A DNA stretch of 30,260 bases, from the UHGV virus genome UHGV-0035817; one strand, given 5' to 3'. Positions 1 to 30,260 of the stretch are shown one piece after another. Made by a program: the position numbers and the translations under genes. The stretch comes from a virus. The notes below the pieces were generated by a model. The model worked only from the letters and a program-made list of their open reading frames with translations, had not been told where the DNA came from and did not search any database. How positions within the stretch are numbered: the stretch's first letter is position 1; every line of letters begins with the position of its first letter.

Positions 1-91
1 ATTGATTCATAAATACTCCCGCTATCAACTGACGCTAGTATAACGGAAGCAAATCATCTGCAATGCATTAAGCAGCAAGCAAATTGAGGAT

Positions 92-135
92 AAAAAAAAC
101 CCCCACATCATGTGGGGGAAGACAGGGATGGTGTC
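92..135. repeat. attL core: 44-bp direct repeat identical to 30187-30230
   Basis: Exact repeat AAAAAAAACCCCCACATCATGTGGGGGAAGACAGGGATGGTGTC at both ends of the phage gene block; contains hairpin CCCCCACAT/ATGTGGGGG next to an A8 run (a T-run terminator on the minus strand). Confidence 0.85.
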
Positions 136-183
136 ACAAAAAAGCACCTAACCTGATGATATAAATGGATTTATATCAAACGC

Positions 184-202
184 TGTCCACATAGCGTCCA
201 CA
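184..202. promoter_or_regulatory. Putative integrase arm-type binding sites (tandem TGTCCACA octamers), left arm
   Basis: TGTCCACATAGCGTCCACA; a near-identical 19-mer occurs at 30083-30101 just inside attR. Both lie in phage DNA flanking the core, as expected for tyrosine-integrase arm sites. Confidence 0.5.
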
Positions 203-212
203 TCGATTACCG

Positions 213-250
213 AAAGCCCCAAGCATATGGGGCTTTATTTTTTTCTTTTT
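213..250 (+). terminator. Rho-independent terminator (AAGCCCCA-loop-TGGGGCTT followed by T-rich run)
   Basis: GC stem and TTATTTTTTTCTTTTTT read directly. In the excised circular phage it would lie downstream of int across attP. Confidence 0.6.
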
Positions 251-297
251 TTAGATGTATAACACTTACTCAACCCAATGTTTATTAAGGATTTTCT

Positions 298-705
298 ATG
301 GCAACTCTTAAATCAATAATGGCAATAACCACCTTAATAATTTCACTCAATGCATACGCAAACACGAATGACATTAAAACTCTTCAAAAACAACTGAAAC
401 CATGGCAACCACTAGAAATCACAGCAAAAGATAGCTCTCTTACCGTTGTTCTCCCTGGTAAAAAAATCACATCTGAAGCCTATAATCATTTAATTATGTC
501 CGGTGTATGCACCCCACTTTGGACACATGACGCTCCTTCTTCATTTTTAAAAAATGTAAGTGAAATCAATATAGTTAACCAATATAAGTCTATTGGATAT
601 ACCTTTGAAGACCCATTGACCACATGCAATGAAATCGCTCCTTTAATGGAAAAACCTGCACAAACAGTGGTGTTATCCAAAACTCATACCTACACAGGTA
701 AGTAA
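298..705 (+). CDS. Hypothetical secreted protein (135 aa), accessory gene between attL and ogr
   Basis: ORF with N-terminal signal-peptide-like segment (MATLKSIMAITTLIISLNAYA then NTND), two Cys; visibly AT-rich versus phage backbone; flanked by hairpin terminators on both sides; no P2 counterpart that I recognise. Confidence 0.6.
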   Translation: MATLKSIMAITTLIISLNAYANTNDIKTLQKQLKPWQPLEITAKDSSLTVVLPGKKITSEAYNHLIMSGVCTPLWTHDAPSSFLKNVSEINIVNQYKSIGYTFEDPLTTCNEIAPLMEKPAQTVVLSKTHTYTGK

Positions 706-723
706 ATAGCTCAAATAAGATAA

Positions 724-752
724 AGCCCCTCGACTGAGGGGCTTTCTGTTTG
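724..752. terminator. Bidirectional hairpin terminator between the accessory gene and ogr
   Basis: AGCCCCTC-GACT-GAGGGGCT with T-rich flanks on both strands; sits 4 bp from the ogr stop. Confidence 0.55.
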
Positions 753-755
753 TAA

Positions 756-974
756 TTACATCCACATAATTTGCTGCCCTGACGGCAACGGATGCGGCCT
801 CACGGCGTGGACTTCTCCCGGCTTCACGATGTATCGCTGTACCGACTCATAAGTGATGAACGTGGCGCTGCAATTCACGTTCTGACACTGGTGATAACGC
901 TCTTTTGTCGTGTCAGTGATATAGCGACTTGTACGCGCATGTGCGGCATGCTGGCATAAAGGACAATGAAACAT
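756..974 (-). CDS. ogr: Late transcription activator Ogr (zinc-finger, 72 aa)
   Basis: MFHCPLCQHAAHARTSRYITDTTKERYHQCQNVNCSATF... matches my recollection of P2 Ogr; ORF track start trimmed to the ATG at 974 (RC of cat 972-974). Confidence 0.9.
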   Translation of the reverse strand: MFHCPLCQHAAHARTSRYITDTTKERYHQCQNVNCSATFITYESVQRYIVKPGEVHAVRPHPLPSGQQIMWM

Positions 975-1055
975 CGCGAGCACCTCTTCCGGTTTTGTTG
1001 ATGGTGCCATTTTAGTTAATTTATCCTTATAAAACAAACAGATAAAATAAAAACA

Positions 1056-2219
1056 TTACTCATCATCTTCGGTTTCGTACTCCACATCAGAAAGCCTGAC
1101 CTCAAGCTCTAAGGACGTCGTGAAGCCGCTATTATTCAGAAAATGTGTCACCTTAGTGATTGTCCAGTCCTGCTCGTCTATGACGCGCTTAAAGCCTGAC
1201 ACTCTGACCGGTGTTTCCGTGTAAATATCAGCACGACCAGTGGCAAGGCTGATGGAGAACTCCGCAACACCCCGTTGCAGCTTATCCCACTTCGCCTGAG
1301 CGGCGCGCATGGCCTGCGCTTTCGTGGCATATACCGTGGTCAGGGCAAAAACGTTGTCAGCCTCACCGGCCATGTATTCACCTTCGCGCGCTTCCGGTAC
1401 TTTTGGCGCTTTCTTCTGCGTGACTGGTTTCGCTTTCGGGTGCTCCAGTGCGCGCAGGTGTTTTTCTTTCTTTTTGCGTTTCAGTTTTACCTTCTGCTTT
1501 TGCGGCTTCGGGTCTTTGGTGTGAAGCCACTTTGCCGTTACGCCGGTATAGGCTCCACGGTCAGCAATCGCAAAATGATGACGATCGCCGTCGCTGCGGG
1601 TGATGGTGACCTGCGGGATTTTTTTACCGCTGGCCGTCACCCCCTGCCCCGCTTTGAGAAACAGCAGTTTTCCCATTTTTACCGACACCTCACCGCCGTT
1701 GCGTTCTGCAAGACGGGTCAGAAATTTCGCATCAGACTCCTGCGACTGGTCGATGTGCGGGATTTTAATTCCGGCCAGTGACGGAGCGACACTGGCTTCC
1801 AGCCTGTTACGGGAGGCTATCGCCTCAACAATCGCACCGAGCGTGGTGTCATGCCATGAGCCTTCACGGCGGGAATTGAGCGTCCCGCGAAAATCTGCAC
1901 TCCGGGCGCGGATGGTGACCACATCCGGTGCGCCCCGGTGTTCAACCTCATCAACGGTAAATTTCCCTTTGCATACCAGGGCAAAACCTTTCCAGCCGAT
2001 ATACACCGTCAGGACAGCGCCACGAACCGGCAGCCCGACCTGCCCGTCGGCATCGTTCAGTTCAATATCAAGCTGGTCAGCCTCAAAGCCCCGGTTATCC
2101 GTCAGGGTCATACTCATCAGACGGTCGCTGATATTGCCGGTAATATCCCTGCTGTCGAGCATCAGCATGTAATCCGGCGTCAGCGTACTGCCTGCATCAA
2201 ATGTCAGTGCATCCAGCAT
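1056..2219 (-). CDS. D: Tail protein D (387 aa)
   Basis: Length and position next to ogr and U as in P2; 387 aa equals P2 gpD length. Confidence 0.85.
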   Translation of the reverse strand: MLDALTFDAGSTLTPDYMLMLDSRDITGNISDRLMSMTLTDNRGFEADQLDIELNDADGQVGLPVRGAVLTVYIGWKGFALVCKGKFTVDEVEHRGAPDVVTIRARSADFRGTLNSRREGSWHDTTLGAIVEAIASRNRLEASVAPSLAGIKIPHIDQSQESDAKFLTRLAERNGGEVSVKMGKLLFLKAGQGVTASGKKIPQVTITRSDGDRHHFAIADRGAYTGVTAKWLHTKDPKPQKQKVKLKRKKKEKHLRALEHPKAKPVTQKKAPKVPEAREGEYMAGEADNVFALTTVYATKAQAMRAAQAKWDKLQRGVAEFSISLATGRADIYTETPVRVSGFKRVIDEQDWTITKVTHFLNNSGFTTSLELEVRLSDVEYETEDDE

Positions 2220-2698
2220 TATCCCGCCCCCGTCATATCCGTGAATTTAGTCGCCATACTGCCAGCCTTACCGATGAGCGATTCCGCCTGTTTACCGATA
2301 TCGCCATAAAGCGCGGCCAGTGATTCATCAACGCGGGTGAGCGACAGCGTAAAATCAATTTTTCGGGGTGTGCCGTCTGCAAAGAAAATACTCCCTGTTT
2401 CATTCACCCTGCTGATGACATACATGCCGTAAATCATGCCAGTGCCATCCAGCAACGGCCACGCCCGACCTTCCTCTGCCATCAGCCTGAGCGTGGTCAT
2501 CGTCAGCTTTCCGCCGGTCAGTTCGGGATAAAGCACGCCGGCAAGCGTGATGTTTTCCTCGCCAACACCGAGAAACTGAAAGGCATCCCGTTTACCGATA
2601 CGGGAATTTGACGGCCAGCGATAATCGGATTCACGCTGCATGGTCTGGTGTGGCAGCGTCTGGCGCATAAAAACAAACATACCTAACGCGAGCATCAT
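2219..2698 (-). CDS. U: Tail protein U (159 aa)
   Basis: Position between T and D, 159 aa as P2 gpU. Confidence 0.8.
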   Translation of the reverse strand: MMLALGMFVFMRQTLPHQTMQRESDYRWPSNSRIGKRDAFQFLGVGEENITLAGVLYPELTGGKLTMTTLRLMAEEGRAWPLLDGTGMIYGMYVISRVNETGSIFFADGTPRKIDFTLSLTRVDESLAALYGDIGKQAESLIGKAGSMATKFTDMTGAG

Positions 2699-2712
2699 TT
2701 TTCGTCACCTCC

Positions 2713-5160
2713 TTAACCGTCATGCATCATGCTGGCACGGGCGCGCGCACGTTTATCCCGCTCGTATTTTTCGAGCGCATCCTGTAACTGGCGGTCAAGC
2801 TGTGCCCCCGGCGCAGTACCACCCGTCAGGCTGATGTGATATTCGTTTTTACTCTGGTCCACATAAGAGCGACCAGCCGGTGCCGTGACCGGCTGATAAG
2901 CCTGATAGCCTGCATAAGAGCTGGTCGCCGGAATATAACCACCGGTGCCATACGTGGCGGCATGAGTCCTTGCGACGGTCTGGTCAAGTGTGTCTGACTC
3001 TTTGTTGATAACCCCGAGTTTTTCCAGTACCCAGTCAATACCGCTGCGCAGTTTGTTGAACGCATTAAGCGGCAGCATCAACGCGTCAGCCAGTGCCTGC
3101 CCGAACATGACGCCCGTGTCACGGCAACGGTTCAGGGTGTCCTGGGTGGCTTTAACCGGGGCAATCAGGTTTTTAAACCACTGCCACGCGGCCTGTAACT
3201 TTTCGCCCAGCCAGTCAAACACCGGCTTCAGTGGCGTGAACAGTTCTCCCACCGGCGCAAATGCCGCTTTCAGCCCTTCCACCACACCGCCAAAGAATGC
3301 GCTGACAGGCTCCCAGTATTTACGGATAAGCAACGCCCCGGCGACAATTGCGGCCACCACGACCACAACCGGCCAGCTAATAGCCCCGATGGCGGTCATA
3401 ACAGCACTGCCAACCGTCGTGAAGACTGCCCCCATTGCGCCTGCTGCCGCGATGATGGCATTGATGCCGGTGATAACCGGCCAGGCTACGAGGCCAATGG
3501 CACCGATGATGCCAGTCAGCGCCAGCGCGCCACCGGCAATGATGCCGATGGTTGACGCCAGTGATTTGTTTTTCTGGATCCAGCCGTCGAGTTTTAACAC
3601 ATACTTTGTGGCCGTCTGCGTGAGCTTACGCAGCGCGCCTTCCTGCTGGTCAAACAGGTCAGTCCCCACTGCCTCATAAGCGGACTGAAACTCTTTAAAG
3701 TCACCGCCTAGGTTGTCCTGCATGATATTTACCAGCTCGGCGGTCTTCCCGTCTGAGGCTTTAAACGCAGCGGTCAGTTTGTCCAGCTTTCCGGTTGAGG
3801 CGGCAGTCATCAGCACGGCGGCGGCTGAGCTGGCCTCCTCCCCGAAAATAGTTTTCATGTATTCAGCCTGCTGGGCAGTACCGAGCCGGTTTTTCTCAAA
3901 ACTGGCCTGCATTTCTTTCAGAATGGTAAATATTGGCCGGGTGTTTCCCTTGCTGTCTGAGGTTTTCACGCCAAGCTCTTTGAGTGCATCCCATGCTTTT
4001 CCCGTCGGTGCCTGCAGGCGGCTTAACACGGCACGGCTTCCCGTCCCCGCCATTGAGCCTGTGATTTTTGCATCATGCAGCGCCCCGACCATTGCGGCGG
4101 TTTCTTCAATGCTGACACCGGCATTTTTTGCCACAGGTGCGGCATAGGTCAGCGCATCGCTCATGCCGTCAAAATCGGCGGCGGTTTTGTTCATCGTCAT
4201 GGAGAGAACATCCCCGATATGAGCGACCTTATCGTTTGAAAGCTGAAAGGCGGATTTCATCCCCATCAGCAGGGCGGCGTTTTCTTCCATCGTGCGGCGG
4301 TTCGCCAGCGCCATATTCAGCGTGACCGGCGTTGCCGCCTGAATGGCATCAACATCCCCACCCGCTTTCGCGATGATTATCTGTGCACCGGCCGCATCAT
4401 CCGCCGAGGCGGCGGTATTGTCGCCGAGCTGGCGCGCCTGTTTGCGTAGTGCGGTCATTTCGGCGGAGTCTTTTGCCACTCCGAGCACGGCCTGCAATTC
4501 TGAGTTTTTCTGCGCAAACTCATAACCGGGCATCAGCAACTTAACTCCGGCCATCGTTCCCGCCGCCGCAATCCCCACACCGGCAGCGCCCACTGAGGCC
4601 ATATTTCCTGCCAGTTCCTTTCCGGCCTGATAACGCTGTTTTACTGCGTTAAGTTTTGCCTGTTGTGCACTGACACGCGCCAGTGCGTCACGCTGACGGT
4701 TAAGCTGTGCGGTGGTTTCACTGATACGGTTTTTCAGTCCCTGCTCATCATGTGCAAGATTGCGGGTATTAATTCCCACAACGGCCAGTTCCCGCTGCTG
4801 GCGTTTAACGGAATCCGTCAGGCGGTTATATTTCGCCTGTAAGTCCTCCGCCGCACGCTTTGCGGATTCCAGCACTTTCGCCTGAGCACGGGTCGGACGT
4901 TCGGTGTTTTTAAACTGTGTGGCAAGGGCTTCGGCCTCCTGCCGAGCCTTTTCAAGTGCATGACCAGTCACGGCGAGCTGTGCACTGGTCTTGCGAAATC
5001 CCTCAATACGGGATGCCTGACCGTTCAGCTCGCGCAGTGATTTTTGTGTTTCCCGGATATCCCCCGACAGCGATTTGCTCGCTGTGCGGATGGATTTAAA
5101 CGGGCGGGATGCCTGGTCAACAGCCCTGAGCAATACCTGTAATTTTACATTGTTACTCAT
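2713..5160 (-). CDS. T: Tail tape measure protein T (815 aa)
   Basis: Long Ala/Gly-rich coiled-coil protein with hydrophobic segment; 815 aa as P2 gpT; start ATG overlaps the E' stop. Confidence 0.9.
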   Translation of the reverse strand: MSNNVKLQVLLRAVDQASRPFKSIRTASKSLSGDIRETQKSLRELNGQASRIEGFRKTSAQLAVTGHALEKARQEAEALATQFKNTERPTRAQAKVLESAKRAAEDLQAKYNRLTDSVKRQQRELAVVGINTRNLAHDEQGLKNRISETTAQLNRQRDALARVSAQQAKLNAVKQRYQAGKELAGNMASVGAAGVGIAAAGTMAGVKLLMPGYEFAQKNSELQAVLGVAKDSAEMTALRKQARQLGDNTAASADDAAGAQIIIAKAGGDVDAIQAATPVTLNMALANRRTMEENAALLMGMKSAFQLSNDKVAHIGDVLSMTMNKTAADFDGMSDALTYAAPVAKNAGVSIEETAAMVGALHDAKITGSMAGTGSRAVLSRLQAPTGKAWDALKELGVKTSDSKGNTRPIFTILKEMQASFEKNRLGTAQQAEYMKTIFGEEASSAAAVLMTAASTGKLDKLTAAFKASDGKTAELVNIMQDNLGGDFKEFQSAYEAVGTDLFDQQEGALRKLTQTATKYVLKLDGWIQKNKSLASTIGIIAGGALALTGIIGAIGLVAWPVITGINAIIAAAGAMGAVFTTVGSAVMTAIGAISWPVVVVVAAIVAGALLIRKYWEPVSAFFGGVVEGLKAAFAPVGELFTPLKPVFDWLGEKLQAAWQWFKNLIAPVKATQDTLNRCRDTGVMFGQALADALMLPLNAFNKLRSGIDWVLEKLGVINKESDTLDQTVARTHAATYGTGGYIPATSSYAGYQAYQPVTAPAGRSYVDQSKNEYHISLTGGTAPGAQLDRQLQDALEKYERDKRARARASMMHDG

Positions 5161-5580
5161 TCGTGTTTCCGCTTCGCCGGAGCGCCTTTTCGCGCCATGT
5201 GATGAGTTCGGTCAGGCTCATGGGATACAGTTCTGATGGCGGCCAGTGAAATATCACTGCCACATCCGCCATCAGGTCATCGACCGAGAGATTTTTCGGA
5301 AACGTCACTGCACCGAGTTCGGCGACAAAAAACCGACCACCTTACCGGCCAGCGCCACAAGGTCAGGCAGTTCCAGCGCGGCGACTTCCTGCTCGGTCAG
5401 CATCGGTGCCGTCATGCGCGGCAGCACCTTAATCAGTGCATCGACTTCAGAGTTCGCGACCGCAGCCAGACTGACACCGCGCAGCGTCCCGGCATTGGGT
5501 TTCATCAGCGTGACCTGTTCGATAACCTGCTCACCACGCTTGACCGGATTGTCCAGGGTAATCACATTTTCTTTGTTCAT
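5153..5580 (-). CDS. E: Tail assembly chaperone E+E' produced by programmed -1 frameshift (~142 aa)
   Basis: Slippery heptamer TTTTTTG on the minus strand (plus coords 5326-5332); the -1 frame continues ...FFVAELGAVTFPKNLSVDDLMADVAVIFHWPPSELYPMSLTELITWREKALRRSGNTNE to a TAA at 5153-5155. Confidence 0.8.
5305..5580 (-). CDS. E: Tail assembly chaperone E (91 aa)
   Basis: ORF ending ...KVVGFLSPNSVQ; contains the T6G slippery site near its 3' end. Confidence 0.85.
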   Translation of the reverse strand: MNKENVITLDNPVKRGEQVIEQVTLMKPNAGTLRGVSLAAVANSEVDALIKVLPRMTAPMLTEQEVAALELPDLVALAGKVVGFLSPNSVQ

Positions 5581-5637
5581 GGTTTTCTCACTTCTGAATC
5601 GGGGGTTAACCGGTCAGCCTGGCTGACCGGATGAAAA

Positions 5638-6156
5638 TCACAGGCCGATATTGCGGCGGTGTTGCTCCAGCCGGTCGACGCCGTTCACCTTCTCAATCAT
5701 GTTGATGGTGTCAATTTCGACCAGCTCCTTACCGTCCATCGTCAGCCGGAAATAGGTGCAGACCACGGAGATTTTCGACTCGGTGTCTTCTCCCTGTTTA
5801 CCCTCACCGGTGTCGATTTCTTTCTGACGGCCACGCATGACCACTTCGACGGCCACCGTTTCGCCGGTATCGTCGCGCTGGTAAGAGCCTGCAAAACGAA
5901 TCGGCACGGCATCCACGCCGGTTGCGGCGTAAAGCTCCCAGATAACCGAATCCGGGAAGCCACCGAGCGACCACTCCATTGACAGCGCATCGTCATCAAG
6001 GCCGAGGTCTACCGGTGCGCTGCCGTTCATCCCCGCACCGCGATAGTTTTCGAGCTTACGGGTCAGTTTTGGTAGCGTGACGGACTTCGCGACGCCCTGA
6101 TAGCTGTAGCCGTTCAGAAAGACGTTCATTAACTTGAGTTTGCGCGGCATTGCCAT
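5638..6156 (-). CDS. FII: Tail tube protein FII (172 aa)
   Basis: Size and position between FI and E as in P2. Confidence 0.85.
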   Translation of the reverse strand: MAMPRKLKLMNVFLNGYSYQGVAKSVTLPKLTRKLENYRGAGMNGSAPVDLGLDDDALSMEWSLGGFPDSVIWELYAATGVDAVPIRFAGSYQRDDTGETVAVEVVMRGRQKEIDTGEGKQGEDTESKISVVCTYFRLTMDGKELVEIDTINMIEKVNGVDRLEQHRRNIGL

Positions 6157-6168
6157 CGGTCAGGCTCC

Positions 6169-7359
6169 TTAATTGCTGTTAACCGAAGTGACCAGATTTG
6201 CCAGGTATTTATCGGTAATACGCTGGCGCAGGGTCAGGTTTTCAAGAGGAGGCACCGGTGTATAGTCGTAGTCGATATACAGTTTTCCGGCCTTGAGGGT
6301 TTCCGCATCGTTGGATTCTTCGCTAAACCAGCAGGTCGCATCCACGATATAGCCGTTTGTTTTCAGCTCACGGAATTTGGCATTGATGCCGTCAACGATG
6401 TCACGAATCAGCGTTGCGGTGATGGGCTTGTCCACCGCCCACATGTGCGCCTCAGCCATCGTGTCGGCCAGCACCTGTGCGGTGCGGGTGTAGTTTTCAA
6501 AGAGGAACAGCGGGTCATCAGAGCAGGTACGGTTACCCCAGAATCGGAAACCGTCGCGGCGAATCAGCGTAGTGACGCCTGACTCGTTAAGCAGGTCAGC
6601 ATCGGTGCCGGACTCCTGCAAATCCCAGAATACAGATGCGCTGATGCCGGTAACACCGTTTACCCCGACGTTGGACAGCGTTTTATGCCAGCCCTGCTCC
6701 TGGTCGATTTTAGCGCGCAGACCCAGCGCACGGGCGGTGGCATACGCGGTGGCGGTGGTACTGGTGACCGTATCCCATGCGAGGAAATCCGGCCAGATGA
6801 CCATCAGCTCACGCTGGCTGAAATTCTGGCGGTAGGCTTTCACCTCGGAAATGGTTTTACAGCCCCATGCGCTGATATATCCGAAAGCGCGCAGCTTCTG
6901 ACAGACTGATGCCAGTGCAACAGCCACCTCTTTGGTATCCAGCCCCGGCACACCAAGAATACGCGGTTTAACACCGGTTACCGACTCCGCCGCCAGCAGG
7001 GCTTTCAGTCCGGTGTACTGACCGTTTTCGTCAGTGGTGCCGATGATATTGGAAACGGTCTGCGCGAGTTTCGTTTCCTCGTCGTCGCCGGTGCCGTCTT
7101 CCACACGCACGACAACGGTGACCGGTTTTGACTGGTCGGCGATGGCCTGCAACGATGCCGCCAGCGTGCCTTTTTTACCGGCCTTTGCAATTGCGCTCTG
7201 CACATTGGTAATCAGCACCGGTTTATTGAGGGGGAAGGTTTCCGCATCCGCATCGCTGGCCGTGCAGACCATGCCGACAATGGCAGTGGATACGGTGGAA
7301 ATGACACGGGTGCCGTCGTTAATCTCCAGCACCTGCACGCCGTGATGATAGTCACTCAT
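6169..7359 (-). CDS. FI: Tail sheath protein FI (396 aa)
   Basis: 396 aa, typical contractile sheath position upstream of tube gene. Confidence 0.9.
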   Translation of the reverse strand: MSDYHHGVQVLEINDGTRVISTVSTAIVGMVCTASDADAETFPLNKPVLITNVQSAIAKAGKKGTLAASLQAIADQSKPVTVVVRVEDGTGDDEETKLAQTVSNIIGTTDENGQYTGLKALLAAESVTGVKPRILGVPGLDTKEVAVALASVCQKLRAFGYISAWGCKTISEVKAYRQNFSQRELMVIWPDFLAWDTVTSTTATAYATARALGLRAKIDQEQGWHKTLSNVGVNGVTGISASVFWDLQESGTDADLLNESGVTTLIRRDGFRFWGNRTCSDDPLFLFENYTRTAQVLADTMAEAHMWAVDKPITATLIRDIVDGINAKFRELKTNGYIVDATCWFSEESNDAETLKAGKLYIDYDYTPVPPLENLTLRQRITDKYLANLVTSVNSN

Positions 7360-7418
7360 CCGTTTAACTCCGTGGTTAATGGGTGAGTGGTATTTTCAGT
7401 TGTGCCGGAGATGTCAGG

Positions 7419-8012
7419 CTATTTGTCCCGGTTGGTTAAGGGATGACACAATTTATTTTTTGTCACTGAGGCGGGGAATTTTTTATAGAGCGTGGACAGG
7501 CCAATATCAAAAATCAGTGCCACGCGTTGACGTGATTCCCCTGCAGCCAGCAACCGCCCGGCCTGCTCCCACTCACTCGCGGTGAGTTTCGGACGTCTGC
7601 CACCAATACGACCTTTGGCTCTGGCCGCCTCCAGTCCGGCGCGTGTCCGCTCGACAATGAGTTCTCGTTCCATTTCAGCCAGGGCACCCATCACATGAAA
7701 GAAAAAACGCCCCATCGGCGTGCTGGTATCAATAGCATCCGTCAGGCTGCGAAAATTAATGCCGCGTTCGCGCAGTTCCTCAACCAGAATGACCAGATGC
7801 CGCATACTACGCCCCAGCCTGTCCAGCTTCCAGACTACCAGAGTGTCACCTGCTGATAATGTTCTGAGCAGTTTTTTTAGTCCCGGTCGGTCGGACTTCG
7901 TGCCGCTGATTTTATCCTCAAAAATCAGCTCACATCCTGCGCACTCCAGCGCGTTACGCTGCAATTCCGTGTTCTGGTCATTTGTTGATACACGAACATA
8001 ACCTATACGCAT
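7419..8012 (-). CDS. Serine-family DNA invertase (Gin/Pin/Hin/Cin family, 197 aa)
   Basis: MRIGYVRVSTNDQNTELQRNAL...DTLVVWKLDRLGRSM...GINFRSLTD.IDTS.PMGRFFFHVMGALAEMERELI.ERT: catalytic Ser in YVRVSTNDQ and C-terminal HTH, very close to Gin as I recall it. Confidence 0.9.
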   Translation of the reverse strand: MRIGYVRVSTNDQNTELQRNALECAGCELIFEDKISGTKSDRPGLKKLLRTLSAGDTLVVWKLDRLGRSMRHLVILVEELRERGINFRSLTDAIDTSTPMGRFFFHVMGALAEMERELIVERTRAGLEAARAKGRIGGRRPKLTASEWEQAGRLLAAGESRQRVALIFDIGLSTLYKKFPASVTKNKLCHPLTNRDK

Positions 8013-8209
8013 AAAAATCCCTATAAAAACAGAATAATGACAGAGAATTATCTATATATGTACAAGCGGACAAGGCTATGGGCACTCAGTTACAGTAATC
8101 TTGCTGGATAAGAATATTTACTGATAGTGGATACATAGCCCACTTAGCATTCCCATGTGAAACAATTAAGTATGGTAAGATAGGTTGACCTCAATAAAAG
8201 GAAAATCTG

Positions 8210-8527
8210 ATGAACATCGATACCAATAAAAAAACCACCACACTGAAATATTTTGTCGAAGCCTATCCAGAGAGAATCACTGTTCAAGCGTGGGAACGCC
8301 TAGTCAATGAAATTGGTGATTTAAAAGAAGTTTATGGATATATCGCCTTTCTGCATGACGATGGGTATCTTACAGGAAAGGTAATCTTCGATGGTTCTCC
8401 TGAAAGTATTGATGGATGGAGTGTAGATACTGCCTCTCTAAGGATTACATCACAAGGTTATCATTATTGGAAAAAATTAAACCCTACAACACAAGGGAGT
8501 AGCGGAATCCTCAGAAGGAACAGATAA
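8210..8527 (+). CDS. Hypothetical protein (105 aa), AT-rich orphan gene between invertase and invertible segment
   Basis: RBS AAAGGAAAATCTG-ATG; AT-rich upstream region; followed by a long hairpin; no similarity I can recognise. Confidence 0.6.
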   Translation: MNIDTNKKTTTLKYFVEAYPERITVQAWERLVNEIGDLKEVYGYIAFLHDDGYLTGKVIFDGSPESIDGWSVDTASLRITSQGYHYWKKLNPTTQGSSGILRRNR

Positions 8528-8533
8528 CTAATA

Positions 8534-8565
8534 AAGATGGTAGCACCATTTGGTGTTACCATCTT
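8534..8565 (+). terminator. Hairpin downstream of the 105-aa ORF (AAGATGGTA...TACCATCTT)
   Basis: 9-bp perfect stem plus extended imperfect stem; no strong T-run, so terminator function is uncertain. Confidence 0.4.
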
Positions 8566-8654
8566 AAAATATACCGTTACAATCAGCACTTTCCATTTTT
8601 ATCTAACAATCAATACTAGGACATTCCCTTCTTTCAACATCATATTTAACCGAT

Positions 8655-8680
8655 TCCATAAAACGTTGGTTTGGGAGAAG
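8655..8680. repeat. Invertase crossover site, left (gix/pix-like 26-bp site)
   Basis: TTCCATAAAACG TT GGTTTGGGAGAA; half-sites resemble the TTATCCAAAACC / TTCCTGTAAACC family; 16/17 match in inverted orientation to 10406-10422. Confidence 0.75.
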
Positions 8681-9132
8681 GTTCTGCGTTGCCTGTTGGC
8701 GTACCAGTTCCTTGGCCTTCAGCTACGCCGCCGACAGGCTGGCTGAAATGCAACGGGGCTGCTTTTTCGGCTGAAGAATACCCGGAGCTGGCAAAGGCTT
8801 ACCCGACAAATAAATTGCCTGATTTACGCGGTGAATTTATTCGTGGCTGGGATGACGGACGTGGAGTGGATGCCGGGCGACAATTATTATCTTCACAGGG
8901 GGATGCAATAAGAAATATTGAGGGATTCGCAGATGGCGGGATCGGCATGTCTTTTGATGCAATCAGAGGGGCTTTTTACGATGCAGGAACACGATCAACG
9001 ACAATGGCGAATAACACAACTGCTATAGGCAAAACCGATGACCTTGGATTCGACGCCTCTCGTGTCGTGCCAACAGCTAATGAAAACCGTCCACGTAACA
9101 TCGCCTTTAATTATATTGTGAGGGCTGCATAA
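8671..9132 (+). CDS. Alternative tail-fibre C-terminal domain (Sv'-like), silent in this orientation
   Basis: ORF without its own ATG or RBS that begins inside the crossover site in frame (…GEGSALPVG…); would be fused to the constant part of H after inversion. Confidence 0.7.
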   Translation: MGEGSALPVGVPVPWPSATPPTGWLKCNGAAFSAEEYPELAKAYPTNKLPDLRGEFIRGWDDGRGVDAGRQLLSSQGDAIRNIEGFADGGIGMSFDAIRGAFYDAGTRSTTMANNTTAIGKTDDLGFDASRVVPTANENRPRNIAFNYIVRAA

Positions 9133-9725
9133 TGAAACCTGTTTTTGATGAAAATGGGCTGGCTACAGTACCGGGTAATATGCGTTGTTTTTATTATGAG
9201 GCAGTTACGTATGAATATACTGGCTGGTCTGATGAATATATTAATACTGGCGTAAGTATGCCCGCTTGTTCCACTGGTATTGACCCGGGCGAATACATTC
9301 CGGGAAGAGTGGCAGTATTTACGGGTAAGGGATGGAGCCATGAAGAAGACCATCGCAATGAGACTGTTTACTCAACAGAAAATGGCGCAGCTGTTACAGT
9401 GGATTATATCGGTGCCATCAAAGACGGTTATGTCACGCTTTCACCGTTAACGCCATACGATAAATGGGATGGTGAGAAATGGGTGACGGATACCGAGGCA
9501 CAGCATAGCGCCGCACTAGACGCGGCAGAAGCACAGCGCCAGTCACTGATTGATGCAGCAATGGCTTCCATTAGTCTGATTCAGCTGAAATTACAGGCCG
9601 GACGGAAACTGACTCAGGCAGAAACAACCCGACTTAACGCCGTGCTGGATTACATTGACGCGGTGACGGCAACAGATACCAGCACCGCGCCGGATGTCAT
9701 CTGGCCTGAACTGCCGGAGGCGTAG
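9132..9725 (+). CDS. Alternative tail-fibre assembly chaperone (U'-like, 197 aa)
   Basis: C-terminus ...[15 protein letters not shown], the typical tail-fibre assembly ending, shared with the convergent gene 9697-10125. Confidence 0.8.
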
Positions 9726-10125
9726 GCCATTCAATATCGGGTGCTGTTGAAGTATCAACACGCATCAGCAGCACACGGTATTTCTTCCATTCGGTGAGAG
9801 TTGAAGTTTCTTCATCAGTTGCGATATCAGCATCAACAGCATCCTGACGCCAGGATATTTCACTGTCAGCTTTTTCCCGTAATTGGGATTTTTTAACTTC
9901 AGCAATAGCTATTAATTCCTTTTTGGTCGGCTGAGGAATATCTATCAGTGCTGGTTTTCCATTCAGTGTTCCAATCTGTTTTCCTGGTGGAATATCCATA
10001 AATAACTTTTTATGTTCTTCCTCACTGACTATTACACCATCATCAGGCCACAGACCTGATGCCTCAAATTTTTCTTTCTCCGATATGGGGAAAAAGCCAT
10101 TTGCTTTAGCGCTCCATACGTACAT
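9697..10125 (-). CDS. Tail-fibre assembly chaperone (gpG/U-like, 142 aa), expressed orientation
   Basis: Immediately downstream of H on the same strand; C-terminus ...[19 protein letters not shown]. Confidence 0.8.
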
Positions 10126-10126
10126 A

Positions 10127-11470
10127 TCAATACCCCACCGCTATAATGTCCACATTAAATCCCCCGGGACCTGCCTGCCAGATGCTGACCCCTGTTAATG
10201 ATTTTGTTTGATGAACAACCGCCACATTTGCTGGCGATAGTGTTTCAGTTGTTACAGTACCGATATCATTCCAGTTAATTGAGATGGAATATTTCGTTGT
10301 TGTAAACGACCGGGGGAAAGTTATGTGTCTTGCATTGGTGCCAACAGGAAATCCAAGATAAACACGCTGAATTATCATTCCTCCAGGTAACATAACCCAG
10401 TTAGCACCTTCTCCAAAACCAAGGTATGCGAGAAGACCAGCCACATCCTTTCCACTCAAATTAGTAAGCGTATTGTCCAGCGGTTGTTTGCCTGCCAGTG
10501 CATTAAGCACTGTTGTTGAAAAGTTAGGGTCATTCCCCAGCGCCGCCGCCAGTTCATTCAGTGTATCCAGTGCCGCAGGGGCAGAACCCACCATTGCCGC
10601 AATTGCTGATTTCACAAAAGCCGTGGTGGCAATCTGTGTATTGTTGACCGACTGTGCCGCAGTAGGTGCTGTTGGCGTTCCGGTAAGTGCGGGACTCGAC
10701 AGCGGCGCTTTCAGTGCCAGCGCATTGTTAATGGTGGTGCTGAATTTCGGGTCATTGTTAATGGCTGCGGCAATTTCTTTCAGTGTGTCCAGCGTGGCTG
10801 GCGCGCCGTTAATCAGAGCGGTAATAGCGGCCTGAACAAACTCAGTGGTCGCAATCCGCGTGGTGTTATTCCCTGCGGCAGGCGTCGGCGCTTTTGGTTC
10901 TCCGGTAAATGTCGGATTATGTTTCTGTGCATACTGGGTATGAGGATCCTGTGCGGCAATGTGGTTTCTCATCTGGTCATCCACATACAGCCTTAATTCC
11001 AGGACTTCATCATCCACGTATTTACGGGTCGCCAGTACCACCGACGGGTCGATTTTCAGCGTGATGGCTTCGGTATTCGTGACAACCAGAATCATGCGGA
11101 TAGTCTGGGTACGACCACTGCCTTCCTGTAACTGCGGTTTGTACGTTTCCGGGCAGTTCGCCACCGCAATGAGTACGCCTTCATCATCATAAAGCCCAAT
11201 CTCACGGATCCAGAATCCGCCCTCGTTCTCAGGGATGATTTGCTCCGCAATAATCTGGCTCTGGTTGTTCGGGTCAACACTCAGAAGATTCAGCGGCGCG
11301 ATGCGTTTCTGGTTAATCAGTTTTGTCTGTGCCGGGTCTGGTGTCGGCAAGACACCATTCGCATCACCAACGGCCATTTGCGTCAGATTCAGCTTACTGC
11401 CGAGCATCGTCGCGTTAGCCAGCCGTGCTGCGCCCTGATTAGTCAGAATGGCGTAGTATTTCACTGTCAT
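10127..11470 (-). CDS. H: Tail fibre protein H (447 aa in current orientation)
   Basis: N-terminal region resembles P2 gpH (…[13 protein letters not shown]…YKP…EGSGR…), internal fibre repeats ([16 protein letters not shown]); C-terminal ~100 aa lies within the invertible segment. Confidence 0.85.
10409..10434. repeat. Invertase crossover site, right (inside H)
   Basis: TTCTCCAAAACC AA GGTATGCGAGAA; lies in the H reading frame at the motif LGFGEG. Confidence 0.75.
10505..10880. repeat. Diverged tandem repeat inside H encoding two copies of a ~45-aa fibre repeat
   Basis: Protein repeats [35 protein letters not shown] / [35 protein letters not shown]; coordinates approximate. Confidence 0.5.
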
Positions 11471-12078
11471 GCGTTTACTCTCAGGTTATCAATTAAATGA
11501 ATGGCCGAGGCCGGGAAATAATCCCCTCCGACAATAATGGCCTCCGGGGTGTAGGGATAAACCGTCAGGGCGTCGCCGTGATAGCATCCCGCACCGGCAA
11601 AAATGTTGCCGGTTGTACTTAAGCTGATAGCCAGTCCCGTCAGATGGCGGCTTGCCGGTTTTGCATCAGCAACGAGGCGCTCCAGCTCCTGATACATTTC
11701 CTCGGTAATACCCTGCTCAAGCACACCAACAACGATACGGAACGTCCCCGGCTCCTCGTTGAGCTGCCACCACTCCCTTACCTCAATCAGATAGCCGAGC
11801 GGCTCCACCACACGCCGGATTGCGCCTATAGTGCCCTTATGGCAGTGAATGAAATACGCATCGCGGATAACAGCGCGTTTTGTCGCTTCCGGCCATTTAT
11901 CATCCCAGCGGTCAACCGAAAATGACCACGCCAGCCACGGCAGCAGATTTGCCGGACAGGTATCCGGGTTCCACAGCTCACGAATACTGACCGGCGTTTT
12001 TTCAATTTCCGCACAGGCTTTTGCGGCGGCGACTTCAAGCGGTGATGAGCCGGTCGGCAGCAGTCGCGAATCACTCAT
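11467..12078 (-). CDS. I: Baseplate assembly protein I
   Basis: Position between J and H; 203 aa here versus about 176 aa as I recall P2 gpI, so the start may be internal. Confidence 0.75.
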   Translation of the reverse strand: MSDSRLLPTGSSPLEVAAAKACAEIEKTPVSIRELWNPDTCPANLLPWLAWSFSVDRWDDKWPEATKRAVIRDAYFIHCHKGTIGAIRRVVEPLGYLIEVREWWQLNEEPGTFRIVVGVLEQGITEEMYQELERLVADAKPASRHLTGLAISLSTTGNIFAGAGCYHGDALTVYPYTPEAIIVGGDYFPASAIHLIDNLRVNA

Positions 12079-12979
12079 CCGAGCCTCCGGTCACGACGCG
12101 GTATTCGGTACAGAAAGACGCCTGCGTATTGTTGAGCACGATGTCGGCCAGCGGTGCAGCCAGTTCGACACGCTGCACGCCTTCCACATGCAAAGCGGCA
12201 TAAATGGCAGACAGACGGATGTCGCGCCCCAGCCGGTGCTGTGCCGTGATATACGCTTCCAGTTTTTTCACGGCGGCAGCGCGAATGGGTTCGCTTTCGG
12301 GACCAGGGTAAAGATACAGCGTGGCGTTTATCTGGTATTCAACGATGGCGGCAGACTGCACGGTCACGCGGTCGGCCACCGGTCTGACGTCCTCGCCATT
12401 CAGGGCGTTACGCACCACCGCCAGCAGGTCTTCGGAAGCGACACCGTTATTTTCACGTGACAGCACAGAGATGGTGACACAGGCCGGAGACGGACTGGTG
12501 ACAGAGATATCCGCGACACGCCCGTCGGCACTGCGGCCATGATACTGATAGGCACCCACCGACCCGGCGACGCTTAAACCTTCAAACGCCTGCTGAATAC
12601 GCAGACGATAATCAGTGTCAGATTCCATTACTGCCGGTGTCGGCGGGATGGTCGAATCATCTGCCGGGGTGATAATCAGGCGCGTGGTGTTGTAATTGGC
12701 ACCAATCACATCAAGGTCATTACCGGCTGCACAGGCCAGCATCACCGCCCGTGCAGCCTCATTCACACGCTGACGCCAGATAAGCTCGCGATACGCATTT
12801 TCCTCCAGCAGTTTGACGAGAGGCTCGGATTCCAGCGTCAGGGTACGGGCGACCGCCTCCTGCTGGTCTTCCGGGTAAAGGGAAATCAGTGTCGCCTTGC
12901 GTTCGGCGAGAATGGTTTCAAAGTCCAGCTCCTCGACCACATCCGGTGCGGGTAGCTGGTTCAGGTCGATAATCGGCAT
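12071..12979 (-). CDS. J: Baseplate protein J (302 aa)
   Basis: 302 aa, position as in P2. Confidence 0.85.
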   Translation of the reverse strand: MPIIDLNQLPAPDVVEELDFETILAERKATLISLYPEDQQEAVARTLTLESEPLVKLLEENAYRELIWRQRVNEAARAVMLACAAGNDLDVIGANYNTTRLIITPADDSTIPPTPAVMESDTDYRLRIQQAFEGLSVAGSVGAYQYHGRSADGRVADISVTSPSPACVTISVLSRENNGVASEDLLAVVRNALNGEDVRPVADRVTVQSAAIVEYQINATLYLYPGPESEPIRAAAVKKLEAYITAQHRLGRDIRLSAIYAALHVEGVQRVELAAPLADIVLNNTQASFCTEYRVVTGGSDE

Positions 12980-12983
12980 GGTT

Positions 12984-13331
12984 TCAACTCACAGGAATGG
13001 TTAACGAAAGTGGCTGGCCGGTGTCGTTGTGCTGACCGGTTAACGTGACCGTCATTTGCCCGTCAAAACTGCGCGCCGTGGTGACGGATGACAGGGTGAC
13101 GCGTGGTTCCCATTTCAGCACCGCCATGTAACAGGCGACCTTAATCTGCAACTCAAGCGCCGGGGTCTGCGGCTGGTCAATCATTGACGCCAGCAACGAG
13201 CCGTAATCACGACGCATCACCCGTGAGCCGACCGGTGTGCGCAGGATATCGCCGATACTCTGGCTGATATGCTCAAGGTCAGTGACAGTCAGGCCATCAC
13301 TGCGATTCATTCCGAGATAACGCGCAGTCAT
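12984..13331 (-). CDS. W: Baseplate protein W (115 aa)
   Basis: 115 aa, position between V and J. Confidence 0.85.
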   Translation of the reverse strand: MTARYLGMNRSDGLTVTDLEHISQSIGDILRTPVGSRVMRRDYGSLLASMIDQPQTPALELQIKVACYMAVLKWEPRVTLSSVTTARSFDGQMTVTLTGQHNDTGQPLSLTIPVS

Positions 13332-13963
13332 AGAGGTCCCCCGGTTGTGCCGCCGCTGTCGCCGGGGTGTTTATGGGTATGCAGTACCTTACCGTTTGAT
13401 GAGAGTTCACCGCCGGTGTGTTCAATGTTGCCGCGCATCGTCCCGCCCTTCTGTACTTCCAGCGTGCCGGTAATCAGCCTGTTGGTGCAGACCACCTCCG
13501 GTGTGTCCAGGGTGATGCGAGTTGACGCTTTCACCATGACCACCGGCACCGTGGCGGTAACAGAATCAGAAGCCGTCACGCTGGCCGTTTTGATTCCGCT
13601 TACCGTGAGTGCACTGGTTTCGGGTTCATACTCAATCACCGCCCCGTCAGGGAAACGGATATGCAGGGCATCCGCCGACGCAGACGGCGCGTGGTTATCG
13701 CCGGAATAAATCCCCGGCAGAACGAATGCCGTGTCGAGTTCACCGCCCACGGCCAGAATCAGCACCTGTTCCCCCACGGAAGGTGCCCACCATGTGCGCG
13801 AACGACCGGCGCGATGGGTCAGCCACTGAAGCCAGTCGGTGCACATGCCGCCGGTCTGCACACGGCAGCGACCGGCGTTAAGGTCGGTTTCGACGATAAT
13901 GCCGGTGCGGATCATGTTACGCAGTGCGCGCGCGAGTTCCTGAATATTTGCGAGAGTGTTCAT
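13328..13963 (-). CDS. V: Baseplate spike protein V (211 aa)
   Basis: 211 aa, position, C-terminal Gly-rich tip. Confidence 0.85.
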   Translation of the reverse strand: MNTLANIQELARALRNMIRTGIIVETDLNAGRCRVQTGGMCTDWLQWLTHRAGRSRTWWAPSVGEQVLILAVGGELDTAFVLPGIYSGDNHAPSASADALHIRFPDGAVIEYEPETSALTVSGIKTASVTASDSVTATVPVVMVKASTRITLDTPEVVCTNRLITGTLEVQKGGTMRGNIEHTGGELSSNGKVLHTHKHPGDSGGTTGGPL

Positions 13964-14029
13964 AACGGGAAGGATGCCGCCGGGTCATACCGGCGGCAAT
14001 GTGACGATGAGGTGTCAGGAATGGCACAA

Positions 14030-14482
14030 CTAACGGTCGAGGTGAGCCAGAATAATCTCTTCAATCATCTGCACATCCTCACCGGTAAAGCCGAGCAGAG
14101 GACGCGCCGGATAATCAATTTTCTTACCGTCTTTCCGGTTTTCTTCCGACAGACCGAACTGATGCACGCTGGCGATTTTCGGTGACTTCCCGCCGTAAAA
14201 CTCCATTGATGCCTGTTCCGGGCTGGCGCGGATATGCAAAAAACGACTGGTGATAAGTTTCGCAAACATTTTTCGCTTAACACGACCAGTCTTTTTTCTG
14301 GCGCTCTGCTGCTGGCGTGGCGCATAGGGTGTGCCATCCGGGGCTTTCTGTGCCATCACCCGGCGCTGCTGACTCTGCCGCAGACGTTTCGCCAGTTCGG
14401 CACTCAGTCGCCGACGCCCTGACGGTGACAGCGACTCAATCAGTCCGGCCAGCCGGTCTTCAAAACGCTTAAACTCATTCAT
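14030..14482 (-). CDS. S: Tail completion protein S (150 aa)
   Basis: Size and position as P2 gpS. Confidence 0.8.
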   Translation of the reverse strand: MNEFKRFEDRLAGLIESLSPSGRRRLSAELAKRLRQSQQRRVMAQKAPDGTPYAPRQQQSARKKTGRVKRKMFAKLITSRFLHIRASPEQASMEFYGGKSPKIASVHQFGLSEENRKDGKKIDYPARPLLGFTGEDVQMIEEIILAHLDR

Positions 14483-14942
14483 CCCACTTGCTCACCAGTT
14501 CACCATTGATATAAAGCTCCATCGGGCGGGTGACCGGCTCCGGCGGCGGAGGTTCCGGGATATTCTTCACATGCAGCGCACCGTCAACCTCACTGACCAG
14601 CGTGCGCTCGGTCAGCATCAGGCTGATGCTGATATCAAAGCTGCTGTCATTGTTGATGTCTGCATAAAACGTGAAGCCCTTTTTCTGGCCTTCGTCGGTG
14701 GTCATGATGTCGGGCTGATTTTCCCGCAGCCACGCCAGCACCGGCACGATGAGCAGGTCAAAATCACCGGTAAAGTCGGTCACAATCACATTGAGCGTGT
14801 AACGCTTTTCGAATGACAACGACGTCGCCAGTGTGGAGGCAATACTCCCGTTATCCACGAATATCCGCAGCATCTCTGGACTGGTTTTCAGCACCGTGAC
14901 GGCATCAGTCAGCGCCCTGCGCAGGCTGTCGGGTTTGAGCAT
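14475..14942 (-). CDS. R: Tail completion protein R (155 aa)
   Basis: Size and position as P2 gpR. Confidence 0.8.
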   Translation of the reverse strand: MLKPDSLRRALTDAVTVLKTSPEMLRIFVDNGSIASTLATSLSFEKRYTLNVIVTDFTGDFDLLIVPVLAWLRENQPDIMTTDEGQKKGFTFYADINNDSSFDISISLMLTERTLVSEVDGALHVKNIPEPPPPEPVTRPMELYINGELVSKWDE

Positions 14943-15195
14943 CGTTTTCGTCCTGACAGTGTTTAATCATTTTTACCTGGCTGGCACAGCGTGCCAGCGC
15001 GTTCTCAAGCTGCCGGATATCGGCACTTAAATCGCCGTTCGTCTCCGGGTCACTGCCCGGCATCGGGCAAAGACTCACTTTCGGGCAGGCGTTGTGGACA
15101 ATCACTGGCGTCAGTGCAGGCCGGACGCTGGTGCAACCGGCGCACAGCATCAGGCAGGTCAGCGCCGTACCAGCGGCGAAAATCTTCGTTTTCAT
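14905..15195 (-). CDS. lysC: LysC, outer-membrane lipoprotein spanin (Rz1-like, 96 aa) overlapping lysB
   Basis: MKTKIFAAGTALTCLMLCAGC lipobox; embedded out of frame across the lysB 3' end; RBS GAGGT upstream of ATG at 15195. Confidence 0.75.
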   Translation of the reverse strand: MKTKIFAAGTALTCLMLCAGCTSVRPALTPVIVHNACPKVSLCPMPGSDPETNGDLSADIRQLENALARCASQVKMIKHCQDENDAQTRQPAQGAD

Positions 15196-15475
15196 TGAGT
15201 AACCTCGTGATGGTTTTCTCGCGCTGTGCTTCACGCTTCGCGGCGTTCTCCAGTTCCTGACGCAGTGCCACCTGCGCCAGCTCGTTTTTGTCTGCTCTGG
15301 TGAGGGCAACATGAAGCTGATTTTTCAGCATGGTGATGGTCGTCTGCTGCCCGCTGGCGACGTTGTTCGCCCTGTCCAGCGAGGCGCGCAGGCTGGCGTT
15401 TTCATGCTTCGCCAGAAACAGACCTGTCACCGCCAGCGATAACAACACGACCAGCACAATCATCAGCTTTGACAT
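15050..15475 (-). CDS. lysB: LysB, inner-membrane spanin (Rz-like, 141 aa)
   Basis: N-terminal TM segment then coiled-coil; position after lysA. Confidence 0.8.
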   Translation of the reverse strand: MSKLMIVLVVLLSLAVTGLFLAKHENASLRASLDRANNVASGQQTTITMLKNQLHVALTRADKNELAQVALRQELENAAKREAQREKTITRLLNENEDFRRWYGADLPDAVRRLHQRPACTDASDCPQRLPESESLPDAGQ

Positions 15476-15888
15476 GGTTCCCGCCCCTCAAGACGCTGAC
15501 GACAGGCTTTACGTATCAGCCGGAAGAACACCGACGCCACGAGATAAATCAGCGCGGTAAAAATCCACCCGACAGCGACCAGCGAGATAAACGTCGCCAC
15601 CATAACCACCAGAGCCGCCGCCCGTCTGCGCCACGGTACCGGCTGCAAAAACAGCGACGTGACAATCTTCACGGCCAGCGATTCCGGCGGCAGCTCCCGC
15701 CCGTAGCGTTCCAGCACATACTCAGTGGCATACACCCCGACACCACCGGCAACCACACAGATAACCGTCTCCAGAATCGCCCAGGCGGCGACAAAATTGA
15801 CGGCCACGCTCTGCGGGTAAATCAGGGACAGTGTCAGCATCAGCGCCAGCGACACGTTCAACATCAGTGAAAGGGATAATTTCTTCAT
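15463..15888 (-). CDS. lysA: LysA, membrane protein of lysis cassette (141 aa)
   Basis: Multiple hydrophobic helices; position after K. Confidence 0.75.
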   Translation of the reverse strand: MKKLSLSLMLNVSLALMLTLSLIYPQSVAVNFVAAWAILETVICVVAGGVGVYATEYVLERYGRELPPESLAVKIVTSLFLQPVPWRRRAAALVVMVATFISLVAVGWIFTALIYLVASVFFRLIRKACRQRLEGREPCQS

Positions 15889-15902
15889 GGTGTTTACTCC
15901 GT

Positions 15903-16400
15903 TTAAGCCGGTACGCCGCCAGCGGTACGCCAGACGGTGACCAGTTTTTCCAGTGAATGCTCACGCTGACCGTAACCGGCACCCGGCAGGGACGCCCAGA
16001 TATTGCGACAGCGTGAAATTGCGCGCTCAATGCGTCCCGCCCGGATGTCATCCAGTGCACCGCGTTCGCGGATCAACTGAATGGCAAGTCTGTCCTGTGA
16101 CAACGGACTGAAATCCGGCAGGGCAAGCTGTTTGCGGTAATGCGGCCAGAACAGGTAAAGCTGCTGATAACGACCGGAGGCCGTGGATTTTTCACCGCGA
16201 CGGTTAAACACCTTCGCCGGTCGGCCATGTGCGAACGGGTGGTCACTGTAGTCGGTGAAGATTTCCGGCTTCCCGTCCAGTCCGGTGACTATCACGTCAT
16301 AGCCCCGGTTTTTCGTCAGCGGATGATTCGCCGTCCCTTCGGACACGGCCAGCATGTCGAGAAAGGCGGCGATATTCTGATGCGTGTTAATTACCGGCAT
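15903..16400 (-). CDS. K: Endolysin K (lysozyme, 165 aa)
   Basis: 165 aa, directly after holin; P2 K-like. Confidence 0.85.
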   Translation of the reverse strand: MPVINTHQNIAAFLDMLAVSEGTANHPLTKNRGYDVIVTGLDGKPEIFTDYSDHPFAHGRPAKVFNRRGEKSTASGRYQQLYLFWPHYRKQLALPDFSPLSQDRLAIQLIRERGALDDIRAGRIERAISRCRNIWASLPGAGYGQREHSLEKLVTVWRTAGGVPA

Positions 16401-16681
16401 TACTGTTTCCCCCTGCCCTTAAAGCGGCGCTGAATGGCAATCTCAATCACCTGATAACCGGCGATACCCAGCATGGAGCCGATGCCGCACACCGCAGGCA
16501 GTGACAGGTCAGGAAACTGCACCAGAACAACACCGGCAACCATCGAGACAAAACCACCGAGCAACATGCGCCCGATAAACAGACGCGGGGTGATGGGTTC
16601 ACCACCGGCAAGCACCTTGCCGACAACAATCAGCACCCCAATCATGAAAAGCGACAGGACGCTTTTTTCTTCTGCTGTCAT
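16400..16681 (-). CDS. Y: Holin Y (93 aa)
   Basis: Small protein with hydrophobic helices and charged C-terminus (RRFKGRGKQ). Confidence 0.85.
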   Translation of the reverse strand: MTAEEKSVLSLFMIGVLIVVGKVLAGGEPITPRLFIGRMLLGGFVSMVAGVVLVQFPDLSLPAVCGIGSMLGIAGYQVIEIAIQRRFKGRGKQ

Positions 16682-16684
16682 GCG

Positions 16685-16888
16685 TTACTCCCACAGATTG
16701 ACAGTTTCAGCCACGGGCGCGGTCTGAACGTCGGGCAGTTCGACGGCGGTGCCGTGCGGCAGCACCGCGCCCAGTTCAGCCAGTCCCGGATTTGCGGCGA
16801 GCACGGCTTCGACCACGCCCTCAGTGCGCCCGTAATACCGGACACAAATGGCGTCGAGCGTGTCGCCCTGTAGCGCAAAGGTCTTCAT
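16685..16888 (-). CDS. X: Tail protein X (67 aa)
   Basis: MKTFALQGDTLDAICVRYYGRTEG...; start trimmed to ATG at 16888, which overlaps the L stop. Confidence 0.8.
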   Translation of the reverse strand: MKTFALQGDTLDAICVRYYGRTEGVVEAVLAANPGLAELGAVLPHGTAVELPDVQTAPVAETVNLWE

Positions 16889-17397
16889 CAGATTTGACTC
16901 ACGATGCAGCGCGGCTTGCCCTGGATGCGCGCCACCGCCCAGCGCATATCCCGCCACAGCTCATCAATGGTGCTGTCAATGCTGTCAGCCTTCTTGTCGC
17001 CTTTCGCACTGGCATCCACGCCGCGATAACGCTCATAAAGCGACGCGGTCGCCATCGCACACACGGCGCGCTCGTAGTAAAAAACTTTGATGCTTTCACC
17101 GTCGATGTCGTCCGCCGGGACGTCCGCCAGACGCGTAAAACCGGCGGCAATTTTCTGTTCGCGATACTCGTACAGCTCCGCATTTGTCTCCGCCATGCCT
17201 GACTTGATAGCCTCACGCAGACGGGCGGGGGCGACGGTCTGCTCAAGGCGCATACGTTCCCGGACGCGCTTCGGGTCGATATCGGGAAAAAAGAACGTGT
17301 TTTTAATCACCGGCTCGTCGCCTGCCGGTTGCGGGATGACCACCGTACCCTCACCGGACACGGGAGCCTCCTTTCGCGGAATAATCAGCGTCATCAT
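16888..17397 (-). CDS. L: Head completion protein L (169 aa)
   Basis: Start trimmed to MMTLIIP with RBS GAGGTAG upstream; 169 aa as P2 gpL. Confidence 0.8.
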   Translation of the reverse strand: MMTLIIPRKEAPVSGEGTVVIPQPAGDEPVIKNTFFFPDIDPKRVRERMRLEQTVAPARLREAIKSGMAETNAELYEYREQKIAAGFTRLADVPADDIDGESIKVFYYERAVCAMATASLYERYRGVDASAKGDKKADSIDSTIDELWRDMRWAVARIQGKPRCIVSQI

Positions 17398-17496
17398 GAC
17401 TACCTCTGAAAAGTCGGGCGGTGGACGCCGGTGCAGTGTCAGGTGATTCACCCTCACTGACCGGCGTGCCGCCCTGGCGCGGGGCGCATTCGGTTG

Positions 17497-18240
17497 TTAA
17501 CTGGCTTTCTTTTTCGGGCGTCCACGTTTTGCCGGTGTCACGCTCCGGGTCTTACGCGGAGTGCGGGTGGCCGCTTTGGGCTGCGGCTCCGGCTTCGGTT
17601 TCAGCTCCCGCTCCAGTCGTTCAATCTCTTTTTTGACGCCTGCCTGACAGTCGAGCTGTGTCGCACGTTGCAGGTGAGCCAGCGCACCGGCGGCATCACC
17701 ACCGTCACGCAGAAACAGACCGGTGATTTTGTGCAGCTTTGCGCGCACTTCATCAGGCATGTCTGCCGTGGCGGTCAGTTCAAGGGTCTCCGTCAGCAGG
17801 CGGGTATCCACAGACTCACCGGCAGCGTGGGCGCGCATGGCCGCGAGCGCCACCTCCTCGGTGAACATGTACGGCGGGGTGCGGCGGTGTTTACCCGGCA
17901 TGGTCAGACCGTACTTCAGGGCATAACGGGCAATCTCCAGCGCACCGGCAATATCGCCGGTATCCAGACGCCACAGCATGACCGTCATCAGAATGTCATC
18001 CTGTGCACCTTTGCCCTGCTCCAGCACGCCGTTCACCCACGGCAACCAGAACGGCAGCAGTTCGCGTTTTTTCGCGGCCTTCAGCTCTTTTGAATAAATC
18101 GCTTTCAGTGTGCGCTGGTCTGCGGCCAGCTTGACCAGCATCTGCTCATAGACAGTTGCATGTCGCAGCGGGGCGGCTTCCCGCTGCGCGGTCATCGCTG
18201 CCGAGACCCGCATCATGTGGCGCTGTGCGGGACTCGTCAT
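17497..18240 (-). CDS. M: Terminase small (endonuclease) subunit M (247 aa)
   Basis: 247 aa; basic C-terminal tail; position between N and L. Confidence 0.85.
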   Translation of the reverse strand: MTSPAQRHMMRVSAAMTAQREAAPLRHATVYEQMLVKLAADQRTLKAIYSKELKAAKKRELLPFWLPWVNGVLEQGKGAQDDILMTVMLWRLDTGDIAGALEIARYALKYGLTMPGKHRRTPPYMFTEEVALAAMRAHAAGESVDTRLLTETLELTATADMPDEVRAKLHKITGLFLRDGGDAAGALAHLQRATQLDCQAGVKKEIERLERELKPKPEPQPKAATRTPRKTRSVTPAKRGRPKKKAS

Positions 18241-18243
18241 CGG

Positions 18244-19317
18244 TTACGCTCCCGGCTCTGCGGTCGCCTTAGCCGGTGTGGAAAAATCACCGACCTTGAT
18301 TTTTTCCACCAGACAACCGGCGGCGTAGTCTTCCACCACGTAATCAATGTTCATTGACTCGTAGTTCTCCACGCGGTCGAGTTTCGGGTTTTCCTCAATC
18401 ACGCGGCGATGGCTGTCATCCATGTAGTAGATGGACAGGTTTTCCAGCTTCGTGATGAGCATCGCATCCGCCGGGAAGTACGGGACGCGTACCGCCGGCA
18501 GGTTACCGATGCGTTTCTGGCTGATGATGACGTCAGCGGCCAGCATTTCGCTGTTGTCCTGTTCCTTGTTAACGATGGGGAAATACTTGTCCGCCAGTAG
18601 CTGACGCCCCACAATCACCACAAGGTCAGGGTCTTCCTGATACCACGGTTCAATCAGGTTGTTGGTCGCATCCATCACCAGTGCATCGAGGCTGGCATAA
18701 TCACCGCCCTTACCCACGCGGATAACCTCAGAGGTGGTGTGACCTTCCTCGTCAGTAACCTTGCTCATCACGCGCGCCGGGGCTTCATTGCGGTATTTCT
18801 GCAGCCAGCCGACCGCCACATCCTGCAGCATCGGGTTACTGCTGCGGTCAGAGGTTTCGGCACGCTTCACGCCGTTAAAACCGGCCATGATTAAATCAAG
18901 GGACTGGCGTTTGATAATGGCGTTACGGATACGGAGCTGGAAATCCTGATAACGCGCCCACAGGTCAAGCGTTTTGTAGCGGATATAAAAATCGAAGTTA
19001 ATCTGGTCGCATTCGTACTTGTTTGACGCCAGCTTCGAGAAGTCCTTCGGCTGACGCTCGGTGCCACCGGCGGTGTCGGTGGTGCTGGCGATGGAGCCGG
19101 TGACACCAATACCAATTTTTTCCCCTTTCATTTCGCTGACCGGCACAATGTTGATGCGGGTCAGAAAATCAGAGGACTCCTGCATGGTGTTCATCAGGGT
19201 CTGGGTGACCGACGGTTCAACGGTGAATTTTTTCGACACATCACCGGCGTCGATGCCGTTCAGTTCGGCAACACGGGACAGATAGGCATTAAATTTAAAG
19301 CGGGTTTCCTGGCGCAT
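18244..19317 (-). CDS. N: Major capsid protein N (357 aa)
   Basis: 357 aa; position after scaffold O. Confidence 0.9.
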   Translation of the reverse strand: MRQETRFKFNAYLSRVAELNGIDAGDVSKKFTVEPSVTQTLMNTMQESSDFLTRINIVPVSEMKGEKIGIGVTGSIASTTDTAGGTERQPKDFSKLASNKYECDQINFDFYIRYKTLDLWARYQDFQLRIRNAIIKRQSLDLIMAGFNGVKRAETSDRSSNPMLQDVAVGWLQKYRNEAPARVMSKVTDEEGHTTSEVIRVGKGGDYASLDALVMDATNNLIEPWYQEDPDLVVIVGRQLLADKYFPIVNKEQDNSEMLAADVIISQKRIGNLPAVRVPYFPADAMLITKLENLSIYYMDDSHRRVIEENPKLDRVENYESMNIDYVVEDYAAGCLVEKIKVGDFSTPAKATAEPGA

Positions 19318-19375
19318 AGTTTTTCCTGAAATTAAGGGTTAATCGTGAAGGTTTTCCCGGACTGACTGACGCCGG

Positions 19376-20230
19376 TCAGCAGTTCGTCATCAGGGCGTCA
19401 CCGCCACCGCCGGTGGCCTTGCTGCGGCGCTGCTGGGTCAGACTTTCGGTGTGGTCGAGGCTGTTTTTCAGGCGGGTGAATGCCTGGCTGGTTTCATCCG
19501 CCCTGTCAGTCACATCCTGCTTAAGTGCGGAAAAGGCGGTTTCCATCTCAGCAAGGCGCTGCTCAGTGGCGCTCAGTTTTTCCTGCACATGCTCAGCGAC
19601 AGCGGTCACCGCTTCATGCACGTCATTCAGACGGGCGTCATCGCTGGCCTGTTTGCGGCCAAAAATGGATTTCACCTTTTCGGTCAGGGCTGTGAACACG
19701 GTTTCAGGCAGGTCTTCAAATTCCAGCTCAACGGGCGTTGCCACTGAAATCAGGTTTTCAGGGCTTAATTTGAAGCGGTTCAGGGGGTTGTGTTTTGCCG
19801 TGCGGCAGAATTCCAGGTATTCCGTGCCGAGGCTTGCCGGGTCATCGGTGACGGCCAGACCCACCAGATAACATTTGCCGGTATTGGCAAAGTTCGGCTG
19901 AATTTCCATTGAGGTATAGACCTTCTGCGCGGCCTTGTTCATCGCGATAAGGTCATCGGTCGGGGTGATTTTCGCAAACAGCGCCCATTTGCCTTTCAGC
20001 GCCGAATCATCGTCAATCTTTTCGGCCTTCAGTTCGGCCACATCGCCATAACGCTTAAAAATACCGTCAGGCAGGATGCCGCGCAGATGTTCCAGGTTAA
20101 TGCGGCAACCATAGACTCGCGGGTCAAAGGTTTCGGCCATTTCCTGAATATCCTGCGCACTGATGACACGCCCGTCACAGGTGTCACCCTCAACGCCGAT
20201 ACGAAAGAATTTTGAGACTTTTTTTGCCAT
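19376..20230 (-). CDS. O: Capsid scaffolding protein O (284 aa)
   Basis: Start trimmed to MAKKVSKFF (ATG at 20230); 284 aa as P2 gpO. Confidence 0.85.
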   Translation of the reverse strand: MAKKVSKFFRIGVEGDTCDGRVISAQDIQEMAETFDPRVYGCRINLEHLRGILPDGIFKRYGDVAELKAEKIDDDSALKGKWALFAKITPTDDLIAMNKAAQKVYTSMEIQPNFANTGKCYLVGLAVTDDPASLGTEYLEFCRTAKHNPLNRFKLSPENLISVATPVELEFEDLPETVFTALTEKVKSIFGRKQASDDARLNDVHEAVTAVAEHVQEKLSATEQRLAEMETAFSALKQDVTDRADETSQAFTRLKNSLDHTESLTQQRRSKATGGGGDALMTNC

Positions 20231-20403
20231 TGTCAGGAGTCCTGAATAGTGATTAGAGGAGTCACATGTCGGCATCAGTTTCCCGACGATGCGCATCCTC
20301 CGCCATCAGTCCCGGATGGCTTATCACTGACACAACAGCACCTTAGCGAATCGCGGGGCGCGACTCAGTAGCCTTGCCGTGTATTCATCACGGCGAGGTA
20401 TTC
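20231..20403. promoter_or_regulatory. Divergent late promoter region between O and P (expected Ogr-dependent promoters)
   Basis: Intergenic region between divergent late operons, as in P2; I could not confidently pick out the Ogr dyad. Confidence 0.4.
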
Positions 20404-22176
20404 ATGACCATCACCACAGACACCACTCTTTTGCACGACCCGCGTCGTCAGGCGGCGCTGCTGTACTGGCAGGGGTTTTCCGTGCCGCAGATTGCCGCCA
20501 TGTTGCAGATGAAACGCCCGACGGTGCAGAGCTGGAAACAGCGCGACGGCTGGGACAGCGTTGCCCCCATCAGCCGTGTCGAAATGAGTCTGGAAGCGCG
20601 GCTGACCCAGCTCATCATCAAACCGCAGAAAACCGGCGGTGACTTCAAGGAAATTGACCTGCTGGGACGCCAGATTGAACGACTGGCACGGGTAAACCGC
20701 TACAGTCAGACCGGCAACGAGGCAGACCTTAATCCGAACGTCGCTAACCGCAACAAAGGCGGGCGTCGCAAACCGAAAAAGAATTTTTTCAGTGACGAGG
20801 CCATCGAAAAGCTGGAGCAGATTTTCTTTGAGCAGTCTTTCGACTATCAGTTGCACTGGTATCGCGCCGGGCTTGAGCACCGCATCCGCGATATCCTGAA
20901 ATCCCGCCAGATTGGCGCGACGTTTTATTTTTCCCGCGAGGCGCTGCTGCGCGCCCTGAAAACCGGTCATAACCAGATTTTTCTGTCGGCCAGTAAAACG
21001 CAGGCGTATGTGTTCCGCGAATACATCATCGCCTTTGCCCGTCTGGTTGACGTTGACCTTACCGGTGACCCGATTGTCCTGGGCAATAACGGCGCAAAAC
21101 TGATTTTTCTCGGCACCAACTCCAACACCGCGCAGAGCCATAACGGCGACCTGTACGTCGATGAGATTTTCTGGATCCCGAATTTTCAGGTACTGCGTAA
21201 GGTGGCATCAGGTATGGCCTCACAGAGCCACCTGCGCTCGACCTATTTCTCCACCCCGTCCACGCTGGCGCACGACGCCTACCCGTTCTGGTCGGGTGAA
21301 CTGTTTAACCGGGGACGCGCCAGCGCCGCCGAACGCGTGGAAATCGACGTCAGTCATAACGCCCTTGCCGGTGGGCTTCTCTGTGCGGACGGCCAGTGGC
21401 GACAGATTGTCACCATTGAGGACGCCCTGAAAGGTGGCTGCACGCTGTTCGACATTGAGCAGCTCAAACGCGAAAACAGCGCCGACGATTTTAAAAACCT
21501 GTTCATGTGTGAATTTGTTGACGACAAGGCGTCGGTGTTCCCGTTCGAGGAGCTGCAACGCTGCATGGTCGACACGCTGGAAGAATGGGAAGACTATGCG
21601 CCGTTTGCCGCGAATCCGTTCGGCTCCCGCCCGGTATGGATTGGTTACGACCCGTCACACCGTGGCGACAGCGCCGGATGCGTGGTGCTGGCACCACCGG
21701 TGGTGGCCGGTGGCAAATTCAGAATACTTGAGCGTCACCAGTGGAAAGGCATGGACTTTGCCACCCAGGCTGAATCCATCCGCAAACTCACCGAAAAATA
21801 CAACGTCGAATACATCGGAATTGATGCCACCGGCCTCGGTGTCGGCGTGTTCCAGCTCGTGCGCTCGTTCTATCCCGCCGCGCGCGACATCCGCTACACG
21901 CCGGAAATGAAAACCGCAATGGTGCTCAAGGCAAAAGACGTTATCCGCCGTGGCTGTCTGGAATACGACGTCAGCGCCACCGACATCACCAGTTCGTTTA
22001 TGGCTATCCGCAAGACCATGACCAGCAGCGGACGCAGTGCCACCTATGAGGCCAGCCGCAGCGAGGAAGCCAGCCACGCCGACCTCGCCTGGGCGACCAT
22101 GCACGCCCTGTTAAATGAGCCACTCACCGCCGGTATCAGCACCCCGCTGACATCCACCATTCTGGAGTTTTACTGA
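20404..22176 (+). CDS. P: Terminase large (ATPase) subunit P (590 aa)
   Basis: Start trimmed to MTITTDTTLL with RBS GAGG upstream; stop overlaps Q start (ATGA). Confidence 0.9.
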   Translation: MTITTDTTLLHDPRRQAALLYWQGFSVPQIAAMLQMKRPTVQSWKQRDGWDSVAPISRVEMSLEARLTQLIIKPQKTGGDFKEIDLLGRQIERLARVNRYSQTGNEADLNPNVANRNKGGRRKPKKNFFSDEAIEKLEQIFFEQSFDYQLHWYRAGLEHRIRDILKSRQIGATFYFSREALLRALKTGHNQIFLSASKTQAYVFREYIIAFARLVDVDLTGDPIVLGNNGAKLIFLGTNSNTAQSHNGDLYVDEIFWIPNFQVLRKVASGMASQSHLRSTYFSTPSTLAHDAYPFWSGELFNRGRASAAERVEIDVSHNALAGGLLCADGQWRQIVTIEDALKGGCTLFDIEQLKRENSADDFKNLFMCEFVDDKASVFPFEELQRCMVDTLEEWEDYAPFAANPFGSRPVWIGYDPSHRGDSAGCVVLAPPVVAGGKFRILERHQWKGMDFATQAESIRKLTEKYNVEYIGIDATGLGVGVFQLVRSFYPAARDIRYTPEMKTAMVLKAKDVIRRGCLEYDVSATDITSSFMAIRKTMTSSGRSATYEASRSEEASHADLAWATMHALLNEPLTAGISTPLTSTILEFY

Positions 22177-23210
22177 TGAGCAAGAAAAAAGGGAAAACAC
22201 CGCAACCTGCGGCAAAAACAATGACCGCCAGCGCCCCGAAAATGGAGGCATTCACCTTTGGCGAGCCGGTGCCGGTACTCGACCGCCGTGACATTCTGGA
22301 TTACGTCGAATGCATCAGTAACGGCAGATGGTATGAGCCGCCGGTCAGCTTTACCGGTCTGGCAAAAAGTCTGCGTGCTGCCGTGCATCACAGTTCACCG
22401 ATTTACGTCAAACGTAATATTCTGGCTTCAACGTTTATCCCGCACCCGTGGCTTTCCCAGCAGGATTTCAGCCGTTTTGTGCTGGATTTTCTGGTGTTCG
22501 GTAATGCGTTTCTGGAAAAGCGTTACAGCACCACCGGTAAGGTCATCAGACTGGAAACCTCACCGGCCAAATATACCCGTCGTGGCGTGGAGGAGGATGT
22601 TTACTGGTGGGTGCCGTCCTTCAACGAGCCGACAGCTTTCGCGCCCGGCTCCGTGTTTCACCTGCTGGAGCCTGATATTAATCAGGAGCTGTACGGCCTG
22701 CCGGAATATCTCAGCGCCCTTAACTCTGCCTGGCTGAATGAGTCGGCCACGCTGTTCCGCCGCAAGTATTACGAAAACGGCGCACATGCCGGATACATCA
22801 TGTACGTCACTGATGCCGTGCAGGATCGCAACGATATCGAAATGCTCCGCGAAAACATGGTTAAGTCAAAAGGCCGCAATAACTTTAAAAATCTGTTTCT
22901 CTATGCCCCGCAGGGGAAAGCCGACGGCATTAAAATTATCCCGCTCAGTGAAGTGGCAACGAAGGACGATTTTTTTAATATCAAAAAAGCCAGCGCCGCA
23001 GACCTGCTGGACGCGCACCGCATCCCCTTTCAGTTGATGGGCGGCAAGCCGGAGAACGTCGGGTCGCTGGGTGATATTGAGAAAGTGGCAAAGGTCTTTG
23101 TCCGCAATGAGCTTATCCCGTTACAGGACAGGATTCGGGAAATAAACGGCTGGCTCGGTCAGGAGGTCATCCGCTTTAAAAACTACTCACTGGACACTGA
23201 CAACGGCTGA
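22176..23210 (+). CDS. Q: Portal protein Q (344 aa)
   Basis: 344 aa; follows P on the same strand and is followed by terminator and cos. Confidence 0.9.
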   Translation: MSKKKGKTPQPAAKTMTASAPKMEAFTFGEPVPVLDRRDILDYVECISNGRWYEPPVSFTGLAKSLRAAVHHSSPIYVKRNILASTFIPHPWLSQQDFSRFVLDFLVFGNAFLEKRYSTTGKVIRLETSPAKYTRRGVEEDVYWWVPSFNEPTAFAPGSVFHLLEPDINQELYGLPEYLSALNSAWLNESATLFRRKYYENGAHAGYIMYVTDAVQDRNDIEMLRENMVKSKGRNNFKNLFLYAPQGKADGIKIIPLSEVATKDDFFNIKKASAADLLDAHRIPFQLMGGKPENVGSLGDIEKVAKVFVRNELIPLQDRIREINGWLGQEVIRFKNYSLDTDNG

Positions 23211-23213
23211 ACA

Positions 23214-23238
23214 TCGCCGCCTGCGGGCGGCTTTTTTA
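23214..23238 (+). terminator. Rho-independent terminator of the P-Q operon
   Basis: GCCGCC-TGCG-GGCGGC followed by TTTTTT. Confidence 0.8.
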
Positions 23239-23379
23239 CACCCCGTCATCACGCCCTCACACGCTCACCACCGCGCAAAACAGCCCGCAGACAAACCAAC
23301 GCCCCGGCGCACAATCTAAACGCCATTACGACGCGCTGAGACGCTGAAAAAATAAAATCAGCACCACCGCCAGCGCGCA

Positions 23380-23398
23380 GTGCTTTCCCCGCCTCGCC
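23380..23398. other. cos site (19-nt cohesive end)
   Basis: GTGCTTTCCCCGCCTCGCC is the reverse complement of GGCGAGGCGGGGAAAGCAC, the P2 cohesive-end sequence as I recall it. Confidence 0.8.
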
Positions 23399-23683
23399 CG
23401 CCCGCTTCACGGGGCGGTTTTAATGCAGTTGCATAGATACTATGGATCCGCACCAGTCCTGACCGCACGCAGCCTGAACGGACATCCCCAACGCATGCAA
23501 AAACATTCACTTGTTGCATGCATAGCTTTTTAAGTACGCCATACCGCAACTGTACATTTTTAAGCAATTGGCAACCTTAAAAAATTTACATTGCTTTCAA
23601 GACCTTATCATCCGTAGTCTCTGTTTTTTACTTTGAGCTACATCAATAAAATCTCAAACATGTTTAATGCAAAGCCCTTGTTA

Positions 23684-23737
23684 CACAACATAGAATGTAT
23701 GTCTAGAAACAACGACATACTATATGTTGTGTTTTTC
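23684..23737 (+). ncRNA. Long imperfect hairpin (about 17 bp paired) followed by T5; candidate small RNA 3' end or terminator
   Basis: ACACAACATAGAATGTATGTC ... GACATACTATATGTTGTGT then TTTTT; lies ~450 bp past the P-Q terminator, so it ends some other short transcript. Confidence 0.35.
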
Positions 23738-23876
23738 CGGCTCTCTGTTCGGTGATATGCCAAATCACTTTGCGTTTAAACAGAGCATTATTTCAGGGCA
23801 AGACTTCGCTCAAAAGTCATTCCACCTAAGAAGCGCATATACCGGTGGAAGTTGCCCTCTACTTACAGGAGGCAAT

Positions 23877-23990
23877 ATGAAGAAATGCTATTACTGCATT
23901 CTCGTTCTGGCCCTCTTTGGCTATCCAAACGGTAGTCCGAGTGGTTTGTCAGTAAACGTCAGTAATATCAATGTCAGCATTATGCTTTAA
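23877..23990 (+). CDS. Small ORF (37 aa) with hydrophobic N-terminus
   Basis: AGGAGG 4 nt upstream of ATG; MKKCYYCILVLALFGYPNGSPSGLSVNVSNINVSIML; stop is followed within ~15 bp by a strong bidirectional terminator. Confidence 0.4.
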   Translation: MKKCYYCILVLALFGYPNGSPSGLSVNVSNINVSIML

Positions 23991-24002
23991 TATGCTTCAA
24001 AC

Positions 24003-24033
24003 AAAAAAACCACCTGCCAGGGTGGTTTTTTTG
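24003..24033. terminator. Bidirectional rho-independent terminator (A7-ACCACC...GGTGGT-T7)
   Basis: GC hairpin flanked by A-run and T-run; terminates the small ORF on plus and probably the A operon on minus. Confidence 0.75.
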
Positions 24034-24292
24034 CGCCCATCATCAATACGATGAAAGACTGACAAGACTTCGCTCAAGACGAATTATGCGTCGACATAAG
24101 GTTACCCGCAATGATTTTATTAGACTAAATGGATGGCCTTTTATGACCCGGATCAAACGGCTGTCCTTACCGACATGCTAGTCACTCAATAGCATTTAGC
24201 CTTCTAATTCAGCATGCTATTGACCTTCTGCTGCCCCATAACTGCTCCGCATAAGCCATTCAATGCCATATCAAATCACGTTGTGTTTTTAC

Positions 24293-26569
24293 TCAAATGG
24301 GTAACGAGAACCCCGGCCACTCATCAGCAACCGGATACGTGAATTTTTTCCCGTCATAATTTACGGTCGCGCCACGCGCCAGCGCCTCAAGCTCCCATCG
24401 TTGCGGCCTGATACCGTTCTGAGCGAGGTCAACGCGGATACGGGTAATTTGCAATCGTTCAGACCTGGTCAGTCTGGCAGATGGTGCAATTTCATGCGGT
24501 TTTAACGGGATTCCGTTTCTTTGCTGACGATTTGGTGTTCTCAGTCCGTGTTTTAATGCGCCCCTGAGCGCCATCACGACCTCCGGGTCACTCCATTCGA
24601 TAACACCGTCATCTACCAGATTAAGCACTGCTGCGGCGTGCTCAGAAGGTGTGGGAGCCGGTAACGAAGTATCACCACCGGTGAGCTTTCCACAGTTATT
24701 GACAGGACTCCGAGGCGCGGCGATGCCGCTTTTTAAAGTCAAAGGCTCAACGACCGGAACTTTCGGCACAATGCGCCAGTCCGTCGTTCTGGTGATATGA
24801 ATATGACGCGCGCCGAGATGCGGCGCGTAAATGCCGACCACTCTCTCGACTTCTTCCTCGTACTCGTTAACGTCATCCGACAGACTACGGGCGACCCTGA
24901 CAGTCTGACAATCGCGCGGGACATTTGCCCCGCCCTGCGCGCTGATATACAGCGCAAAATCACCACTGTCTGCGGCGGCGCGTGCAGCCTCGACGCGCTC
25001 GTCAAACTCATCAGCAATGCTGACGCCGCGAGGCAATTTGCGTAGTTCACGGTAAGCCCCCATTGTCGGCAGGCCAACCGTTTTAAATTGCGGAATGCGC
25101 CACGTTGACGCCCATGCGGTAACAGCCGCTGCAGTGTCTTTCAGCGGCCTGCCGGTGTCGTTATCGAGCTGACCATCCAGTGCATAGCCGTCGATGTTTT
25201 TTGAAATGTATTTCGCGATATATCCCGCAGCACCGCCCCGGTTAAGGTGTTTTGCCTGAAAACGGTTTCGCGCGGCTCCTCTTTCGTCGCCATCCTCTTT
25301 GAGCGCATAGCGACGCATGATTTCGATAATCTGGTTACGCTGGCGTGGATGACAAAAAAGCATCATATGCCAGTGCGGCGTTCCGTCGTGGTGTGGCTCG
25401 ACGACTCGCAAACCGTAGACCTGTAAATCATTATCCTTGAATGCCGTGCGCATCAGGCTCCAGATACGGCAGAGATAACGCTGCGCATCCTTTGGATTAA
25501 ATGCCTCATCGTTCCAGCCGTGATTAAGCTGAACGGTTTTACTTTCGCCTTTTCCGACCTGACGTGTCGGGTGATACTTTGACGGCGCGGTCAGCGTGAT
25601 AAACATCCCCACATCACCCTCTGCGGCGGCGTAACGCTCAATACCGGCAATGGTGTTCATCAGCTCCATCCGGCGAATTTCAGGATTAGAAATACTGCCC
25701 ATCACCTTACTGATAAGGTCGATGCGCTCGCCGGTTTCCCTGTTTTCAAGGTCACACGATTTAAGAAATTCCAGATTTGCCTGGCGGCGCGCACGCACAT
25801 CACGAATGGCGTGTTTACTGGCATAAGGAGAACGGTCTTTATTGACCTCCCCGACAGCTATCAGTAACGCCTCATGCCAGCGCATACGCTGGCCTTTAAG
25901 CTGATGAGTCCACCACTCATCGTTAAACAGGCGGGCAATGGCAGAATATGCCTGCCTCGTGGTCATCTGTCCTTTACGGTATTTTTTCCAGTAGAGCGGG
26001 GAAATATTGAAAGCACGTGCAGCGCCAGCAACATGACCATACAGGTGAGCCTGCGCCTCATCCGTAAACAGCGATTCTTTTTCACCATGCGCATCAACCC
26101 ATGCATCGCAGAGTTCCTCATACATCATGAAAAGCTGCGATGAGATACGGGCGGCAAACTTTTTCAGCTCCTTGTCATTCATTCCCGGCAGGCGCGCATA
26201 GTGGTCACGCTCTGCCAGAAACAGCAACGACGCGTCGGTGTTCATTTCATGGCGCTGATTCACACGCTCAATGCGCGGCCATAAACGACGCTGAAAAGTA
26301 GATGTGAGGAAATAAAACCCGTGCACCGGGCTTTTATTGCGCCGGATGTAGTCATAGCGTGAAGTAAACAGCGAGCGCAAAAAGTAAGGCAGGCGGTTAA
26401 TCGTGGATAAAACACCTTGCACCTGACGCATCTCGTCACGTGTAAGAGGTCTTTCGCGCCCGACAGCCTCGCGTGGCGCGTTCCATGCATAAGCACCGGT
26501 AAACGCCTTACCGGTGCCTGCGGTAAATGCTGACGGAGGGACAAAACGCCCGGAGGCTTTAACGGCCAT
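24293..26569 (-). CDS. A: Replication initiation protein A (rolling-circle nickase, about 758 aa)
   Basis: MAVKASGRFVPPSAF... matches my recollection of the P2 gpA N-terminus; the ORF track uses an upstream TTG at 26611, so the start is uncertain. Confidence 0.85.
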   Translation of the reverse strand: MAVKASGRFVPPSAFTAGTGKAFTGAYAWNAPREAVGRERPLTRDEMRQVQGVLSTINRLPYFLRSLFTSRYDYIRRNKSPVHGFYFLTSTFQRRLWPRIERVNQRHEMNTDASLLFLAERDHYARLPGMNDKELKKFAARISSQLFMMYEELCDAWVDAHGEKESLFTDEAQAHLYGHVAGAARAFNISPLYWKKYRKGQMTTRQAYSAIARLFNDEWWTHQLKGQRMRWHEALLIAVGEVNKDRSPYASKHAIRDVRARRQANLEFLKSCDLENRETGERIDLISKVMGSISNPEIRRMELMNTIAGIERYAAAEGDVGMFITLTAPSKYHPTRQVGKGESKTVQLNHGWNDEAFNPKDAQRYLCRIWSLMRTAFKDNDLQVYGLRVVEPHHDGTPHWHMMLFCHPRQRNQIIEIMRRYALKEDGDERGAARNRFQAKHLNRGGAAGYIAKYISKNIDGYALDGQLDNDTGRPLKDTAAAVTAWASTWRIPQFKTVGLPTMGAYRELRKLPRGVSIADEFDERVEAARAAADSGDFALYISAQGGANVPRDCQTVRVARSLSDDVNEYEEEVERVVGIYAPHLGARHIHITRTTDWRIVPKVPVVEPLTLKSGIAAPRSPVNNCGKLTGGDTSLPAPTPSEHAAAVLNLVDDGVIEWSDPEVVMALRGALKHGLRTPNRQQRNGIPLKPHEIAPSARLTRSERLQITRIRVDLAQNGIRPQRWELEALARGATVNYDGKKFTYPVADEWPGFSLPI

Positions 26570-26834
26570 ATGAGCCAAAAGCCTCTGAACAACGCTTGCT
26601 GAGTTGCTCAACCTGCGCGTTTAAATCAGCAAAAGATTTTGCGCTTCCGGTCAGAATATCGTGATGCATCAGGCCGGAAACGAGCTGGCCTAATTTCGGG
26701 TAATAACCAACCACCGCCAGCCATTCCTGACCGGCGTTTTTACCGCTTTCCGCTCTCTTTTTCTCGTGGAGAATAAACTGAAAGCTGTCACTGGTAACGA
26801 CATAACGTTTGCCAATTTCAATACGAATACTCAT
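26559..26834 (-). CDS. Small early protein (P2 orf83-like position, 91 aa)
   Basis: Position between the zinc-finger ORF and A; function unknown. Confidence 0.6.
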   Translation of the reverse strand: MSIRIEIGKRYVVTSDSFQFILHEKKRAESGKNAGQEWLAVVGYYPKLGQLVSGLMHHDILTGSAKSFADLNAQVEQLSKRCSEAFGSYGR

Positions 26835-27055
26835 GCCGTTCTCCGGTAATGTTTGTTTTTTGCTTCAAAGACTGACTGGCAGGAAACACAACGCGTGGCT
26901 GACGGATAAGCCGCACGACGGGCAGCAGGTATTGGCGCGTCACACTCTTCGCAAACCAGCGCAGAAACACCGCAATGTTTTACCCTTGCCGCGTTAATCT
27001 GGCGCTCCAGTAATTCAGCCTGTTGTTCCTGAATGAAATCTACGTTGTCCGGCAT
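26831..27055 (-). CDS. DksA/TraR-type C4 zinc-finger protein (74 aa)
   Basis: CGVSALVCEECDAPIP...CVSCQ: four-cysteine motif typical of phage TraR/DksA-like proteins; P2 orf82-like position. Confidence 0.7.
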   Translation of the reverse strand: MPDNVDFIQEQQAELLERQINAARVKHCGVSALVCEECDAPIPAARRAAYPSATRCVSCQSVFEAKNKHYRRTA

Positions 27056-27360
27056 TACCAGTTCCTTTTGTCGTTCAGTTTCTTAAATTCATCAGCGCAA
27101 TAGCTGGCGAGTTCTGTCGTTAATTTTGTCAGTTCATCCACTGAGGAAATTTGCCTGTGAAATACAGCGCGTTTCACAAGTAAATTGATCACATCAGACA
27201 GGAGGTTTAATTCGCTCTGATAAATCGCGATAACAGATTCAGTTATGTCGCGCTTTTCTTTATCAAGACCAAGTTGAATAAGAGACAAATCGCCATTTTC
27301 CATAACAGCGATTTTTAAGGCGTTATTCAGTAATACAACCGAACGAGAACAGGACATCAA
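27055..27360 (-). CDS. Small early protein (101 aa)
   Basis: ORF in the early operon between B and A, translationally coupled to neighbours. Confidence 0.6.
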
Positions 27361-27581
27361 AGCACCTCCCCGCGAGACAATCCGATATTGTGAAATTTTT
27401 CCGACTCCTGACTGAGCAGCTCAACTATCTCCACGCGGGATAACTCCGCCTTTGTGATGTGGCGAATCATGGCGTCAAGATGAGAAGAAAAGCGCGTCGC
27501 AGCGTCGGCCTGTGCTTCGGTTCTGGCCTGTTGCAGCAGTAATGCGTATTTACCGCACTGATTTTCAGAAACTGTATGCAT
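27357..27581 (-). CDS. Small early protein (74 aa)
   Basis: ORF in the early operon directly downstream of B. Confidence 0.6.
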
Positions 27582-27644
27582 GACTTTCTCCAGGCAAAAA
27601 GAAGCCCCGCACGATTAAGTGCGTTAAAAACTCTGGTTAATTAT

Positions 27645-28151
27645 TTAATGCAGATATTGCTCTGGTTTTACCGACGTCAGAATTGTCGGTGCATACTCAA
27701 AAAGACTGAATAATTCACGTAATGCACGGAATAAAGCATCACGCCAGTAACATGATTCTTCATTAATTCGCCAGTACGGCTGATTGAATTCTTTTTCTGT
27801 CAATCCCGCATGCATAAATAAAGTACGACGCTGACTGACTGTTAAAAAACTAATATATGCATACTCACTTGCGCCGACCTGACGGCGTTTTGAGAATGCG
27901 CCACGCAATTCATCAATTGCACAAACCAGTCGTTCACGTTCGACGTCGTTCATTTCTTCAAAACGCATCGTTGCGTGACGCTGTTTTAACTGTGCATGAA
28001 AGCAAACCGTTAGCCGTTCGCGCTCCATCATCTGATTATAATAATCACATGTATCCTGCCAGCGAGGGACGGCAAGATGCTTGCCAATTATCCGGCGCAT
28101 AGCTGCTGGCTGTTTTTCAACGAGATTGAGCGTCATCACTGTCATTTCCAT
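27645..28151 (-). CDS. B: Replication protein B (helicase-loader-like, 168 aa)
   Basis: Size and position between cox and A as P2 gpB. Confidence 0.8.
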   Translation of the reverse strand: MEMTVMTLNLVEKQPAAMRRIIGKHLAVPRWQDTCDYYNQMMERERLTVCFHAQLKQRHATMRFEEMNDVERERLVCAIDELRGAFSKRRQVGASEYAYISFLTVSQRRTLFMHAGLTEKEFNQPYWRINEESCYWRDALFRALRELFSLFEYAPTILTSVKPEQYLH

Positions 28152-28312
28152 ACCCTCCGGCTTTTCAGAAAGGTCAGAGCCTTTTTTAACGGACTCTGTT
28201 TTTTGGTGCGGATAATGATTCCCTTACGCCCCTTACCGTGGGTGATGGTGAAGTCAATCGCCCTGGGGCTTTCGTTACGCAATAACTGAGCAATACAACG
28301 CGACTCATTCAT
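28142..28312 (-). CDS. Small early protein (56 aa) between cox and B
   Basis: Start trimmed to MNESRCIAQLL (ATG at 28312), placing the start just downstream of the cox stop. Confidence 0.5.
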   Translation of the reverse strand: MNESRCIAQLLRNESPRAIDFTITHGKGRKGIIIRTKKQSPLKKALTFLKSRRVWK

Positions 28313-28314
28313 AA

Positions 28315-28587
28315 TCACAACCCCATCCACAAAAGCCATGCATCACGCTGTTCAACCGGTCGGTTATAAAACGCCTCACGTACAGCGCGATTAAACTCAG
28401 GAATGAAAACCCATTTTTCACCGGCACGAGCCTTCGGTTTGCAAGGATCACGCAATTCAATAATTGGTAATTTATTTGCCTTCACCATTTCACTGACGGC
28501 TGTCTTTGGCTTCCCTAATAAATCAGCAAATTTATCCACATGAACCGCATCAAGCGGATACTGAATCACATAATTTTCAGCGTCCAT
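28315..28587 (-). CDS. cox: Cox excisionase / early repressor of Pc (about 90 aa)
   Basis: ...GKPKTAVSEMVKANKLPIIELRDP...RAGEKWVFIPEFN...RDAWLLWMGL resembles P2 Cox; start chosen at MDAENYV (GAGGG RBS); upstream ATG at 28602 is possible. Confidence 0.8.
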   Translation of the reverse strand: MDAENYVIQYPLDAVHVDKFADLLGKPKTAVSEMVKANKLPIIELRDPCKPKARAGEKWVFIPEFNRAVREAFYNRPVEQRDAWLLWMGL

Positions 28588-28723
28588 ATATGGTACCCTC
28601 ATAGGATCCAGCCCTTTCTAAACCACTCAAAACCGTTTAGATGCTGGTTTATTCTCAAATCAATGGAACCTATATAGGTTCCAGTTTTGAGGGAATTTAG
28701 TCCCTATATAGGCACCATGTCAA
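28588..28723. promoter_or_regulatory. Immunity switch region with putative operators (two copies of palindrome CCTATATAGG at 28669-28678 and 28703-28712)
   Basis: Direct repeat of a 10-bp palindrome between divergent C and cox; the first sits inside an 18-bp perfect palindrome GGAACCTATATAGGTTCC. Confidence 0.55.
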
Positions 28724-29017
28724 ATGAAATTAAGCGAAAAGATTAAGGCCTTGCGTGAGGCTGAAGGGCTAAGCCAATCAAAATTCTGTGAAATCATAGA
28801 GTTACCGCTAAGCACACTTAAAAAATATGAAGGAGGAAACTTTGAACCCGGTGGCACAGCTTTGCTAAAAATCACTATGCATCCCACATTCCAAAAATAT
28901 GCTCTATGGCTTATGACAGATAAAACCGCGCCGGACGCAGGACAAATCGCACCGGCTCTCGCGCACATTGGGCCAGAGTCAACAGAGTCCAACCACTCCG
29001 CGAAAAGGATTGGCTAA
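28724..29017 (+). CDS. C: Immunity repressor C (97 aa)
   Basis: ...FQKYALWLMTDKTAPDAGQIAPALAHIGPE... closely resembles the C-terminal half of P2 C as I recall it. Confidence 0.85.
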   Translation: MKLSEKIKALREAEGLSQSKFCEIIELPLSTLKKYEGGNFEPGGTALLKITMHPTFQKYALWLMTDKTAPDAGQIAPALAHIGPESTESNHSAKRIG

Positions 29018-29086
29018 CTCTATATAAAGATTACATTTTCACCATTTGCTACCAAGATGGTGAATACAGCGCCGGAGGGCTTTCTT

Positions 29087-30067
29087 ATGGCAATTAAGAA
29101 GCTCGATGATGGTCGCTATGAAGTGGACATTAGACCTCGCGGTCGCGACGGAAAACGCATCCGCAGGAAATTCGAAAGAAAAGCTGAAGCACTAGCATTT
29201 GAGCGATACACAATCGCCAATGCCAGTCAGAAAGAATGGGGAGGCCAGCGAGCAGACCGCCGGACTTTGAGTGAGTTGCTGGACATCTGGTGGAAATATC
29301 ACGGGCAAAACCACGAGCATGGAACAAAAGAGTTTAATCATCTACTCAAAACCATCAGCGGCATAGGTGATATACCAGTGAGCAGGATGAGCAAAAGGGC
29401 TTTGATGGATTATCGTTCCATGCGACTACGTGATGGTATCAGTGCCGCAACGATAAACCGTGACATGTACCGATTATCCGGCATGTTCACAAAATTAATT
29501 CAATTGGATGAATTTTCCGGGCAACACCCAATTCACGGACTGCCGCCACTGGCGGAGGCCACCCCTGAAATGACGTTCCTGGAAAAAGCAGAAATCGAAA
29601 AACTGTTAAATGTTTTGGCTGGTGATGACTTACTTGTCGCGCTTTTATGTCTGAGCACCGGAGGAAGATGGACGGAAGTTGCCACGCTAAAACCAGCACA
29701 GATTACAAATTGCAGGGTTACCTTCCTGAAAACCAAAAACGGTAAAAAGCGAATCGTGCCGATTTCTGAGGAACTGGAGAAAAAAGTTAAAGAGGAGGCC
29801 AGCGCCAAATTATTCAAAGTTGATTATGAGAAATTTTGCGGGATTTTACGCAGAGTGAAACCTGATATACCACCCAATCAGGCAACCCACATCCTGCGGC
29901 ATACATTCGCAAGCCATTTCATGATGAATGGGGGCAATATAATCGCACTGCAACAGATTCTGGGACATGCGAGCATTCAGCAGACGATGGCCTATGCGCA
30001 CCTTGCGCCTGACTATCTGCAAAATGCCGTCGCTCTGAATCCACTAAAAGGCGGAGTGACGTTATAA
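29087..30067 (+). CDS. int: Tyrosine integrase (326 aa)
   Basis: MAIKKLDDGRYEVDIRPRGRDGKRIRRKF... P2 Int-like N-terminus; C-terminal catalytic region HILRHTFASHFMMNGGNI...LGHASIQQTMAYAHL; start trimmed to ATG with GGAGGG RBS. Confidence 0.9.
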   Translation: MAIKKLDDGRYEVDIRPRGRDGKRIRRKFERKAEALAFERYTIANASQKEWGGQRADRRTLSELLDIWWKYHGQNHEHGTKEFNHLLKTISGIGDIPVSRMSKRALMDYRSMRLRDGISAATINRDMYRLSGMFTKLIQLDEFSGQHPIHGLPPLAEATPEMTFLEKAEIEKLLNVLAGDDLLVALLCLSTGGRWTEVATLKPAQITNCRVTFLKTKNGKKRIVPISEELEKKVKEEASAKLFKVDYEKFCGILRRVKPDIPPNQATHILRHTFASHFMMNGGNIIALQQILGHASIQQTMAYAHLAPDYLQNAVALNPLKGGVTL

Positions 30068-30082
30068 ATTTCCCCCTCTGAG

Positions 30083-30101
30083 TGTCCACATAGTGTCCAC
30101 A
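30083..30101. promoter_or_regulatory. Putative integrase arm-type binding sites, right arm (TGTCCACATAGTGTCCACA)
   Basis: 18/19 identical to 184-202. Confidence 0.5.
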
Positions 30102-30186
30102 CTCAAGAAATTTTGAAACCGCTCCAAACCCTTACAGCTTTCGATAAGTACCTGTTTTTACTTTTGATTGCATGTAAGTAATTGAT

Positions 30187-30230
30187 AAAAAAAACCCCCA
30201 CATCATGTGGGGGAAGACAGGGATGGTGTC
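30187..30230. repeat. attR core: 44-bp direct repeat identical to 92-135
   Basis: Exact repeat; host-like sequence continues after 30230. Confidence 0.85.
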
Positions 30231-30260
30231 TATGGCAAGGAAAACAGGGTTTACTACTGG

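Follow-up and report, generated by a model that had tools for sequence, protein, structure and literature searches.

We conclude that the window, the whole 30,260-nucleotide stretch of DNA that was analysed, is a P2-like prophage sitting between E. coli fieF and cpxP, with its attachment core in the 3' end of the gene for the small RNA CpxQ. Taken as a whole, the following reading is probable: positions 92–250 of the window are the left junction (attL) of a WPhi/L-413C-type prophage in the end of CpxQ, a plus-strand terminator at 213–252 ends the C-int transcript of the circular phage, and integration separates that terminator from the operon it serves. Both the integration site and the position of 213–252 can be read from the DNA itself; from that position, 213–252 would act as the terminator of the lysogenic transcript.

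The host DNA and the two copies of the core are arranged as follows:

1–10, minus strand: start of host fieF (ATG at 10 to 8, MNQ...), assigned from the K-12 locus and E. coli annotations
11–88: host intergenic DNA from the cpxP terminator to fieF, collinear with K-12 except for one SNP
89–135: attL core, the fieF-proximal copy, comprising the last 44 nt of CpxQ plus 3 nt; an exact copy of 30184–30230
92–118, minus strand: orphan second cpxP/CpxQ terminator, with the hairpin running from 118 to 100 and U8 from 99 to 92
30184–30230: attR core, the copy contiguous with cpxP
30244 to 30187, minus strand: CpxQ sRNA, 58 nt, 57/58 identical to K-12 b4716
30254–30260, minus strand: 3' end of host cpxP, with the stop codon TAG at 30256 to 30254

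The two cores form a direct repeat (GATAAAAAAAACCCCCACATCATGTGGGGGAAGACAGGGATGGTGTC, 89–135 and 30184–30230) with 100% identity, 30,095 nt apart, and this exact repeat flanks a complete prophage with a tyrosine integrase near one end, as expected of att sites. The initial annotation had recognized the repeat but described it as a 44-bp core; its exact length is 47 nt. The host intergenic DNA at 11–88 is left intact by the insertion. An A8 run (92–99) and an inverted repeat (CCCCCACAT/ATGTGGGGG, 100–118) both lie within the core. On the minus strand, a terminator scan reported, at the attL and attR copies alike, a hairpin of 8 bp, 6 of them GC, with T8 behind it, in agreement with the earlier proposal that the core holds a minus-strand rho-independent terminator. 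The CpxQ/cpxP terminator has both a GC-rich hairpin and a U-run, and the 58-nt CpxQ stretch folds with a free energy of −17.4 kcal/mol (z = −2.7). In the plus orientation, the core hairpin folds at −18 kcal/mol and has no T-run behind it. The CpxQ terminator at attL faces the prophage, and we infer that it would halt minus-strand read-through ahead of fieF.

CpxQ follows the cpxP stop codon directly and corresponds to the gene annotated as cpxQ in K-12 (b4716), the sole difference between the window and K-12 being a position in the loop of the hairpin. Nucleotides 1–14 of CpxQ are host-only DNA, and nucleotides 15–58 lie inside the att core. Alignment of the flanks to the uninterrupted attB of K-12 identified the host gene as cpxP/CpxQ, with fieF on the other side, and the flank matched annotated fieF or cpxP in 5426 of 5426 E. 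coli genomes. The suggestion that the phage had integrated at the 3' terminus of a small RNA or host gene on the minus strand is thus borne out, the target being CpxQ, in the 3' UTR of cpxP. Since the core overlaps CpxQ, it does not lie in an intergenic region devoid of a transcript, the finding that would have spoken against that suggestion.

CpxQ is an RNase E-processed, Hfq-dependent 3' UTR sRNA of the Cpx envelope stress response, and its conservation exceeds that of every other part of cpxP (PMC9438474). WPhi and L-413C have one attP core and an attB at a single MG1655 coordinate, and a matching attB is absent from all Yersinia genomes (Nilsson and co-workers, PMC3448106). In E. coli W, 'cpxP-fieF' is the site of prophage Wphi1 and 'cyaR RNA' that of a P2 prophage (PMC3032704), and phage HQ103, which has this int, does not integrate in Y. 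pestis, staying extrachromosomal in strain EV76 (PMC10321612). The att site of the window is therefore that of WPhi and L-413C, and is already published. Our literature search found no paper tying CpxQ to a phage attachment site. The WPhi attB was reportedly the subject of a paper by Karlsson in 2006, and CpxQ was described in 2016, ten years later than the mapping of the WPhi site. The published WPhi/L-413C site 'between cpxP and fieF' is the CpxQ terminator, and the prophage boundary is fully explained by it.

Unoccupied attB is present in related hosts, namely K-12 and ~4630 E. coli genomes. The attR junction (int-P'-core-cpxP) was found in 793 of 5426 complete E. coli genomes and the attL junction (fieF-core-P-arm) in 787–790 of the same set, corresponding to occupancy of the cpxP-fieF site in ~790/5426 genomes, or ~15%. 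A 36-nt segment of the core is conserved in 117 species-representative Enterobacterales genomes, among them Klebsiella, Citrobacter, Enterobacter, Kosakonia and Salmonella arizonae, and a prophage junction signature accompanies it in 6 of these 117. P2-like prophages appear to use the CpxQ site outside E. coli too. The use of a conserved RNA sequence as a broad-host attB is common to integration into RNA genes generally and into CpxQ (PMC3333887, PMC9438474).

We observed arm-type repeats adjoining the CpxQ core in six loci (L112, L151, L161, L187, L195 and L209); the non-E. coli taxa concerned include Yokenella regensburgei, Citrobacter meridianamericanus and Escherichia sp.

The phage genes and attachment-site elements of the window are:

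121–135: GACA-GGGATGG-TGTC, in which 7 nt separate the two 4-nt halves of an inverted repeat; a candidate for the Int core site and overlap region
136–184: attP P-arm spacer, matching in position the IHF-binding segment of P2, with the shared motif GGATTTAT
185–202, plus strand: Int arm-type sites of the P arm, two direct GTCCACA repeats 11 nt apart
213–252, plus strand: predicted int-direction intrinsic terminator, with a hairpin at 213–236 and a T-run at 237–252
298–705, plus strand: cargo ORF of 135 aa (phrog_3807), with no Pfam match and a hydrophobic N-terminus
722–745: bidirectional hairpin AAAGCCCCTCGACTGAGGGGCTTT, identical to the ogr/F-operon terminator hairpin of P2
756–1037, minus strand: ogr, the late-gene activator (Ogr_Delta); the annotated gene of relatives is a 219-nt inner ORF
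28315–28602, minus strand: cox
28724–29017, plus strand: immunity repressor C, first gene of the Pc (lysogenic) operon
29057–30067, plus strand: int, a tyrosine integrase of the L-413C/WPhi type (Pfam Int_N and Phage_integrase)
30084–30101, plus strand: Int arm-type sites of the P' arm, two GTCCACA repeats

The genes C, int, cox, ogr and D are all of P2 type. Across int and C, identity to L-413C, P2_AC1, FSL SP-004 and others is 99%, and the 47-nt core and its arms are identical in the attP of the free phages L-413C, P37 and WPhi. The sequence GTCCACA-N4-GTCCACA occurs exactly twice in 30 kb, flanking the core, with both occurrences on the plus strand (0.03 expected). Read across attP, the order is int stop codon, P'-arm repeats, ~80 nt, core, ~50 nt, P-arm repeats and terminator, the same as in the annotated P2 record, which lists P' arm, Cox sites, core, IHF site, P arm, terminator and ogr. 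By their position relative to P2 only, the two spacers would be Cox and IHF sites; the IHF consensus WATCAANNNNTTR has a partial match, judged by eye, in 136–184. Recombination at this site, presumably Int/IHF/Cox-dependent, is known here from natural recombinant junctions. The relatives of Int in IMG/VR comprised 80 loci (L011–L090), mostly ending 3 nt past the int stop codon and containing no attP; the terminator comparison makes no use of them. In the IMG/VR contigs, the P' arm, core and attR had been trimmed off by prophage-boundary prediction.

The polymorphic loop position (108 in attL, 30203 in attR) allowed us to follow the origin of each core. The window, all free phages and 117/117 species have T here (A in the RNA), and K-12 and ~20% of the unoccupied E. 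coli genomes have G (C in the RNA). Queries for the attL allele that include a long host flank are confounded by the linked SNP in the fieF flank; hence, we used a query consisting of the core and the P arm. The G version of this query gave 100% full-length matches in M217, 4/2-1, H9Ecoli, AR435, 219, ESY002 and others. A query consisting of the P' arm (window-type only), the core with G and the cpxP flank detected no attR with G, and the strains with G at attL differ from this query by exactly one base. We also read the junctions of E. coli M217 directly: its attL pairs G with the K-12-type SNP of the fieF flank, and its attR has T. Arithmetic on summary counts, which yields an estimate rather than a direct count, gives ~154 lysogens with G at attL, an estimated frequency similar to that of G among unoccupied genomes.

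Since these lysogens have the host allele at attL and the phage allele at attR, strand exchange occurs to the right of position 108, within CATGTGGGGGAAGACAGGGATGGTGTC (109–135 of the window), a 27-bp interval bounded on one side by the hairpin loop and on the other by the core end nearest cpxP. The sequence GACA-GGGATGG-TGTC falls inside this interval and may represent the Int core sites and overlap region. With an attP-derived loop allele at attR, the working CpxQ gene of these lysogens is phage DNA from its loop through the 3' stem half to the U-run, and lysogeny of G-type hosts turns the working copy of CpxQ into the phage allele. The idea that the phage restores the host 3' end is supported by these junctions, with K-12-type lysogens keeping the host allele at attL and having the phage allele at attR. 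In about one of every seven E. coli genomes, phage DNA supplies the CpxQ terminator.

On the plus strand, the hairpin at 213–236 (AAAGCCCCAAGCATATGGGGCTTT) has 9 pairs, 5 of them GC, and is followed by ATTTTTTTCTTTTTTT up to 252; the tail reported for it by the scan is ATTTTTTT. It folds at −14.8 kcal/mol (z = −3.2 relative to shuffles) and has the sequence of an intrinsic terminator, so that the plus-strand terminator previously placed at 213–250 is predicted here too, at 213–252. Terminator-like sites are abundant in this part of the window, with 6 in positions 1–1200 against 0.9 expected from shuffles. The terminator lies just beyond the P-arm Int sites, at the start of the variable cargo (~207). 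In the circular form, a transcript that leaves int meets no terminator before this one, ~240 nt after the stop codon. The free genome of Yersinia phage P37 is contiguous through int, P' arm, core, P arm, the same terminator and the same ORF, which places the terminator just downstream of int across attP, as had been anticipated. From the int stop codon to the core, hairpins ahead of T-runs reach −2.8 kcal/mol at best, and a scan from 28600 to the end of the window found no plus-strand terminator. With none predicted between int and the core, the claim that integration separates int from its likely terminator holds. A promoter scan of positions 1–545 on both strands found no sigma-70-like promoter.

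In the window, P37, L-413C, WPhi, P2, 186 and 10/10 sampled lysogens, the first terminator met in the int direction comes after the P arm, and its hairpin starts 7–16 nt after the last arm repeat in every relative examined. P-arm homology among E. coli lysogens ends at window position 205/206, and the DNA beyond is variable cargo, which falls into three classes:

Class A: ogr directly adjoins the P arm; hairpin AGCCCCTCAACTGAGGGGCT with tail ATTTTTGTG, bidirectional; found in lysogens L091–L095 and L097, as in WPhi and L-413C
Class B: cargo ORF on the plus strand; hairpin AAAGCCCCAAGCATATGGGGCTTT with tail ATTTTTTTC, unidirectional; found in the window, P37 and 44 genomes
Class C: a different cargo gene, on the minus strand; hairpin AGCGTCCGTTTAATCGGACGCT with tail TTTAAATTT, unidirectional, in the int direction; found in M217 and AR_451

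A diverged version of class B, 86% identical, is present in ~27 further genomes, and one such variant (L098) keeps the terminator stem. The class C terminator points in the int direction only, although the neighbouring gene is on the opposite strand. The hairpin sequences of the three classes are unrelated. That three unrelated hairpins occupy the same place and have the same predicted role argues that C-int termination just past attP has been selected, and that ending the lysogenic transcript there would be under selection in P2-like phages. In the prophage, there is no transcription toward these terminators, because the adjacent fieF gene runs the other way. Consistent with a role in the lysogenic operon, the GenBank record of 186 annotates a 'predicted terminator of lysogenic operon' across the attP core from int. 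In P2, the shared hairpin has a weak int-direction tail (CTGTTTGTA) and is annotated solely as the ogr/F-operon terminator; the class A hairpin could be there for ogr alone. The arrangement with a terminator past attP is common to P2-like phages, and not special to this prophage.

Yersinia phage P37 and 44 E. coli genomes share the cargo ORF at 298–705, ~27 more genomes have it at 86% DNA identity, and it is absent from L-413C, WPhi and P2. It has no predicted promoter upstream and is bracketed by hairpins with the same stem, at 213–236 and 722–745. The shared stems suggest that the cargo ORF inserted at an ancestral bidirectional hairpin, duplicating the hairpin in the process. The corresponding slot next to the P arm of M217 (L009, 306–1251; also in L096) holds a gene on the opposite strand for a 213-aa hypothetical protein (WP_000416606.1). 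In M217, an IS150 copy follows this gene, and the prophage measures ~38 kb between its att sites.

The phage recombines with the last 44–47 bp of the cpxP transcription unit, that is, the 3' part of CpxQ including the terminator. attP brings a full copy of the terminator, such that cpxP/CpxQ at attR ends in a functionally identical, phage-supplied terminator, and the second copy stays at attL, beside fieF. In the mechanism that we propose for the circular genome, the transcript from Pc (C-int) would cross the P' arm, the core and the P arm and most likely end at 213–252, and this termination would keep it out of the cargo gene and ogr. Integration would shift the 213–252 terminator 30 kb away, to attL. 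With that terminator lost, and with no U-run behind the core hairpin in the int direction, the C-int transcript of the lysogen would have no intrinsic terminator and would exit via attR, antisense to CpxQ/cpxP, until stopped by Rho or by decay; we found no good intrinsic terminator on the strand antisense to cpxP. This model predicts termination at 213–252, plus-strand transcription across the core and transcription from attR into cpxP. It is doubtful that antisense read-through from the constitutively active Pc, in ~15% of E. coli, also measurably dampens or rewires the CpxP/CpxQ arm of the stress response and lowers the level of Int in the prophage. If true, antisense C-int RNA over CpxQ would be a route from a very common prophage to envelope stress signalling.

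We considered whether 213–252 might instead be part of a moron cassette, having arrived with the ORF at 298–705 as an insulator with no role for int. The terminator lies in the variable segment that starts at ~207 rather than in the conserved attP, it is found only with this ORF (the 44 genomes, the ~27 diverged ones and phage P37), and its stem is that of 722–745, as if the cassette had inserted into, or duplicated, an ancestral hairpin. However, phages that lack the ORF have an int-direction terminator at the same place, as does class C, where the cargo is on the opposite strand. Moreover, the only upstream plus-strand transcription to be insulated against is that of C-int across the circular attP, so that the moron reading, which we consider unlikely, overlaps with the best explanation, termination of the C-int transcript at 213–252. 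A different proposal is that the P arm (136–212) and 213–252 together specify a small plus-strand RNA, or that a CpxQ-like chimera is made from the minus strand, ending at the attL terminator. Each strand does have a terminator with ~60–120 nt of non-coding sequence upstream. Nevertheless, the promoter scan of 1–545 was negative on either strand, 136–212 is taken up by the arm-type sites and the IHF-equivalent attP spacer, and there is no Rfam match besides the CpxQ locus itself, all of which make such RNAs highly improbable. Both candidates, the P-arm sRNA and the CpxQ mimic at attL, were dropped because 136–297 has no promoter on either strand.

The initial annotation had likened the arrangement to sib-type and split-operon control. 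As a switch of this kind, loss of the element on integration would lower Int and add to the non-inducibility typical of P2 prophages. The geometry is as such a switch requires, the element lying across attP from int, and is conserved across the family. P2 prophages reportedly express int poorly, a phenomenon that Bertani is said to have termed 'split-operon control' in 1970, and mRNAs without a 3' terminator hairpin are generally less stable; both points would fit a switch. By contrast, the structure at 213–252 is a plain 9-bp terminator hairpin and not an extended RNase III substrate, and no other strong structure is predicted upstream of the T-runs 3' of int. The sign is also the opposite of that expected: lambda sib acts negatively in the non-integrated state, whereas a terminator here would stabilise the int mRNA of the free form. 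In addition, the core hairpin (−18 kcal/mol) is in the 3' UTR of int in both states and could block a 3' exonuclease in either. As for split-operon control, int is not parted from its promoter: C and int adjoin each other in the same orientation and the switch region precedes C, such that Pc stays with C-int and integration splits off the 3' end alone. Neither comparison is supported, and a regulatory switch of either type is very unlikely. Control of the lysogenic operon has been attributed to repression of Pc by Cox, which explains in print the low level of P2 Int (PMC3936717). The changed 3' end may still affect Int levels.

The closest known systems are the Peduovirus members WPhi, a coliphage, and L-413C, a phage of Yersinia and E. 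coli, which have the identical 47-nt core, arm repeats and P and P' arms, and occupy the site between cpxP and fieF (PMC3448106, PMC3032704). The int gene of L-413C is 99% identical to that of the window. What sets the window and P37 apart is an insert that separates the P arm from the ogr hairpin and consists of the 135-aa ORF and a separate terminator; WPhi and L-413C have a single bidirectional hairpin for both directions. P2 belongs to the same family and has the same attP layout, and its core likewise overlaps the terminator of an Hfq-dependent sRNA (CyaR, locI). In P2, the core is 27 nt long, takes in no more of the CyaR hairpin than its loop, its 3' stem half and its T-run, and is co-oriented with int; in the window, the core is 47 nt and includes the entire hairpin, and CpxQ is opposite to int. 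In 186, the terminator of the cI-int operon also lies across the attP core from int and is separated from it by integration, and the core also restores the 3' end of a host RNA gene. 186 differs in its tRNA-Ile target, in its arm sites, in having a dedicated terminator apart from tB, and in having orf69 after int in the lysogenic operon. Lambda sib resembles the element of the window in being a cis element past attP that is linked to int in the non-integrated genome only, but it is an RNase III processing site that destroys the anti-terminated PL-int mRNA, whereas the window has an ordinary intrinsic terminator. Integration in the 3' end of tRNA, tmRNA or sRNA genes (e.g. sdsR in Salmonella) likewise relies on a phage copy of the 3' end to keep the host RNA gene intact (PMC3333887). 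The target in the window is a 3' UTR-derived sRNA processed from an mRNA, as opposed to a free-standing RNA gene. Against this background, the new points are modest: CpxQ is recognized as the target, the crossover is narrowed to 27 bp, and every cargo variant has a terminator in the int direction.

Two further features of the window were seen in passing. The switch region between cox and C contains a perfect 20-nt palindrome (TGGAACCTATATAGGTTCCA, 28664–28683) that the scan flagged as terminator-like; it is possibly an operator. Rfam gave no match in the window at gathering thresholds, and at relaxed thresholds the sole signal was Hrs1 (RF02628, Hfq-regulated sRNA 1), with no CpxQ family on the correct strand. 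Hrs1 matches 30187–30260 on the plus strand, antisense to CpxQ, and also L001 1316–1388 on the minus strand, with scores of 45 and 41 bits (E ~1e-7) that are below the gathering score of 56.4. The RF02628 model begins with A7 and then a hairpin, much as a terminator would when read from its complementary strand; the family may have been built from the CpxQ locus in the wrong orientation.

Follow-up and report, generated by a model that had tools for sequence, protein, structure and literature searches.

The DNA analysed here, called the window in the following, is a stretch of 30,260 bp and is, judged from its sequence, a WPhi/L-413C-type P2-like prophage located between fieF and cpxP of E. 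coli. The start of E. coli fieF is found at its left flank and the end of cpxP at its right flank. The right end, which carries C (28724-29017, + strand) and int, matches L-413C, FSLSP004 and several records named 'P2' at 99-99.9% identity, and the left junction corresponds to a WPhi-type attP. The gene int (29087-30067, + strand) encodes a P2-type tyrosine integrase of 326 residues with the Pfam domains Int_N and Phage_integrase, and its ORF has a further upstream ATG at 29057. The gene cox (28315-28602, - strand) encodes the directionality factor and Pc repressor (Pfam Phage_Cox, E 1e-23). Identity to the P2 proteins is 52% for Int and 45% for Cox. An exact direct repeat, CCTATATAGG, is observed in the cox-C intergenic region at 28669-28678 and 28703-28712, 34 bp apart, and its two copies are likely C-repressor operator half-sites. 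At the other end of the window, an ORF of 135 aa (298-705, + strand) lies between the P arm of attP and ogr. It gave no Pfam match, and the matching genome of E. coli annotates it as a 'hypothetical protein'. Since WPhi has no gene between its P arm and ogr, ORF 298-705 looks like a moron inserted beside attP.

Attachment core and insertion site

Both prophage ends carry an exact direct repeat of 47 bp, at 89-135 and 30184-30230, which represents the att core. It is shared by attP and attB, belongs to the cpxP-fieF intergenic region and is identical to the attP core of WPhi. For WPhi and L-413C, one integration position in MG1655 (4104392) and identical attP cores were reported (PMC3448106), and the window prophage occupies the same host site. 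The copy at 89-135 forms the ogr-side junction (P-O-B' type) and has a terminator-like hairpin on the - strand at 118-100. The copy at 30184-30230 forms the int-side junction (B-O-P' type) and, with its flank up to 30244, reconstitutes the CpxQ sRNA on the - strand. CpxQ was identified by the cpxQ annotation of MG1655 (b4716, an sRNA of 58 nt from the cpxP 3'UTR) and by direct sequence comparison. The core consists of nucleotides 15-58 of CpxQ, which are its 3' 44 nt, plus 3 nt and includes the CpxQ terminator hairpin. One difference to MG1655 cpxQ is found, in the terminator loop, with A here and C in MG1655. Thus, the prophage lies inside cpxQ and rebuilds cpxQ at the cpxP-side junction, where an intact copy is kept in the lysogen (30184-30244, - strand). 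A gathering-threshold Rfam scan of the whole window gave no match, and our literature search retrieved no paper joining CpxQ, prophage and integrase.

A strong intrinsic terminator, formed by AAAGCCCC, a loop and GGGGCTTT followed by a T run, is located at 213-246 on the + strand, just outside the left one of the two octamer pairs described below. In attP it would end transcription running in the direction of int. In the prophage this terminator is separated from int, and read-through from int would therefore run antisense into cpxQ and cpxP.

Tandem octamer pairs on both arms of attP

Interior to both core copies, a pair of octamers is found in direct repeat, 11 bp from start to start. The left pair (184-202, + strand) reads TGTCCACAtagCGTCCACA (TGTCCACATAGCGTCCACA) and the right pair (30083-30101, + strand) reads TGTCCACAtagTGTCCACA (TGTCCACATAGTGTCCACA). 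Three octamers, at 184-191, 30083-30090 and 30094-30101, are exact copies of TGTCCACA, the reverse complement of TGTGGACA, while the one at 195-202 is CGTCCACA. The original prediction had named tandem octamers at these two places, and a search of both strands of all 30,260 bp for the 19-mer with up to three mismatches retrieved exactly these two, both on the + strand. In 100 dinucleotide shuffles 0.00 matches were obtained, with a chance expectation of 0. The single octamer is not enriched in the window (20 matches with at most one mismatch versus 25.9 expected), so the signal resides in the tandem arrangement and in the position. Between the left core copy and the left pair there are 48 bp, and 82 bp separate the right pair from the right core copy, in agreement with the predicted placement of about 50-100 bp inside the core repeat in one orientation. 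No overlap of either pair with an ORF of at least 60 aa is found, and the right pair begins 15 bp after the int stop codon (30067).

Reconstruction of the circular attP gives the order int stop, 15 bp, pair, 82 bp, 47-bp core, 48 bp, pair. The P' pair, the core and the P pair lie at +16, +117 and +212, respectively, on the + strand. The two pairs thus flank the core on both arms in the same orientation, and this part of the original prediction is borne out. The P2 annotation makes the int-proximal pair (30083-30101) the P' arm and the ogr-proximal one (184-202) the P arm. The P2 record (NC_001895) contains protein_bind features for the Int 'P arm' (24293-24320; CGTCCACAcatTGACCACA in int sense), IHF (24324-24357), the Int 'attP core' (24356-24383), Cox (24399-24472) and the Int 'P' arm' (24470-24496; TGTCCACAcagTGTCCACA in int sense). 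For arm sites of the P2 type, the published consensus is tgTGGaCa; two or more direct repeats lie on each side of the core and are recognised by the N-terminal domain of Int (PMC3448106). This statement and the feature annotation of NC_001895 are the experimental basis for the P2 sites. On the int-sense strand TGTCCACA corresponds to this consensus, being the reverse complement of its form TGTGGACA, and each arm of the window attP has two direct repeats one helical turn apart. The likeness to P2 noted in the original prediction is real and extends to the layout.

P2 and the window have in common the octamer TGTCCACA/TGTGGACA, its two copies per arm with 11 bp from start to start (a layout of 8+3+8), the pairs on both sides of the core and their orientation in both arms and relative to int. 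The order of the Int arm, IHF, core and Cox features of P2 parallels that of the window attP. The IHF site of P2 lies between the P-arm pair and the core, as does an IHF-like site in the window; the Cox region lies between the core and the P' pair, where the window holds a candidate Cox repeat; and the terminator is just outside the P arm, which is its equivalent position in the window. At the level of single sites, the first P-arm octamer (184-191) is homologous in position to CGTCCACA in the P2 'Int P arm', and the second (195-202) follows after 11 bp and is the same in WPhi and SI7. The first P'-arm octamer (30083-30090) is homologous to the P2 'Int P' arm', and the second (30094-30101) is assigned by its sequence match and by comparison with P2 and its relatives. 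Differences are also observed. The core has 27 bp in P2 and 47 bp, in cpxQ, in the window. The distance between the pairs, start to start, is 174 bp in P2 and 196 bp here. The P' pair lies inside the 3' end of int in P2 but after the int stop in the window, and the P-arm pair deviates from the consensus at two positions in P2 and at one here. We also considered a helical phasing of the pair-to-pair distance (196, 174 and 276 bp) and rejected it; the 22-bp gap to P2 is about two turns, and 276 bp has no clean fit.

WPhi (AY135739 / NC_005056) is much closer. Both of its 19-mers are identical to those of the window (19/19 for the P' pair and 19/19 for the P pair), the WPhi/L-413C attP has the identical 47-bp core and the same 196-bp spacing, and WPhi Int is 98% identical to the window Int. 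The P' spacer differs, with 51 of 82 positions identical.

Very probably, the four octamers are the arm-type sites for the heterobivalent tyrosine integrase of the P2 family which this prophage encodes, as had been proposed. This is supported by the P2 protein_bind features, by the published consensus and by the conservation in Int relatives, and binding of Int to these octamers is suggested by the homology to the annotated P2 sites together with this conservation. The pairs would then be the already known arm-type site set of a WPhi/L-413C-type P2-like phage and nothing new. Their importance is small beyond a correct annotation, which fixes the attP anatomy of this prophage with its P and P' arm sites, core, IHF site and int. 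The element bears the sequence features of a complete P2-type recombination module.

In phage lambda, IHF bends and the excisionase set direction, and the same logic would apply here. Lambda also shares the principle of a heterobivalent tyrosine integrase whose N-terminal domain binds repeated arm sites (P1, P2 and P'1-P'3) on both sides of the core, as is well established (see also PMC9791396). The lambda arm sites differ in sequence, number and arrangement from those of the window, which are two plus two tandem direct repeats. Compared with lambda, the P2 record has one annotated IHF site, and the excisionase of the P2-like phages, Cox, is also a transcriptional repressor (PMC3936717). Arm sites of the 186 type (consensus tgccGCCActt) are also tandem pairs with 11-bp spacing beside the int stop, for example TGTCGCCActtTGTCGCCA and TGGCGACAgagTGGCGACA. 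Their octamer is a different one, and the N-domain motif of the 186-type Int is WLCECYP versus YEVDIRP. From these sequence features, the window clearly belongs to the P2 type rather than to the 186 type. Among the 186-type loci of our sample (L047-L081), the int-proximal pairs are TGGCGACA in some lineages and the reverse complement TGTCGCCA in others (Vibrio), so that arm pairs of the 186 type have no fixed orientation relative to int, unlike those of the P2 type.

Probable arm sites and the N-terminal domain of Int among relatives

The neighbouring int encodes a P2-type N-terminal domain, which is the predicted arm-binding domain. The alignment of the window Int with P2 Int begins at MAIKKLDDGRYEVDIRP and shows no difference over the first 17 residues. 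Identity amounts to 71% in residues 1-55, 37% in the core-binding domain and 54% in the catalytic domain. This pattern fits a shared arm specificity and a different core specificity. The first 56 residues of Int are covered by no Pfam model, and our search gave no solved structure for the arm-binding domain; 5c6k (molecule name 'Integrase'), the nearest PDB entry, which we take to be P2 Int, aligns only from about residue 48 of the window Int. Thus, we infer the protein side of the contact.

The conservation of the pair was analysed in 80 Int-encoding genome loci and eight phage attP regions. A pair was counted when its octamers had 11-bp spacing, the same orientation and at most three mismatches in total to TGTCCACA, and when it lay within 60 bp of the int stop. 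Such a pair is present in 40 of the 53 Int relatives with at least 45% identity, across many genera, and in 3 of the 35 with at most 45% identity. Control windows of 120 bp from the same loci pass in 16 of 5152 cases (0.3%), several of which are the other arm. Some of the 13 relatives without a clear pair at this strict criterion have truncated matches or another arrangement, such as the inverted copies in one locus (L010). The spacing in P2 and the relatives is the same 11 bp as in the window. The position of the pair ranges from -32 to +31 relative to the int stop codon, and the motif is retained.

Pairs with the same layout on both arms are found in P2, WPhi, SI7 (P' arm TGTCCACAttgTGTCCACA, P arm TGTCCACAaagCGTCCACA), P88_4B11 (P' arm TGTCCACGcagTGTCCACG, P arm TGTCCACGcaaTGACCACA) and SEN4 (P' arm TGTCTACAtctTGTCTACA, P arm CGTCTACAtttTGACTACA). 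In the attPs which share the WPhi core, the octamers are retained and the spacers drift. Between the window and SI7, for example, the P' pair and the P pair are each identical at 18 of 19 positions and the P spacer at 21 of 48. In the Salmonella phage SEN4, all four octamers are changed in concert at one position to the TGTCTACA type. At 1988-2006 and about 2180-2200 of the SEN4 locus (L084) the octamers are TGTCTACA, TGTCTACA, CGTCTACA and TGACTACA, with T for C at position 5; the SEN4 core is nearly that of WPhi, and the N-terminal domain of SEN4 Int is 65% identical to that of the window. Other octamers are TGTCCACG in P88_4B11, TGTCCATA in the Yersinia/Serratia/Rahnella group, CATCCACA in Providencia, GGTTGACA with more distant Int relatives (e.g. 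Cupriavidus, Iodobacter and Janthinobacterium) and TGGCGACA or TGTCGCCA with 186-type Ints. Across these lineages the octamer type tracks a distinct Int N-terminal sequence.

Three other readings of the octamers were weighed. That the repeats arose by chance or by mutational duplication and have no function would agree with the single octamer, which is not over-represented in the window. The 19-mer, however, is found at the two arms and nowhere else, with 0 expected; its layout is kept on both arms of P2, WPhi, SI7, P88_4B11 and SEN4; the octamers stay while the flanking spacers diverge; and the pair is kept by 40 of the 53 closer relatives against 0.3% of the control windows. Because of this conservation, chance is effectively refuted, and we give it practically no weight. 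It is also highly improbable that another regulator of the phage (Cox, the C repressor or Ogr) binds the octamers instead of Int. Short direct repeats spaced by roughly one helical turn or more are indeed recognised by Cox and C of P2-like phages (PMC3936717), and the Cox footprint of P2 abuts and slightly overlaps the P' arm feature. But nothing similar to TGTCCACA is present in the switch region between cox and C (28603-28723), to which both regulators must bind, and the repeats found there are TCNAAACC and CCTATATAGG. Furthermore, P2 and the window phage share the octamer despite only 45% identity between their Cox proteins. A P2 cox mutant is not complemented by the Cox of WPhi (PMC3936717), so that a common octamer stands beside heterospecific Cox proteins. 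The equivalent positions are annotated as Int sites in the P2 record, and the octamer type follows the type of the Int N-terminal domain.

The remaining reading concerns only the int-proximal pair, which would be mainly a signal at the level of RNA or transcription, a 3'-UTR control of int, with its likeness to the other arm being secondary. Expression of P2 int is reportedly regulated post-transcriptionally, and the pair, which follows the int stop by 15 bp here and in P2 lies within the 3' end of int, is transcribed together with int. This explanation does not account for the second pair, which lies past the core with the same sequence and orientation and fits a two-arm DNA site rather than a 3'-UTR element. 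Direct repeats do not form a hairpin, and the pair slides about the stop codon among relatives while its DNA motif is kept. We regard a primary role in RNA-level control as very unlikely.

Accessory sites and a model for the recombination module

A probable IHF site is found in the P arm on the - strand at 149-179. It consists of TATCATCAGGTTA (149-161, one mismatch to WATCAANNNNTTR in a consensus scan) after the A/T-rich sequence ATAAATCCATTTA. The region 149-179 is homologous in position and sequence to the P2 IHF feature at 24324-24357, and the ATAAAAGGATTTAT block is conserved in alignment A1. A second, perfect IHF consensus (TATCAATTACTTA / TATCAAttacTTA) is located at 30175-30187 on the - strand, where it straddles the P'-side core boundary, and is a candidate only. 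Its WATCAA and TTR parts are kept in WPhi, SI7 and SEN4, and the NNNN part varies. This consensus is absent from the host attB. The single annotated IHF site of P2 lies on the other arm.

In the P' spacer, candidate boxes for the excisionase Cox are observed at 30114-30129 (+ strand). Their sequence, GAAACCGCTCCAAACC, resembles CTAAACCACTCAAAACC at 28618-28634, just upstream of cox, in having tandem (T)CNAAACC units 10 bp apart, and both may be Cox boxes of this phage. A scan of attP for the P2 cox box TTAAASNCM with at most one mismatch gave no hit in the P' spacer, and no P2-type boxes are assigned there. Their absence is expected, because the two Cox proteins are only 45% identical.

Excision requires Cox, which inhibits integration (PMC3936717). 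Following the P2 and lambda paradigms, we infer the following roles for the sites and proteins of this module. In attP, the order would be int, P'1-P'2 (30083-30101), a Cox-binding spacer, the 47-bp core, the IHF site, P1-P2 (184-202) and the terminator. Int would bind the TGTGGACA octamers with its small N-terminal domain (about residues 1-55), the two octamers of each pair being presented on the same DNA face by their spacing of one helical turn (11 bp), and would bind and cut the core with its central and C-terminal domains. With the P arm bent by IHF, Int protomers bound at the arms would gain access to the core and to the host attB, so that their catalytic domains are delivered and an intasome is assembled for integration. 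Integration would leave each end of the prophage with one pair. In excision, Cox would occupy the stretch from the core to the P' pair and remodel the int-side junction, so that Int could bridge both junctions.

Three further ideas, taken jointly, are rather doubtful. A WPhi-type attP may use the second IHF site (30175-30187), which is a perfect match to WATCAANNNNTTR, and the geometry of its intasome would then be different from that of P2. With a core formed by the 3' end of CpxQ, an envelope-stress sRNA, this phage group would target and rebuild an sRNA end, as other phages do with tRNA or tmRNA genes. And the concerted switch from TGTCCACA to TGTCTACA in SEN4 could provide a natural specificity pair for decoding how the N-terminal domain reads DNA. 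The octamer variants TGTCCACA, TGTCCATA, TGTCTACA, TGTCCACG, CATCCACA and the 186-type TGTCGCCA, set against the variants of the Int N-terminal domain, might be of modest use for the engineering of P2-family integrases.

What the first reader, a model, noticed from the sequence alone, without database searches (positions are those of the whole stretch)
298..705. Terminator-insulated accessory gene for a secreted protein between attL and ogr
P2 has no gene between ogr and the attachment site that I know of. Here a 135-aa ORF with an N-terminal signal-peptide-like sequence (…LNAYA then NTND), two cysteines, and clearly AT-rich composition sits between two hairpin terminators (213-250, 724-752). 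That layout fits a gene expressed from the prophage independently of phage development: lysogenic conversion, exclusion or periplasmic defence.
Basis: partly seen in the sequence, partly recalled or inferred. Interest (0 to 1): 0.6.

Follow-up and report, generated by a model that had tools for sequence, protein, structure and literature searches.

The report
Optional periplasmic-protein gene in P2-like prophage
A P2-like prophage of E. coli carries, between its attachment site and the ogr gene, a real but optional 507-bp AT-rich cassette encoding a small exported protein of an uncharacterised family, an ordinary kind of prophage cargo gene whose function is still unknown.

Summary
ORF 298-705 (+) is a real 135-aa gene under strong purifying selection (mature part dN/dS 0.03-0.14). 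It has a canonical Sec/signal-peptidase-I leader (cleavage AYA|NT) and two family-wide cysteines. Its GC is 35.8% against 52.8% for the prophage, and hairpin terminators lie at 213-252 and 722-745. The window is a P2-like prophage between cpxP and fieF of E. coli (47-bp att core at 89-135 and 30184-30230). The gene is a 507-bp cassette (211-717) absent from P2 itself. About 6% of the 790 E. coli prophages at this site carry it. It is not a one-off: in 40 of 40 Peduoviridae loci (Escherichia, Salmonella, Klebsiella, Serratia, Burkholderia) a homologue sits convergent with ogr/D. Distant homologues occur outside phages, one as an integron-like cassette. The family is phrog_3807 (unknown function), with no Pfam, NCBIfam, PADLOC or solved-structure relative. 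A confident model (pLDDT 95.8) shows a compact alpha/beta domain without catalytic signature. Most likely it is a periplasmic binding protein serving the lysogen (exclusion or envelope protection). That function is inferred. No consensus promoter was found, and expression is untested.

The parts
89..135 (.). attL core: 47-bp identity with attR (30184-30230). It contains the hairpin CCCCCACATGATGTGGGGG + T8 on the minus strand, read here as the terminator of the upstream host gene cpxP.
   Evidence: Direct reading. Phage homology starts at base 89. The hairpin is. fieF annotation is. The cpxP assignment comes from known E. coli gene order, not from a tool result.
184..206 (.). Two direct repeats TGTCCACA / GTCCACA in the P' arm of attP, probably arm-type Int binding sites. 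The cassette begins a few bases after them.
   Evidence: The sequence is conserved in all six aligned alleles and in gene-less P2_4B2. The functional assignment is from memory of P2 attP literature and is an inference.
211..717 (+). 507-nt cargo cassette absent from gene-less P2-like phages. It is AT-rich (about 35% GC).
   Evidence: Pairwise alignment with Peduovirus P2_4B2 shows a single gap over window 211-717. Typical P2-like phages match the query in two pieces around it.
213..252 (+). Upstream intrinsic terminator: stem 213-236 plus T tract. It blocks rightward transcription coming from the att/int side.
   Evidence: The stem is conserved with different loops in Salmonella and Serratia alleles. 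It is a direct-repeat copy of the 722-751 hairpin, spacing 509.
258..263 (+). Candidate -10 element TATAAC, 35 nt upstream of the ATG. The -35 is poor and lies in the T tract.
   Evidence: TATAA(C/A) is conserved in 5 of the 6 diverged alleles aligned; the sixth (Escherichia MOD1) reads TATGAA. It was not detected at the threshold of the promoter scan, so it is inconclusive.
287..291 (+). Shine-Dalgarno AAGGA, 6 nt before the ATG.
   Evidence: Read. The GGAT core is invariant in all six aligned alleles and AAGGAT is kept in five of them; Serratia reads ATGGAT.
298..705 (+). Gene for a 135-aa pre-protein (phrog_3807). Codons 1-21 (298-360) are the signal peptide and codons 22-135 the 114-aa mature periplasmic domain, with Cys71 and Cys110.
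722..745 (.). Bidirectional hairpin terminator shared by the cargo gene (+) and ogr (-). It is the ancestral ogr/int terminator of P2-like phages.
   Evidence: It is nearly identical to the single hairpin of gene-less P2_4B2.
756..974 (-). ogr, the late-gene activator (72 aa), convergent with the cargo gene.
   Evidence: Pfam Ogr_Delta E=1.1e-21. RefSeq annotates it ogrK.
30184..30230 (.). attR core, downstream of int (29057-30067).

Best explanation
Shown. The window is a P2-like (Peduovirus) prophage integrated at the cpxP terminator, upstream of fieF. Between the P' arm of its attachment site and the ogr terminator it carries an optional 507-bp AT-rich cassette, a classical 'moron'. The cassette consists of its own upstream terminator, a short leader with a good ribosome-binding site, and one gene. 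The product is a 135-aa pre-protein with a Sec/signal-peptidase-I leader. The 114-aa mature domain is a compact alpha/beta fold with one conserved cysteine pair and no conserved catalytic residues. The family (phrog_3807) is under strong purifying selection. It holds this same slot next to ogr/D across Peduoviridae of several genera. It is exchanged as a unit between otherwise identical phage backbones, and it also occurs outside phages, at least once as an integron-like cassette. Inferred. The protein is exported to the periplasm, oxidised to a single disulfide, and acts alone by binding a target there for the benefit of the lysogen. The most likely role is interference with an incoming phage at the envelope stage (superinfection exclusion), as shown for other small periplasmic prophage proteins. 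My confidence is about 0.9 for the anatomy and the 'optional exported cargo protein' reading, and about 0.3 for exclusion specifically. The figure given below is a blend of the two.
For: Gene reality: dN/dS of the mature part is 0.03-0.14 while dS is saturated; the leader evolves 3-4 times faster at non-synonymous sites but stays hydrophobic. Export: the n/h/c regions and the A-x-A site are conserved over 115 homologues. Fusion partners of the domain are membrane anchors and extracytoplasmic domains such as Excalibur and VasI. Cysteine pair: present in 113 of 115. Fold: AlphaFold2 with a 118-sequence alignment gives pLDDT 95.8 and pTM 0.87; the only near-invariant residues are P38, C71, N94, G100 and C110. 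Cargo status: clean 507-nt indel against gene-less P2-like phages; 44-45 carriers against 790 E. coli genomes with the same attL junction; GC 35.8% against 52.8%. Slot conservation: 40 of 40 phage loci. Cassette swapping: two E. coli alleles differ at 60-76% identity only within about 205-750, with flanks at 96-100%. Stand-alone module: neighbours of non-phage homologues are unrelated to one another, and attC-like sites flank the Chromohalobacter copy. Precedent for exclusion: the GenBank record of the P2-like Vibrio phage K139 annotates Glo (137 aa) as 'periplasmic protein; involved in phage exclusion'.
Confidence: 0.45

Rival explanations
1. It is a periplasmic immunity or inhibitor protein. 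It would neutralise an enzyme or toxin that acts in the periplasm, such as a type VI effector, a colicin or bacteriocin domain, a lysozyme or lytic transglycosylase, or a protease. The prophage would carry it as an 'orphan immunity' gene.
For: It is small and exported, has a single cysteine pair and no catalytic signature. It occurs widely as a stand-alone gene in variable regions and in an integron-like array outside phages. A few members have lipobox-like leaders, as seen in soluble/lipoprotein inhibitor pairs. One homologue is fused to a VasI domain, a type VI secretion-associated family. Alleles are swapped within identical backbones.
Against: No cognate toxin gene lies next to any copy examined. 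There is no sequence or fold match to known inhibitor or immunity families in Pfam or the PDB. The strict positional association with ogr/D in Peduoviridae is not explained.
Confidence: 0.2
2. It serves the phage's own life cycle. It could be a periplasmic factor made during lytic growth or on entry that helps tail penetration, lysis timing, or protection of the infected cell. In that case it is not a lysogenic-conversion gene.
For: It lies beside the distal end of the tail operon (D) in 40 of 40 Peduoviridae loci, and its divergence roughly tracks that of ogr and D: X 44-51% when ogr is 57-64% and D 63-70%. No constitutive consensus promoter was found.
Against: It is absent from P2 itself and from about 94% of E. 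coli prophages at the same site, which are otherwise near-identical. It is on the opposite strand from the late operon and insulated from it by a terminator. By eye I found no late-promoter-like TGT-N12-ACA element correctly placed upstream. Homologues exist in non-phage contexts.
Confidence: 0.15
3. It is a host-interaction or virulence conversion factor: a secreted protein that changes envelope properties such as serum, bile or antimicrobial-peptide resistance, or adhesion.
For: It is an exported prophage cargo gene near the att site. From memory, phi-CTX ctx and lambda bor/lom occupy comparable positions. Carriers include human blood, porcine ETEC and avian isolates.
Against: Carriers come from many unrelated sources, including seawater, soil and manure. 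Distant homologues are in free-living marine bacteria. There is no similarity to any known virulence family in Pfam or NCBIfam.
Confidence: 0.08
4. It is a decaying or non-functional hitch-hiker, with the ORF kept by chance.
For: It is AT-rich, has no recognisable promoter and no known domain.
Against: dN/dS is far below 1 with saturated dS. Full-length intact homologues are found in 193 clusters at 50% identity. The predicted fold is highly confident.
Confidence: 0.02

Closest known systems
phrog_3807 (PHROGs v4, 'unknown function')
   Same: Full-length match, E=3e-60, residues 1-135 of 135. All 115 diverse homologues also match it. This is the family the protein belongs to.
   Different: Nothing differs, but the family carries no functional annotation, so membership explains nothing about mechanism.
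Classical P2 morons old, tin and Z/fun (lysogenic-conversion and exclusion genes at the gpA-Q and tail-gene hotspots)
   Same: It is AT-rich optional cargo in a P2-like prophage, forms its own transcription unit, is absent from related phages, and is swapped between backbones. The hotspots are described in PMC9122126, PMC13586616 and bioRxiv 10.1101/2024.10.15.618418.
   Different: The slot is different: between the attP P' arm and ogr, or between ogr and D. The papers I read do not list this slot as a hotspot. The product is exported rather than cytoplasmic. There is no sequence similarity and no PADLOC hit.
Glo of Vibrio phage K139 (Peduoviridae)
   Same: It is a 137-aa protein with a signal peptide, encoded at the lysogeny/att end of a P2-like phage, and annotated 'periplasmic protein; involved in phage exclusion'. 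It is the best functional analogue.
   Different: It is not homologous: profile comparison aligns only 12 leader residues, probability 28%. glo lies in the cI-int operon beside int, whereas this gene is a separate unit on the other side of attP.
Other periplasmic or envelope prophage proteins (P1 Sim, T4 Sp, T5 Llp, lambda Bor) - recalled from memory
   Same: They are small exported proteins made by a resident phage that act at the envelope.
   Different: No homology was tested or found. None appears among the fold-search hits.
Integron gene cassettes of sedentary chromosomal integrons
   Same: A 129-aa homologue in Chromohalobacter israelensis sits in a same-strand array of unrelated small ORFs next to an integrase fragment. 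It is flanked by attC-like palindromes (GCCTAAC...GTTAGGC).
   Different: The window copy has no attC sites. It is bounded by two copies of a terminator hairpin instead.

Membership tests
Phage 'moron' (extra transcription unit between genes that are adjacent in related phages) | Absent from closely related genomes, with a precise junction | tested here: met
   A single 507-nt gap (window 211-717) against Peduovirus P2_4B2. Most P2-like phages match in two pieces around it. 790 E. coli genomes have the attL junction and 44-45 have the gene.
Phage 'moron' | Nucleotide composition different from the surrounding phage genome | tested here: met
   GC is 35.8% against 52.8%. GC3 is 28.9% against 60.6% in D. 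Only 3 of 595 windows of 408 nt fall below 36%, all of them here.
Phage 'moron' | Own terminator downstream | tested here: met
   Hairpin 722-745, -18.1 kcal/mol, z -4.2, shared with ogr.
Phage 'moron' | Own promoter, active in the lysogen | tested here: inconclusive
   The consensus scan finds nothing in 237-297. A TATAA(C/A) motif 35 nt upstream of the ATG is conserved in 5 of the 6 alleles aligned. Expression cannot be tested with these tools.
Sec / signal peptidase I exported proteins | Positively charged n-region, hydrophobic h-region, small residues at -3 and -1 | tested here: met
   K5; mean hydropathy 2.05 over residues 6-16; A19-Y-A21|N22. Family-wide, -1 is Ala or Ser in 94% and -3 is A/V/S/T/G in 93%. 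101 of 115 members have a hydrophobic run of 9 or more residues in the first 35. No dedicated predictor such as SignalP was available.
phrog_3807 | Significant full-length match to the family profile | tested here: met
   E=3e-60, 203 bits, 1-135 of 135.
K139 Glo exclusion protein family | Sequence or profile homology to Glo | tested here: not met
   hhalign probability 28%, 12 aligned columns, all in the signal peptide.
Known anti-phage defence systems (PADLOC-DB 2.0) | Match to any defence-protein model | tested here: not met
   0 families at E<=1.
Any Pfam-A or NCBIfam family (including periplasmic lysozyme inhibitors such as Ivy and MliC/PliC) | Match above or near the curated threshold | tested here: not met
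   The window protein has 0 hits at E<=1. The 115 homologues give only scattered single hits at E>0.005.
Any solved structure family | Sequence-profile or fold match | tested here: not met
Core Peduoviridae structural or regulatory genes | Present in essentially all members and co-transcribed with a core operon | tested here: not met
   It is absent from P2-type genomes. It is on the opposite strand to ogr and the tail operon, and separated from them by a terminator.

The most novel reading that the evidence does not exclude
The ogr/D-att junction is a third accessory slot of Peduoviridae, not listed as a hotspot in the papers I read. It would be dedicated to one old, fast-swapping family of periplasmic single-disulfide proteins with no Pfam entry and no solved relative. 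That family also travels as integron cassettes, and it would be a new type of single-protein envelope-level barrier against incoming phages, tailocins or periplasmic toxins.
Probability: 0.25. Interest if true: 0.6.

Novelty: new member of a known kind. Interest (0 to 1): 0.35.

Why it matters
P2-like prophages are present in a large share of E. coli genomes, and their two classical hotspots have yielded many defence systems. This finding points to a further, little-noticed cargo position next to the attachment site. One uncharacterised exported protein family has held that position across phages of Escherichia, Salmonella, Klebsiella, Serratia and Burkholderia. Because it is a single small gene with a confident predicted fold and naturally occurring carrier and non-carrier prophages, its function can be tested directly. 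If it proves to be an exclusion or immunity factor, it would add a periplasmic single-protein mechanism to a field dominated by cytoplasmic systems. If not, it remains an ordinary hypothetical prophage gene.

Tried and rejected
- **Domain libraries.** Pfam, NCBIfam and PADLOC scans of the protein and of 115 homologues found nothing usable.
- **First structure prediction.** The 12-sequence alignment failed (pLDDT 39.9). Only the 118-sequence alignment worked.
- **K139 Glo homology.** Rejected.
- **The FSL SP-004 note 'similar to KS14 Gp11'.** KS14 gp11 is tail protein U. The true KS14 homologue is gp9.
- **Ogr-dependent late promoter.** By eye I found only TGT-N13-ACA at 184-202. It coincides with the direct repeats I read as Int arm sites and is not placed correctly relative to any -10.
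- **Conserved operon partners of non-phage homologues.** None; the neighbours are unrelated.
- **Locus search with the diverse alignment.** It failed. The species-representative genome scan gave one locus only.
- **Salmonella prophage transcriptome paper (PMC7067206).** It covers BTP5, a 186-like prophage, and gives no data on this gene.
- **Rfam.** No RNA family anywhere in the window.

Full report
**Where the window comes from.** Bases 1-1060 are 100% identical to the chromosome of E. coli strain elppa4. There the annotation reads fieF, hypothetical protein, ogrK, phage late control D, tail protein, tape measure. The start codon of fieF lies at about window base 10 on the minus strand. Homology to free P2-like phages begins at base 89. 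The 47-bp sequence GATAAAAAAAACCCCCACATCATGTGGGGGAAGACAGGGATGGTGTC at 89-135 recurs at 30184-30230, just after the integrase gene at 29057-30067. The window is therefore a complete P2-like prophage of about 30.1 kb. Its att core contains a terminator hairpin that, from the known E. coli gene order cpxP-fieF, I take to be the cpxP terminator. A 176-nt probe across the attL junction is covered at 80% or more in 790 of 5426 complete E. coli genomes, so this is a common integration site.

**Checking the observation.** ORF 298-705 (+) exists, starts with ATG and encodes 135 aa. It is preceded by AAGGA six bases upstream. The N-terminus has a lysine, an 11-residue hydrophobic core and A-Y-A before N22. 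GC is 35.8% (GC3 28.9%) against 52.8% for the prophage, and no other 408-nt stretch is lower. Hairpin 213-236 plus its T tract, and hairpin 722-745, both fold far better than shuffled sequence (z -3.1 and -4.2). They belong to six terminator-like sites found where 0.8 were expected.

**It is a functional gene.** Against the Salmonella, Serratia and second E. coli alleles, the mature part has dN 0.09-0.22 with dS 0.75 to saturation, giving dN/dS 0.03-0.14. The 21 leader codons have dN 0.4-0.6 yet stay hydrophobic, as signal peptides do. An exhaustive profile search found 193 clusters (50% identity level) at E<=0.001. Most are 120-138 aa with the same layout. In 115 aligned members both cysteines are present in 113, and 108 have exactly two cysteines in the mature part. 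Position -1 is Ala or Ser in 94%, and the only other near-invariant residues are P38, N94 and G100. No His/Asp/Ser/Glu constellation is conserved, so I infer a binding role rather than an enzyme.

**It is optional cargo.** Gene-less P2-like phages such as P2_4B2 have a single bidirectional hairpin (AAAGCCCCTCAACTGAGGGGCT) directly after the attP P' arm (...GTCCACATCGA), and then ogr. Aligned to the window, the only difference is a 507-nt gap at 211-717. The cassette therefore brings its own upstream hairpin, whose stem arms match those of the resident hairpin. The two form a direct repeat 509 nt apart. Only 45 of 5426 complete E. coli genomes carry the gene, 44 of them at this same junction. 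That is roughly 6% of the 790 prophages at the site. Two alleles circulate in E. coli. Between them, identity is 96-100% in the flanks, 86-92% over the leader region and 60-76% over the mature coding part. This points to replacement of the cassette, with a breakpoint near the leader/mature boundary, inside an otherwise identical backbone.

**It is not a one-off.** The same gene sits between attP and ogr in Yersinia phage P37 (98.5% aa), Yersinia phage GMS190 and Salmonella phage FSL SP-004 (69%). In Klebsiella phage ST147-VIM1phi7.1 (44%) it lies between ogr and D. In Serratia phage KSP20 (35%) and Burkholderia phage KS14 (gp9, 24%) it lies next to and convergent with D. A scan of IMG/VR gave 32 further loci. 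In all 40 phage loci the gene is within about 100 nt of ogr or D and convergent with them, and its divergence roughly follows theirs. Salmonella and Serratia ficaria chromosomes carry it at the fieF-side attL as well. The KS14 copy has 64% GC in a 61% genome, so low GC is a feature of the enterobacterial copies and not of the family. The papers I read on P2 hotspots name the gpA-Q (old/tin) and tail-gene (Z/fun) hotspots plus minor ones at int-att and int-primase. None mentions ogr.

**Outside phages.** A homologue in a gammaproteobacterial metagenome bin lies between icd and tldD. Homologues in Chromohalobacter, Alcanivorax and Denitrificimonas lie in same-strand arrays of small orphan ORFs, near transposases, a toxin-antitoxin pair or an integrase fragment. 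The adjacent genes are unrelated from one locus to the next. The Chromohalobacter copy is flanked by attC-like palindromes with GCCTAAC...GTTAGGC ends. Longer proteins carry the domain after membrane anchors, or with pentapeptide repeats, a bacterial PH domain, an Excalibur domain or a VasI domain. The domain thus behaves as an extracytoplasmic, self-sufficient module.

**Expression.** The upstream terminator would stop transcription entering from the att side: from int in the circular phage, from the host in the prophage. The promoter scan finds nothing between it and the ATG. An alignment of six alleles shows the TATAA(C/A) motif 35 nt before the ATG in five of them (the Escherichia MOD1 allele reads TATGAA), and a conserved leader CCAATGTTTA(T/A)TAAGGAT. 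In the Salmonella allele I read TTGTTT-17 nt-TATAAA by eye. This is a candidate weak promoter and no more. Whether the gene is on in the lysogen is not shown.

**Mechanism.** I commit to the following. The protein is exported by Sec, cleaved after A21, oxidised to one disulfide, and acts alone in the periplasm by binding a target to the advantage of the lysogen. The most likely target is a step in entry of a competing phage. The grounds are these:
- the gene is optional cargo of a temperate phage;
- it is exchanged allele-for-allele between identical backbones;
- it is a self-sufficient exported module;
- the P2-like Vibrio phage K139 has a small periplasmic protein, Glo, annotated as involved in exclusion.

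Glo is only an analogue, and there is no direct evidence. I put about 0.3 on exclusion, 0.2 on immunity or inhibition of a periplasm-acting toxin or enzyme, 0.15 on a role in the phage's own cycle and under 0.1 on a virulence role. Decay is excluded.

**Verdict.** The thing itself is an ordinary kind of object: a prophage moron of unknown function, already annotated as hypothetical and already in PHROGs. Three points raise its interest modestly. The slot is conserved across Peduoviridae, the family has no Pfam or structural relatives, and it also occurs as an integron-like cassette.

Noticed in passing
window 89-135 and 30184-30230: The 47-bp att core contains a complete hairpin terminator on the minus strand, apparently that of cpxP. 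Integration therefore rebuilds the terminator at attR and places a second copy upstream of fieF. 790 of 5426 complete E. coli genomes have this attL junction.
   Followed up: partly
window 7419-10125: The Z/fun-type slot holds a serine DNA invertase (7419-8012, Resolvase + HTH_7). Next to it are a tail-collar fragment ORF (8671-9132) and two oppositely oriented tail-fibre assembly genes (9132-9725 + and 9697-10125 -). This looks like an invertible tail-fibre host-range switch of the Mu Gin / P1 Cin type. The region is also low in GC.
   Followed up: partly
window 23210-24293: The interval between portal gene Q and replication gene A is the classical old/tin defence hotspot. Here it is about 1.1 kb, low in GC (about 38%), and has no ORF of 90 aa or more. 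The longest is 88 aa at 23724-23990, with a hydrophobic internal start MKKCYYCILVLALFG. There is no Rfam match. An apparently empty main hotspot is unusual according to PMC13586616.
   Followed up: no
window 8210-8527: A 105-aa ORF on the + strand beside the invertase has no Pfam match and sits in low-GC DNA.
   Followed up: no
L017 7898-7981 and about 8395-8478 (Chromohalobacter israelensis QEQS01000004.1): A 129-aa homologue of the family is flanked by attC-like imperfect palindromes (GCCTAAC...GTTAGGC). It sits in a same-strand array of unrelated small ORFs next to a fragment of an integron-type integrase domain, so it looks like an integron gene cassette.
   Followed up: partly
L005 5700-8000 against window 1-2300: The second E. 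coli allele is mosaic. The promoter/leader part is 86-92% identical, and the first 18 codons have dS 0.12. The mature coding part is 60-76% identical, with dS 1.5, and resembles Citrobacter alleles. This implies an intragenic recombination breakpoint near the signal-peptide cleavage site.
   Followed up: partly
L013 3189-5109 (Klebsiella phage ST147-VIM1phi7.1); also L030, L031: In three loci the gene order is ogr - X - D instead of X - ogr - D. The cassette has therefore occupied both sides of ogr during Peduoviridae evolution.
   Followed up: partly
L002 (Salmonella phage FSL SP-004, gp27): The GenBank note 'gp9; similar to Burkholderia phage KS14; Gp11' is mis-numbered. KS14 gp11 is tail protein U, and the real homologue is KS14 gp9.
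   Followed up: yes
window 157-178: A perfect 10-nt inverted repeat, TGATATAAAT-GG-ATTTATATCA, lies in the P' arm between the att core and the putative Int arm sites. It is largely conserved in five of the six phage alleles aligned and partly degenerate in the Serratia allele. It may be a protein-binding site of the recombination complex.
   Followed up: no
P0132, P0058, P0070, P0161 (distant homologues): The domain is fused to a VasI (type VI secretion-associated) domain, to pentapeptide repeats, to an Excalibur calcium-binding domain, and to a bacterial PH domain plus membrane anchor.
   Followed up: no

Follow-up and report, generated by a model that had tools for sequence, protein, structure and literature searches.

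An AT-rich single-gene cassette in the Z/fun slot of a P2-like Escherichia coli prophage encodes a predicted stand-alone winged-helix protein

Results

Organization of the locus

The window, that is, the whole 30,260-nucleotide stretch of viral DNA analysed here (UHGV-0035817), carries a P2-like E. coli prophage backbone of ~55% GC, within which positions 8013–8654 form an AT-rich island of 37–39% GC. The late tail genes are encoded on the minus strand in the order H (tail fibre, 10127–11470), tail-fibre assembly gene (9697–10125) and, later, FI (tail sheath, 6169–7359), tube, tape measure and D. GC fractions of 0.37–0.39 in the island (0.37–0.38 over 8000–8600) compare with 0.51–0.59 in the tail genes on either side, so the visible difference in composition from the backbone described in the first-pass annotation was reproduced. 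The island is bounded on the left by an invertase gene (7419–8012, minus strand) and on the right by a recombination crossover site (8663–8685). It comprises a divergent intergenic region (8013–8209), an open reading frame (ORF) of 105 codons on the plus strand (8210–8527, ATG start), a hairpin (8534–8565) and an AT-rich 3′ flank (8566–8662) that reaches the crossover site.

The invertase is a 197-amino acid Gin/Pin/Hin-type serine DNA invertase, as the earlier reading had it (Resolvase, 4.4e-52; HTH_7, 5.1e-13); its N terminus, MRIGYVRVSTNDQ, contains the catalytic Ser, and its gene diverges from the cassette gene. A scan of the minus strand of 8013–8209 for a convincing sigma-70 promoter of the invertase returned none that passed. 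The left crossover site forms an inverted repeat with the right crossover site (10403–10425, within tail-fibre gene H), to which it is 87% complementary; the reverse complement of the left site reads TTCTCCCAAACC-AA-CGTTTTATGG. Inside the invertible segment lie, on the plus strand, a silent alternative tail-fibre C terminus (8671–9132; Collar, 1e-15) and an assembly chaperone gene (9132–9725; Caudo_TAP, 1e-27), together spanning 8671–9725. The expressed counterparts on the minus strand, spanning 9697–11470, are the tail-fibre assembly gene (Caudo_TAP, 1e-33) and gene H (Phage_tail_fib, 1e-62).

The 642-bp island is 100% identical to a stretch of the chromosome of E. coli strain elppa4, where the prophage adjoins fieF and pfkA. 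The elppa4 prophage is an exact flip isomer of the window: 7400–8682 and 10403–11500 are collinear and 8666–10425 is inverted, at 99.8–99.9% identity, with breakpoints at 8666–8682 and 10403–10425. In that isomer the counterpart of the silent cassette (8671–9725) is fused to the tail-fibre gene. Other carriers show both orientations and many different fibre cassettes beside an identical copy of the 105-codon gene. The occurrence of flip isomers and of both orientations indicates that the invertase is active. Because the gene and its flanks remain collinear throughout in elppa4, the comparison places them outside the invertible DNA and argues that they are no shufflon element, in line with the earlier placement of the ORF outside both crossover sites.

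The cassette as a later insertion

Comparison of the same locus across related prophages, a check proposed with the first-pass annotation, identified alleles in which the site is empty. In prophages PEC395 and YJ6 (loci L016 and L017), which share the FI–invertase layout, the invertase ATG is only ~62 bp from the crossover site. The AT-rich divergent region (8013–8209, GC 0.37) stands in place of this ~62-bp invertase leader, with similarity left only over ~20 bp beside the invertase ATG, and the AT-rich 3′ flank (8566–8662) is missing from both alleles. The invertase in empty-site prophages has 92–96% DNA identity over the matched stretches. Since these relatives have empty sites, the cassette (~8033 to 8660, roughly 0.6 kb) is a later insertion that replaced the short invertase leader, and the separate acquisition that had been suspected from composition is borne out by the empty alleles together with the GC difference (0.37–0.39 compared with ~0.55). 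An FI–invertase junction was present in 581 of 5426 complete E. coli genomes, 24 of which carried the cassette. In one further locus (L023), the stretch corresponding to 8572–8680 is present in duplicate.

The 105-codon ORF as a gene

The product of ORF 8210–8527, which is present at the coordinates first assigned to it, is identical to WP_025210643.1, a RefSeq hypothetical protein in strain elppa4, and the exact protein occurs on >700 E. coli contigs. Among 2000 dinucleotide-preserving shuffles of the 642 bp, 20 contained an ORF of at least 105 amino acids, a frequency that is alone only mildly significant. Homologues in Citrobacter share 76% and 67% protein identity with the 105-amino acid protein, and dN/dS relative to one of them was 0.22 at dS = 0.64. 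The unsaturated pairs window/L002, window/L003 and L002/L003 gave dN/dS values of 0.20–0.27, and the pair L011/L012 gave 0.245. Residues M1, I3, P20, L48, W70, R78 and G83 are conserved in the family. These comparisons indicate a genuine gene under purifying selection.

Upstream of the ORF, the DNA of the Citrobacter loci has diverged so far that it is hardly alignable, with similarity confined to two elements. One is TGgTAAGAT (8173–8181, plus strand), whose counterparts in the Citrobacter loci L003 and L007 are TGGTAAAAT and TGATAAAAT; the other is AAAAGGA together with the ATG. AAAAGGA is invariant across four aligned loci and contains the Shine–Dalgarno sequence AAGGA (8198–8202, plus strand) 7 nt before the ATG, which agrees with the good ribosome-binding site noted initially. 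We infer that TGgTAAGAT is an extended −10 promoter element of the cassette gene with a short leader. A scan with consensus hexamers upstream of the ORF found no −35/−10 pair, which refines the first description of the self-contained unit: its putative promoter is the conserved extended −10 element instead of a classical two-hexamer one. No P2 late-promoter (Ogr) site was seen by eye upstream of the ORF. A LexA-box-like sequence at 8117–8139 was also considered and dropped, since its CAG triplet is imperfect and Citrobacter does not share it. H-NS often silences AT-rich islands in E. coli, which counts against expression from the putative promoter.

The long hairpin reported downstream was recovered at 8534–8565. 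It starts 6 nt past the stop codon, has a 14-bp stem and a predicted folding energy of −22.5 kcal/mol on the plus strand (z = −6.2), and none of 200 shuffles folded equally well. The hairpin folds on the minus strand as well and has its better U tract there (UUUAUUAGUUAU), the U tract on the plus strand being poor. It is probably a terminator shared in both directions by the cassette gene and the convergent late tail-fibre (V) operon, and because of the poor plus-strand U tract it may chiefly end the late operon. GC-rich hairpins that differ from this one lie behind four of five homologues examined (L007, L011, L012 and L015). An Rfam search over the hairpin gave only matches far below threshold, none of them credible.

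A small family in Enterobacterales

The 105-amino acid protein had been described as an orphan, a label that needs qualification: it belongs to a small family of ~20 sequence clusters. A direct search of 5.8 billion proteins returned 5 clusters, a profile search 16 clusters, and an exhaustive profile search of 1.84 billion representatives 14 matches, three of which are artefacts. These three long matches (P0013, P0017 and P0018) owe their scores to repeats or low complexity, one being an insect-allergen repeat protein, and are no domain fusions. The named sources are all Enterobacterales (Escherichia, Salmonella, Citrobacter, Pantoea, Cronobacter, Lonsdalea and Kosakonia). PHROG 3983, a family annotated as of unknown function, was matched by 19 of the 20 aligned members (best E value 8.8e-11); for the window protein itself the match reached only E = 0.18, collinear over residues 2–86.

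Searches of Pfam and NCBIfam gave no match for the window protein, and no family of either database was matched above threshold. Six of the 20 members had weak, collinear, sub-threshold matches to Pfam YjcQ (best E value 0.0047). Among the matches with bit scores, the best for YjcQ (PF09639) was that of member P0022, at 16.0 bits against a gathering threshold of 23.3, the window protein having no match; for DUF2513 (PF10711) the score was 13.4 bits against a gathering threshold of 29.6. In PADLOC-DB 2.0.0 (2023), no family was matched by the window protein at E ≤ 10 or by six further members spanning the alignment at E ≤ 1. PDB sequence searches with the family profile and with P0022 gave chance matches only or none.

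A tblastn search with the 105-amino acid protein and with the distant member P0012 found no match in 50,697 deposited phage genomes, the region itself had no blastn match in the phage collection, and no relative was found in the GTDB species-representative genomes. A scan of IMG/VR with the close alignment recovered four loci, and the plasmid search gave a single match, a distant member on a Kosakonia conjugative plasmid. Literature searches with the protein accessions and the PHROG identifier returned no match, and a search on YjcQ and DUF2513 found no functional study.

A predicted stand-alone winged helix with a variable tail

The structure prediction rests on the alignment of 20 sequences, with which AlphaFold gave a model of pLDDT 84 and pTM 0.73; the run with six close sequences (pLDDT 50) was unusable. 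The model contains three helices, a two-stranded wing and a fourth helix, forming a winged-helix domain over residues ~5–90 that is followed by a disordered basic tail (residues 91–105, ...SSGILRRNR). The protein is predicted to be a stand-alone winged helix that most resembles YjcQ-like proteins. Like YjcQ (PF09639; PDB 2hgc) and DUF2513, it would be a free-standing winged helix of ~80–100 amino acids with a C-terminal helix; unlike them, it falls below the Pfam gathering thresholds and belongs to a family with motifs of its own (YLHD, PW and SIRIxAxG) in addition to the basic tail. As the gathering threshold was not reached, the protein is not a member of Pfam YjcQ, and it lies outside every known defence family as well. 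In the model, the conserved residues P20, L48-H-D50, G56, F60, W70, R78 and G83 gather where helix 3 ends, in the wing and in the strand that follows it.

The family is neutral to acidic (pI 4.5–7.0, net charge 0 to −12). Its third helix, KEVYGYIAFLHDD, which would be the DNA reader of a winged helix, is hydrophobic or acidic and lacks conserved basic or polar DNA-reading residues. The C-terminal tails are disordered and vary among members in three types (G[ILM]LRRxR, RAAAIL and TLPFSP); we conjecture that these recall short interaction motifs or protease-recognition (degradation) motifs. No enzymatic domain was found in the 105-amino acid protein. No membrane segment was found either, the maximum of a 19-residue Kyte–Doolittle window being 0.51 and the N terminus (MNIDTNKKTTT) being polar. 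The product is therefore predicted to be a soluble, non-enzymatic cytoplasmic protein, and without a catalytic or membrane domain it would have to act by binding. Exclusion proteins of the Imm, Sp, Cor and SieA/B type carry a signal peptide, a lipobox or a transmembrane helix, and the usual forms of superinfection exclusion, at the membrane or by receptor masking, were ruled out here by the low hydropathy maximum and the polar N terminus.

Genomic contexts of the homologues

In all eight E. coli places retrieved, the gene lies between the FI/invertase side and the invertible segment. Elsewhere the homologues are lone genes with no recurring partner gene, and their neighbours vary with context (DinI, an 83-amino acid ORF, KTSC, YfbU, terminase and lysis genes); irrespective of host, family members have a GC content of 35–41%. 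In Citrobacter, two other prophage types carry the homologue at their outer edge, where it is convergent with a tail-fibre assembly gene. The first of these (L005 and L006) has it beside DinI and a UmuD-like gene, with an inverted remnant of an assembly gene behind it; in the other it abuts the host cytochrome bc1 genes. Distant members, too, are lone genes: in lambdoid prophages they stand on the opposite strand, with the lysis cassette on one side and the terminase genes on the other, the slot in which lambda bor lies. These arrangements are those of a moron that travels with, or beside, recombining late-gene modules.

Discussion

The cassette gene occupies the interval between the tail-fibre assembly gene G and the tail-sheath gene FI and runs counter to the late genes. 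In the P2 reference, fun(Z) lies alone between G and FI, likewise opposite to the late genes, and the annotated terminator of the V operon adjoins it at the same place as the hairpin here; the assignment of the locus to the Z/fun position thus agrees with the P2 reference. In the present prophage the assembly gene–FI interval holds an invertible tail-fibre segment and an invertase in addition, with the AT-rich cassette between them. Like fun(Z), the cassette gene is convergent with the late V operon beside a terminator and is a non-essential accessory gene of variable presence; in contrast, Fun(Z) has 528 amino acids, compared with 105 here, and the two proteins have no sequence similarity.

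That this slot is a defence hot spot in P2-like prophages, as noted initially, is confirmed by Vassallo et al. 2022 (PMC9519451), who describe it as the second defence-enriched locus of P2-like phages. The slot held three of the systems found in that study, plus fun; it is the less explored of the two hot spots of these phages, and the hot-spot genes were mostly hypothetical and untested (PMC9519451). A second study likewise reports the slot as defence-enriched in P2-like phages (PMC13586616), and according to two published screens much of the mobile anti-phage repertoire of E. coli resides in P2-like prophages. The present gene differs from the known occupants of the locus in having no PADLOC match, and the PADLOC-DB release used (2.0.0) postdates the Vassallo study.

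In architecture, the cassette is a textbook moron in a slot already known, and what is new is the assignment of the family to such slots and its fold class. Classical phage morons, reportedly exemplified by lambda bor and lom and the sopE cassette of SopE-phi (attributed to Juhala and Hendrix in 2000 and Mirold in 2001), share with it a promoter–gene–terminator unit (promoter and terminator being putative here), a deviant base composition and a position between genes that are adjacent in relatives. The sopE cassette offers the further likeness of the same cassette beside the tail-fibre genes of unrelated phage types. The product encoded here differs from those of the classical morons in being neither a membrane protein or lipoprotein nor a secreted effector. 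The neighbourhood also resembles the G-segment/gin/mom region of Mu and the C-segment/cin region of P1, in which a Din-family invertase gene stands beside an invertible tail-fibre segment. Paired S and U-type genes and an accessory gene beyond the recombination machinery are common to these arrangements; here, however, the accessory gene separates the invertase gene from a crossover site that in the empty-site relatives is only ~62 bp from the invertase start codon.

On balance we lean towards reading the cassette as a moron that codes for a cytoplasmic binding protein, expressed in the lysogen and most likely of benefit to it. A horizontally acquired unit consisting of putative extended −10 element, ribosome-binding site, ORF and probable hairpin terminator was inserted into the Z/fun accessory slot, where its own putative promoter would drive expression in the lysogen independently of the late operons. 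The YjcQ/DUF2513-like winged helix and the short, disordered, arginine-rich tail would then act by binding. A domain that is neutral to acidic throughout the family makes a specific DNA operator the less plausible target; a protein partner, or a nucleic acid that the basic tail touches, would be more likely. The most likely role would be an accessory function that benefits the lysogen.

What that benefit would be can be proposed only tentatively. Interference with a superinfecting phage, which would be hindered by the binding and blocking of one of its proteins or regulatory elements, ranks first because the Z/fun slot is a published defence-enriched locus. It is the single most probable role and, by position, a plausible one, though less likely than not, and the hot-spot position is a weak prior for defence. 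Somewhat more doubtful is the specific form in which the protein would be a new single-gene, non-enzymatic anti-phage factor, its winged helix binding a key protein or regulatory nucleic acid of the incoming phage and its interchangeable tail setting target or turnover. No PADLOC model of a known defence family was matched by the window protein or by the six further members searched. Most single-gene defence proteins that have been validated by experiment are larger and contain an effector domain, and a binding module of 105 amino acids would have no obvious means to kill or arrest.

As a DNA-binding transcription factor, the protein would recognize an operator through its winged helix and regulate host genes or, within the prophage, its own promoter or the invertase gene that diverges from it, in the manner of a lysogenic-conversion regulator and not of a defence protein. 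We consider this improbable: the net charge of 0 to −12 and the want of DNA-reading residues in the third helix argue against it, and the 105-amino acid protein lacks the N- and C-terminal dimerisation helices that flank the domain in MarR regulators (~140 amino acids, palindromic DNA). No conserved palindrome was seen upstream, homologues are found where there is no invertase, among unrelated neighbours that share no target gene, and inversion takes place with the cassette as it does in many prophages that lack it. A counter-defence or host-takeover factor, which we rate lower still, would be a small acidic inhibitor made from a constitutive promoter both on DNA entry and in the lysogen, neutralizing a protein of the host or of a rival element as anti-restriction and anti-CRISPR proteins do. 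The protein is indeed small, acidic, non-enzymatic and single-domain, its distribution is patchy and phage-borne, its three types of variable disordered tail resemble short interaction or degradation motifs, and in phage Mu the anti-restriction mom operon likewise follows the invertase gene gin. Its gene, however, is found where the late operons end, on the strand opposite to them, rather than in the early region that P2-type phages use for early functions, a position that fits lysogen-expressed morons such as fun(Z), and no similarity to characterized inhibitors was found.

The setting of the closest homologues, always beside tail-fibre or assembly genes that are known to be exchanged between phages, would also suit a selfish or decaying gene without function that is carried along in the recombination of tail-fibre modules. 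The inverted assembly-gene remnant after the homologue in two Citrobacter loci (L005 and L006) and the rarity of the cassette (among complete E. coli genomes, 24 of the 581 P2-like prophages with an invertase have it) point the same way. Such a hitch-hiker would nevertheless not be expected to show purifying selection (dN/dS ~0.2 at dS 0.64), a conserved start codon, ribosome-binding site and promoter element, an exact protein on >700 contigs, or distant members intact in other slots, and the explanation has little probability. The least credible reading makes the gene part of tail-fibre switching, as a shufflon cassette, a fibre chaperone or a recombination directionality factor. It directly adjoins the invertase and the crossover site, but the DNA that inverts does not include it, its product has no homology to Caudo_TAP, Collar or fibre proteins, and it is missing from 557 of the 581 invertase-bearing P2-like prophages, and the two of these examined (L016 and L017) retain an intact invertase and a two-cassette segment. 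Distant homologues, moreover, are far from tail genes. The cassette gene stands apart from the inversion machinery and from virion structure. The candidate anti-phage function survives the profile and structure searches proposed at the outset, which found no homology to a structural or housekeeping phage protein.

Returning to the moron reading, a hypothetical gene in a P2 hot spot would not surprise a specialist, and without a phenotype the cassette would be one more hypothetical moron. It is nonetheless a clean, easily cloned single-gene candidate of 0.6 kb for which natural controls are at hand, in the form of empty-site prophages with an invertase and of flip isomers. The locus also shows that a Din-type invertase goes on working despite the 0.6 kb inserted between its gene and its crossover site. 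Any phenotype, if found, would supply a function for the small, uncharacterized PHROG 3983 family, the first one should the protein prove to be an anti-phage factor, and would offer a starting point for the winged helices of YjcQ/DUF2513 type, which are common among phages.

Transcription and termination around the cassette

Insertion of the AT-rich cassette that carries the orphan, the 105-aa winged-helix ORF in the Z/fun slot of P2, replaced the leader of ~62 bp that runs from the start codon of the Gin/Pin-type serine invertase to the crossover site, as judged against the empty-site prophages L016 and L017 (4595-4660). The minus strand of window 8013-8209 now shows no consensus promoter from which the invertase could be transcribed, although inversion still takes place in cassette-bearing prophages. 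For the hairpin at 8534-8565, downstream of the orphan, the minus strand gives the better U tract (UUUAUUAGUUAU), and an A tract flanks the opposite side. The hairpin is likely a bidirectional terminator held in common with the late tail-fibre operon. The arrangement mirrors that of P2, in which the annotated V-operon terminator adjoins fun(Z).

Low-GC regions and other genes of the window

Apart from the invertible segment and from the early/immunity region at about 26800-30000, which is moderately AT-rich, the low-GC stretches of the window are its left end (1-800), the cassette in the Z/fun slot and the gap at the old/tin position. The old/tin position, the classical P2 defence hot spot, corresponds to 23211-24292, between portal gene Q (end 23210) and replication gene A (24293-26611). 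It is essentially empty (1.08 kb, largest ORF at most 88 aa), and the GC content of 23601-24000 inside it is 39.5%. Just past the start of gene A, the early region holds two DUF5405 paralogues ~220 bp apart on the minus strand, at 26559-26834 (match 4e-13), which overlaps the 5' end of gene A, and at 27055-27360 (2e-32).

At the prophage edge, a second orphan of 135 aa is encoded at 298-705 (+), between host fieF and prophage ogrK, in DNA of 36-40% GC. The gene is annotated by RefSeq in E. coli strain elppa4 as hypothetical protein WP_000212592.1, and its product had no match in Pfam or PADLOC.

Possibly rearranged or decayed relatives of the locus

P0008, a 95-aa protein of metagenomic or assembly origin, is an in-frame chimera. 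It begins with ~51 residues from the N-terminus of a Pin-type invertase, the remainder corresponds to residues 28-75 of the orphan in its Citrobacter form, and the junction is a common 'WK'. Because invertase and orphan lie on opposite strands in the window, the sequence is either a product of misassembly or the result of a genuine rearrangement.

In the E. coli carrier locus L023 (GCA_900479805.1, contig UCYW01000017.1, 1-12318), FI, invertase and orphan are flanked on one side by the P2-like baseplate and fibre genes W, J, I and H and on the other by Mu-like baseplate genes of the Gp48, Gp46 and Gp45 families. Window 8572-8680 is present in two copies, and H is reversed relative to the window. 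This layout looks like two different prophages recombined at crossover sites via the invertase, or like a multi-site inversion system.

Immediately after the Citrobacter homologue of the orphan lies an inverted 49-aa remnant of a tail-fibre assembly gene (…INWPEYP…; 8341-8490 (+) in L005 and L006, ~8440-8480 in L003), which overlaps the intact copy of that gene at the latter's 3' end. Live invertible segments show the same overlap with the assembly-gene 3' end. The locus in Citrobacter resembles an invertible system that has decayed and in which the orphan has been retained.

Follow-up and report, generated by a model that had tools for sequence, protein, structure and literature searches.

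A naturally inverting, Pin-type tail-fibre segment in a P2-like prophage with a 641-bp insert beside its invertase

The tail-fibre region of virus genome UHGV-0035817 raises the question of whether a segment bounded by two short inverted sites is a working inversion switch, and what an insert between that segment and its invertase gene means for it. The preliminary description of this 30,260-nt stretch of DNA (hereafter, the window) had proposed a Mu/P1-style invertible tail-fibre segment grafted onto a P2-type tail module. We put the probability at roughly 90% that the locus is a functional site-specific inversion switch of the Pin type, lodged in the slot between G and FI of a P2-like prophage, the position where P2 has fun(Z).

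Judged by its sequence, the element is a P2-like phage (Peduoviridae) with the P2 gene order in its tail and baseplate region. The best DNA matches of the window are Peduovirus genomes, and the P2-type models tail_P2_I, phage_P2_V and tail tube were all matched. The tail-fibre gene H follows P2-type genes I, J, W and V, and the pF region upstream of FI is nearly identical to that of P2. The annotation of a closely related prophage in E. coli strain elppa4 lists P2-family capsid, Cox, Ogr and replication endonuclease genes. An Rfam scan of the whole window gave no match. The slot in question is the P2 fun(Z) hotspot, which runs from the fibre chaperone gene to the pF promoter of FI. In P2 this slot holds only fun(Z) and no invertase, and H and G are fixed, the latter as the preliminary description had stated. 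According to a 2024 preprint, the hotspot often shows invertases, inverted neighbouring genes and diverse cargo.

The segment inverts in nature. The inverted orientation, on which the earlier proposal had been made to depend, was found in the elppa4 prophage, and two further strain pairs showed the same flip. The elppa4 prophage matches the full 30,260 nt of the window at 99.98–99.99% identity except for the flipped segment, and the window flipped in silico aligns to it in one piece with 100% coverage. Both predicted recombinant 26-mers were found in elppa4 and both parental 26-mers were absent. At the left site of elppa4 the outer half is unmoved and the inner one has been swapped; comparison with the window places strand exchange within 8666–8672, an interval that includes the core. 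The two additional pairs are near-isogenic (723_010814_2_1 / 729_141114_1_15, and ST2747 CP007393 / CP007394). Both have the same spacer as the window and cassettes unlike those of the window, H is intact in either orientation, and the variable inner half-site base moves with the segment. The window's invertase protein (WP_052933248.1) is found unchanged in elppa4 and the poultry strain pair, and a close variant of it (WP_025210642.1) in the ST2747 pair.

Two 26-bp crossover sites bound the segment. The right site (10409–10434, core AA at 10421–10422; TTCTCCAAAACC AA GGTATGCGAGAA) lies within H and was placed correctly from the outset, as was the inverted orientation of the two sites. The left site (8654–8679, core TT at 8666–8667; TTCCATAAAACG TT GGTTTGGGAGAA) is one base off the 8655–8680 first proposed. 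Read in the same sense, both sites have an AA core of 2 bp surrounded by imperfect 12-bp half-sites. The half-site TTCTCC(C/A)AAACC is common to both, in inverted orientation, and a 23-nt inverted repeat (8663–8685 / 10403–10425) is 87% complementary. Only the two sites match the 17-nt pattern TTCTCCNAAACCAANGT in the 30 kb, in opposite orientations, compared to 0.08 matches expected by chance. Both sites align with characterised or annotated sites of e14, P1 (cixL) and Mu (gix), an alignment that the preliminary description had suggested as a check. The reverse complement of the left site reads TTCTCCCAAACCAACGTTTTATGGAA, compared to TTCTCCCAAACCAACGTTTATGAAAA in e14, and the right site has a single mismatch to the pro483 site TTCTCCCAAACCAAGGTATGCGAGAA. 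It should also be noted that no third crossover site was detected in the 30 kb with either the 17-nt pattern or the 12-nt half-site alone, and a multi-inversion system of the p15B Min-like or three-repeat EPEC-like kind was rejected on this ground.

The gene arrangement around these sites is that of a constant fibre part with two exchangeable ends. The constant N-terminal part of the P2-type tail fibre H (10435–11470, minus strand) contains a Phage_tail_fib N-terminal domain (1e-62), and residues 1–257 of H are 98% identical to pro483 H. The ORF continues through the variable C-terminus that is presumably expressed at present (10127–10408, minus strand), which shows a weak resemblance to a gp53-like C-terminal domain (Gp53-like_C, 1.3e-4, below the Pfam cut-off). 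The tail-fibre assembly chaperone likely to be expressed with it has 142 aa (9697–10125, minus strand; Caudo_TAP, 1e-33). On the plus strand lies a silent alternative C-terminus of H (8680–9132) with a Collar domain (Pfam Collar, 1e-15; PHROG tail collar fibre, 2e-75) that is 60% identical to StfE of e14. This ORF lacks its own promoter, ATG and ribosome-binding site. It is followed by a silent, TfaE-like assembly chaperone of 197 aa (9132–9725, plus strand; Caudo_TAP, 1e-27), 63.5% identical to TfaE of e14. The two chaperone genes are convergent and their 3' ends overlap by 29 nt, likewise in e14 and pro483.

These positions bear out how the preliminary description had read the two junctions. 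The right site lies in frame inside H, with the reading frame of H continuous across it, and the left site opens the promoterless ORF at GEGSALP, the translation there reading (L)GEGSALPVG. Inversion had been expected to swap the H C-terminus together with the chaperone (9697–10125 for 9132–9725). Both frames are indeed kept, with H at 447 aa at present and an intact 504 aa after in-silico inversion, and the natural inverted variants match; the elppa4 annotation lists a 504-aa tail protein. The protein sequence of H suggests a diverged internal repeat, and no tandem repeats were found in H at the DNA level.

The gene at 7419–8012 (minus strand) encodes a 197-aa serine DNA invertase of the Pin/Cin/Gin/Hin family. 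By its domain matches it is a small serine recombinase, with a predicted N-terminal catalytic domain carrying the nucleophilic serine and a C-terminal helix-turn-helix (Pfam Resolvase, 4e-52; HTH_7, 5e-13). The PHROG match is 'DNA invertase' (4e-100), the best solved structure is that of Gin (3uj3, 6e-94), and identity is 96% to the pro483 invertase, 88% to PinE of e14, 79% to Cin and 77% to Gin. The ORF is intact, the Ser9 motif YVRVSTNDQ is conserved, and every residue that is invariant among five aligned invertases is present. The final 11 codons overlap the P2 pF promoter region.

We placed a putative Fis-dependent recombinational enhancer at 7923–7994 by homology. This stretch corresponds to nt 19–90 of the invertase gene, and the P1 record places the Cin enhancer at nt 19–90 of cin. 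The window and cin are 80.6% identical over nt 19–90, compared to 72.1% over nt 91–420. The sequence GCGCAGGATGTGAGC (nt 71–85 of the invertase gene) is identical in cin and fits a loose Fis consensus. Two candidate Fis 15-mers lie 49 bp apart, the second of which is not clearly assignable; the spacing reported for the hin Fis sites is 47 bp. A strict Fis-consensus scan of the presumed enhancer returned one convincing 15-mer rather than two. While not statistically significant, there was a trend towards an excess of synonymous-site conservation over the presumed enhancer (6/19 versus 12/80, p = 0.11). Inversion systems of the Hin/Gin/Cin/Pin class have a cis enhancer with two Fis-binding sites and need Fis and DNA supercoiling, and inversion in the window may likewise depend on Fis and the enhancer.

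As to its relatives, the label Mu/P1-style fits the mechanism, but the closest relative of the segment in invertase, sites and silent cassette is the Pin/P segment of e14 (pinE, stfE, tfaE, tfaP, stfP). In addition to the invertase identity and the chaperone overlap given above, the e14 sites (TTCTCCCAAACCAACGTTT... and TTCTCCCAAACCAAGGT...) nearly match those of the window, the silent cassette is 60–64% identical to StfE/TfaE, and the segment measures 1797 bp in e14 versus 1781 bp in the window. However, e14 is a defective lambdoid remnant in which pinE is about 55 bp from its site, compared to 642 bp in the window, where the tail operon is P2-type and complete. Furthermore, the cassette inferred to be expressed in the window (gp53-like tip, 142-aa chaperone) is distant from StfP/TfaP (33%). 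The Gin/G system of Mu and the Cin/C system of P1 also join a constant fibre N-terminus to one of two invertible C-terminus-plus-chaperone cassettes, with 26-bp sites and an enhancer within the invertase gene, and the window's invertase is 77–79% identical to theirs. Their backbones are different and their cassettes larger. In Mu, the gix half-sites (TTATCCAAAACC) and core differ from those of the window, and in P1, cin is directed toward the segment, overlapping cixL with its 3' end.

An invertible segment in a P2 tail module, described earlier as a graft, is not unusual. Fels-2 (a P2-like prophage of Salmonella LT2, invertase STM2702) and pro483 have the same layout of sheath FI, invertase, alternative H C-terminus, chaperone, chaperone, H, I and J. 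They differ from the window in that the invertase adjoins the segment, there is no orphan gene, and cassette identity is 40–65%. The arrangement is found in the literature as well. In P2-like prophages of EPEC E2348/69, an invertase and inverted repeats give rise to alternative C-termini of one tail-fibre protein, and experiments showed that both orientations coexist in clonal cultures (Goldberg et al. 2014, PMC4272514). By its description, one of the EPEC loci differs from the window in having three repeats, with four variants; the window has two of each. The switch offers nothing conceptually new, as P2-like phages are already documented to carry invertible tail-fibre cassettes; inversion switches of this kind have long been known in P2 relatives.

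The one uncommon detail of the locus is a 641-bp, AT-rich insert (8013–8653) between the invertase and the left site, which carries an orphan gene and presumably the invertase promoter. The GC content of the insert is about 0.37–0.41, compared to 0.51–0.59 in the flanking P2 backbone genes. It replaces the 56-bp spacer of pro483, with homology stopping exactly at the invertase ATG and restarting at the site. The insert is present in 24 of 5426 complete E. coli genomes, and the orientation of the segment was examined in six of these 24; a search of phage records found none that carries it. The orphan gene (8210–8527, plus strand) encodes 105 aa without a match in Pfam, PHROGs, NCBIfam or PADLOC, and the AlphaFold model of the protein is poor (pLDDT 50, from a 6-sequence alignment). 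Its homologues form only 5 clusters, from E. coli and Citrobacter, and those of Citrobacter likewise sit just beyond tail-fibre and chaperone genes. We read the orphan gene as cargo outside the switch, a candidate for a new cargo gene in the fun(Z) hotspot. The gene reads toward the left site and the promoterless cassette, and is followed by a hairpin (8534–8565) that lacks a T-tract and was not called by the terminator scan. The promoter and terminator consensus scan gave counts not clearly above those expected from shuffled sequence, and it reported no promoter at 8013–8209, the gap that lies upstream of both the invertase and the orphan gene; the promoter scan is a simple one and insensitive in AT-rich DNA. 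The insert and its orphan could conceivably amount to a new lysogenic-conversion gene linked to the tail fibre, acting for example in superinfection exclusion or receptor masking, or bring transcription into the silent cassette and so alter the phage sensitivity of the lysogen, which we consider unlikely.

The insert does not prevent inversion. The preliminary description had placed the invertase about 650 bp from the segment, across the orphan gene, rather than next to it, and we measured 642 bp from the invertase start (8012) to the left site. This offset is no mechanistic problem, as the P1 enhancer is annotated about 0.5 kb from cixL and prophages with the same spacer occur in both orientations.

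Replacement of the invertase upstream region could nevertheless mean that the local enzyme is poorly expressed or inactive, and that the segment is flipped in trans by another host invertase of the Din family (Pin of e14, PinQ or PinR). The native 56-bp region is gone right up to the ATG, and the consensus scan offered no promoter in its place. Invertases of the Din family complement one another, and PinQ from the Qin prophage inverts the P segment of e14, whose sites are nearly identical to those of the window; another invertase in the genome could therefore flip the segment. However, that scan has little sensitivity in such DNA, the local ORF is intact with all invariant residues kept, and the invertase is retained, identical or as a close variant, in elppa4 and the strain pairs, the prophages of which are found in both orientations. 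We regard flipping in trans by an enzyme other than the local one as improbable. The repeat arms share 17–23 bp, so the two orientations might also stem from rare RecA-dependent recombination between short inverted repeats, or from an assembly artefact. This explanation is extremely unlikely: a shared stretch of 17–23 bp is at or below the minimum for efficient RecA recombination, the repeats are recognisable crossover sites adjacent to a cognate invertase, the same flip is seen independently in three prophage lineages with exchange restricted to the site centre, and long-read assembly is not misled by a 26-bp repeat.

A further alternative concerns which partner benefits. When the P segment of e14 flips, it reportedly yields StfE2, which blocks T2 adsorption, and the silent cassette of the window resembles e14 StfE (60% identity). 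The switch might accordingly serve the lysogen more than the phage, with one orientation giving a prophage-expressed fibre fragment or chimera that masks the receptor and blocks other phages; the orphan gene, directed toward the promoterless cassette, may take part. Against this, the prophage looks complete and P2-like, so that its virions need the fibre; the silent ORF lacks start signals of its own; and the hairpin follows the orphan gene, albeit without a T-tract or a terminator call. We find a switch kept mainly for the lysogen very unlikely.

Under the favoured reading, a Pin-type switch operated by its own invertase (7419–8012), the enzyme would bind both 26-bp sites, presumably activated by a Fis-bound enhancer in its own 5' coding region. 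Both sites would be cut at the central AA/TT, the strands rotated, and the 1753 bp between the cores inverted. H is likely transcribed within the P2 late V-W-J-I-H operon, and therefore only the cassette joined to its constant part would be expressed. The present orientation would give a 447-aa fibre with a gp53-like tip and the 142-aa chaperone; the flipped one would give a 504-aa fibre with a collar-domain, StfE-like tip and the 197-aa chaperone. A lysogen population would then release virions of two receptor specificities, and the two tail-fibre tips probably correspond to two host ranges.

For annotation, the prophage can be marked as able to make two kinds of virion. The switch accounts for H being reported by automated pipelines as a broken pseudogene in one orientation, and for the 1.75-kb inversion between near-identical genomes. 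The presence of the orphan gene indicates that a switch of this kind tolerates replacement of the region upstream of its invertase.

The strain comparisons provide natural evidence for site-specific inversion of the tail-fibre segment, as the preliminary description had proposed. The prophage of E. coli strain elppa4, a blood isolate from Taiwan, lies between cpxP and fieF and is 99.98-99.99% identical to the whole window except at 8663-10422, where the alignment runs on the opposite strand; four mismatches separate the two outside the invertible segment. The window flipped in silico matches elppa4 in one piece over 100% of its length, and the native orientation finds no genome match at 80% coverage or above. 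Both predicted recombinant 26-mers are found in elppa4 and both parental 26-mers are absent. Since the two arms disagree at site positions 4-7, 9, 12 and 20, exchange took place between positions 12 and 20, an interval that includes the central dinucleotide.

Two near-identical Danish poultry isolates, 723_010814_2_1 and 729_141114_1_15, also differ from one another by this flip between these sites, as do two near-identical ST2747 assemblies. Both pairs have the window's invertase, in ST2747 as a close variant, and its spacer, but a different cassette pair. In each, the variable inner half-site base moves along with the flipped DNA, and either orientation leaves H intact. The segment is known in both orientations from comparison of strains rather than from reads of a single culture.

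A repeat finder run on the window returned a 23-nt inverted repeat (8663-8685 and 10403-10425; 87% complementary) at the ends of the segment. The proposed pair of inverted 26-bp crossover sites was confirmed, with the left site placed one base further left than originally described, at 8654-8679 (TTCCATAAAACG-TT-GGTTTGGGAGAA); the right site is at 10409-10434 (TTCTCCAAAACC-AA-GGTATGCGAGAA). Both cores are AA when read in the same sense. The segment-facing half-sites, TTCTCCCAAACC and TTCTCCAAAACC, are less degenerate than the outer ones. The 17-nt pattern TTCTCCNAAACCAANGT matches twice in 30 kb, in opposite orientations and both times at the sites (chance expectation 0.08), and the bare half-site pattern revealed no third site in the 30-kb window.

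The right site lies in frame within H (minus strand, 10127-11470; 447 aa), where it reads LGFGEG. Its N-terminal fibre domain is of the P2 type, its C-terminus is weakly gp53-like, and the next gene encodes a 142-aa Caudo_TAP chaperone (9697-10125, minus strand). The left site begins a promoterless open reading frame (GLGEGSALP), also as originally described; this Collar-domain fragment runs on the plus strand from inside the site to 9132, where a 197-aa Caudo_TAP chaperone follows (9132-9725). The two chaperone genes are convergent and overlap by 29 nt, as they do in e14 and pro483. Core-to-core inversion in silico yields an uninterrupted H of 504 aa.

Several further features of H were observed. 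In protein alignment, residues 259-345 of the constant part (10435-11470) and residues 185-271 both fall on one stretch of pro483 H, which suggests that about 74 aa were duplicated internally and have since diverged (residues ~185-345); no tandem repeat was detected in H at the DNA level. H lengths in related prophages differ by exactly 74 aa (399/473 and 441/515). For one orientation, the RefSeq annotation of two related prophage loci, L003 (5357-5746 and 4325-4735) and L008 (5136-5525 and 4326-4736), splits H into an "incomplete" pseudogene and a distinct gp53-like protein. The H reading frame is unbroken in both (473 and 399 aa), and the split annotation is an artefact tied to the switch. 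A G run at ~10307-10311 (a C run on the H coding strand) is G5 in the window and G6 in elppa4. The G6-bearing cassette is the silent copy in elppa4, not joined to the H constant part, and would be frameshifted; the difference is either a true mutation in a copy that is not expressed or a sequencing error in the homopolymer.

The serine invertase (7419-8012, minus strand; Resolvase and HTH_7 domains) retains its catalytic serine motif and is 96% identical to the pro483 invertase, 88% to e14 PinE, 79% to P1 Cin and 77% to Mu Gin, which is also the closest solved structure. Its C-terminal tail is longer than that of Pin or Cin. The last 11 codons before the stop (7419-7456, minus strand; KLCHPLTNRDK) coincide with the pF late-promoter region of P2 and overlap the annotated Ogr activator-binding site, so the tail is coded by P2 backbone promoter DNA; P2 homology joins it at TTGTG.

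In the P1 record, the Cin enhancer occupies nt 19-90 of cin. Its counterpart, window 7923-7994, is 80.6% identical to cin, compared to 72.1% for the next 330 nt, and we infer an enhancer at this position from the alignment. GCGCAGGATGTGAGC (nt 71-85 of the invertase gene) is the same in cin and matches a loose Fis consensus. The best candidate Fis-site pair, whose second site is not confidently assigned, is spaced by 49 bp (47 bp is reported for hin). A test for extra synonymous conservation over the presumed enhancer was not significant.

While the invertase adjoins the segment in pro483, Fels-2 and e14, an AT-rich insert of 641 bp (8013-8653; GC about 0.37-0.41) separates them here. Homology to pro483 ends exactly at the invertase ATG and restarts exactly at the left site, the insert replacing a 56-bp spacer. 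The presumed enhancer and the left site are about 0.7 kb apart, a distance similar to the roughly 0.5 kb that separates enhancer and cixL in P1. Because all flipped strain pairs carry the spacer, it is no bar to inversion. It encodes a 105-aa orphan protein (8210-8527, plus strand) that had no match in four profile libraries and whose structure prediction was of too low quality for use. Homologues form only five clusters, from E. coli and Citrobacter; in Citrobacter they, too, are convergent and lie just beyond prophage tail-fibre and chaperone genes. Among 5426 complete E. coli genomes, 24 have the orphan-bearing spacer; no phage record has it. The gene is best treated as cargo of the fun(Z) hotspot, and any role in the lysogen is speculative.

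The window (1-30260) covers the whole of a P2-like prophage, from the end on the fieF side to the end on the cpxP side. The flanking genes (tail tube, I, V, tape measure) are of the P2 type, and the DNA upstream of the sheath gene is near-identical to the P2 pF late promoter. It should also be noted that the slot of the P2 old/tin hotspot (23211-24292), bounded by the portal gene and replication gene A, is about 1.1 kb without an annotated gene in elppa4. Its sole candidate is an 88-aa open reading frame (23724-23990) with a hydrophobic signal-like stretch, and the cos site probably lies at the end nearest the portal gene.

P2 itself has no invertase and, as the preliminary description said, a fixed H/G; its order is G, terminator, fun(Z), pF-FI. 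Gene order in the window agrees with that of pro483 and Fels-2 (sheath, invertase, H', G', G, H, I, J), and further Peduovirus records that rank among the top DNA matches also have a DNA invertase and two chaperones annotated. Both orientations coexist in two EPEC P2-like prophages (two variants in one, four in the other; Goldberg et al. 2014, PMC4272514), and a 2024 preprint on phage hotspots describes the P2 Z/fun hotspot as often carrying a DNA invertase and inverted neighbouring genes. Invertible tail-fibre switches in P2-like prophages are therefore already known. Judged by invertase, sites and StfE/TfaE-like cassette, the nearest characterised system is the e14 Pin/P segment. Given these e14-like parts and the other switch-bearing P2-like phages, the locus is a further instance of a known arrangement. 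As inversion of the e14 P segment was reported in 2025 to produce a protein blocking the adsorption of T2, it stays conceivable that such switches have a host-side function.

Follow-up and report, generated by a model that had tools for sequence, protein, structure and literature searches.

Type I toxin-antitoxin systems combine a gene for a hydrophobic peptide of fewer than 60 amino acids with an adjacent, antisense or partly complementary small RNA (sRNA) gene; the classical toxin is a helix with a charged tail. The prophage analysed here, a 30,260-nucleotide stretch hereafter called the window, carries a cassette with such a peptide gene (37 codons) and, by prediction only, such an sRNA gene. 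Its layout recalls par of Enterococcus faecalis pAD1 (RNA I/RNA II, Fst). As in par, there are convergent promoters, direct repeats read in both directions and a common bidirectional terminator, the terminator hairpins of the two predicted transcripts are mutually complementary, and an intramolecular stem is predicted to sequester the Shine-Dalgarno (SD) sequence. Like par and par-like loci, whose small hydrophobic peptides have 33-37 residues, the cassette occurs on plasmids and phages. It differs from par in having one repeat pair instead of DRa and DRb, in the position of its repeat 64 nt upstream of the AUG and not over the initiation region, in its hosts (Enterobacteriaceae, not Firmicutes), and in a promoter that appears to be a regulated nrdDG paralogue. 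There is no sequence similarity to par, and the PXXXG(C) motif and the charged C-terminal tail are absent from all eight peptide variants. Since these Fst/Ldr motifs are missing, the peptide is not filed as an Fst/Ldr member, although the predicted architecture of the cassette matches that of the Fst/Ldr (par) locus; the peptide seems to lie outside the known families.

With tisB/istR-1, zorO/orzO, shoB/ohsC and dinQ/agrB the cassette shares a short complementarity (15-17 nt here) far upstream of a masked ribosome-binding site. The promoters of tisB and dinQ are under LexA, and this stress regulation has its counterpart in the FNR/NrdR control predicted for the cassette. However, the sRNA genes of these four systems are divergent and upstream, whereas that of the cassette is convergent and downstream with a terminator in common, and there is no sequence or Rfam similarity, the peptides being unrelated. 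The hok/sok system is likewise a plasmid-borne enterobacterial addiction module of a small peptide and an antisense RNA, and a hok/sok-family module is annotated on the Klebsiella plasmid pKPN3. Hok is a peptide of about 50 residues with conserved cysteines, its translation being coupled to that of the mok frame, and the overlap of Sok is with the 5' end, in cis; no NCBIfam or Pfam match to Hok was found in the cassette peptide. The known enterobacterial toxins (Hok, Ldr, TisB, ShoB, Ibs, ZorO and DinQ) gave no family match, and the known antitoxin RNAs (Sok, Rdl, IstR, OhsC, Sib, OrzO and AgrB) no sequence or covariance-model match. NCBIfam, PHROGs and PADLOC were negative for the peptide variants, PADLOC also for the cassette, and Pfam for nine small-ORF translations. 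When the interval was searched against Rfam at E up to 10, the sub-threshold matches (RNAI, Phe leader, OrzO-P with E = 1.5, and rseX) were driven by the terminator and covered it alone. Literature searches on the peptide, the sRNA seed, the locus tag ECW_m2278, or NrdR with a type I toxin returned nothing relevant. The plasmid pKPN3 of a Klebsiella RIL-seq/dRNA-seq study (PMC10907235) does not carry the cassette, and no matching sequence occurs in the supplements.

The cassette lies in the A-cos (tin/old) hotspot, where the P2 reference has orf91, tin and old, all between A and cosR. A census of this hotspot covered protein-coding gene arrangements. Like P2 hotspot cargo (Rousset et al. 2022; Odegrip et al. 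2006), the cassette is AT-rich foreign DNA with variable neighbours, located between the replication gene A and the portal gene Q and adjoining cos; it differs in being unannotated in RefSeq ('none' under every match), and it is able to co-exist with other cargo. The original prediction of a hotspot without large cargo, lower in GC and with only spurious-looking long ORFs, agrees with our comparison: the interval is 894 bp, GC is 0.39-0.44 across 23450-24350 versus 0.51-0.61 in the neighbouring genes, and the ORFs of at least 30 aa are short or unconserved. The 88-aa ORF at 23724-23990 was rejected as a gene because TAG breaks its frame in sister clades, and the other small ORFs (36, 40, 41, 37, 31, 42 and 69 aa) because they are unconserved as ORFs. 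A minus-strand ATG within the predicted sRNA is missing from the other clades.

Window positions 23380-23427 are 100% identical to P2 33546-33593, the final 48 P2 bases, of which the last 19 nt are annotated as cosR. The following segment up to 23522 is 92-100% identical to P2-like prophages with different cargo, and its initial ~35 bp are very widely shared. The hairpin with a T-run that had been counted among the features of the interval does exist, but on this homology it is part of the conserved cos end and not of the cassette. In three relatives (L002, L004 and L005), a 2.7-kb insert of three genes sits precisely between the matches to the sequence ending at 23522 and that starting at 23529, and a fourth (L003) has ~82 extra bp at the same point. 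At the other end of the interval, the 3' flank of gene A lacks its own terminator, and a structured RNA or terminator there (24126-24300, minus strand) was rejected at a fold z-score of -0.6.

Judged by its conservation in unrelated genomic contexts, the segment 23577-24140 is probably an autonomous cassette of two genes that moves horizontally and here sits at the A-proximal edge of the hotspot. The core of 565 bp is conserved at 72-94% identity in homologous copies, which fall into about 5 independent clades only. In E. coli W (ATCC 9637), the prophage Wphi2 has the interval at 99.7%. The cassette is present in ~150 of 5426 complete E. coli genomes (~3%), all copies but two plasmid-borne ones being inside P2-like prophages. 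In PLSDB it was found on 414 plasmids (394 from Klebsiella, 351 conjugative), near full-length in 388 of them, and further copies occur on an Enterobacter hormaechei IncFIB plasmid, a C. freundii contig, 30 viral contigs and 14 metagenome contigs. Its settings are plasmids, prophage hotspots and IS-rich regions. In all 53 extracted loci, both repeats and the intact 37-codon ORF are retained.

Table 1. Features of the cassette and its flanks in window coordinates (strand: +, plus; -, minus;., no strand assigned).
Feature	Position	Strand	Basis or remark
cos cohesive-end sequence (19 nt)	23380..23398	.	Identity to P2 end
cos-proximal conserved backbone	23398..23522	.	Outside cassette
Hairpin with T-run, CCGCCCGCTTCACGGGGCGG+TTTT	23398-23417		Terminator scan
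Hotspot cargo insertion point, empty in this prophage	23522..23529	.	Inserts of relatives
nrdDG-type promoter of peptide gene	23579..23702	+	Homology to treC-nrdD intergenic region
A/T tract+TTTACA	23579-23590	+	Promoter element
FNR-2 box TTGAGctacATCAA	23633-23646	+	Promoter element
FNR-1-like TTAATgcaaAGCCC	23664-23677	+	Promoter element
NrdR-box-like 16-mer (box 1)	23683-23698	+	Promoter element
-10 TAGAAT	23691-23696	+	Promoter element
Second NrdR-box-like 16-mer ATACTATATGTTGTGT (box 2)	23717..23732	+	Right arm of 10-bp inverted repeat
Predicted 5' leader, ~175 nt	23703..23876	+	alifold, 8 homologues
Hairpin A	23743-23785	+	Leader element
R1, direct-repeat copy 1, predicted sRNA target in leader	23797..23813	+	Complementary to sRNA 5' end
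Direct repeat CAAGACTTCGCTCAA	23799-23813 and 24063-24077		100% identical
Stem B	23820-23850	+	Leader element
Anti-SD/SD hairpin	23854-23872	+	Leader element
AGGAGG Shine-Dalgarno of ORF37	23867-23872	+	
ORF37 MKKCYYCILVLALFGYPNGSPSGLSVNVSNINVSIML, 37 codons + stop	23877..23990	+	ATG at 23877; purifying selection
Bidirectional intrinsic terminator, common to both convergent transcripts	24002..24033	.	Predicted
Predicted sRNA, ~72 nt	24003..24075	-	Promoter footprint, covarying hairpin, terminator
sRNA central hairpin	24036-24059 (plus coordinates)	-	
sRNA 5' seed (U)UGAGCGAAGUCUUG	sRNA 5' end	-	
R2, direct-repeat copy 2, encodes sRNA seed	24061..24077	-	13/13 core columns invariant, 5 clades
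sRNA promoter	24083..24122	-	Invariant-column footprint
-10 CATAAT	24083-24088	-	sRNA promoter; invariant
-35 TTGCGG	24106-24111	-	sRNA promoter; TTGCGG or TTGCGA among clades
Element TAATAAAA	24115-24122	-	sRNA promoter
Gene A 3' flank, P2-lineage-specific, outside mobile core	24141..24292	-	Plasmid homology stops near 24140

The small ORF with a strong ribosome-binding site, the repeat pair and the bidirectional terminator had all been recognised in the original prediction, and each is present. ORF37 is coding, as judged by the frame-specific purifying selection acting on it. Its pooled pN/pS is 0.33 in frame versus 1.69 and 1.08 in the two other frames, and variable sites at codon positions 1, 2 and 3 number 13, 12 and 25, a twofold excess of third-position changes. 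Its length and stop are preserved despite a peptide divergence of up to 40%, and GGAGG and its spacing are retained among the homologues. In the peptide, P-x-G-S-x-S-G and a Ser/Asn-rich tail without charge come after a hydrophobic stretch of only about 13-14 residues (residues 4-16), a layout that resembles a signal peptide with an exported peptide of 15 residues no less than it resembles a classical type I toxin helix with its charged tail. Conservation is highest in the hydrophobic segment (67% invariant columns vs 45% in the tail). An exact look-up found it deposited merely as a hypothetical protein, for example ECW_m2278, and a protein database queried with the 88-aa extension returned near-identical entries only. 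The AlphaFold2 single-sequence model (pLDDT 60) was uninformative.

Across 102 nt, the region upstream of ORF37 shares 80% identity with the treC-nrdD intergenic region of E. coli, a reference that includes, verbatim, the published 57-bp nrdDG probe bound by NrdR. In the alignment of eight sequences, the homology runs through both FNR sites (31-bp spacing), the -10 element (TAAAAT in nrdDG and TAGAAT in the cassette) and the NrdR boxes. On this homology we take the putative promoter of the peptide gene to be paralogous to that of chromosomal nrdDG; the predicted transcription start lies at ~23703 on the plus strand. Clustered palindromes had been reported from this interval; they are present (I2-I7), but the palindrome ACACAACATA/TATGTTGTGT is reread as a pair of NrdR-box-like sites within the nrdDG-homologous promoter. 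Box 1 is retained in plasmid-type copies (TCACTACATATAGAAC vs GCACTATATATAGACT), whereas in the lineage of the window it is swapped for a shifted look-alike. The cassette version further differs from nrdDG in driving a 37-codon ORF instead of nrdD, in its unrelated leader 3' of box 2, and in the position of box 2, which aligns after an insertion of 11-16 nt and is displaced by about one helical turn. When 16-bp NrdR boxes with a 15-16 bp linker were sought, plasmid-type copies kept box 1 with a 26-bp linker, and the linker was 16 bp in E. coli variants (look-alike boxes) and 18 bp in the window. In the lineage of the window, the boxes are spaced by 34 bp and not 31-32 bp; NrdR box 1 is degenerate there, as is the FNR-1 site (6/10). 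Since the promoter is paralogous to that of nrdDG, we infer that the peptide gene would be activated by FNR and repressed by NrdR. Plasmid-addiction toxins do not usually have a conditional promoter such as this nrdDG-like one, which counts against a toxin-antitoxin reading.

A structured leader is predicted to mask the ribosome-binding site of ORF37. The covariance and structure search suggested by the original prediction gave nothing at the gathering score of Rfam in the whole window, but in an alifold of eight homologues, hairpin A and stem B of the leader have compensatory replacements of A-U by G-C. The SD is predicted to be paired in every clade, with an unpaired probability of 0.06-0.40 in thermodynamic predictions for the eight homologues. 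R1, on the other hand, has a predicted unpaired probability of 0.44-0.63, above the leader average in most homologues, and 85% of its 13 core columns are invariant across the 5 clades vs 48% overall.

Downstream of ORF37, a convergent sRNA gene of ~72 nt with its own sigma-70 promoter is predicted. The fractions of invariant columns follow a promoter footprint: 1.00 in the -10 and 0.83 in the -35 element, 0.24 in the spacer and 0.29 in the discriminator. The spacer is exactly 17 bp in every clade, and the variable discriminator is followed by the invariant 13-nt sRNA seed. The central hairpin is altered in sequence in every clade while its pairing is kept (12% invariant, 90% paired); 95.7% of alignment cells are paired, compared with 45-67% when the partners are slid, both sides have changed in 5 pairs, and the covariation score exceeds that of 496 of 500 shuffles, statistics that are modest because there are only ~5 independent clades. 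The many G.U pairs in this hairpin, which would be A/C mismatches on the other strand, point to the minus strand as the transcribed strand. The terminator has perfect 13-nt arms (24002-24014 and 24021-24033), with A7 before and T7 after them, and 94% of its columns are invariant; the sole stem change (L051) gives G.U on the minus-strand RNA and a C/A mismatch on the plus strand.

The predicted sRNA could pair through its first 15-17 nt with the complementary R1 in the leader, and this complementarity is retained in the 5 clades. Taken as a 17-mer with up to 3 mismatches, the repeat occurs exactly twice in the 30-kb window, where 0.07 occurrences are expected. In every copy, R1 and R2 occur as a linked pair, 264-267 bp apart, and both are conserved. 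The four substitutions at the edge or core of the duplex all keep pairing via G.U (4/4): an A to G change in R1 of L051, and GACAAG, AGCAAG and GGCAAG in the R2 flank. A long-range RNAduplex comparison of sRNA and mRNA against shuffled controls gave no information, as the method permits large internal loops.

We consider that the cassette is a new type I toxin-antitoxin-like module, with a probability of roughly 0.55; its transcripts, in vivo pairing, toxicity and regulation are what we infer here. The reading draws on the conservation of the unit, the coding ORF, the sRNA promoter footprint, the pairing, the leader, the promoter homology and the architecture. One of the two possibilities raised in the original prediction, a compact RNA/small-peptide module of type I kind, fits the coding signature, the sRNA footprint, the retained complementarity and the spread on plasmids. 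In such a module, the rightward gene would encode the 37-residue peptide with its hydrophobic N-terminal segment, from an mRNA whose ~175-nt leader hides the SD in a stem, and the leftward gene, converging on it, would produce the ~72-nt sRNA, both transcripts ending at the single bidirectional terminator. Binding of the sRNA to the leader would block translation, for example at a standby or entry site, and might alternatively or additionally lead to cleavage of the peptide mRNA. A drop in the sRNA or induction of the promoter would then allow the membrane-active peptide to be made.

The same anatomy could serve a peptide that is no toxin. Anaerobiosis or dNTP stress may lead to the production of a benign small membrane or exported peptide whose level the sRNA simply tunes. 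The peptide would serve in lysogenic conversion or as an accessory factor of the plasmid, and might have a signal peptide whose cleavage releases ~15 residues. The alignment has an n-h-c, signal-peptide-like layout (MKK, a 13-residue hydrophobic core and P-x-G-S-x-S|G), the C-terminal half alternates polar and hydrophobic residues and is uncharged, unlike the tails of Fst, Ldr, TisB and Hok, and the promoter seems to be copied from a physiological operon, nrdDG. However, the hydrophobic segment is the most conserved part, the reverse of usual signal peptides, and a location on plasmids, in prophage hotspots and in IS-rich regions, combined with an antisense RNA of its own, is what addiction or abortive modules typically show. 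We regard a benign peptide as possible though rather unlikely. The sRNA might instead act mainly in trans on mRNAs of the host or of a competing phage or plasmid, with R1 as a secondary target or sponge. It has the shape typical of enterobacterial sRNAs in which a single-stranded seed at the 5' end precedes a hairpin and a U-tailed terminator, and its seed is invariant in five clades; but the joint conservation of R1 and R2 in every copy and the lack of any further match (up to 3 mismatches) within the 30-kb prophage make this improbable.

Two further explanations dispense with the sRNA or with function altogether. The 15-mers could be sites of a DNA-binding protein or insertion relics, and ATTATG/CCGCAA a plus-strand promoter or other DNA signal. 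A consensus scan does find a plus-strand promoter-like site, CTGACA-17-AATTAT, at 24059-24087, overlapping R2, and DNA hairpins are strand-symmetric. Yet the -35 of this site varies (CTGACA, CTAGCA, CTGGCA), whereas R2, which would form its 'spacer', does not vary at all; a promoter footprint would show the reverse, and CCGCAA and TTTATTA downstream of it are left unexplained; neutral relics would be expected to carry ~3 changes per 13-mer at the observed 25% divergence, and the G.U pattern favours a minus-strand RNA. We consider the absence of an sRNA very improbable. The other possibility of the original prediction, the scar of lost cargo, would mean that tin, old, orf91 or other genes have decayed here and that the structures are due to chance; it would accord with the low GC, the lack of a large ORF and the known high turnover of the hotspot. 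It deserves almost no credence: blastn (word size 7) and tblastx against P2 26500-33593 detected the A 3' end and the cos end only, with no similarity to orf91, tin or old, no ORF translation has a Pfam match, ORF37 is under purifying selection, and the same 565 bp are kept on hundreds of plasmids in copies that differ by up to 28%. The original prediction had named alignment as a test that could reduce the interval to a decayed remnant of known genes; the comparisons made here contradict such a remnant.

Within the type I toxin-antitoxin-like reading, a narrower and, in our view, unlikely proposal is that the cassette works as a suicide or addiction switch wired to the nucleotide pool and to oxygen, in which a membrane-active peptide is held off by antisense RNA. 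The promoter captured from nrdDG would open when NrdR loses its dATP/ATP-dependent binding, when FNR is active, or both; dNTP depletion, as in replication stress or lytic phage infection, would release NrdR. If true, this would be a minimal abortive-infection or post-segregational killing device shared by a P2 anti-phage hotspot and Klebsiella conjugative plasmids, the first type I system under the ribonucleotide-reductase regulator and, for Enterobacteriaceae, the first convergent architecture of par type to be described.

If the cassette is a type I toxin-antitoxin module, it would represent for enterobacteria a new family of toxins together with a par-like regulatory layout in the Gram-positive style, and a candidate determinant of plasmid stability or phage defence. 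Standard annotation gives nothing at the cassette, or 'hypothetical protein' at most, despite its presence on several hundred clinically relevant conjugative plasmids of Klebsiella. The borrowed nrdDG promoter predicts induction by anaerobiosis, nrdR loss or hydroxyurea, which would link the behaviour of mobile elements with dNTP-pool sensing. 'Empty' P2 hotspots are thus not necessarily empty.

The window is a nearly complete P2-like (Peduovirus) prophage, and two such prophages, Wphi1 and Wphi2, have been reported for E. coli W. Since the final 48 bases of the P2 reference, including the annotated 19-nt cosR, are 100% identical to window 23380‒23427, cos is located at 23380‒23398. The A-to-cosR interval, which spans 3.26 kb with orf91, tin, and old in P2, measures 894 bp in the window and has identical or near-identical copies in 114 complete E. 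coli genomes, E. coli W and derived strains among them. In many "complete" RefSeq E. coli chromosomes, it lies at identical coordinates on the minus strand (2270‒3170, 2439‒2773, ~2.3 kb from base 1); these assemblies were evidently rotated to begin at P2 gene A, not dnaA. The mechanical ORF of A begins at TTG and has 772 residues; RefSeq homologues are annotated with 758‒760, and the true start is probably a downstream ATG.

The original prediction regarded the interval as either a scar of lost cargo or a compact RNA/small-peptide module. Its structural observations were borne out: the interval is low in GC (0.39‒0.44), has no conserved long ORF, and contains several palindromes together with the T-run hairpin, the small ORF with a strong ribosome-binding site, the repeat pair, and the bidirectional terminator. 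Since neither blastn nor tblastx against the P2 reference detected any resemblance to orf91, tin, or old at 23437‒24300, the decayed-remnant reading was rejected. Comparison with the same interval in related prophages resolved three parts, namely a cos flank, a cargo junction, and an A-proximal part.

Positions of features in the window
Feature	Coordinates	Strand	Remarks
Terminase gene P	20374‒22176	+	
Portal gene Q	22176‒23210	+	
cos end and flank	23380‒23522		92‒100% identity across P2-like prophages irrespective of cargo
T-run hairpin	23398‒23417		G+C hairpin, in cos backbone
Cargo junction	near 23522/23529		inserts of related prophages sit here; empty in the window prophage
A-proximal part	23529‒24292		no RefSeq annotation; 86‒94% conserved beside A in all compared prophages
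Conserved core	~23577‒24140		homology common to all copies
nrdDG-like region	23577‒23678		
Leader hairpin	23743‒23785		
Repeat copy R1	23799‒23813		exact 15 nt
Leader stem	23820‒23850		
ORF37	23877‒23990	+	37 codons, behind AGGAGG
Terminator	24002‒24033		perfect 13-bp stem flanked by A7 and T7
Predicted sRNA	~24075 to ~24003	-	~72 nt
Repeat copy R2	24063‒24077		exact 15 nt
Replication gene A	24293‒26611	-	
Integrase gene	near 29057‒30067		

The cos flank, whose first ~35 bp, including the T-run hairpin, are very widely shared, is packaging-site backbone. Exactly at the cargo junction, between the cos flank and the conserved core, a 2.7-kb insert of three genes is present in three loci (258‒2433 in L002; 2453‒4628 in L004 and L005). 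One gene encodes a 161-aa ImmA/IrrE (Peptidase_M78) protein, the 313- and 199-aa products of the other two had no match in Pfam, and the insert may be an uncharacterised hotspot system. Other loci hold an AAA ATPase there, and one, L003, has ~82 extra bp. L003 (NZ_OZ547099) also carries retron Ec48, a reverse transcriptase with an effector membrane protein, between Q and cos (761‒2649, corresponding to window ~23210‒23380). Since this position is on the cos side opposite the classical A-cos hotspot, cargo is accepted on both sides of cos. The A-cos hotspot is already well known, and the published census covered protein-coding arrangements.

ORF37, which lies in the A-proximal part of the window interval, is intact, with exactly 37 codons behind GGAGG, in all 53 extracted loci, among which eight peptide variants occur (for example, MKKCYYCILVLALFGYPNGSPSGLSVNVSNINVSIML in the window, MNRLCLCILVLTLFGYPVGSQSGWSVNVSHINVNISL in Klebsiella, and MNKWHYCILVLALFGYPTGSQSGWSLTVSHISISFIM in Citrobacter/Enterobacter). 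Its in-frame pN/pS is 0.33 (pooled pN 0.158, pS 0.479; Nei-Gojobori, 21 pairs) against 1.69 and 1.08 in the two other frames, and variable sites number 13, 12, and 25 at the three codon positions. Judged by these comparisons, ORF37 is a real protein-coding gene. Its database entries read only "hypothetical protein", as for ECW_m2278 of E. coli W; the peptide had no family match in Pfam, NCBIfam, PHROGs, or PADLOC, and the literature yielded nothing on the peptide, its locus tag, the sRNA seed, or a connection of NrdR with type I toxins.

A second gene seems to face ORF37. On the minus strand, every clade has, in the same order, TAATAAA, 3‒4 nt, TTGCGG or TTGCGA, exactly 17 bp, and CATAAT, followed by 6 nt, (U/C)GAGCGAAGUCUUG, a hairpin, and the terminator. 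Among seven representatives of five clades, where 48% of all columns are invariant, the invariant fraction is 1.00 in the -10, 0.83 in the -35, 1.00 in the 13-nt seed (within R2), and 0.94 in the terminator, but 0.24 in the promoter spacer, 0.29 in the discriminator, and 0.12 in the central hairpin. This pattern is the footprint of a sigma-70 promoter that would drive a predicted small RNA. The central hairpin differs in sequence by clade, with pairing kept: 95.7% of cells are paired, versus 45‒67% when partners are slid. In five pairs both partners have changed, and just 4 of 500 shuffles reached the covariation score, which is based on only about five independent clades. On the plus strand, the 16 G·U cells of the central helix and the single terminator-stem change would read as A/C mismatches, an indication that RNA constraint acts on the minus strand. 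A promoter-like CTGACA-17-AATTAT on the plus strand (24059‒24087) overlaps R2 and the minus-strand -10. It accounts for the conservation pattern much less well than the sRNA promoter; if active, it would yield a transcript antisense both to the sRNA promoter and to the A 3' end.

The two convergent transcripts would share the terminator hairpin. Since no intrinsic terminator lies past the A stop codon on the minus strand (24126‒24292; fold z = -0.6), P2 early transcripts probably end at this terminator as well, and A transcripts would then probably carry the antisense sRNA sequence at their 3' end.

The direct repeats R1 and R2 are read in opposite directions, and this makes the 5' end of the sRNA complementary to the peptide leader at a site 64 nt ahead of the AUG. 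A 17-mer search for the repeat, allowing at most 3 mismatches, gave 2 matches versus 0.07 expected. The predicted duplex spans 17 bp in the window, against 14‒16 bp in other clades, and its 12‒13-bp core is invariant at R1 and R2 in every copy. Substitutions in the core or its immediate flanks all keep pairing through G·U (R1 A to G in the metagenome contig L051; GACAAG, AGCAAG, and GGCAAG flanking R2), and in the L003 clade an R1 C to A at the duplex end cuts the duplex to 14 bp. RNAalifold of eight homologues gave three leader stems: a hairpin whose inner stem has an A-U to G-C compensatory change, a stem that is UUCCACC/GGUGGAA in the window and CUCCGCC/GGCGGA in sister clades, and a stem in which the Shine-Dalgarno (SD) pairs with a GCCCUCU-type anti-SD ahead of it. 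The partition-function folds leave the SD unpaired with a probability of 0.06‒0.40 in 8/8 homologues, and R1 with 0.44‒0.63 (leader mean 0.42‒0.44). In several homologues, minimum-free-energy folds alone predict that R1 sits in a small hairpin (GACUU/AAGUC, 23804‒23818), whose loop CGCUCAA holds a U-turn-like YUNR motif (CUCA); elsewhere, motifs of this kind make antisense recognition faster. Another direct repeat, imperfect and 30 nt long (73% identity; 23748‒23777 in the leader hairpin and 24259‒24288 just before the A stop codon), may be due to chance.

Upstream, the E. coli treC-nrdD intergenic region matches the window with 80% identity over 102 nt. It is the genuine nrdDG promoter, since the 57-bp nrdDG probe bound by purified NrdR is contained in it verbatim. 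This promoter is FNR-activated, and NrdR box 1 overlaps one FNR site. In an eight-sequence alignment, the homology spans the upstream A/T tract and TTTACA, and finishes at the -10 (TAAAAT or TAGAAT) and NrdR box 2 region. FNR-2 is TTGAGctacATCAA in both the window and nrdDG, and FNR-1, 31 bp beyond it as in nrdDG, is TTGATgcaaATCAC in plasmid clades and TTAATgcaaAGCCC in the window; the FNR consensus is TTGAT-N4-ATCAA. NrdR box 1 is retained in plasmid-type copies (TCACTACATATAGAAC versus GCACTATATATAGACT) where box 2 lies farther off by one helical turn; in the E. coli prophage clades, the boxes are a shifted look-alike pair, ACACAACATA...TATGTTGTGT, one of the clustered palindromes of the original prediction. 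By homology, the peptide transcript is predicted to start near 23703. Activation by FNR can reasonably be predicted, and NrdR repression of the window's own copy is plausible but uncertain. In the E. coli prophage clade, the promoter's upstream half reaches 88% identity over 68 nt with E. coli nrdDG, and the Klebsiella plasmid clade differs there (window 23577‒23680 versus L006 3970‒4071 and L052 3955‒4040); recombination with each host's own nrdDG promoter could explain this clade-specific closeness.

A degenerate peptide search turned up divergent copies (72‒78% DNA identity) on a Citrobacter freundii contig (L007) and on L051; the remaining matches, 30 viral and 13 further metagenome contigs, were P2-type copies. 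With L007 as query, 414 PLSDB plasmids matched, 388 of them over at least 80% of the query. Most were from Klebsiella (394) and conjugative (351), with IncFIB, IncFII, or IncHI1B types, and no annotated feature lay underneath any match. An Enterobacter hormaechei plasmid copy is identical to L007. Among 5426 complete E. coli genomes, 152 have the ORF-sRNA core, at 152 chromosomal places and 2 on plasmids. The neighbours are wholly different by context (IS elements, an ABC transporter, traX, the P2 A gene), and the conserved core is mobile.

This comparative evidence favours the compact-module reading, now extended by the nrdDG-type promoter, the wide plasmid distribution, and a layout like that of par, the type I toxin-antitoxin locus of Enterococcus faecalis plasmid pAD1. 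We consider the cassette a functional peptide-sRNA unit with a probability of roughly 0.85. As in par, the promoters converge on each other, the direct repeats are read in both directions, the terminator is bidirectional, and a stem masks the SD. Pairing at a site so far ahead of a masked RBS is reminiscent of tisB/istR-1 and zorO/orzO. Because of these likenesses, we propose a type I toxin-antitoxin-like switch, a role that we judge slightly more likely than not. The peptide has neither PXXXG nor a charged tail and is therefore kept out of the Fst/Ldr family. Its hydrophobic stretch is short, and the product could equally be a signal peptide with a 15-residue exported peptide. In the toxin-antitoxin-like switch, the sRNA would bind R1, perhaps following contact with the terminator loop, and would stop ribosome loading and/or bring about cleavage. 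The peptide would then be made only upon promoter activation, by anaerobiosis via FNR and by relief from NrdR, and/or upon sRNA decay.

Follow-up and report, generated by a model that had tools for sequence, protein, structure and literature searches.

The 37-aa open reading frame (ORF) at positions 23877–23990 of the window, the 30,260-nt stretch of DNA analysed here, appears to be the translated, toxin-like half of a previously undescribed compact type I toxin–antitoxin (TA)-like module of ~540 bp (23577–24122), a reading to which we assign a probability of roughly 70%. The window represents a P2-like prophage, with cos on one side of the ORF and the replication gene gpA on the other. The initial annotation had compared the ORF product to type I toxins, and this resemblance is now supported computationally by purifying selection, a buried Shine–Dalgarno (SD) sequence and a convergent candidate small RNA (sRNA) complementary to the mRNA leader. 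The locus combines the generic features of type I TA systems, namely a hydrophobic protein of less than 60 aa, an adjacent complementary candidate sRNA and a structurally occluded toxin mRNA. Inovirus-like prophages and ~400 plasmids of Klebsiella also contain diverged copies of the ORF.

The ORF (plus strand, stop codon included in the coordinates) encodes a toxin-like, signal-sequence-like small protein, MKKCYYCILVLALFGYPNGSPSGLSVNVSNINVSIML, and ends with a TAA stop. Its start is preceded by the ribosome-binding site AGGAGG (23867–23872), followed by CAAT and the ATG at 23877; both the frame and the ribosome-binding site are as given in the initial annotation. The length is kept at 37–38 codons in every lineage (P2-like phages, Klebsiella plasmids and inovirus-like prophages), the relatives retrieved by phmmer are likewise 37–38 aa long, and the frame, length, start context and stop are all preserved over ~30% DNA divergence. 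Equal rates of synonymous and non-synonymous change, which had been proposed as the evidence that would speak against a gene, were not found: dN/dS ranges from 0.08 to 0.41 across lineages with dS of 0.7 to >2, which reaches saturation. Among the 13 variable sites within the phage copies, 10 fall in codon position 3 and none in position 2 (P = 0.0016), and simulation puts the chance of 8 or more synonymous changes among 12 at 0.002. The intact 37–38-codon frame, low dN/dS and saturated dS thus indicate that the ORF is translated, and we conclude from these sequence comparisons that it is a genuine, conserved small-protein gene.

In the same frame, there is a longer ORF of 88 aa (23724–23990), which had been judged less plausible, a judgement that the comparison of relatives bears out. 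Its ATG forms part of an inverted-repeat arm (ACACAACATA/TATGTTGTGT), and in a ~86% identical phage clade the extension is interrupted by an in-frame TAG (AAG to TAG), so that conservation is limited to the 37-aa frame. One could also view the 37-aa ORF itself as incidental, the actual products being two non-coding RNAs, or the repeats described below serving as protein-binding or recombination sites that flank a terminator cassette. Such a view would accommodate the leader, which within phage clades is conserved to the same extent as the ORF, as well as the lack of any protein-family match. We consider it highly improbable: the third-position bias, the low dN/dS with saturated dS and the preserved frame, length, start and stop are unexpected for non-coding DNA.

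The encoded peptide begins with MKK (two basic residues), followed by a hydrophobic core of 11–13 residues with a mean Kyte–Doolittle hydropathy of 2.0–2.5 and then by a polar Ser/Asn/Val tail with an uncharged C-terminus (..NVSIML). Residues C7, I8, L9, V10, L11, L13, G15, Y16 and P17 are invariant (motif CILVL.L.GYP), and the C-terminal half, in which polar and hydrophobic residues alternate, is fairly conserved. Of the earlier description as a small membrane peptide, the short hydrophobic N-terminus stands; with a 19-residue Kyte–Doolittle mean of 1.11, the stretch is too short for a classical transmembrane helix. The peptide bears a closer resemblance to the uncleaved signal sequence (Sec type) described for TimP, a toxic inner-membrane protein, and it may be targeted to the membrane. 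Searches of the 37-aa peptide and the 88-aa ORF against Pfam, PHROG, NCBIfam and PADLOC gave no significant match (one PHROG had E = 0.34), and full-text literature searches with the peptide and seed strings returned nothing relevant. A word-indexed search of 5.8 billion proteins retrieved three clusters only, every one of them from this same locus. The AlphaFold single-sequence model had a pLDDT of 60, a confidence too low for use.

The region upstream of the ORF (23577–23704, plus strand) is homologous to the E. coli promoter of nrdDG, the anaerobic ribonucleotide reductase operon, in every module lineage, as judged by alignment. The 102-nt segment 23577–23678 is ~80% identical to the treC–nrdD intergenic region, which was found in all 5426 of the 5426 E. 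coli genomes. The equivalent of the nrdDG FNR-2 site at 23633–23646 (TTGAGCTACATCAA) is identical to that of E. coli and matches TTGAT-N4-ATCAA at 9 of 10 positions. The equivalent of FNR-1 (23664–23677) is degenerate in the clade of the window (TTAAT-GCAA-AGCCC), with TTGAT-GCAA kept in all remaining lineages; its distance from the FNR-2 centre, 31 bp, is the same as in E. coli. The nrdDG FNR sites reportedly lie at –64.5/–33.5 (an observation attributed to Roca et al., 2008). The –10 hexamer TAGAAT (23691–23696) aligns with TAAAAT of the E. coli nrdDp, and one of these two forms is present in all lineages; by homology, the transcription start is predicted at ~23703–23704. An Ogr-type late promoter motif, TGT-N12-ACA at 23700–23717, shows no conservation in the 86% clade and was dismissed as a chance match.

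Two NrdR-box-like palindromes overlie this promoter. The first (23683–23698, ACACAACATAGAATGT) matches the NrdR consensus at 13 of 16 positions and overlaps the –10 hexamer. The second (23717–23732, ATACTATATGTTGTGT) matches at 14 of 16 and aligns with box 2 of E. coli nrdDG, ACCCAATATGTTGTAT, which falls within the NrdR-bound 57-mer that covers the aligned boxes (PMC12176259). NrdR sites are recognized as two 16-bp boxes that are 15–16 bp apart (PMC12176259, PMC2892513). The linker measures 15 bp both in E. coli nrdDG (PMC12176259) and in the module lineage L052; the 86% clade has a linker of 16 bp and the window one of 18 bp. Transcription of nrdDG is FNR-dependent (PMC2892513, PMC4009431), and the ORF promoter is a putative target of both FNR and NrdR. 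In the clade of the window, the FNR-1 half-site carries a mutation and the spacing of the NrdR-like boxes exceeds that in the relatives by 2 bp, so regulation may be weakened there. Overall, ~140 nt can be aligned with the E. coli promoter, including the identical FNR-2 site, FNR-1, the –10 hexamer and NrdR box 2 (PMC12176259, PMC2892513). The module copy differs in driving a 37-aa ORF rather than a ribonucleotide reductase and, in the P2 lineage, in the displaced box 1 with its altered spacing and, in the clade of the window, in the mutated FNR-1 half-site. Given that this promoter is a copy of the FNR-activated, NrdR-repressed nrdDG promoter, the output of the peptide may follow dATP and anaerobic signals.

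Between this promoter and the start codon lies a predicted structured 5' UTR of 173 nt (23704–23876, plus strand). RNAalifold analysis of 8 sequences from 5 lineages recovered conserved leader helices with compensatory changes at 5 pairs. The helix CUCUGUU/AACAGAG that surrounds GGUGAU/AUCACU (23743–23785) has 2 covarying pairs (UA to CG) in L052 and an invariant inner helix. The hairpin TTCCACC (23820–23826)/GGTGGAA (23844–23850), which had been noted in the initial annotation, covaries between GC and AU across lineages and includes compensatory A-U to G-C changes in relatives. Adjacent to it, the MFE and ensemble folds predict a hairpin, GUUGCCCUCU-ACUUACA-GGAGGCAAU (23851–23876), that sequesters the SD sequence AGGAGG at 23867–23872. 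The probability that GGAGG is unpaired is 0.07–0.21 in the four phage-clade representatives that were folded. Different sequences maintain the anti-SD pairing in the copies from plasmids and inoviruses, and the consensus fold recovers 3 anti-SD pairs, one of them with a compensatory change.

On the opposite strand downstream of the ORF, we identified a candidate antitoxin-like sRNA of ~73 nt (24003–24076, minus strand), which consists of a 5' seed, a covarying stem-loop and a terminator. The initial annotation had proposed a search for an antisense RNA, and this conserved convergent candidate gene is what such a search revealed. Its predicted promoter (24083–24122, minus strand) comprises a UP-like AATAAAA, a –35 hexamer TTGCGG (24111–24106), a 17-nt spacer and a –10 hexamer CATAAT (24088–24083), with the consensus TTGCGR-17-CATAAT over the lineages; it is the sole minus-strand promoter-like site outside the ORF that is conserved in all clades. 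In a comparison of 5 lineages, 11 of the 12 hexamer positions are invariant vs 5 of the 17 spacer positions (Fisher p = 0.002), and the invariant sequence block begins 8 nt past the –10 hexamer, at the predicted start site. The middle hairpin of the sRNA has compensatory changes at 4 pairs, and the sRNA and the ORF strictly co-occur. No Rfam family matched this sRNA, the only sub-threshold matches, to RNAI and the Phe leader, being due to the terminator. A possible cis-antisense promoter within the ORF (TGGATA-18-GAGAAT, 23927–23898) was rejected because it is weak and owes its conservation solely to the coding sequence around it.

The seed of the candidate sRNA is one copy of a 15-nt exact direct repeat that occurs twice in the window vs an expectation of 0.1. 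Copy 1, CAAGACTTCGCTCAA, lies in the leader (23799–23813, plus strand, within the predicted sRNA-binding site 23797–23813), and its core is invariant in all lineages; copy 2 (24063–24077) becomes the sRNA seed when the minus strand is transcribed, as indicated by repeat and duplex analysis. The predicted sRNA–leader duplex comprises 14–18 bp with energies of –26 to –34 kcal/mol in all lineages, and its position, –81 to –63 relative to the AUG, is constant as well. At two positions 5' of the repeat core, the flanks have changed in ways that preserve pairing (G-C, G.U or A-U, never A.C). In one phage sub-clade, an uncompensated C to A change in copy 1 slightly erodes the complementarity. The two copies bracket the ORF and the terminator in a cassette-like manner, as one might expect if the ORF were incidental. 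Against that reading, a tandem duplication or cassette scar is unlikely because the similarity does not extend past 15 nt, and the conserved sRNA promoter and wobble-compatible flanks argue for RNA pairing.

The ORF mRNA and the candidate sRNA would share a bidirectional intrinsic terminator (24002–24033), which would also stop gpA read-through. It lies 12 nt past the stop codon, in keeping with the strong terminator reported there earlier, and its stem is formed by the perfect inverted repeat CAAAAAAACCACC/GGTGGTTTTTTTG of 13 bp (24002–24014/24021–24033), flanked by an A-run and a T-run and therefore bidirectional. The terminator, including the loop, is identical in all lineage representatives, with flanks that diverge by 26–35%; its sole variants, in L021 and L049, are 1-nt differences in the length of the A/T-run. 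Since gpA ends at 24293 and there is no terminator before 24033–24002, read-through from the early operon must carry the seed, and the minus-strand RNA might be merely the 3' UTR of the gpA transcript, with the repeat coupling the ORF to the lytic cycle. As the sole source of the RNA, this is very unlikely: the plasmid and inovirus copies, which have no upstream gpA, still keep both TTGCGR-17-CATAAT and the seed. The two sources are not mutually exclusive, and P2-like phages may obtain the RNA from both.

On the TA-like reading, we infer that both RNAs are transcribed and that pairing with the sRNA represses the ORF. The nrdDG-type promoter, with its FNR-activator and NrdR-repressor boxes, would produce an mRNA of ~330 nt starting at ~23704, whose structured 173-nt leader would hide the SD sequence in a local hairpin. 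The convergent TTGCGG-17-CATAAT promoter would give rise to the ~73-nt sRNA that ends at the same bidirectional terminator. Because the direct repeat is read in opposite directions, the 5' end of the sRNA would pair with the leader 63–81 nt upstream of the AUG, and the terminator hairpins of the two RNAs would be mutually complementary as well. Binding of the sRNA might block an upstream element (a standby or activator site) needed for opening of the SD hairpin or for ribosome loading, trigger cleavage, or both. The peptide would then remain unexpressed until the sRNA has decayed or until anaerobiosis or a fall in dATP activates the nrdD-type promoter. A simple riboswitch-like scheme, with UUGCCC released upon sRNA binding and then closing the SD sequence, is not supported in this form: constrained folding finds the SD sequence paired both with and without the sRNA site blocked.

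The closest architectural counterpart of this module is par(pAD1), the Fst/RNA II type I TA system of Enterococcus faecalis (Fst/Ldr superfamily), in which the promoters converge, one bidirectional terminator serves both RNAs, direct repeats are transcribed in opposite directions and a stem-loop sequesters the SD sequence (PMC7472228). As in par, the terminator hairpins are complementary, the repeats provide a second, 5' complementarity, the toxin is ~33–37 aa long and the system is carried on mobile elements (PMC7472228). Unlike par, the module has one repeat instead of two (DRa and DRb), its repeat lies 63–81 nt upstream of the AUG and not over the initiation region, its hosts are Gram-negative and its toxin promoter is a regulated nrdDG copy. 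The peptide has neither a PXXXG domain nor a charged C-terminal tail and gave no Pfam match at E ≤ 1; therefore, it does not belong to the Fst/Ldr family and the resemblance is architectural only.

TimP/TimR, encoded at the ryfA locus of Salmonella and E. coli, is similar in its enterobacterial 38–41-aa protein with a signal-like N-terminus and a polar, Asn/Ser-rich tail; the two peptides have the common start MK..C.CI(V/L)(L/V). Also shared are a ribosome-binding site in a conserved stem-loop, translation that needs far-upstream elements and an sRNA whose 5' end pairs with the 5' UTR (PMC7667032, PMC11228461, PMC13000454). In contrast, TimR is divergent and located upstream, the sRNA of the module being convergent, downstream and joined by a shared terminator, and timPR is a chromosomal core locus, whereas the module rides on phages and plasmids. 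Homology to TimP was rejected: hhalign of the family alignment against the TimP alignment gave a probability of 5% over 10 columns, and there was no match to the NCBIfam TimP entry. A search with the Rfam ryfA model (RF00126) at E ≤ 1 found no match in the window, plasmid or inovirus loci. The E. coli trans-type type I TA systems tisB/istR-1, zorO/orzO, shoB/ohsC and dinQ/agrB share ~15–20 nt of complementarity between the sRNA and the 5' UTR far upstream of an occluded ribosome-binding site, and possibly a standby-site mechanism (PMC11228461, PMC7667032). They differ in having divergent upstream sRNAs, helical transmembrane toxins without signal-like N-termini and promoters that are LexA-controlled or constitutive and not of the FNR/NrdR type.

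These comparisons bear on whether the peptide is a toxin at all. At native levels TimP, its nearest analogue, is compatible with growth (PMC7667032), so calling the peptide a toxin may misstate its function. The module could be real and its protein a condition-specific small membrane or periplasmic protein, for example one that modulates an envelope protein of the host or acts in lysogenic conversion or exclusion. Such a protein would be produced upon FNR activity or at low dATP, and the sRNA would do no more than set a threshold. The short, signal-like hydrophobic segment would suit such a protein, the fairly conserved alternating C-terminal half suggests a specific partner, and a dedicated regulated nrdDG-type promoter is unusual among addiction toxins. 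We consider this alternative unlikely. A sequestered SD sequence, an antisense sRNA and a terminator common to both RNAs are the hallmarks by which toxins are controlled (PMC7472228, PMC11228461), and a distribution over phages, plasmids and inoviruses is consistent with a function in addiction or defence; neither point is decisive. In one plasmid, a natural IS5 insertion splits the ORF and leaves the sRNA whole; this knock-out, which is not decisive either, is the sole pointer to growth inhibition and no more than a hint of it. Toxicity of the peptide is putative.

The module was present in 152 of the 5426 E. coli genomes, and the ORF is uninterrupted in 41 of 41 phage loci. None of the listed E. 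coli records has a PGAP annotation at the locus, and in the plasmid records the intact locus is likewise without annotation. We treat the silence of PGAP as neutral because short ORFs are usually skipped, and small genes and sRNAs such as these escape standard annotation. Species-representative genomes gave no match when scanned with a peptide-degenerate pattern and with the sRNA seed; therefore, the module appears to be absent from these genomes and confined to accessory elements.

In the P2-like phages, a constant module of ~720 bp adjoins gpA, and variable cargo enters on the cos side, near 23530. The window has no such cargo; in MET_P1/DC1 it consists of an M78 peptidase and a 199-aa protein, and E. 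coli W carries an AAA ATPase together with a hypothetical protein. The earlier placement of the ORF inside the hotspot thus needs one correction, in that the ORF is not part of the variable cargo: its position fits that of P2-like defence-hotspot cargo (old/tin), but the module stays constant while the neighbouring cargo changes. PADLOC found no match at the locus, and the element is not mentioned in the papers on the P2 hotspot (PMC9122126, PMC13586616).

If the module works as proposed, it would bring the par architecture of Gram-positive bacteria to a new type I TA-like family in enterobacteria, the flank of the P2 defence hotspot next to gpA would be a functional gene pair and not spacer DNA, and a mobile element would have copied the host anaerobic ribonucleotide reductase promoter (FNR/NrdR) to time a membrane-directed peptide. 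A bolder proposal, which we regard as decidedly doubtful, is that the module is a mobile suicide or defence switch tied to the nucleotide and oxygen sensors of the host, with NrdR as the infection sensor, and the first par-type type I TA family described in Enterobacteria. If such a switch exists, the peptide would be made when dATP falls, anaerobic signalling rises or the supply of sRNA stops, for instance upon infection by a lytic phage that depletes or degrades the dNTP pool, and an abortive-infection or addiction function would be conferred on P2-like prophages, on inoviruses and on the virulence and resistance plasmids of Klebsiella. The Klebsiella carriers are large IncF/IncHI1B plasmids, one of them from a liver-abscess strain; with ~400 such plasmids, the module could therefore aid plasmid maintenance in clinically important lineages. 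A match to a dinQ/agrB-type antitoxin RNA adjoins the plasmid copy, so that the locus there sits among type I TA genes.

The small ORF at 23877–23990 (plus strand), together with its leader, promoter and a predicted convergent sRNA, occupies a module of ∼ 540 bp (23577–24122) that we classify from its sequence as a putative toxin-antitoxin (TA) system of type I, new as a family although of a known kind. The 37-aa frame is unbroken in all 41 homologous phage loci (26 unique; three haplogroups with 85–100% identity) collected from GenBank phages, from IMG/VR (anchored outside the ORF) and from metagenomes (by a different neutral anchor), and its stop is kept as TAA or TAG. Ten of the 13 variable sites in these loci fall in third codon positions, three in first and none in second (P = 0.0016), a periodicity that is absent from the flanking windows. 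Synonymous and non-synonymous rates, whose equality the initial annotation had named as evidence against the ORF, are unequal (pairwise dN/dS 0.11–0.30; at least 8 of 12 changes synonymous, simulated P = 0.002), so that the small ORF stands. The signals that had been described around it are all present in the window: AGGAGG at 23867–23872, followed by CAAT and the ATG at 23877; the TAA stop at 23988–23990; a strong terminator after the stop, in which an A-run and a T-run flank a perfect 13-bp inverted repeat (24002–24033); and the leader hairpin TTCCACC/GGTGGAA at 23820–23850. The alternative 88-aa ORF was rightly judged less plausible, as its in-frame start (23724) lies inside the arm of another inverted repeat and a TAG cuts the extension in the diverged (86% identical) clade. 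In one protein, P0003, from a 4.89-Mb contig of an NCBI genome, the stop of the small ORF has been lost and the frame reads through the terminator to give 68 aa (MKKCYYCILVLASFGYPYGSPSGLSVNVSNIHVSIILSVCFKQKNHLPGWFF...).

The peptide starts with two basic residues followed by a hydrophobic core of 11–13 residues, too short to form a classical transmembrane helix (KD mean over 19 residues, 1.11). A G-Y-P break separates the core from a polar Ser/Asn/Val tail. This layout equals that of Escherichia coli TimP (basic N-terminus, hydrophobic core, polar tail), for which an uncleaved Sec signal sequence and an inner-membrane location are reported (PMC7667032).

The family extends beyond P2-like phages. 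In a sensitive DNA search of plasmids, about 400 large Klebsiella plasmids (IncFIB/IncFII/IncHI1B type) matched 23743–24156 with 74% identity, and phmmer, run exhaustively with the peptide as query, recovered 37–38-aa relatives (56–59% identity) whose genes adjoin those for filamentous-phage secretin, Zot and DUF2523. The plasmid and filamentous-phage copies all keep the ORF length, frame, GGAGG-N-ATG context and TAA stop. Across the module lineages synonymous divergence has reached saturation (dS 0.7 to above 2), with a dN of 0.19–0.36; residues M1, C7, I8, L9, V10, L11, L13, G15, Y16, P17, S22, S25, S29 and L37 are invariant. In a plasmid copy from Klebsiella strain KPC2 (L050, about 2329–2495), the IS5-like element ISKpn26 is inserted at CTAA within codons 11–12, cutting the small ORF off from its promoter, leader and start and leaving the sRNA side unbroken; judging from this arrangement, the toxin-like gene has been knocked out naturally in L050. 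On Klebsiella plasmid pGN-2 (L047), positions 2705–2792, about 700 nt upstream of the module copy, match Rfam AgrB (45.1 bits; gathering threshold 40 bits). AgrB is the antitoxin sRNA of dinQ, and two type I TA-like loci may adjoin each other on pGN-2.

The promoter side is homologous to the nrdDG promoter. Positions 23577–23678 match the treC-nrdD intergenic region, the site of that promoter and a locus found in 5426 of 5426 complete E. coli genomes, and the homology (about 140 nt) is common to every module lineage. The aligned elements include the FNR-2 box TTGAGCTACATCAA, identical to the E. coli sequence, a −10 hexamer (TAAAAT/TAGAAT) and NrdR box 2; an NrdR-bound 57-mer spans the aligned segment (PMC12176259, PMC2892513, PMC4009431). 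By homology, transcription would start near 23704, giving a 173-nt leader. The FNR-1 box, 31 bp downstream of FNR-2, is TTGAT in every other lineage, whereas in the window's clade its half-site is mutated to TTAAT (23664–23668) and a 2-bp insertion (23699–23700) moves the NrdR-like boxes further apart (18 bp instead of 16). Regulation may thus be weaker in this clade, where the promoter is perhaps partly decayed or retuned.

The candidate partner sRNA was recognized from the 15-mer CAAGACTTCGCTCAA, which occurs in the leader (23799) and past the terminator (24063; 0.1 expected by chance). A DNA direct repeat transcribed from opposite strands gives complementary RNAs. Just upstream of the distal copy, on the minus strand, lies a candidate promoter, TTGCGG-17-CATAAT (24111–24083), with an AATAAAA tract ahead of it; outside the small ORF, no other promoter-like site on the minus strand is conserved across all phage clades. 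Over five lineages 11 of its 12 hexamer positions are invariant versus 5 of 17 in the spacer (Fisher p = 0.002), and an invariant block, GAGCGAAGUCUUG, begins where transcription is expected to start, 8 nt past the −10 hexamer. In the stem-loop 3′ of this block the lineages differ in sequence and keep the pairing, with compensatory changes in four pairs; the terminator that follows is identical, loop included, among lineage representatives, except for a single base in the A/T runs of loci L021 and L049. The predicted sRNA is ∼ 73 nt long and its 5′ end pairs with the leader over 14–18 bp (−26 to −34 kcal/mol), always at −81 to −63 relative to the AUG. At two core-flanking positions, changes in either repeat copy leave G-C, G.U or A-U pairs and A.C never arises. 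The sRNA motif and the small ORF invariably co-occur. The sRNA is not merely the 3′ UTR of gpA, because gpA is absent upstream of the copies on plasmids and in inoviruses; in the phage, read-through from the early operon would also carry the pairing seed. The terminator loop is invariant in all lineages and reads CUGG on the sRNA strand, possibly a YUNR U-turn of the kind on which kissing in par relies. About 100 small ColE1-type plasmids have a site that is 100% identical, over 28–36 nt, to the terminator core (AAAAAAACCACC...GGTGGTTTTTTT, 24002–24033), which also gives sub-threshold Rfam RNAI matches on both strands.

RNAalifold predicted, from eight sequences, conserved leader helices with compensatory changes, namely CUCUGUU/AACAGAG around GGUGAU/AUCACU and the TTCCACC/GGTGGAA hairpin. 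The SD is predicted to be occluded by GUUGCCCUCU-loop-GGAGGCAAU (P(unpaired) 0.07–0.21), and in distant copies it is paired through other sequences, such as CCCUAA/UUAGGG or CCCCG/CGGG. Since constrained folding does not support a toggle of the leader from open to closed SD upon sRNA binding, the sRNA would likely act by hindering a standby or activator element located upstream, much as for tisB or timP (PMC11228461, PMC13000454).

In architecture the module matches the Fst/RNA II system of par(pAD1), which likewise has convergent promoters with a bidirectional terminator in common, a stem-loop that sequesters the SD, and direct repeats transcribed in opposite directions (PMC7472228). The Fst hallmarks are absent from the peptide, for which Pfam gives no match, and it is therefore no member of the Fst family. 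TimP/TimR resembles the module in peptide type and in the targeting of an upstream leader but differs in gene arrangement, and homology to it is not supported (hhalign probability 5%; no ryfA match in Rfam). The literature gave no match to the module, which combines a par-like layout, in Enterobacteria, with a captured nrdDG promoter. We infer that both RNAs are transcribed, with repression, membrane targeting and toxicity of the peptide and control by FNR and NrdR; that the product is instead a non-toxic, regulated small membrane protein is a serious alternative to the type I TA-like reading.

The window is a P2-like (Peduovirus) prophage, with genes for the large terminase (20374–22176, plus strand), portal (22176–23210, plus strand) and replication endonuclease gpA (24293–26611, minus strand), and a cos-proximal segment common to many P2-like phages at roughly 23211–23435. 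The module is situated in the gpA-cos interval, a stretch that holds orf91/tin/old in P2 itself and for which PMC9122126 describes an antiviral hotspot. The module is distinct from the variable hotspot cargo, which differs among relatives and lies on the cos side of the module, the insertion point corresponding to about 23530 in the window. There is no such cargo beside the module in the window; phages MET_P1_103_31 and DC1 carry an M78/CapP-like peptidase and a 199-aa unknown protein (L001, 978–2129), and E. coli W an AAA-family ATPase and a hypothetical protein (L046, 1711–3709). Of 5426 E. coli genomes, 152 carry the module, and none of the listed records annotates it. Many complete E. coli chromosome records have it at exactly 2278–3150 (or 2440–2837), so these records start at the first base of a prophage gpA; apparently, rotation by assembly pipelines set the chromosome start at phage gpA rather than dnaA. 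On the plus strand of the window, a hairpin, GCATGCAAAAA/TTGTTGCATGC, with a T-rich run behind it (23493–23521) is terminator-like; it lies within the cos-proximal segment common to other P2-like phages.

Follow-up and report, generated by a model that had tools for sequence, protein, structure and literature searches.

A 15-bp direct repeat in a P2-like prophage is likely, judging from sequence comparison, to represent the seed-target match of a predicted small RNA (sRNA)/small-protein module. The stretch of DNA considered (virus genome UHGV-0035817; 30,260 nt, hereafter the window) contains CAAGACTTCGCTCAA exactly at 23799-23813 and at 24063-24077 on the plus strand, with the starts of the two copies being 264 nt apart. 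The pair reported in a preliminary description of this DNA was thus confirmed by direct search of the window. No further match was found in the 30,260-nt window, even when up to two mismatches were allowed, contrary to the notion that the motif is common there by chance. A 37-codon ORF (23877-23990) and a bidirectional terminator (24003-24032) lie between the copies. The preliminary description had the repeat bracketing this cassette, which holds insofar as the copies flank the small ORF and its terminator; the left copy, however, is found inside the cassette, in the predicted 5' untranslated region (UTR) of the ORF. The proposal that the pair is regulatory was strengthened, with both copies being conserved and covarying, one in the 5' UTR and the other at the predicted start of an sRNA. 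Because the copies differ in context and their differences preserve RNA pairing, the regulator is most likely an RNA. Copy 2 would most likely correspond to the regulator gene and copy 1 to the target of the regulator.

In the proposed scheme, a plus-strand promoter resembling that of nrdDG would drive an mRNA of ~330 nt, comprising a structured leader of ~173 nt and the 37-codon ORF, while a sigma-70 promoter on the minus strand would drive a 73-nt sRNA converging on the shared terminator. As the two genes lie on opposite strands and the repeat is direct in the DNA, the two RNAs are complementary. The 5' end of the sRNA would pair with the leader at 23797-23811, with the peptide gene being silenced as a result. 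By analogy to characterized loci, the module is most likely a new type I toxin-antitoxin (TA)-like pair carried as a moron by mobile elements.

The Module Lies in the gpA-gpQ Interval of a P2-Like Prophage

The window corresponds to a P2-like (Peduovirus) prophage that is almost complete, with a duplicated 47-nt att sequence (89-135 and 30184-30230) marking its ends. Genes for the terminase ATPase (20374-22176) and the portal protein (22176-23210) are found on the plus strand, with the cos region next to the latter, and the replication endonuclease gene gpA (24293-26611) is found on the minus strand. The designation of this locus as a prophage hotspot was upheld, since the gpA-gpQ interval is a known P2 defense hotspot of gene exchange, housing old and tin in P2 (PMC9122126). 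The portal-gpA interval of an identical RefSeq locus is devoid of annotated genes, and both the ORF and the sRNA are unannotated in the RefSeq records examined. E. coli 382634_2f (NZ_CP039403) is among the carriers of an identical locus. The ~765 bp beside gpA are 86-100% identical among P2-like prophages whose cos-side cargo differs, comprising a retron-type reverse transcriptase in one relative and ImmA/IrrE together with two hypothetical genes in others; the window contains no cos-side cargo. When an 893-nt query was compared to complete E. coli genomes, matches were obtained in 247 of 5426, with 149 of these covering at least 80% of the query.

The Small ORF Is under Purifying Selection

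The plus-strand ORF (ATG at 23877, stop at 23990) encodes a 37-residue peptide, MKKCYYCILVLALFGYPNGSPSGLSVNVSNINVSIML, presenting a basic N-terminus, a stretch of ~12-13 apolar residues and a C-terminus in which polar and apolar residues alternate. Across the peptide family, the apolar run contains a Cys residue, while the conserved polar C-terminal half reads G-S/Q-x-S-G-W/L ... S-N/H-I-N/S-V-S-I. In nine diverged variants, the frame has kept a length of 37-39 codons with no interruption, with pN/pS values being 0.25-0.46 and pS values between homologues being 0.46-0.79. As judged from these substitution patterns, the small ORF is a real gene under purifying selection. A longer, 88-aa frame (23724-23990) was rejected as a real gene because relatives contain an in-frame stop in the upstream extension; when this extended frame was compared to a large protein database, only three unnamed clusters were returned.

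Type I TA loci include a gene for a small (<60 aa) hydrophobic or membrane protein, and the 37-aa ORF is of this kind, with an apolar run of ~12-13 residues that is shorter than a canonical transmembrane helix. Searches of Pfam, PHROGs and NCBIfam with four peptide variants revealed no family, nor did the peptide match known type I toxin families (Hok, Ldr, TisB, Ibs, ShoB, ZorO, and DinQ). The case for the peptide being a toxin is evenly balanced.

A Predicted Minus-Strand sRNA Shares a Terminator with the ORF

On the minus strand, a 73-nt sRNA comprising an unpaired 5' seed, a stem-loop and a terminator is predicted at 24003-24075. The seed region (24061-24077, minus strand) overlaps copy 2, with the +1 position being predicted at 24075 and the 5' end reading 5'-GAGCGAAGUCUUGUC. 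The sRNA fold yielded a z value of -4.4. RNAalifold, applied to 10 variants, gave a consensus in which 16 unpaired nt at the 5' end precede the stem-loop and then the terminator. The central stem-loop is completely different in sequence between variants, with seven of its pairs showing compensatory changes. Because several stem-loop pairs are U·G on the minus strand and would be A·C mismatches at the same positions on the plus strand, the structure is specific to a minus-strand RNA.

The promoter assigned to the sRNA (24083-24122, minus strand) contains a -10 element, CATAAT (24088 to 24083), a 17-nt spacer, a -35 element, TTGCGG (24111 to 24106), and an A/T-rich upstream tract. Across variants, the order is A/T-rich tract, TTGC(G/C/T)N, 17-18-nt spacer, CATAAT, 6-7 nt, and GAGC(G/A)AAG..., such that copy 2 starts 6-7 nt past an invariant -10 on the minus strand. 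When 12 variants were compared, the promoter hexamers showed little or no change, whereas the spacers and discriminators of distant variants bore no relation to one another. Conservation of the hexamers while the spacers diverge is the pattern expected of a real promoter. Module homology ends just past this point.

The intrinsic terminator (24003-24032), A7-CCACC-tgccag-GGTGG-T7, is bidirectional and invariant in all module variants. Its perfect stem (24010-24014/24021-24025) is preceded by an A-run (24003-24009) and followed by a T-run (24026-24032). The terminator is common to the ORF mRNA and the sRNA, and the two predicted RNAs do not overlap. As such, the computational prediction includes an sRNA encoded at the same locus as, and complementary to, the candidate toxin mRNA, as is characteristic of type I TA loci.

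Several other assignments in this region were considered and set aside. Rfam was searched with the module region in permissive E-value mode and with the whole window in gathering mode, and no family reached the gathering score for the sRNA. Matches to RNAI, the Phe leader, rseX and OrzO-P were sub-threshold and driven by the terminator. In the case of OrzO-P (21 bits vs. a threshold of 60), the match was on the wrong strand and covered the terminator alone, while the resemblance to ColE1 RNAI (RF00106; 24.8 bits vs. a threshold of 47) was limited to the terminator hairpin. The identical hairpin is found on many small contigs, some of which are named plasmids. A sigma-70 consensus scan detected a sole site, CTGACA-17-AATTAT, overlapping copy 2 on the plus strand; it was discarded, with its -35 element not being conserved in relatives. 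Finally, a 26-aa minus-strand ORF (23997-24077) running across the sRNA was rejected in view of the variable length and sequence of the central portion of the sRNA.

The mRNA Leader Contains the Predicted Target Site

The predicted 5' UTR is ~173 nt long (23704-23876, plus strand), with the mRNA start near 23704 being predicted by homology to the nrdD promoter; the predicted mRNA of ~330 nt ends at the bidirectional terminator. The leader structure covaries over nine variants, with 8 of 25 consensus pairs showing compensatory changes. A covarying hairpin at 23820-23826/23844-23850 reads CCACC/GGTGG, CCGCC/GGCGG or CCTTCAG/CTGAAGG, depending on the variant. The predicted sRNA target site (23797-23813, plus strand) contains copy 1 and includes the core duplex region of 23797-23811. 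As the site lies 64-80 nt upstream of the AUG, direct occlusion of the Shine-Dalgarno (SD) sequence, AGGAGG (23867-23872), is unlikely.

A C-rich element, UUGCCC (23852-23857), located ~10-25 nt upstream of the SD sequence, has two alternative partners, namely, the 5' part of the target site, GGGCAA (23796-23801), or the SD region. The RNAalifold consensus of nine leaders contains the first of these, a long-range helix that is supported by one-sided and compensatory changes. In most variants, its target-site side reads GGUGGC or GGUGGU and its C-rich side reads GCCGCC or ACCACC, as compared to GGGCAA and UUGCCC in the window. The minimum-free-energy fold of the window shows the C-rich element paired to the SD region in place of the target site, although this SD-sequestering alternative is clear in class I variants only (see below for seed classes). 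Since the C-rich element pairs with the SD region in the alternative fold, sRNA binding to the target site would free that element for SD sequestration. Such a leader switch, as modeled from these folds, would be convincing for class I variants only. By analogy to tisB and zorO, silencing could equally well involve the sRNA blocking a ribosome standby site or the sRNA-mRNA duplex triggering RNase III cleavage.

The ORF Is Preceded by an nrdDG-Like Promoter

The region upstream of the predicted mRNA start (23577-23703, plus strand) is homologous to the enterobacterial nrdDG promoter. The window and an E. coli-type nrdD promoter share 74% identity over 123 nt, with similarity ending shortly past the -10 element, while a second chromosomal nrdD promoter shares 85% identity with the corresponding region of a module on a Leclercia plasmid (L053). 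Using the promoter as anchor, 109 chromosomal nrdD upstream regions were retrieved from metagenomes, with nrdD loci being recognized by the N-terminus of the product, MTPHVMKRDGCKVPF.

The homology includes a site resembling that bound by FNR, TTGAG-N4-ATCAA (TTGAGCTACATCAA; 23633-23646, plus strand), which matches TTGAT-N4-ATCAA at 9 of 10 positions. The same site is found unchanged in locus L080, where it is the upstream site of the E. coli nrdD promoter. Roca et al. reportedly placed the nrdDG FNR sites at -64.5 and -33.5 in 2008. The element TTGATGCAAA is likewise common to the window promoter and the nrdDG promoter, and the -10 sequence TAGAAT (23691-23696) aligns with TAAAAT of nrdD. An alternative mRNA promoter, TTGAGC-17-AAACAT, was dropped in favor of the TAGAAT -10 element, which is preferred because the region is homologous to the nrdD promoter; by the same homology, TTGAGC...ATCAA corresponds to the FNR site.

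Two 16-mers resembling NrdR boxes are also found here on the plus strand. The first, ACACAACATAGAATGT (23683-23698), overlaps the -10 element and matches ACACWATATATWGTGT at 13 of 16 positions, while the second, ATACTATATGTTGTGT (23717-23732), matches at 14 of 16. The NrdR-box pattern is matched three times in the whole window, including these two sites, as compared to the 0.21 matches expected. In the canonical NrdR arrangement, 16-bp boxes are separated by a 15-bp linker (PMC12176259). In the window, the linker is 18 bp and the box starts are 34 nt apart; in type B relatives, the respective values are 16 bp and 32 nt, as compared to canonical start distances of 31-32 nt. The 57-bp fragment employed in a study of NrdR binding to E. 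coli nrdDG (PMC12176259) is found as an exact sequence in L080.

The module promoter thus resembles the chromosomal nrdDG promoter in its ~125 nt of homology, FNR site, TTGATGCAAA element, -10 TA(A/G)AAT sequence and paired NrdR-box-like palindromes. The two differ in that the boxes of the window are displaced by ~9-12 nt and in that the nrdDG promoter drives nrdD, whereas the module promoter would drive the 37-codon ORF. Given that nrdDG is FNR-activated and NrdR-repressed (PMC2892513), the sequence points to possible FNR and NrdR control of the module promoter as well.

It is this promoter that is the unusual part of the module, as a gene of a mobile element appears to be wired to the FNR and NrdR circuits of the host via a copied nrdDG promoter. 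If true, a killer or exclusion function borne by a phage or plasmid would thereby be tied to oxygen or dNTP status in a manner open to direct testing. Module lineages differ in which species' nrdD promoter they resemble. A more specific and rather speculative proposal, considered unlikely, is that the module is a condition-gated type I TA pair whose toxin promoter was copied from host nrdDG, possibly repeatedly, serving as a minimal device for abortive infection or addiction. The toxin message would in this case appear once FNR became active or the boxes were vacated by NrdR, in other words, upon anaerobiosis or a fall in dATP. A lytic phage that depletes or remodels the dNTP pool could plausibly bring about such a fall. 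Were this so, the device would fill P2 defense hotspots now scored as lacking genes, and the same device would be carried on hundreds of Klebsiella and Salmonella conjugative plasmids.

The Module Resembles Type I TA Loci

In architecture, the module corresponds to those type I TA loci in which the sRNA is complementary to a short part of the 5' UTR, and it is on these grounds that the module was considered as most likely corresponding to a new type I TA-like pair. As in zorO/orzO, tisB/istR-1, shoB/ohsC and dinQ/agrB, a small hydrophobic ORF is found behind a long, structured 5' UTR. The sRNA genes of the zorO/orzO class lie upstream of, and divergent from, the toxin gene. By contrast, the module sRNA gene is downstream and convergent, and shares a bidirectional terminator with the ORF. 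Moreover, the module promoter is nrdDG-like, as opposed to the LexA-controlled promoters of the zorO/orzO class, and, unlike that class, the module is carried on phages and plasmids. The peptide shows no detectable similarity to ZorO, TisB, ShoB or DinQ, and the sRNA belongs to no Rfam family, with known antitoxin RNAs such as Sok, IstR and OrzO giving no match at the gathering score. At the same time, in both the module and the zorO/orzO class, the sRNA is encoded by its own gene, which is found at the ORF locus on the other strand and does not overlap the ORF, with the complementarity appearing as a direct repeat in the DNA (PMC3919570). In zorO/orzO, 18 nt at the 5' end of the sRNA pair 73-91 nt upstream of the AUG within a ~180-nt UTR, with 15 continuous pairs sufficing (PMC3919570), a geometry which that of the module matches.

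Other systems are less similar. In ralR/ralA of the rac prophage, RalR is a DNase rather than a small membrane peptide, and no sequence relationship to the module was seen. Like the module, hok/sok combines a gene for a small membrane peptide with an RNA repressor on plasmids and prophages, and by this analogy, stabilization or phage exclusion are plausible roles for the module. Sok, however, is a cis-antisense RNA overlapping mok/hok, unlike the module sRNA, and the module has neither the Hok family fold nor a mok leader ORF, with Pfam giving no match. No description of the module was found in the searchable literature when the peptide, the seed, or NrdR, type I toxins and P2-like elements were used as queries.

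Of the alternatives to a TA-like pair, the one to survive best retains the pairing as described but considers the peptide as an accessory small membrane protein under sRNA control and not as a toxin, for instance, one that modulates a membrane complex of the host or that mediates superinfection exclusion, expressed under anaerobiosis or at low dNTP levels. The sRNA might also have host targets. The short apolar segment and the conserved polar C-terminal half under selection are in line with such a protein, as are the lack of similarity to known toxins and a promoter that, with its FNR- and NrdR-like sites, looks condition-specific. Still, a linked, co-evolving repressor RNA that has spread over phages, plasmids and integrative elements is a hallmark of addiction or abortive infection, and the architecture is that of characterized type I TA loci. 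An accessory protein is accordingly seen as a possible yet distinctly less probable explanation than the TA-like pair. If the latter is confirmed, a widespread but unannotated sRNA/small-protein pair would join the type I TA repertoire, and the gpA-gpQ hotspot would be seen to appear empty by annotation yet hold a compact RNA-controlled module.

The Two Repeat Copies Covary as Expected of Paired RNAs

The first 13-15 nt of the sRNA are complementary to leader positions 23797-23811, with a duplex of 13-17 nt and energies of -25.6 to -31.9 kcal/mol being predicted. The target site is paired with the 5' end of the sRNA in every variant, with one alignment cell being unpaired in type C (retron-associated P2 variants), where the mRNA contains A at the position in which the first base of the sRNA requires C. 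Two seed classes were distinguished. The class I seed, CAAGACTTCGCTC, is found in P2-like, N15-like, inovirus and Klebsiella plasmid modules, while the class II seed, TAAGGCTTTGCTC, is found in both copies in Leclercia, Enterobacter, Salmonella and Citrobacter elements. With the class II bases at sRNA positions +5, +9 and +13, the sequence reads GAGCAAAGCCUUA.

In the clade comprising L051, L053, L079, L200 and L201, the C1>T, A5>G and C10>T changes are found in both copies. Other differences are one-sided. At position 5, the mRNA copy contains G and the sRNA-gene copy contains A in both L016 and L194, while at position 1, the mRNA copy contains T and the sRNA-gene copy contains C in L052. When the window type was compared to type B, the two bases 5' of the repeat were GG opposite GA or AG. 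All interior one-sided differences yield G·U or U·G pairs, with none yielding A·C.

When 10 distinct variants were aligned in concatenated form, pairing was seen in 90.6% of cells, as compared to 35-50% when the partner was slid. Both bases have changed in three pairs, and four pairs vary through G·U. None of 500 shuffles, which ignore relatedness among the sequences, reached the covariation score of 0.222. Because the three double changes all occur in one clade, few independent events are represented.

The preliminary description had raised the possibility of a duplicated regulator binding site, meaning that the two 15-mers would be bound by one DNA-binding protein. Conservation and covariation of both copies could in principle reflect coevolution with the specificity of such a protein. 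However, wherever the copies differ, they do so in a direction compatible with G·U, thereby preserving RNA pairing and not DNA identity. The contexts of the copies also differ, one being a UTR and the other the +1 region of a conserved promoter/terminator unit, and spacing between them varies from 264-270 nt to 1187 nt. Furthermore, the module contains no gene for a DNA-binding protein, yet moves between unrelated backbones and genera. Protein binding sites are thus considered a very improbable explanation, and pairing between the sRNA seed and its mRNA target is preferred.

The Module Is Found in Unrelated Mobile Elements

The module is ~550 bp long (about 23577-24125), with homology among distant copies stopping beyond these ends, such that ~220 bp of homologous sequence precede copy 1 and ~50 bp follow copy 2. 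Divergent copies were found by scanning public collections with anchors independent of the repeat, namely, the terminator, the UTR hairpin and the promoter segment. When genome contigs were scanned, no match to the UTR anchor was found, while most of what the terminator anchor detected was the identical hairpin on small contigs, with true homologues numbering just three. Contigs from unrelated genera recovered with the latter anchor are probably contaminants or plasmids.

In total, five unrelated backbones contain the module, these being P2-like, N15-like, inovirus, conjugative plasmid/ICE-like contigs and IncF-type plasmids. In an N15-like plasmid-prophage (L016), the module lies between the genes for protelomerase and a 1383-aa Toprim-domain replication-like protein, whereas on a Kluyvera contig (L052), it adjoins inovirus Zot and secretin genes. 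In L051 and L053, the module is found between TraI/ScsC-like genes and a tyrosine recombinase (integrase). Matches were also seen in 422 plasmid records, mostly conjugative Klebsiella plasmids but also those of Salmonella, Citrobacter and Leclercia; no annotation was present beneath the matches listed.

Both repeat units are present in every full-length copy of the module, such that the motif is not absent from related loci, and both are at fixed positions in homologues that are just ~65-75% identical overall. Spacing between the copies is 264-270 nt, reaching up to 1187 nt. In L051, the sRNA gene is ~1.2 kb from the ORF, past a further ORF and a duplicate terminator, and this displaced gene keeps the co-varied seed.

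These observations bear on the second earlier suggestion, namely, that the repeat is the footprint of an insertion or exchange, that is, a target-site duplication or recombination scar of an ORF-terminator cassette at the P2 hotspot. The gpA-gpQ locus is known for gene exchange (PMC9122126) and the cos-side cargo of the module varies. The variation in cargo is, however, outside the repeat pair (about 23420-23577), the interval contains neither terminal inverted repeats nor a recombinase, and no single-copy empty site, which the preliminary description had advised seeking, was seen among the 201 loci fetched. The repeat pair is, furthermore, internal to the same module in five unrelated backbones. 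Given that every full-length copy contains both units and that homology runs well past both edges, a target-site duplication or exchange scar is excluded for practical purposes, with its probability being close to nil.

Chance coincidence is just as remote an explanation, since although 29% of shuffled windows hold a 15-mer repeat at some distance, an exact 15-mer direct repeat within 300 nt was found in only 14 of 1000 block shuffles of the window (1.4%), the expected number of CAAGACTTCGCTCAA matches is 0.04 with two or more being found in 0 of 100 shuffles, in agreement with the pair having been described as non-random, and the copies are conserved and covary in distant homologues.

More generally, a short direct repeat around a terminator and a small ORF would seem to predict well an sRNA encoded on the opposite strand, together with the target of that sRNA. 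The same rule was seen to recur at a second locus, L077.

Predicted pairing between seed classes and possible read-through from gpA

The seed, corresponding to the 5' end of the predicted sRNA, comes in two classes that differ at three positions, and pairing across these classes would be asymmetric. Specifically, class II mRNA could be bound by a predicted class I sRNA with G·U pairs at the three positions, while a predicted class II sRNA would meet a class I mRNA with three A·C mismatches. As such, one-way cross-immunity among co-resident elements could arise.

Examination of the minus strand over 24076-24292 revealed no intrinsic terminator between the gpA stop codon (24293) and the sRNA promoter. 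Read-through from the phage early operon would accordingly traverse the sRNA sequence and stop at the terminator shared with the small ORF, such that gpA mRNA made in lytic growth would also carry antitoxin-like sequence at its 3' end.

Origin of the promoter and distribution of the terminator hairpin

The chromosomal nrdD promoter closest to that of the module was found to differ among module lineages. The promoter in the window most closely resembles the E. coli-type nrdD promoter (L080), whereas that of the Leclercia plasmid module (L053) shares 85% identity with another enterobacterial nrdD type (L083). This lineage-specific likeness, considered at the sequence level, suggests that a host nrdD promoter was captured repeatedly or that the module promoter underwent gene conversion with its host counterpart.

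A genome contig scan revealed a hairpin identical to the module terminator (AAACCACCTGCCAGGGTGGTTT) on many small contigs of ~0.4-8 kb (L039-L075), some of which are named plasmids and some of which come from Actinomycetes, Clostridium and Pseudomonas assemblies, where they are probably contaminants. These contigs look like small ColE1-type plasmids carrying an RNAI-type terminator, a resemblance that, whether through shared ancestry or convergence, would explain the weak match of the module to the Rfam RNAI family.

A split module and a second repeat locus

In an Enterobacter metagenome-assembled genome (L051; 4480-6050, minus strand), ~1.2 kb of DNA lies between the ORF and the sRNA gene; this stretch holds an extra terminator copy together with an ORF of 217 aa for which no Pfam match was found. 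Such an arrangement reflects either DNA inserted within the module or ongoing rebuilding of the module.

The nrdD-like promoter segment of the module is also present in IMGVR_UViG_2600254917_000001 (L077; anchor at 2952-2987), with the content found 3' of this segment, ~190-630 nt downstream of the anchor, being unlike that of the module. This region includes a bidirectional terminator and a hydrophobic 25-codon ORF (MIDIDHVILALNALLVCLEIAKAFL) that by eye resembles DinQ-type toxins and returned no NCBIfam match. The same locus holds two copies of a 17-nt direct repeat (AACTGTCTTCATCTAAC), 168 nt apart. Judged from these sequence features, L077 looks like a second, unrelated locus in which a direct repeat would represent an sRNA and its target.

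The gpA-gpQ hotspot and the presumed prophage ends

According to a 2026 survey, P2 genomes with neither main defence hotspot carrying a gene were not encountered (PMC13586616). In the present prophage and in identical RefSeq loci, one of these two, namely, the gpA-gpQ hotspot (23211-24292), contains no annotated gene. Between cos and the module lies a hairpin (GCATGCAAAAA-N7-TTGTTGCATGC; 23493-23521) that is kept in a retron-associated P2-like relative (L003), where it is found near the cargo junction, adjoining retron-type cargo. This hairpin may be a cargo terminator or a hotspot junction element. The leader hairpin region (23748-23777) and the DNA immediately beyond the gpA stop codon (24259-24288) share an imperfect direct repeat (30 nt, 73% identity) that is probably due to chance.

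A perfect 47-nt direct repeat (GATAAAAAAAACCCCCACATCATGTGGGGGAAGACAGGGATGGTGTC) occurs at 89-135 and again at 30184-30230, the copies lying 30,095 bp apart. As these presumably correspond to attL and attR of a P2-like prophage, the window would contain essentially the entire element. The ORF at 29057-30067 is, on the basis of position only, a candidate integrase gene.

Follow-up and report, generated by a model that had tools for sequence, protein, structure and literature searches.

Repeated palindromes between cox and C of a P2-like phage genome as probable operator sites of the immunity repressor

Introduction

What reads a 10-bp palindrome that occurs twice between the divergent genes cox and C of a P2-like phage genome? 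The sequence CCTATATAGG was noticed in a stretch of viral DNA of 30,260 bp (hereafter the window), and a first-pass annotation took the two copies for directly repeated operators of a P2-type repressor around the early promoter. We analysed the spacer, its relatives and its natural variants, and conclude that the copies are very probably the cores of two sites at which C silences the early lytic promoter, Pe.

Two systems serve as references. In phage Wphi, the C half-sites are 10 bp long, 34 bp apart and flank the −10 box of Pe. They were demonstrated with purified C, operator mutants and reporters, using EMSA, SPR and reporter assays, and repression is relieved when they are mutated (PMC1904268, PMC1904263). 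In P2, two repeated half-sites likewise flank the −10 box of Pe and are bound by a homologous C dimer. [quoted passage not shown] P2 C cannot bind a single half-site (PMC1904263).

Results

Genes and sequence elements of the spacer

The elements of the locus are as follows.

28315–28587, − strand: cox, lytic repressor/excisionase of 90 aa, first gene of the Pe operon (PF10743 Phage_Cox, E 1e-23)
28608–28647: left half of the spacer, inverted repeat CCAGC..TCTAAAC / GTTTAGAT..GCTGG (TCTAAAC at 28617–28623, GTTTAGAT at 28635–28642)
28664–28683: perfect 20-bp palindrome TGGAACCTATATAGGTTCCA, the longest in the spacer, enclosing the distal core
28669–28678: cox-side copy of CCTATATAGG, putative core of the distal operator site (equivalent to Wphi O2, from the exact match and the Wphi position), at about +10 to +19 of the predicted Pe transcript
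28694–28723, − strand: predicted early promoter Pe, with −35 TTGACA (28723–28718), an 18-nt spacer and −10 TAAATT (28699–28694); start predicted near 28687
28700–28715: imperfect 16-bp palindrome GTCCCTATATAGGCAC around the proximal core, with one mismatched pair (89% complementary)
28703–28712: C-side copy of CCTATATAGG (exact match), putative core of the proximal operator site (equivalent to Wphi O1), within the −35/−10 spacer of Pe
28724–29017, + strand: C, immunity repressor of 97 aa with a helix–turn–helix (HTH_3; homology to P2 C)

C has the sequence of WP_000777029.1; it is 43% identical to P2 C (PDB 2XCJ/2L49; E 1.9e-21, residues 3–97) and 56% identical to Wphi C. It is followed by an int gene of P2 type with Int_N and Phage_integrase domains, and the gene order, cox and C diverging with int downstream of C, is that annotated in P2, Wphi and L-413C. 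Positions 28588–28723 represent the cox–C spacer if cox starts at 28587 (MDAENYV). This start is used in most annotated records and is the only open one in phage P37, where the homologous upstream ATG of cox runs into a stop codon. The list of open reading frames gives longer starts, 28602 for cox and 29057 for int, against 28587 and 29087 (MAIKKL) in most annotated relatives. An ATG at 28717 (ATGTCAA) is homologous to the start codon of P2 C; here it is out of frame and soon terminated. Since C starts 7 nt past this ATG, at 28724, the −35 box of Pe lies just upstream of C and not inside it.

The inverted repeat at 28608–28647 probably marks the Pc/Cox-binding region; an analogous CCAG...CTGG bracket with direct repeats is present in Wphi. 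The GTTTAGAT element within it matches the P2 operator half-site letter for letter (PMC1904263), but it lies where Pc or Cox sites are expected. Position 28642 is polymorphic, being T in the window, in HQ103 and in about one-fifth of 40 sampled prophage rows, and C in most others. The sequence GGTTTAGAT is conserved in loci L029, L032 and L033 of the comparison described below.

The repeat pair and its palindromes

An exact-match search of the 30,260 bp bore out the annotated arrangement: CCTATATAGG occurs only at 28669–28678 and 28703–28712, between the divergent cox and C, with centres 34 bp apart. Allowing up to two mismatches added five matches, giving seven in the whole window where 4.8 are expected. 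Thus, the window holds no degenerate sites beyond chance, including none like the distal sites of 186 CI, and the same search found neither a copy nor a near copy on the att side of int.

The cox-side copy does lie within a perfect palindrome as had been noted, though this measures 20 bp (28664–28683) rather than the 18 bp given for it. Wphi, P37 and SI7 have their 'AGTC...AC' proximal sites at the position homologous to that of the 16-bp palindrome around the C-side copy. With 40% GC, versus 53% in the window, the spacer is AT-rich. When its 121 bases at 28603–28723 were shuffled 20 000 times, an exact direct repeat of 10 nt or more arose in 0.6% of the shuffles; palindromes reached 18 bp or more in 0.05% (0.0005) and 10 bp or more in 13%. 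The 10-mer equals its own reverse complement, so that a direct pair looks the same as an inverted one, and the flanks of the copies discriminate little: they match at 13 of 16 positions if read as direct and at 14 of 16 if inverted. The earlier description as direct repeats needs correcting on this point.

Position of the repeats relative to the predicted early promoter

A consensus scan of both strands identified Pe as the sole match of at least 9/12 to the sigma-70 consensus within 28450–28850, with a score of 10/12. The predicted promoter is collinear with the mapped Pe of Wphi and the annotated Pe of P2, and reads towards cox from beside the start of C, its −35 box adjoining the start codon; we infer its exact start. 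Most related loci have a −10-like box at the same offset. The order on the Pe strand is TTGACA-5-CCTATATAGG-24-CCTATATAGG, so that the proximal copy stands between TTGACA and TAAATT and the pair flanks the −10 box. The mapped Pe of Wphi consists of TTGACA, 17 nt and TATATT (PMC1904263), and its strand reads TTGACA-6-TATTGGTGAC-24-TATTGGTGAC. The window has the same site lengths and spacing, and only the offset from the −35 box differs, by 1 bp. Both loci have one site in the Pe spacer, one just past the start and TTGACA beside the start codon of C, and they share ATTCCC..CAAAA between the sites. In contrast to the palindromic CCTATATAGG of the window, which is a predicted site, TATTGGTGAC of Wphi is non-palindromic and clearly direct.

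Each repeat contains TATATA, which had been put forward as a −10 candidate. For Pe this did not hold: the best −10 box is TAAATT, located between the repeats, and the proximal TATATA is only 7 nt from the −35 box. The cox-side copy might at most supply a weak −10 box for the opposing promoter, Pc. No + strand promoter scoring at least 9/12 was found in 28450–28850 by the consensus scan, and the weak candidates for Pc are TTTAGA (28636) and TTTATT (28648), each paired with TATATA (28671). In HQ103, a Pc reporter gave no signal while Pe was active, and the Pc of that phage has been termed 'mutated/non-functional' (PMC10321612). The spacer of HQ103 is the spacer of the window, and a 100% identical spacer is found in 8 of 40 sampled rows of Escherichia coli prophages. 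As the same spacer occurs in these prophages, the silence of the reporter need not indicate a defect; it may stem from the assay or from a Pc that is intrinsically weak.

A further variant lies in the predicted Pe itself. In 80 of 420 E. coli prophages with this spacer, A28694G turns the predicted −10 box TAAATT into TAAATC, with loss of the most conserved T; it may be a promoter-down mutation by which the prophage is locked in. In genome 41EC2, A28695G is present in addition, a change that is found in L-413C as well.

Immunity type and distribution

The region of cox, spacer and C (28560–29020) is 99.0–100% identical at the DNA level in 18 phage records. Close matches include Yersinia phage L-413C, Salmonella phage FSL SP-004, 'P2' of E. 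coli T22, R18C and HQ103. Apart from substitutions in the sites of L-413C and R18C and a 7-bp deletion in C of HQ103, none of these differs in substance from the window, and the C reading frame is identical in the window, L-413C and R18C. For membership in the L-413C/FSL SP-004/HQ103 immunity type we asked for a C at least 95% identical and the same spacer, and found both; judged by its sequence, the switch is of this type, which is one of the published P2-like types. Nilsson et al. 2011 list L-413C as one of the representative phages of P2 type.

The Wphi (III) and P2 (I) classes, for which the same operator sequence and a C at least 95% identical were demanded, are ruled out for the window: the operators differ, and C is 56% and 43% identical respectively. 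A Wphi primer from the region is absent in the window, and in Wphi and related records only the 3′ end of C aligns, at about 74%. The window and phages of the Wphi class are expected to be heteroimmune since both the operator sequence and the recognition helix of C (LPLSTLKKYEGG in the window, GIALGTVKNYESG in Wphi) differ.

Karlsson et al. reportedly defined the P2-like immunity classes in 2006. A full-text literature search for CCTATATAGG returned unrelated papers only and no text naming it as an operator; the repeat pair has probably been drawn in a paper already.

The same spacer is present in 420 of 5,426 complete E. coli genomes (about 8%), once in each and always on the chromosome. For positions 1–25000 of the window, the best phage records cover 80–87% at about 96–97% identity, in four to six pieces. 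As no phage record covers this part closely, the window is a mosaic Peduovirus genome or prophage in which this immunity module is joined to other late-gene and moron segments.

Both sites are altered in two lytic isolates

Within the 420 prophages, the 55-bp core at 28662–28716 is identical in 326; the 30-mers that surround the copies are intact in 415 (cox side) and 407 (C side). The prophage variants examined all lie outside the 10-mers, at 28694, 28695, 28713 and 28716. Given about 99% identity among all carriers, conservation taken by itself says little about function, and we used the contrast between prophages and lytic isolates instead.

L-413C is a lytic or clear-plaque mutant of the temperate phage L-413 (PMC3448106, PMC2893161), and R18C has been described as virulent (PMC6823313). 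R18C has the private changes G28678A in the distal core and C28704A in the proximal core. L-413C has G28666T, in an arm of the distal 20-bp palindrome, and G28712T in the proximal core, and also carries A28695G in the predicted −10 box of Pe. Eight further phage isolates belong to the type, and every one of them has unaltered repeats. The four site alleles went undetected among the 420 prophages: a query with R18C gave no seed match, and at most 2 of the 420 records could share any one of the three changes of L-413C in the 55-bp core. The four site changes lie 3.5–7.5 bp from the centre of their site, none of them in the central TATA; this distance would be the reach of the two recognition helices of a helix–turn–helix dimer spanning adjacent major grooves.

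For R18C, two of three private changes in 1,061 bp fall within the 20 bp of the cores (binomial P about 1e-3, indicative only). L-413C has four private or rare changes, two of them within the 36 bp of the two sites (P about 7e-3, also indicative only). Both values were calculated by hand, on two phages and with site boundaries set after seeing the data.

A third lytic member is HQ103. With a spacer identical to that of the window, it has a 7-bp deletion in C (at window position 28880) causing a frameshift and a 61-aa product. HQ103 forms clear plaques, its truncated repressor is inactive, and a full-length homologue supplied in trans blocks plaque formation (PMC10321612). It seems, then, that phages of this type turn lytic by one of two routes, loss of C or changes in both sites, which is what operators would lead one to expect. 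In P2 and Wphi, relief of repression requires mutation of both half-sites (PMC1904268, PMC1904263), and the double changes in the lytic isolates parallel this requirement. Our search of the literature found no published test of the insensitivity of L-413C or R18C to C.

Site sequence follows the recognition helix of C in related loci

Operators had been proposed for comparison across heteroimmune relatives. A scan of one genome per species gave 80 loci with C homologues, each anchored on the GTCAA beside the start of C. Most loci with a C at least 50% identical have two related sites about 32–34 bp apart at the same offsets, and for the majority of them the match between the sites exceeds that in at least 99% of shuffles. 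In this comparison, the sequence of the sites varied along with the recognition helix. ST[LYV]KKYE-type helices go with CCTATATAGG-like cores in Kosakonia, Enterobacter, Dryocola, Hafnia and even Pseudomonas, the helix GIALGTLKNYEGG with GTCAyTAAGTCAGGAC-like sites, and STLKKLEG with ..CGGAAC. Taken alone, this covariation does not exclude Cox, since Cox co-evolves with C.

Three P2-like prophages of Pseudomonas (loci L066, L079 and L085) have a C helix ST-Y-KKYE and the sites TTCCTATATGGGTTCC and GCCCTATATAGGAACC about 25 bp apart; the core motif of the window is thus found in a distant host at another spacing.

Loci with a Wphi-type helix differ in their distal site: Wphi and L026 have it direct, P37, L034 and L038 inverted. 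A perfectly or nearly palindromic distal site is also present in L040 (Trabulsiella), L024 (Serratia), L032 (Hafnia) and L017 (Brenneria). Family-wide pseudo-palindromic half-sites are only weakly supported: out of 9 possible symmetric pairs over 18 bp, the mean was 4.7 for proximal and 5.0 for distal sites, versus 3.6–4.1 at control offsets.

An inverted repeat brackets the distal site well beyond a dimer footprint. In the window it extends over 28651–28696, with CTCAAA..TTTGAG around the 20-bp palindrome. Its counterparts are AAAAGGT-12-ACCTTTT in Wphi and SI7, CCCGAAAAGGT-12-ACCTTTTCGGG in P37 and CCCTCAATGG..CCATTGAGGG in L025; such a repeat is located at 669–698 in L002, 699–732 in L003 and 679–704 in L004, and is found in many of the loci L015–L055. 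The two arms change together between classes. The repeat may function through the symmetry of the DNA, through bending A-tracts or as a stem in RNA.

Alternative readings of the repeats

The repeats might be promoter elements in which each TATATA serves as a −10 box, the distal one perhaps for Pc. TATATA matches four of six positions of the −10 consensus, and L029, L032 and L033 have a conserved TTTAGA at a distance of exactly 17 nt, upstream of the distal TATAT(A/G) or CATATG; in these loci the distal core may double as the −10 box of Pc. In the window, however, TTTAGA (28636–28641) is 29 nt from the distal TATATA, and the hexamer at 17 nt, TTTATT, matches only 3/6. The scan found no + strand promoter, the HQ103 Pc reporter with an identical spacer was silent (PMC10321612), and the proximal TATATA, given its distance from the −35 box, cannot be the −10 box of Pe. 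Moreover, a −10 function leaves the conserved CC/GG ends unexplained, and these are the ends mutated in the lytic isolates. We consider this reading unlikely; as a Pc −10 box, the distal copy of the window would at best have a weak overlapping function. Quite unlikely is also a function of the palindrome as RNA. It would form a stem-loop, either in the Pc leader or at the start of the Pe RNA, and would stabilize the mRNA or attenuate transcription; the second copy would then be incidental. The distal palindrome together with CTCAAA/TTTGAG does fold, with −16.4 kcal/mol in Pe sense (z = −4.4) and −18.4 kcal/mol in Pc sense (z = −3.4), a consensus scan marks it as terminator-like on the − strand, and an inverted repeat at this place recurs in many relatives, such as the AAAAGGT-12-ACCTTTT mentioned above. 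Yet folding is expected of any palindromic operator, and this stem has only four G–C pairs and a poor T tract. If Pe starts as in Wphi, its start falls in the outer arm, and the Pe RNA would lack part of the extended stem. Stem mismatches in the relatives, by inspection, are mixed, with no consistent G–U bias for either strand, and no Rfam family matched. The proximal copy, which has no comparable hairpin, is nevertheless mutated in both lytic isolates.

That Cox or H-NS rather than C binds the repeats is very improbable. Cox, too, is a ligand of the Pe–Pc region in P2-like phages, the Pe and Pc probes of HQ103 shift with H-NS (PMC10321612), and the spacer is AT-rich. But Cox represses Pc and acts at att, and the motif has neither copy nor near copy on the att side of int; the Cox boxes of P2 and the candidate repeats of Wphi are located in the cox-side half of the spacer. 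In Wphi it is C that was proven to bind at the homologous positions. As for H-NS, its binding has too little sequence specificity to account for two exact 10-mers or for mutations confined to the CC/GG ends. A chance repeat, finally, is effectively refuted. Short repeats are common in AT-rich DNA, as the 13% of shuffles with a palindrome of at least 10 bp illustrate, but an exact direct repeat of 10 nt or more and a palindrome of 18 bp or more came up in only 0.6% and 0.05% of the shuffles, the position matches Wphi, and related classes have their own repeat pair at the same offsets.

Discussion

The anatomy of the spacer, the homology of its layout to Wphi and the pattern of natural variation are established. 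Together with the identities of C, cox and int, the Wphi-like layout and the variants support the initial proposal that the repeats are operators of a P2-type repressor around the early promoter. We infer C binding and its stoichiometry, and the following mechanism is proposed. C, a small helix–turn–helix dimer, would occupy the proximal site, filling the −35/−10 spacer of Pe, and the distal site at about +10 to +19, the two being 34 bp or roughly three helical turns apart. RNA polymerase would thereby be kept off Pe or trapped there, with cox and the replication genes remaining silent and lysogeny and superinfection immunity maintained. The site sequence and the recognition helix of C (..LPLSTLKKYEGG..) would together set the immunity specificity.

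Both sites are palindromes in their own right, perfect over 20 bp in one case and imperfect over 16 bp in the other. The simplest reading is therefore that each binds one symmetric dimer, and the 20-bp palindrome TGGAACCTATATAGGTTCCA is probably the full binding site for one symmetric C dimer. Such an arrangement resembles P22 c2 and 434 (434-fold/Cro-fold), where a helix–turn–helix dimer binds a two-fold symmetric site of 14–20 bp with an AT-rich centre that is probably not contacted. Those phages differ in having tripartite OR and OL, whereas two sites three turns apart serve a single promoter here and C is without a C-terminal cooperativity domain. Massad et al. modelled P2 C on the P22 c2–DNA complex, and the recognition of non-palindromic direct repeats was a puzzle for the structural work on P2 C. 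Here and in L040, L024, L032 and L017, each 'half-site' is a 16–20-bp palindrome. We tentatively raise the possibility, to which we give less than even weight, that repressors of the C family bind as ordinary symmetric dimers and that the non-palindromic direct-repeat recognition of P2 type is a degenerate special case and not a distinct mode. If so, this class would be a natural substrate for the first co-structure of C with DNA. In any case, a palindromic C operator is a convenient substrate for studying how the symmetric C dimer of the P2 family reads DNA.

The accepted picture of the P2 switch is unchanged by these data, the operator being the expected element of a heteroimmune member of a well-studied family. 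What is added is the assignment to the L-413C/HQ103 type, the Wphi-like geometry and the private substitutions in both sites of the lytic phages L-413C and R18C. If the operator reading is true, L-413C and R18C would be explained as double operator-constitutive (vir-type) mutants, which offers a simple reason for the lytic habit of L-413C, used in plague diagnosis, and of R18C, used in the Citrobacter rodentium model, despite an intact C gene. The sequence of the sites would then predict which P2-like prophages exclude which superinfecting phages.
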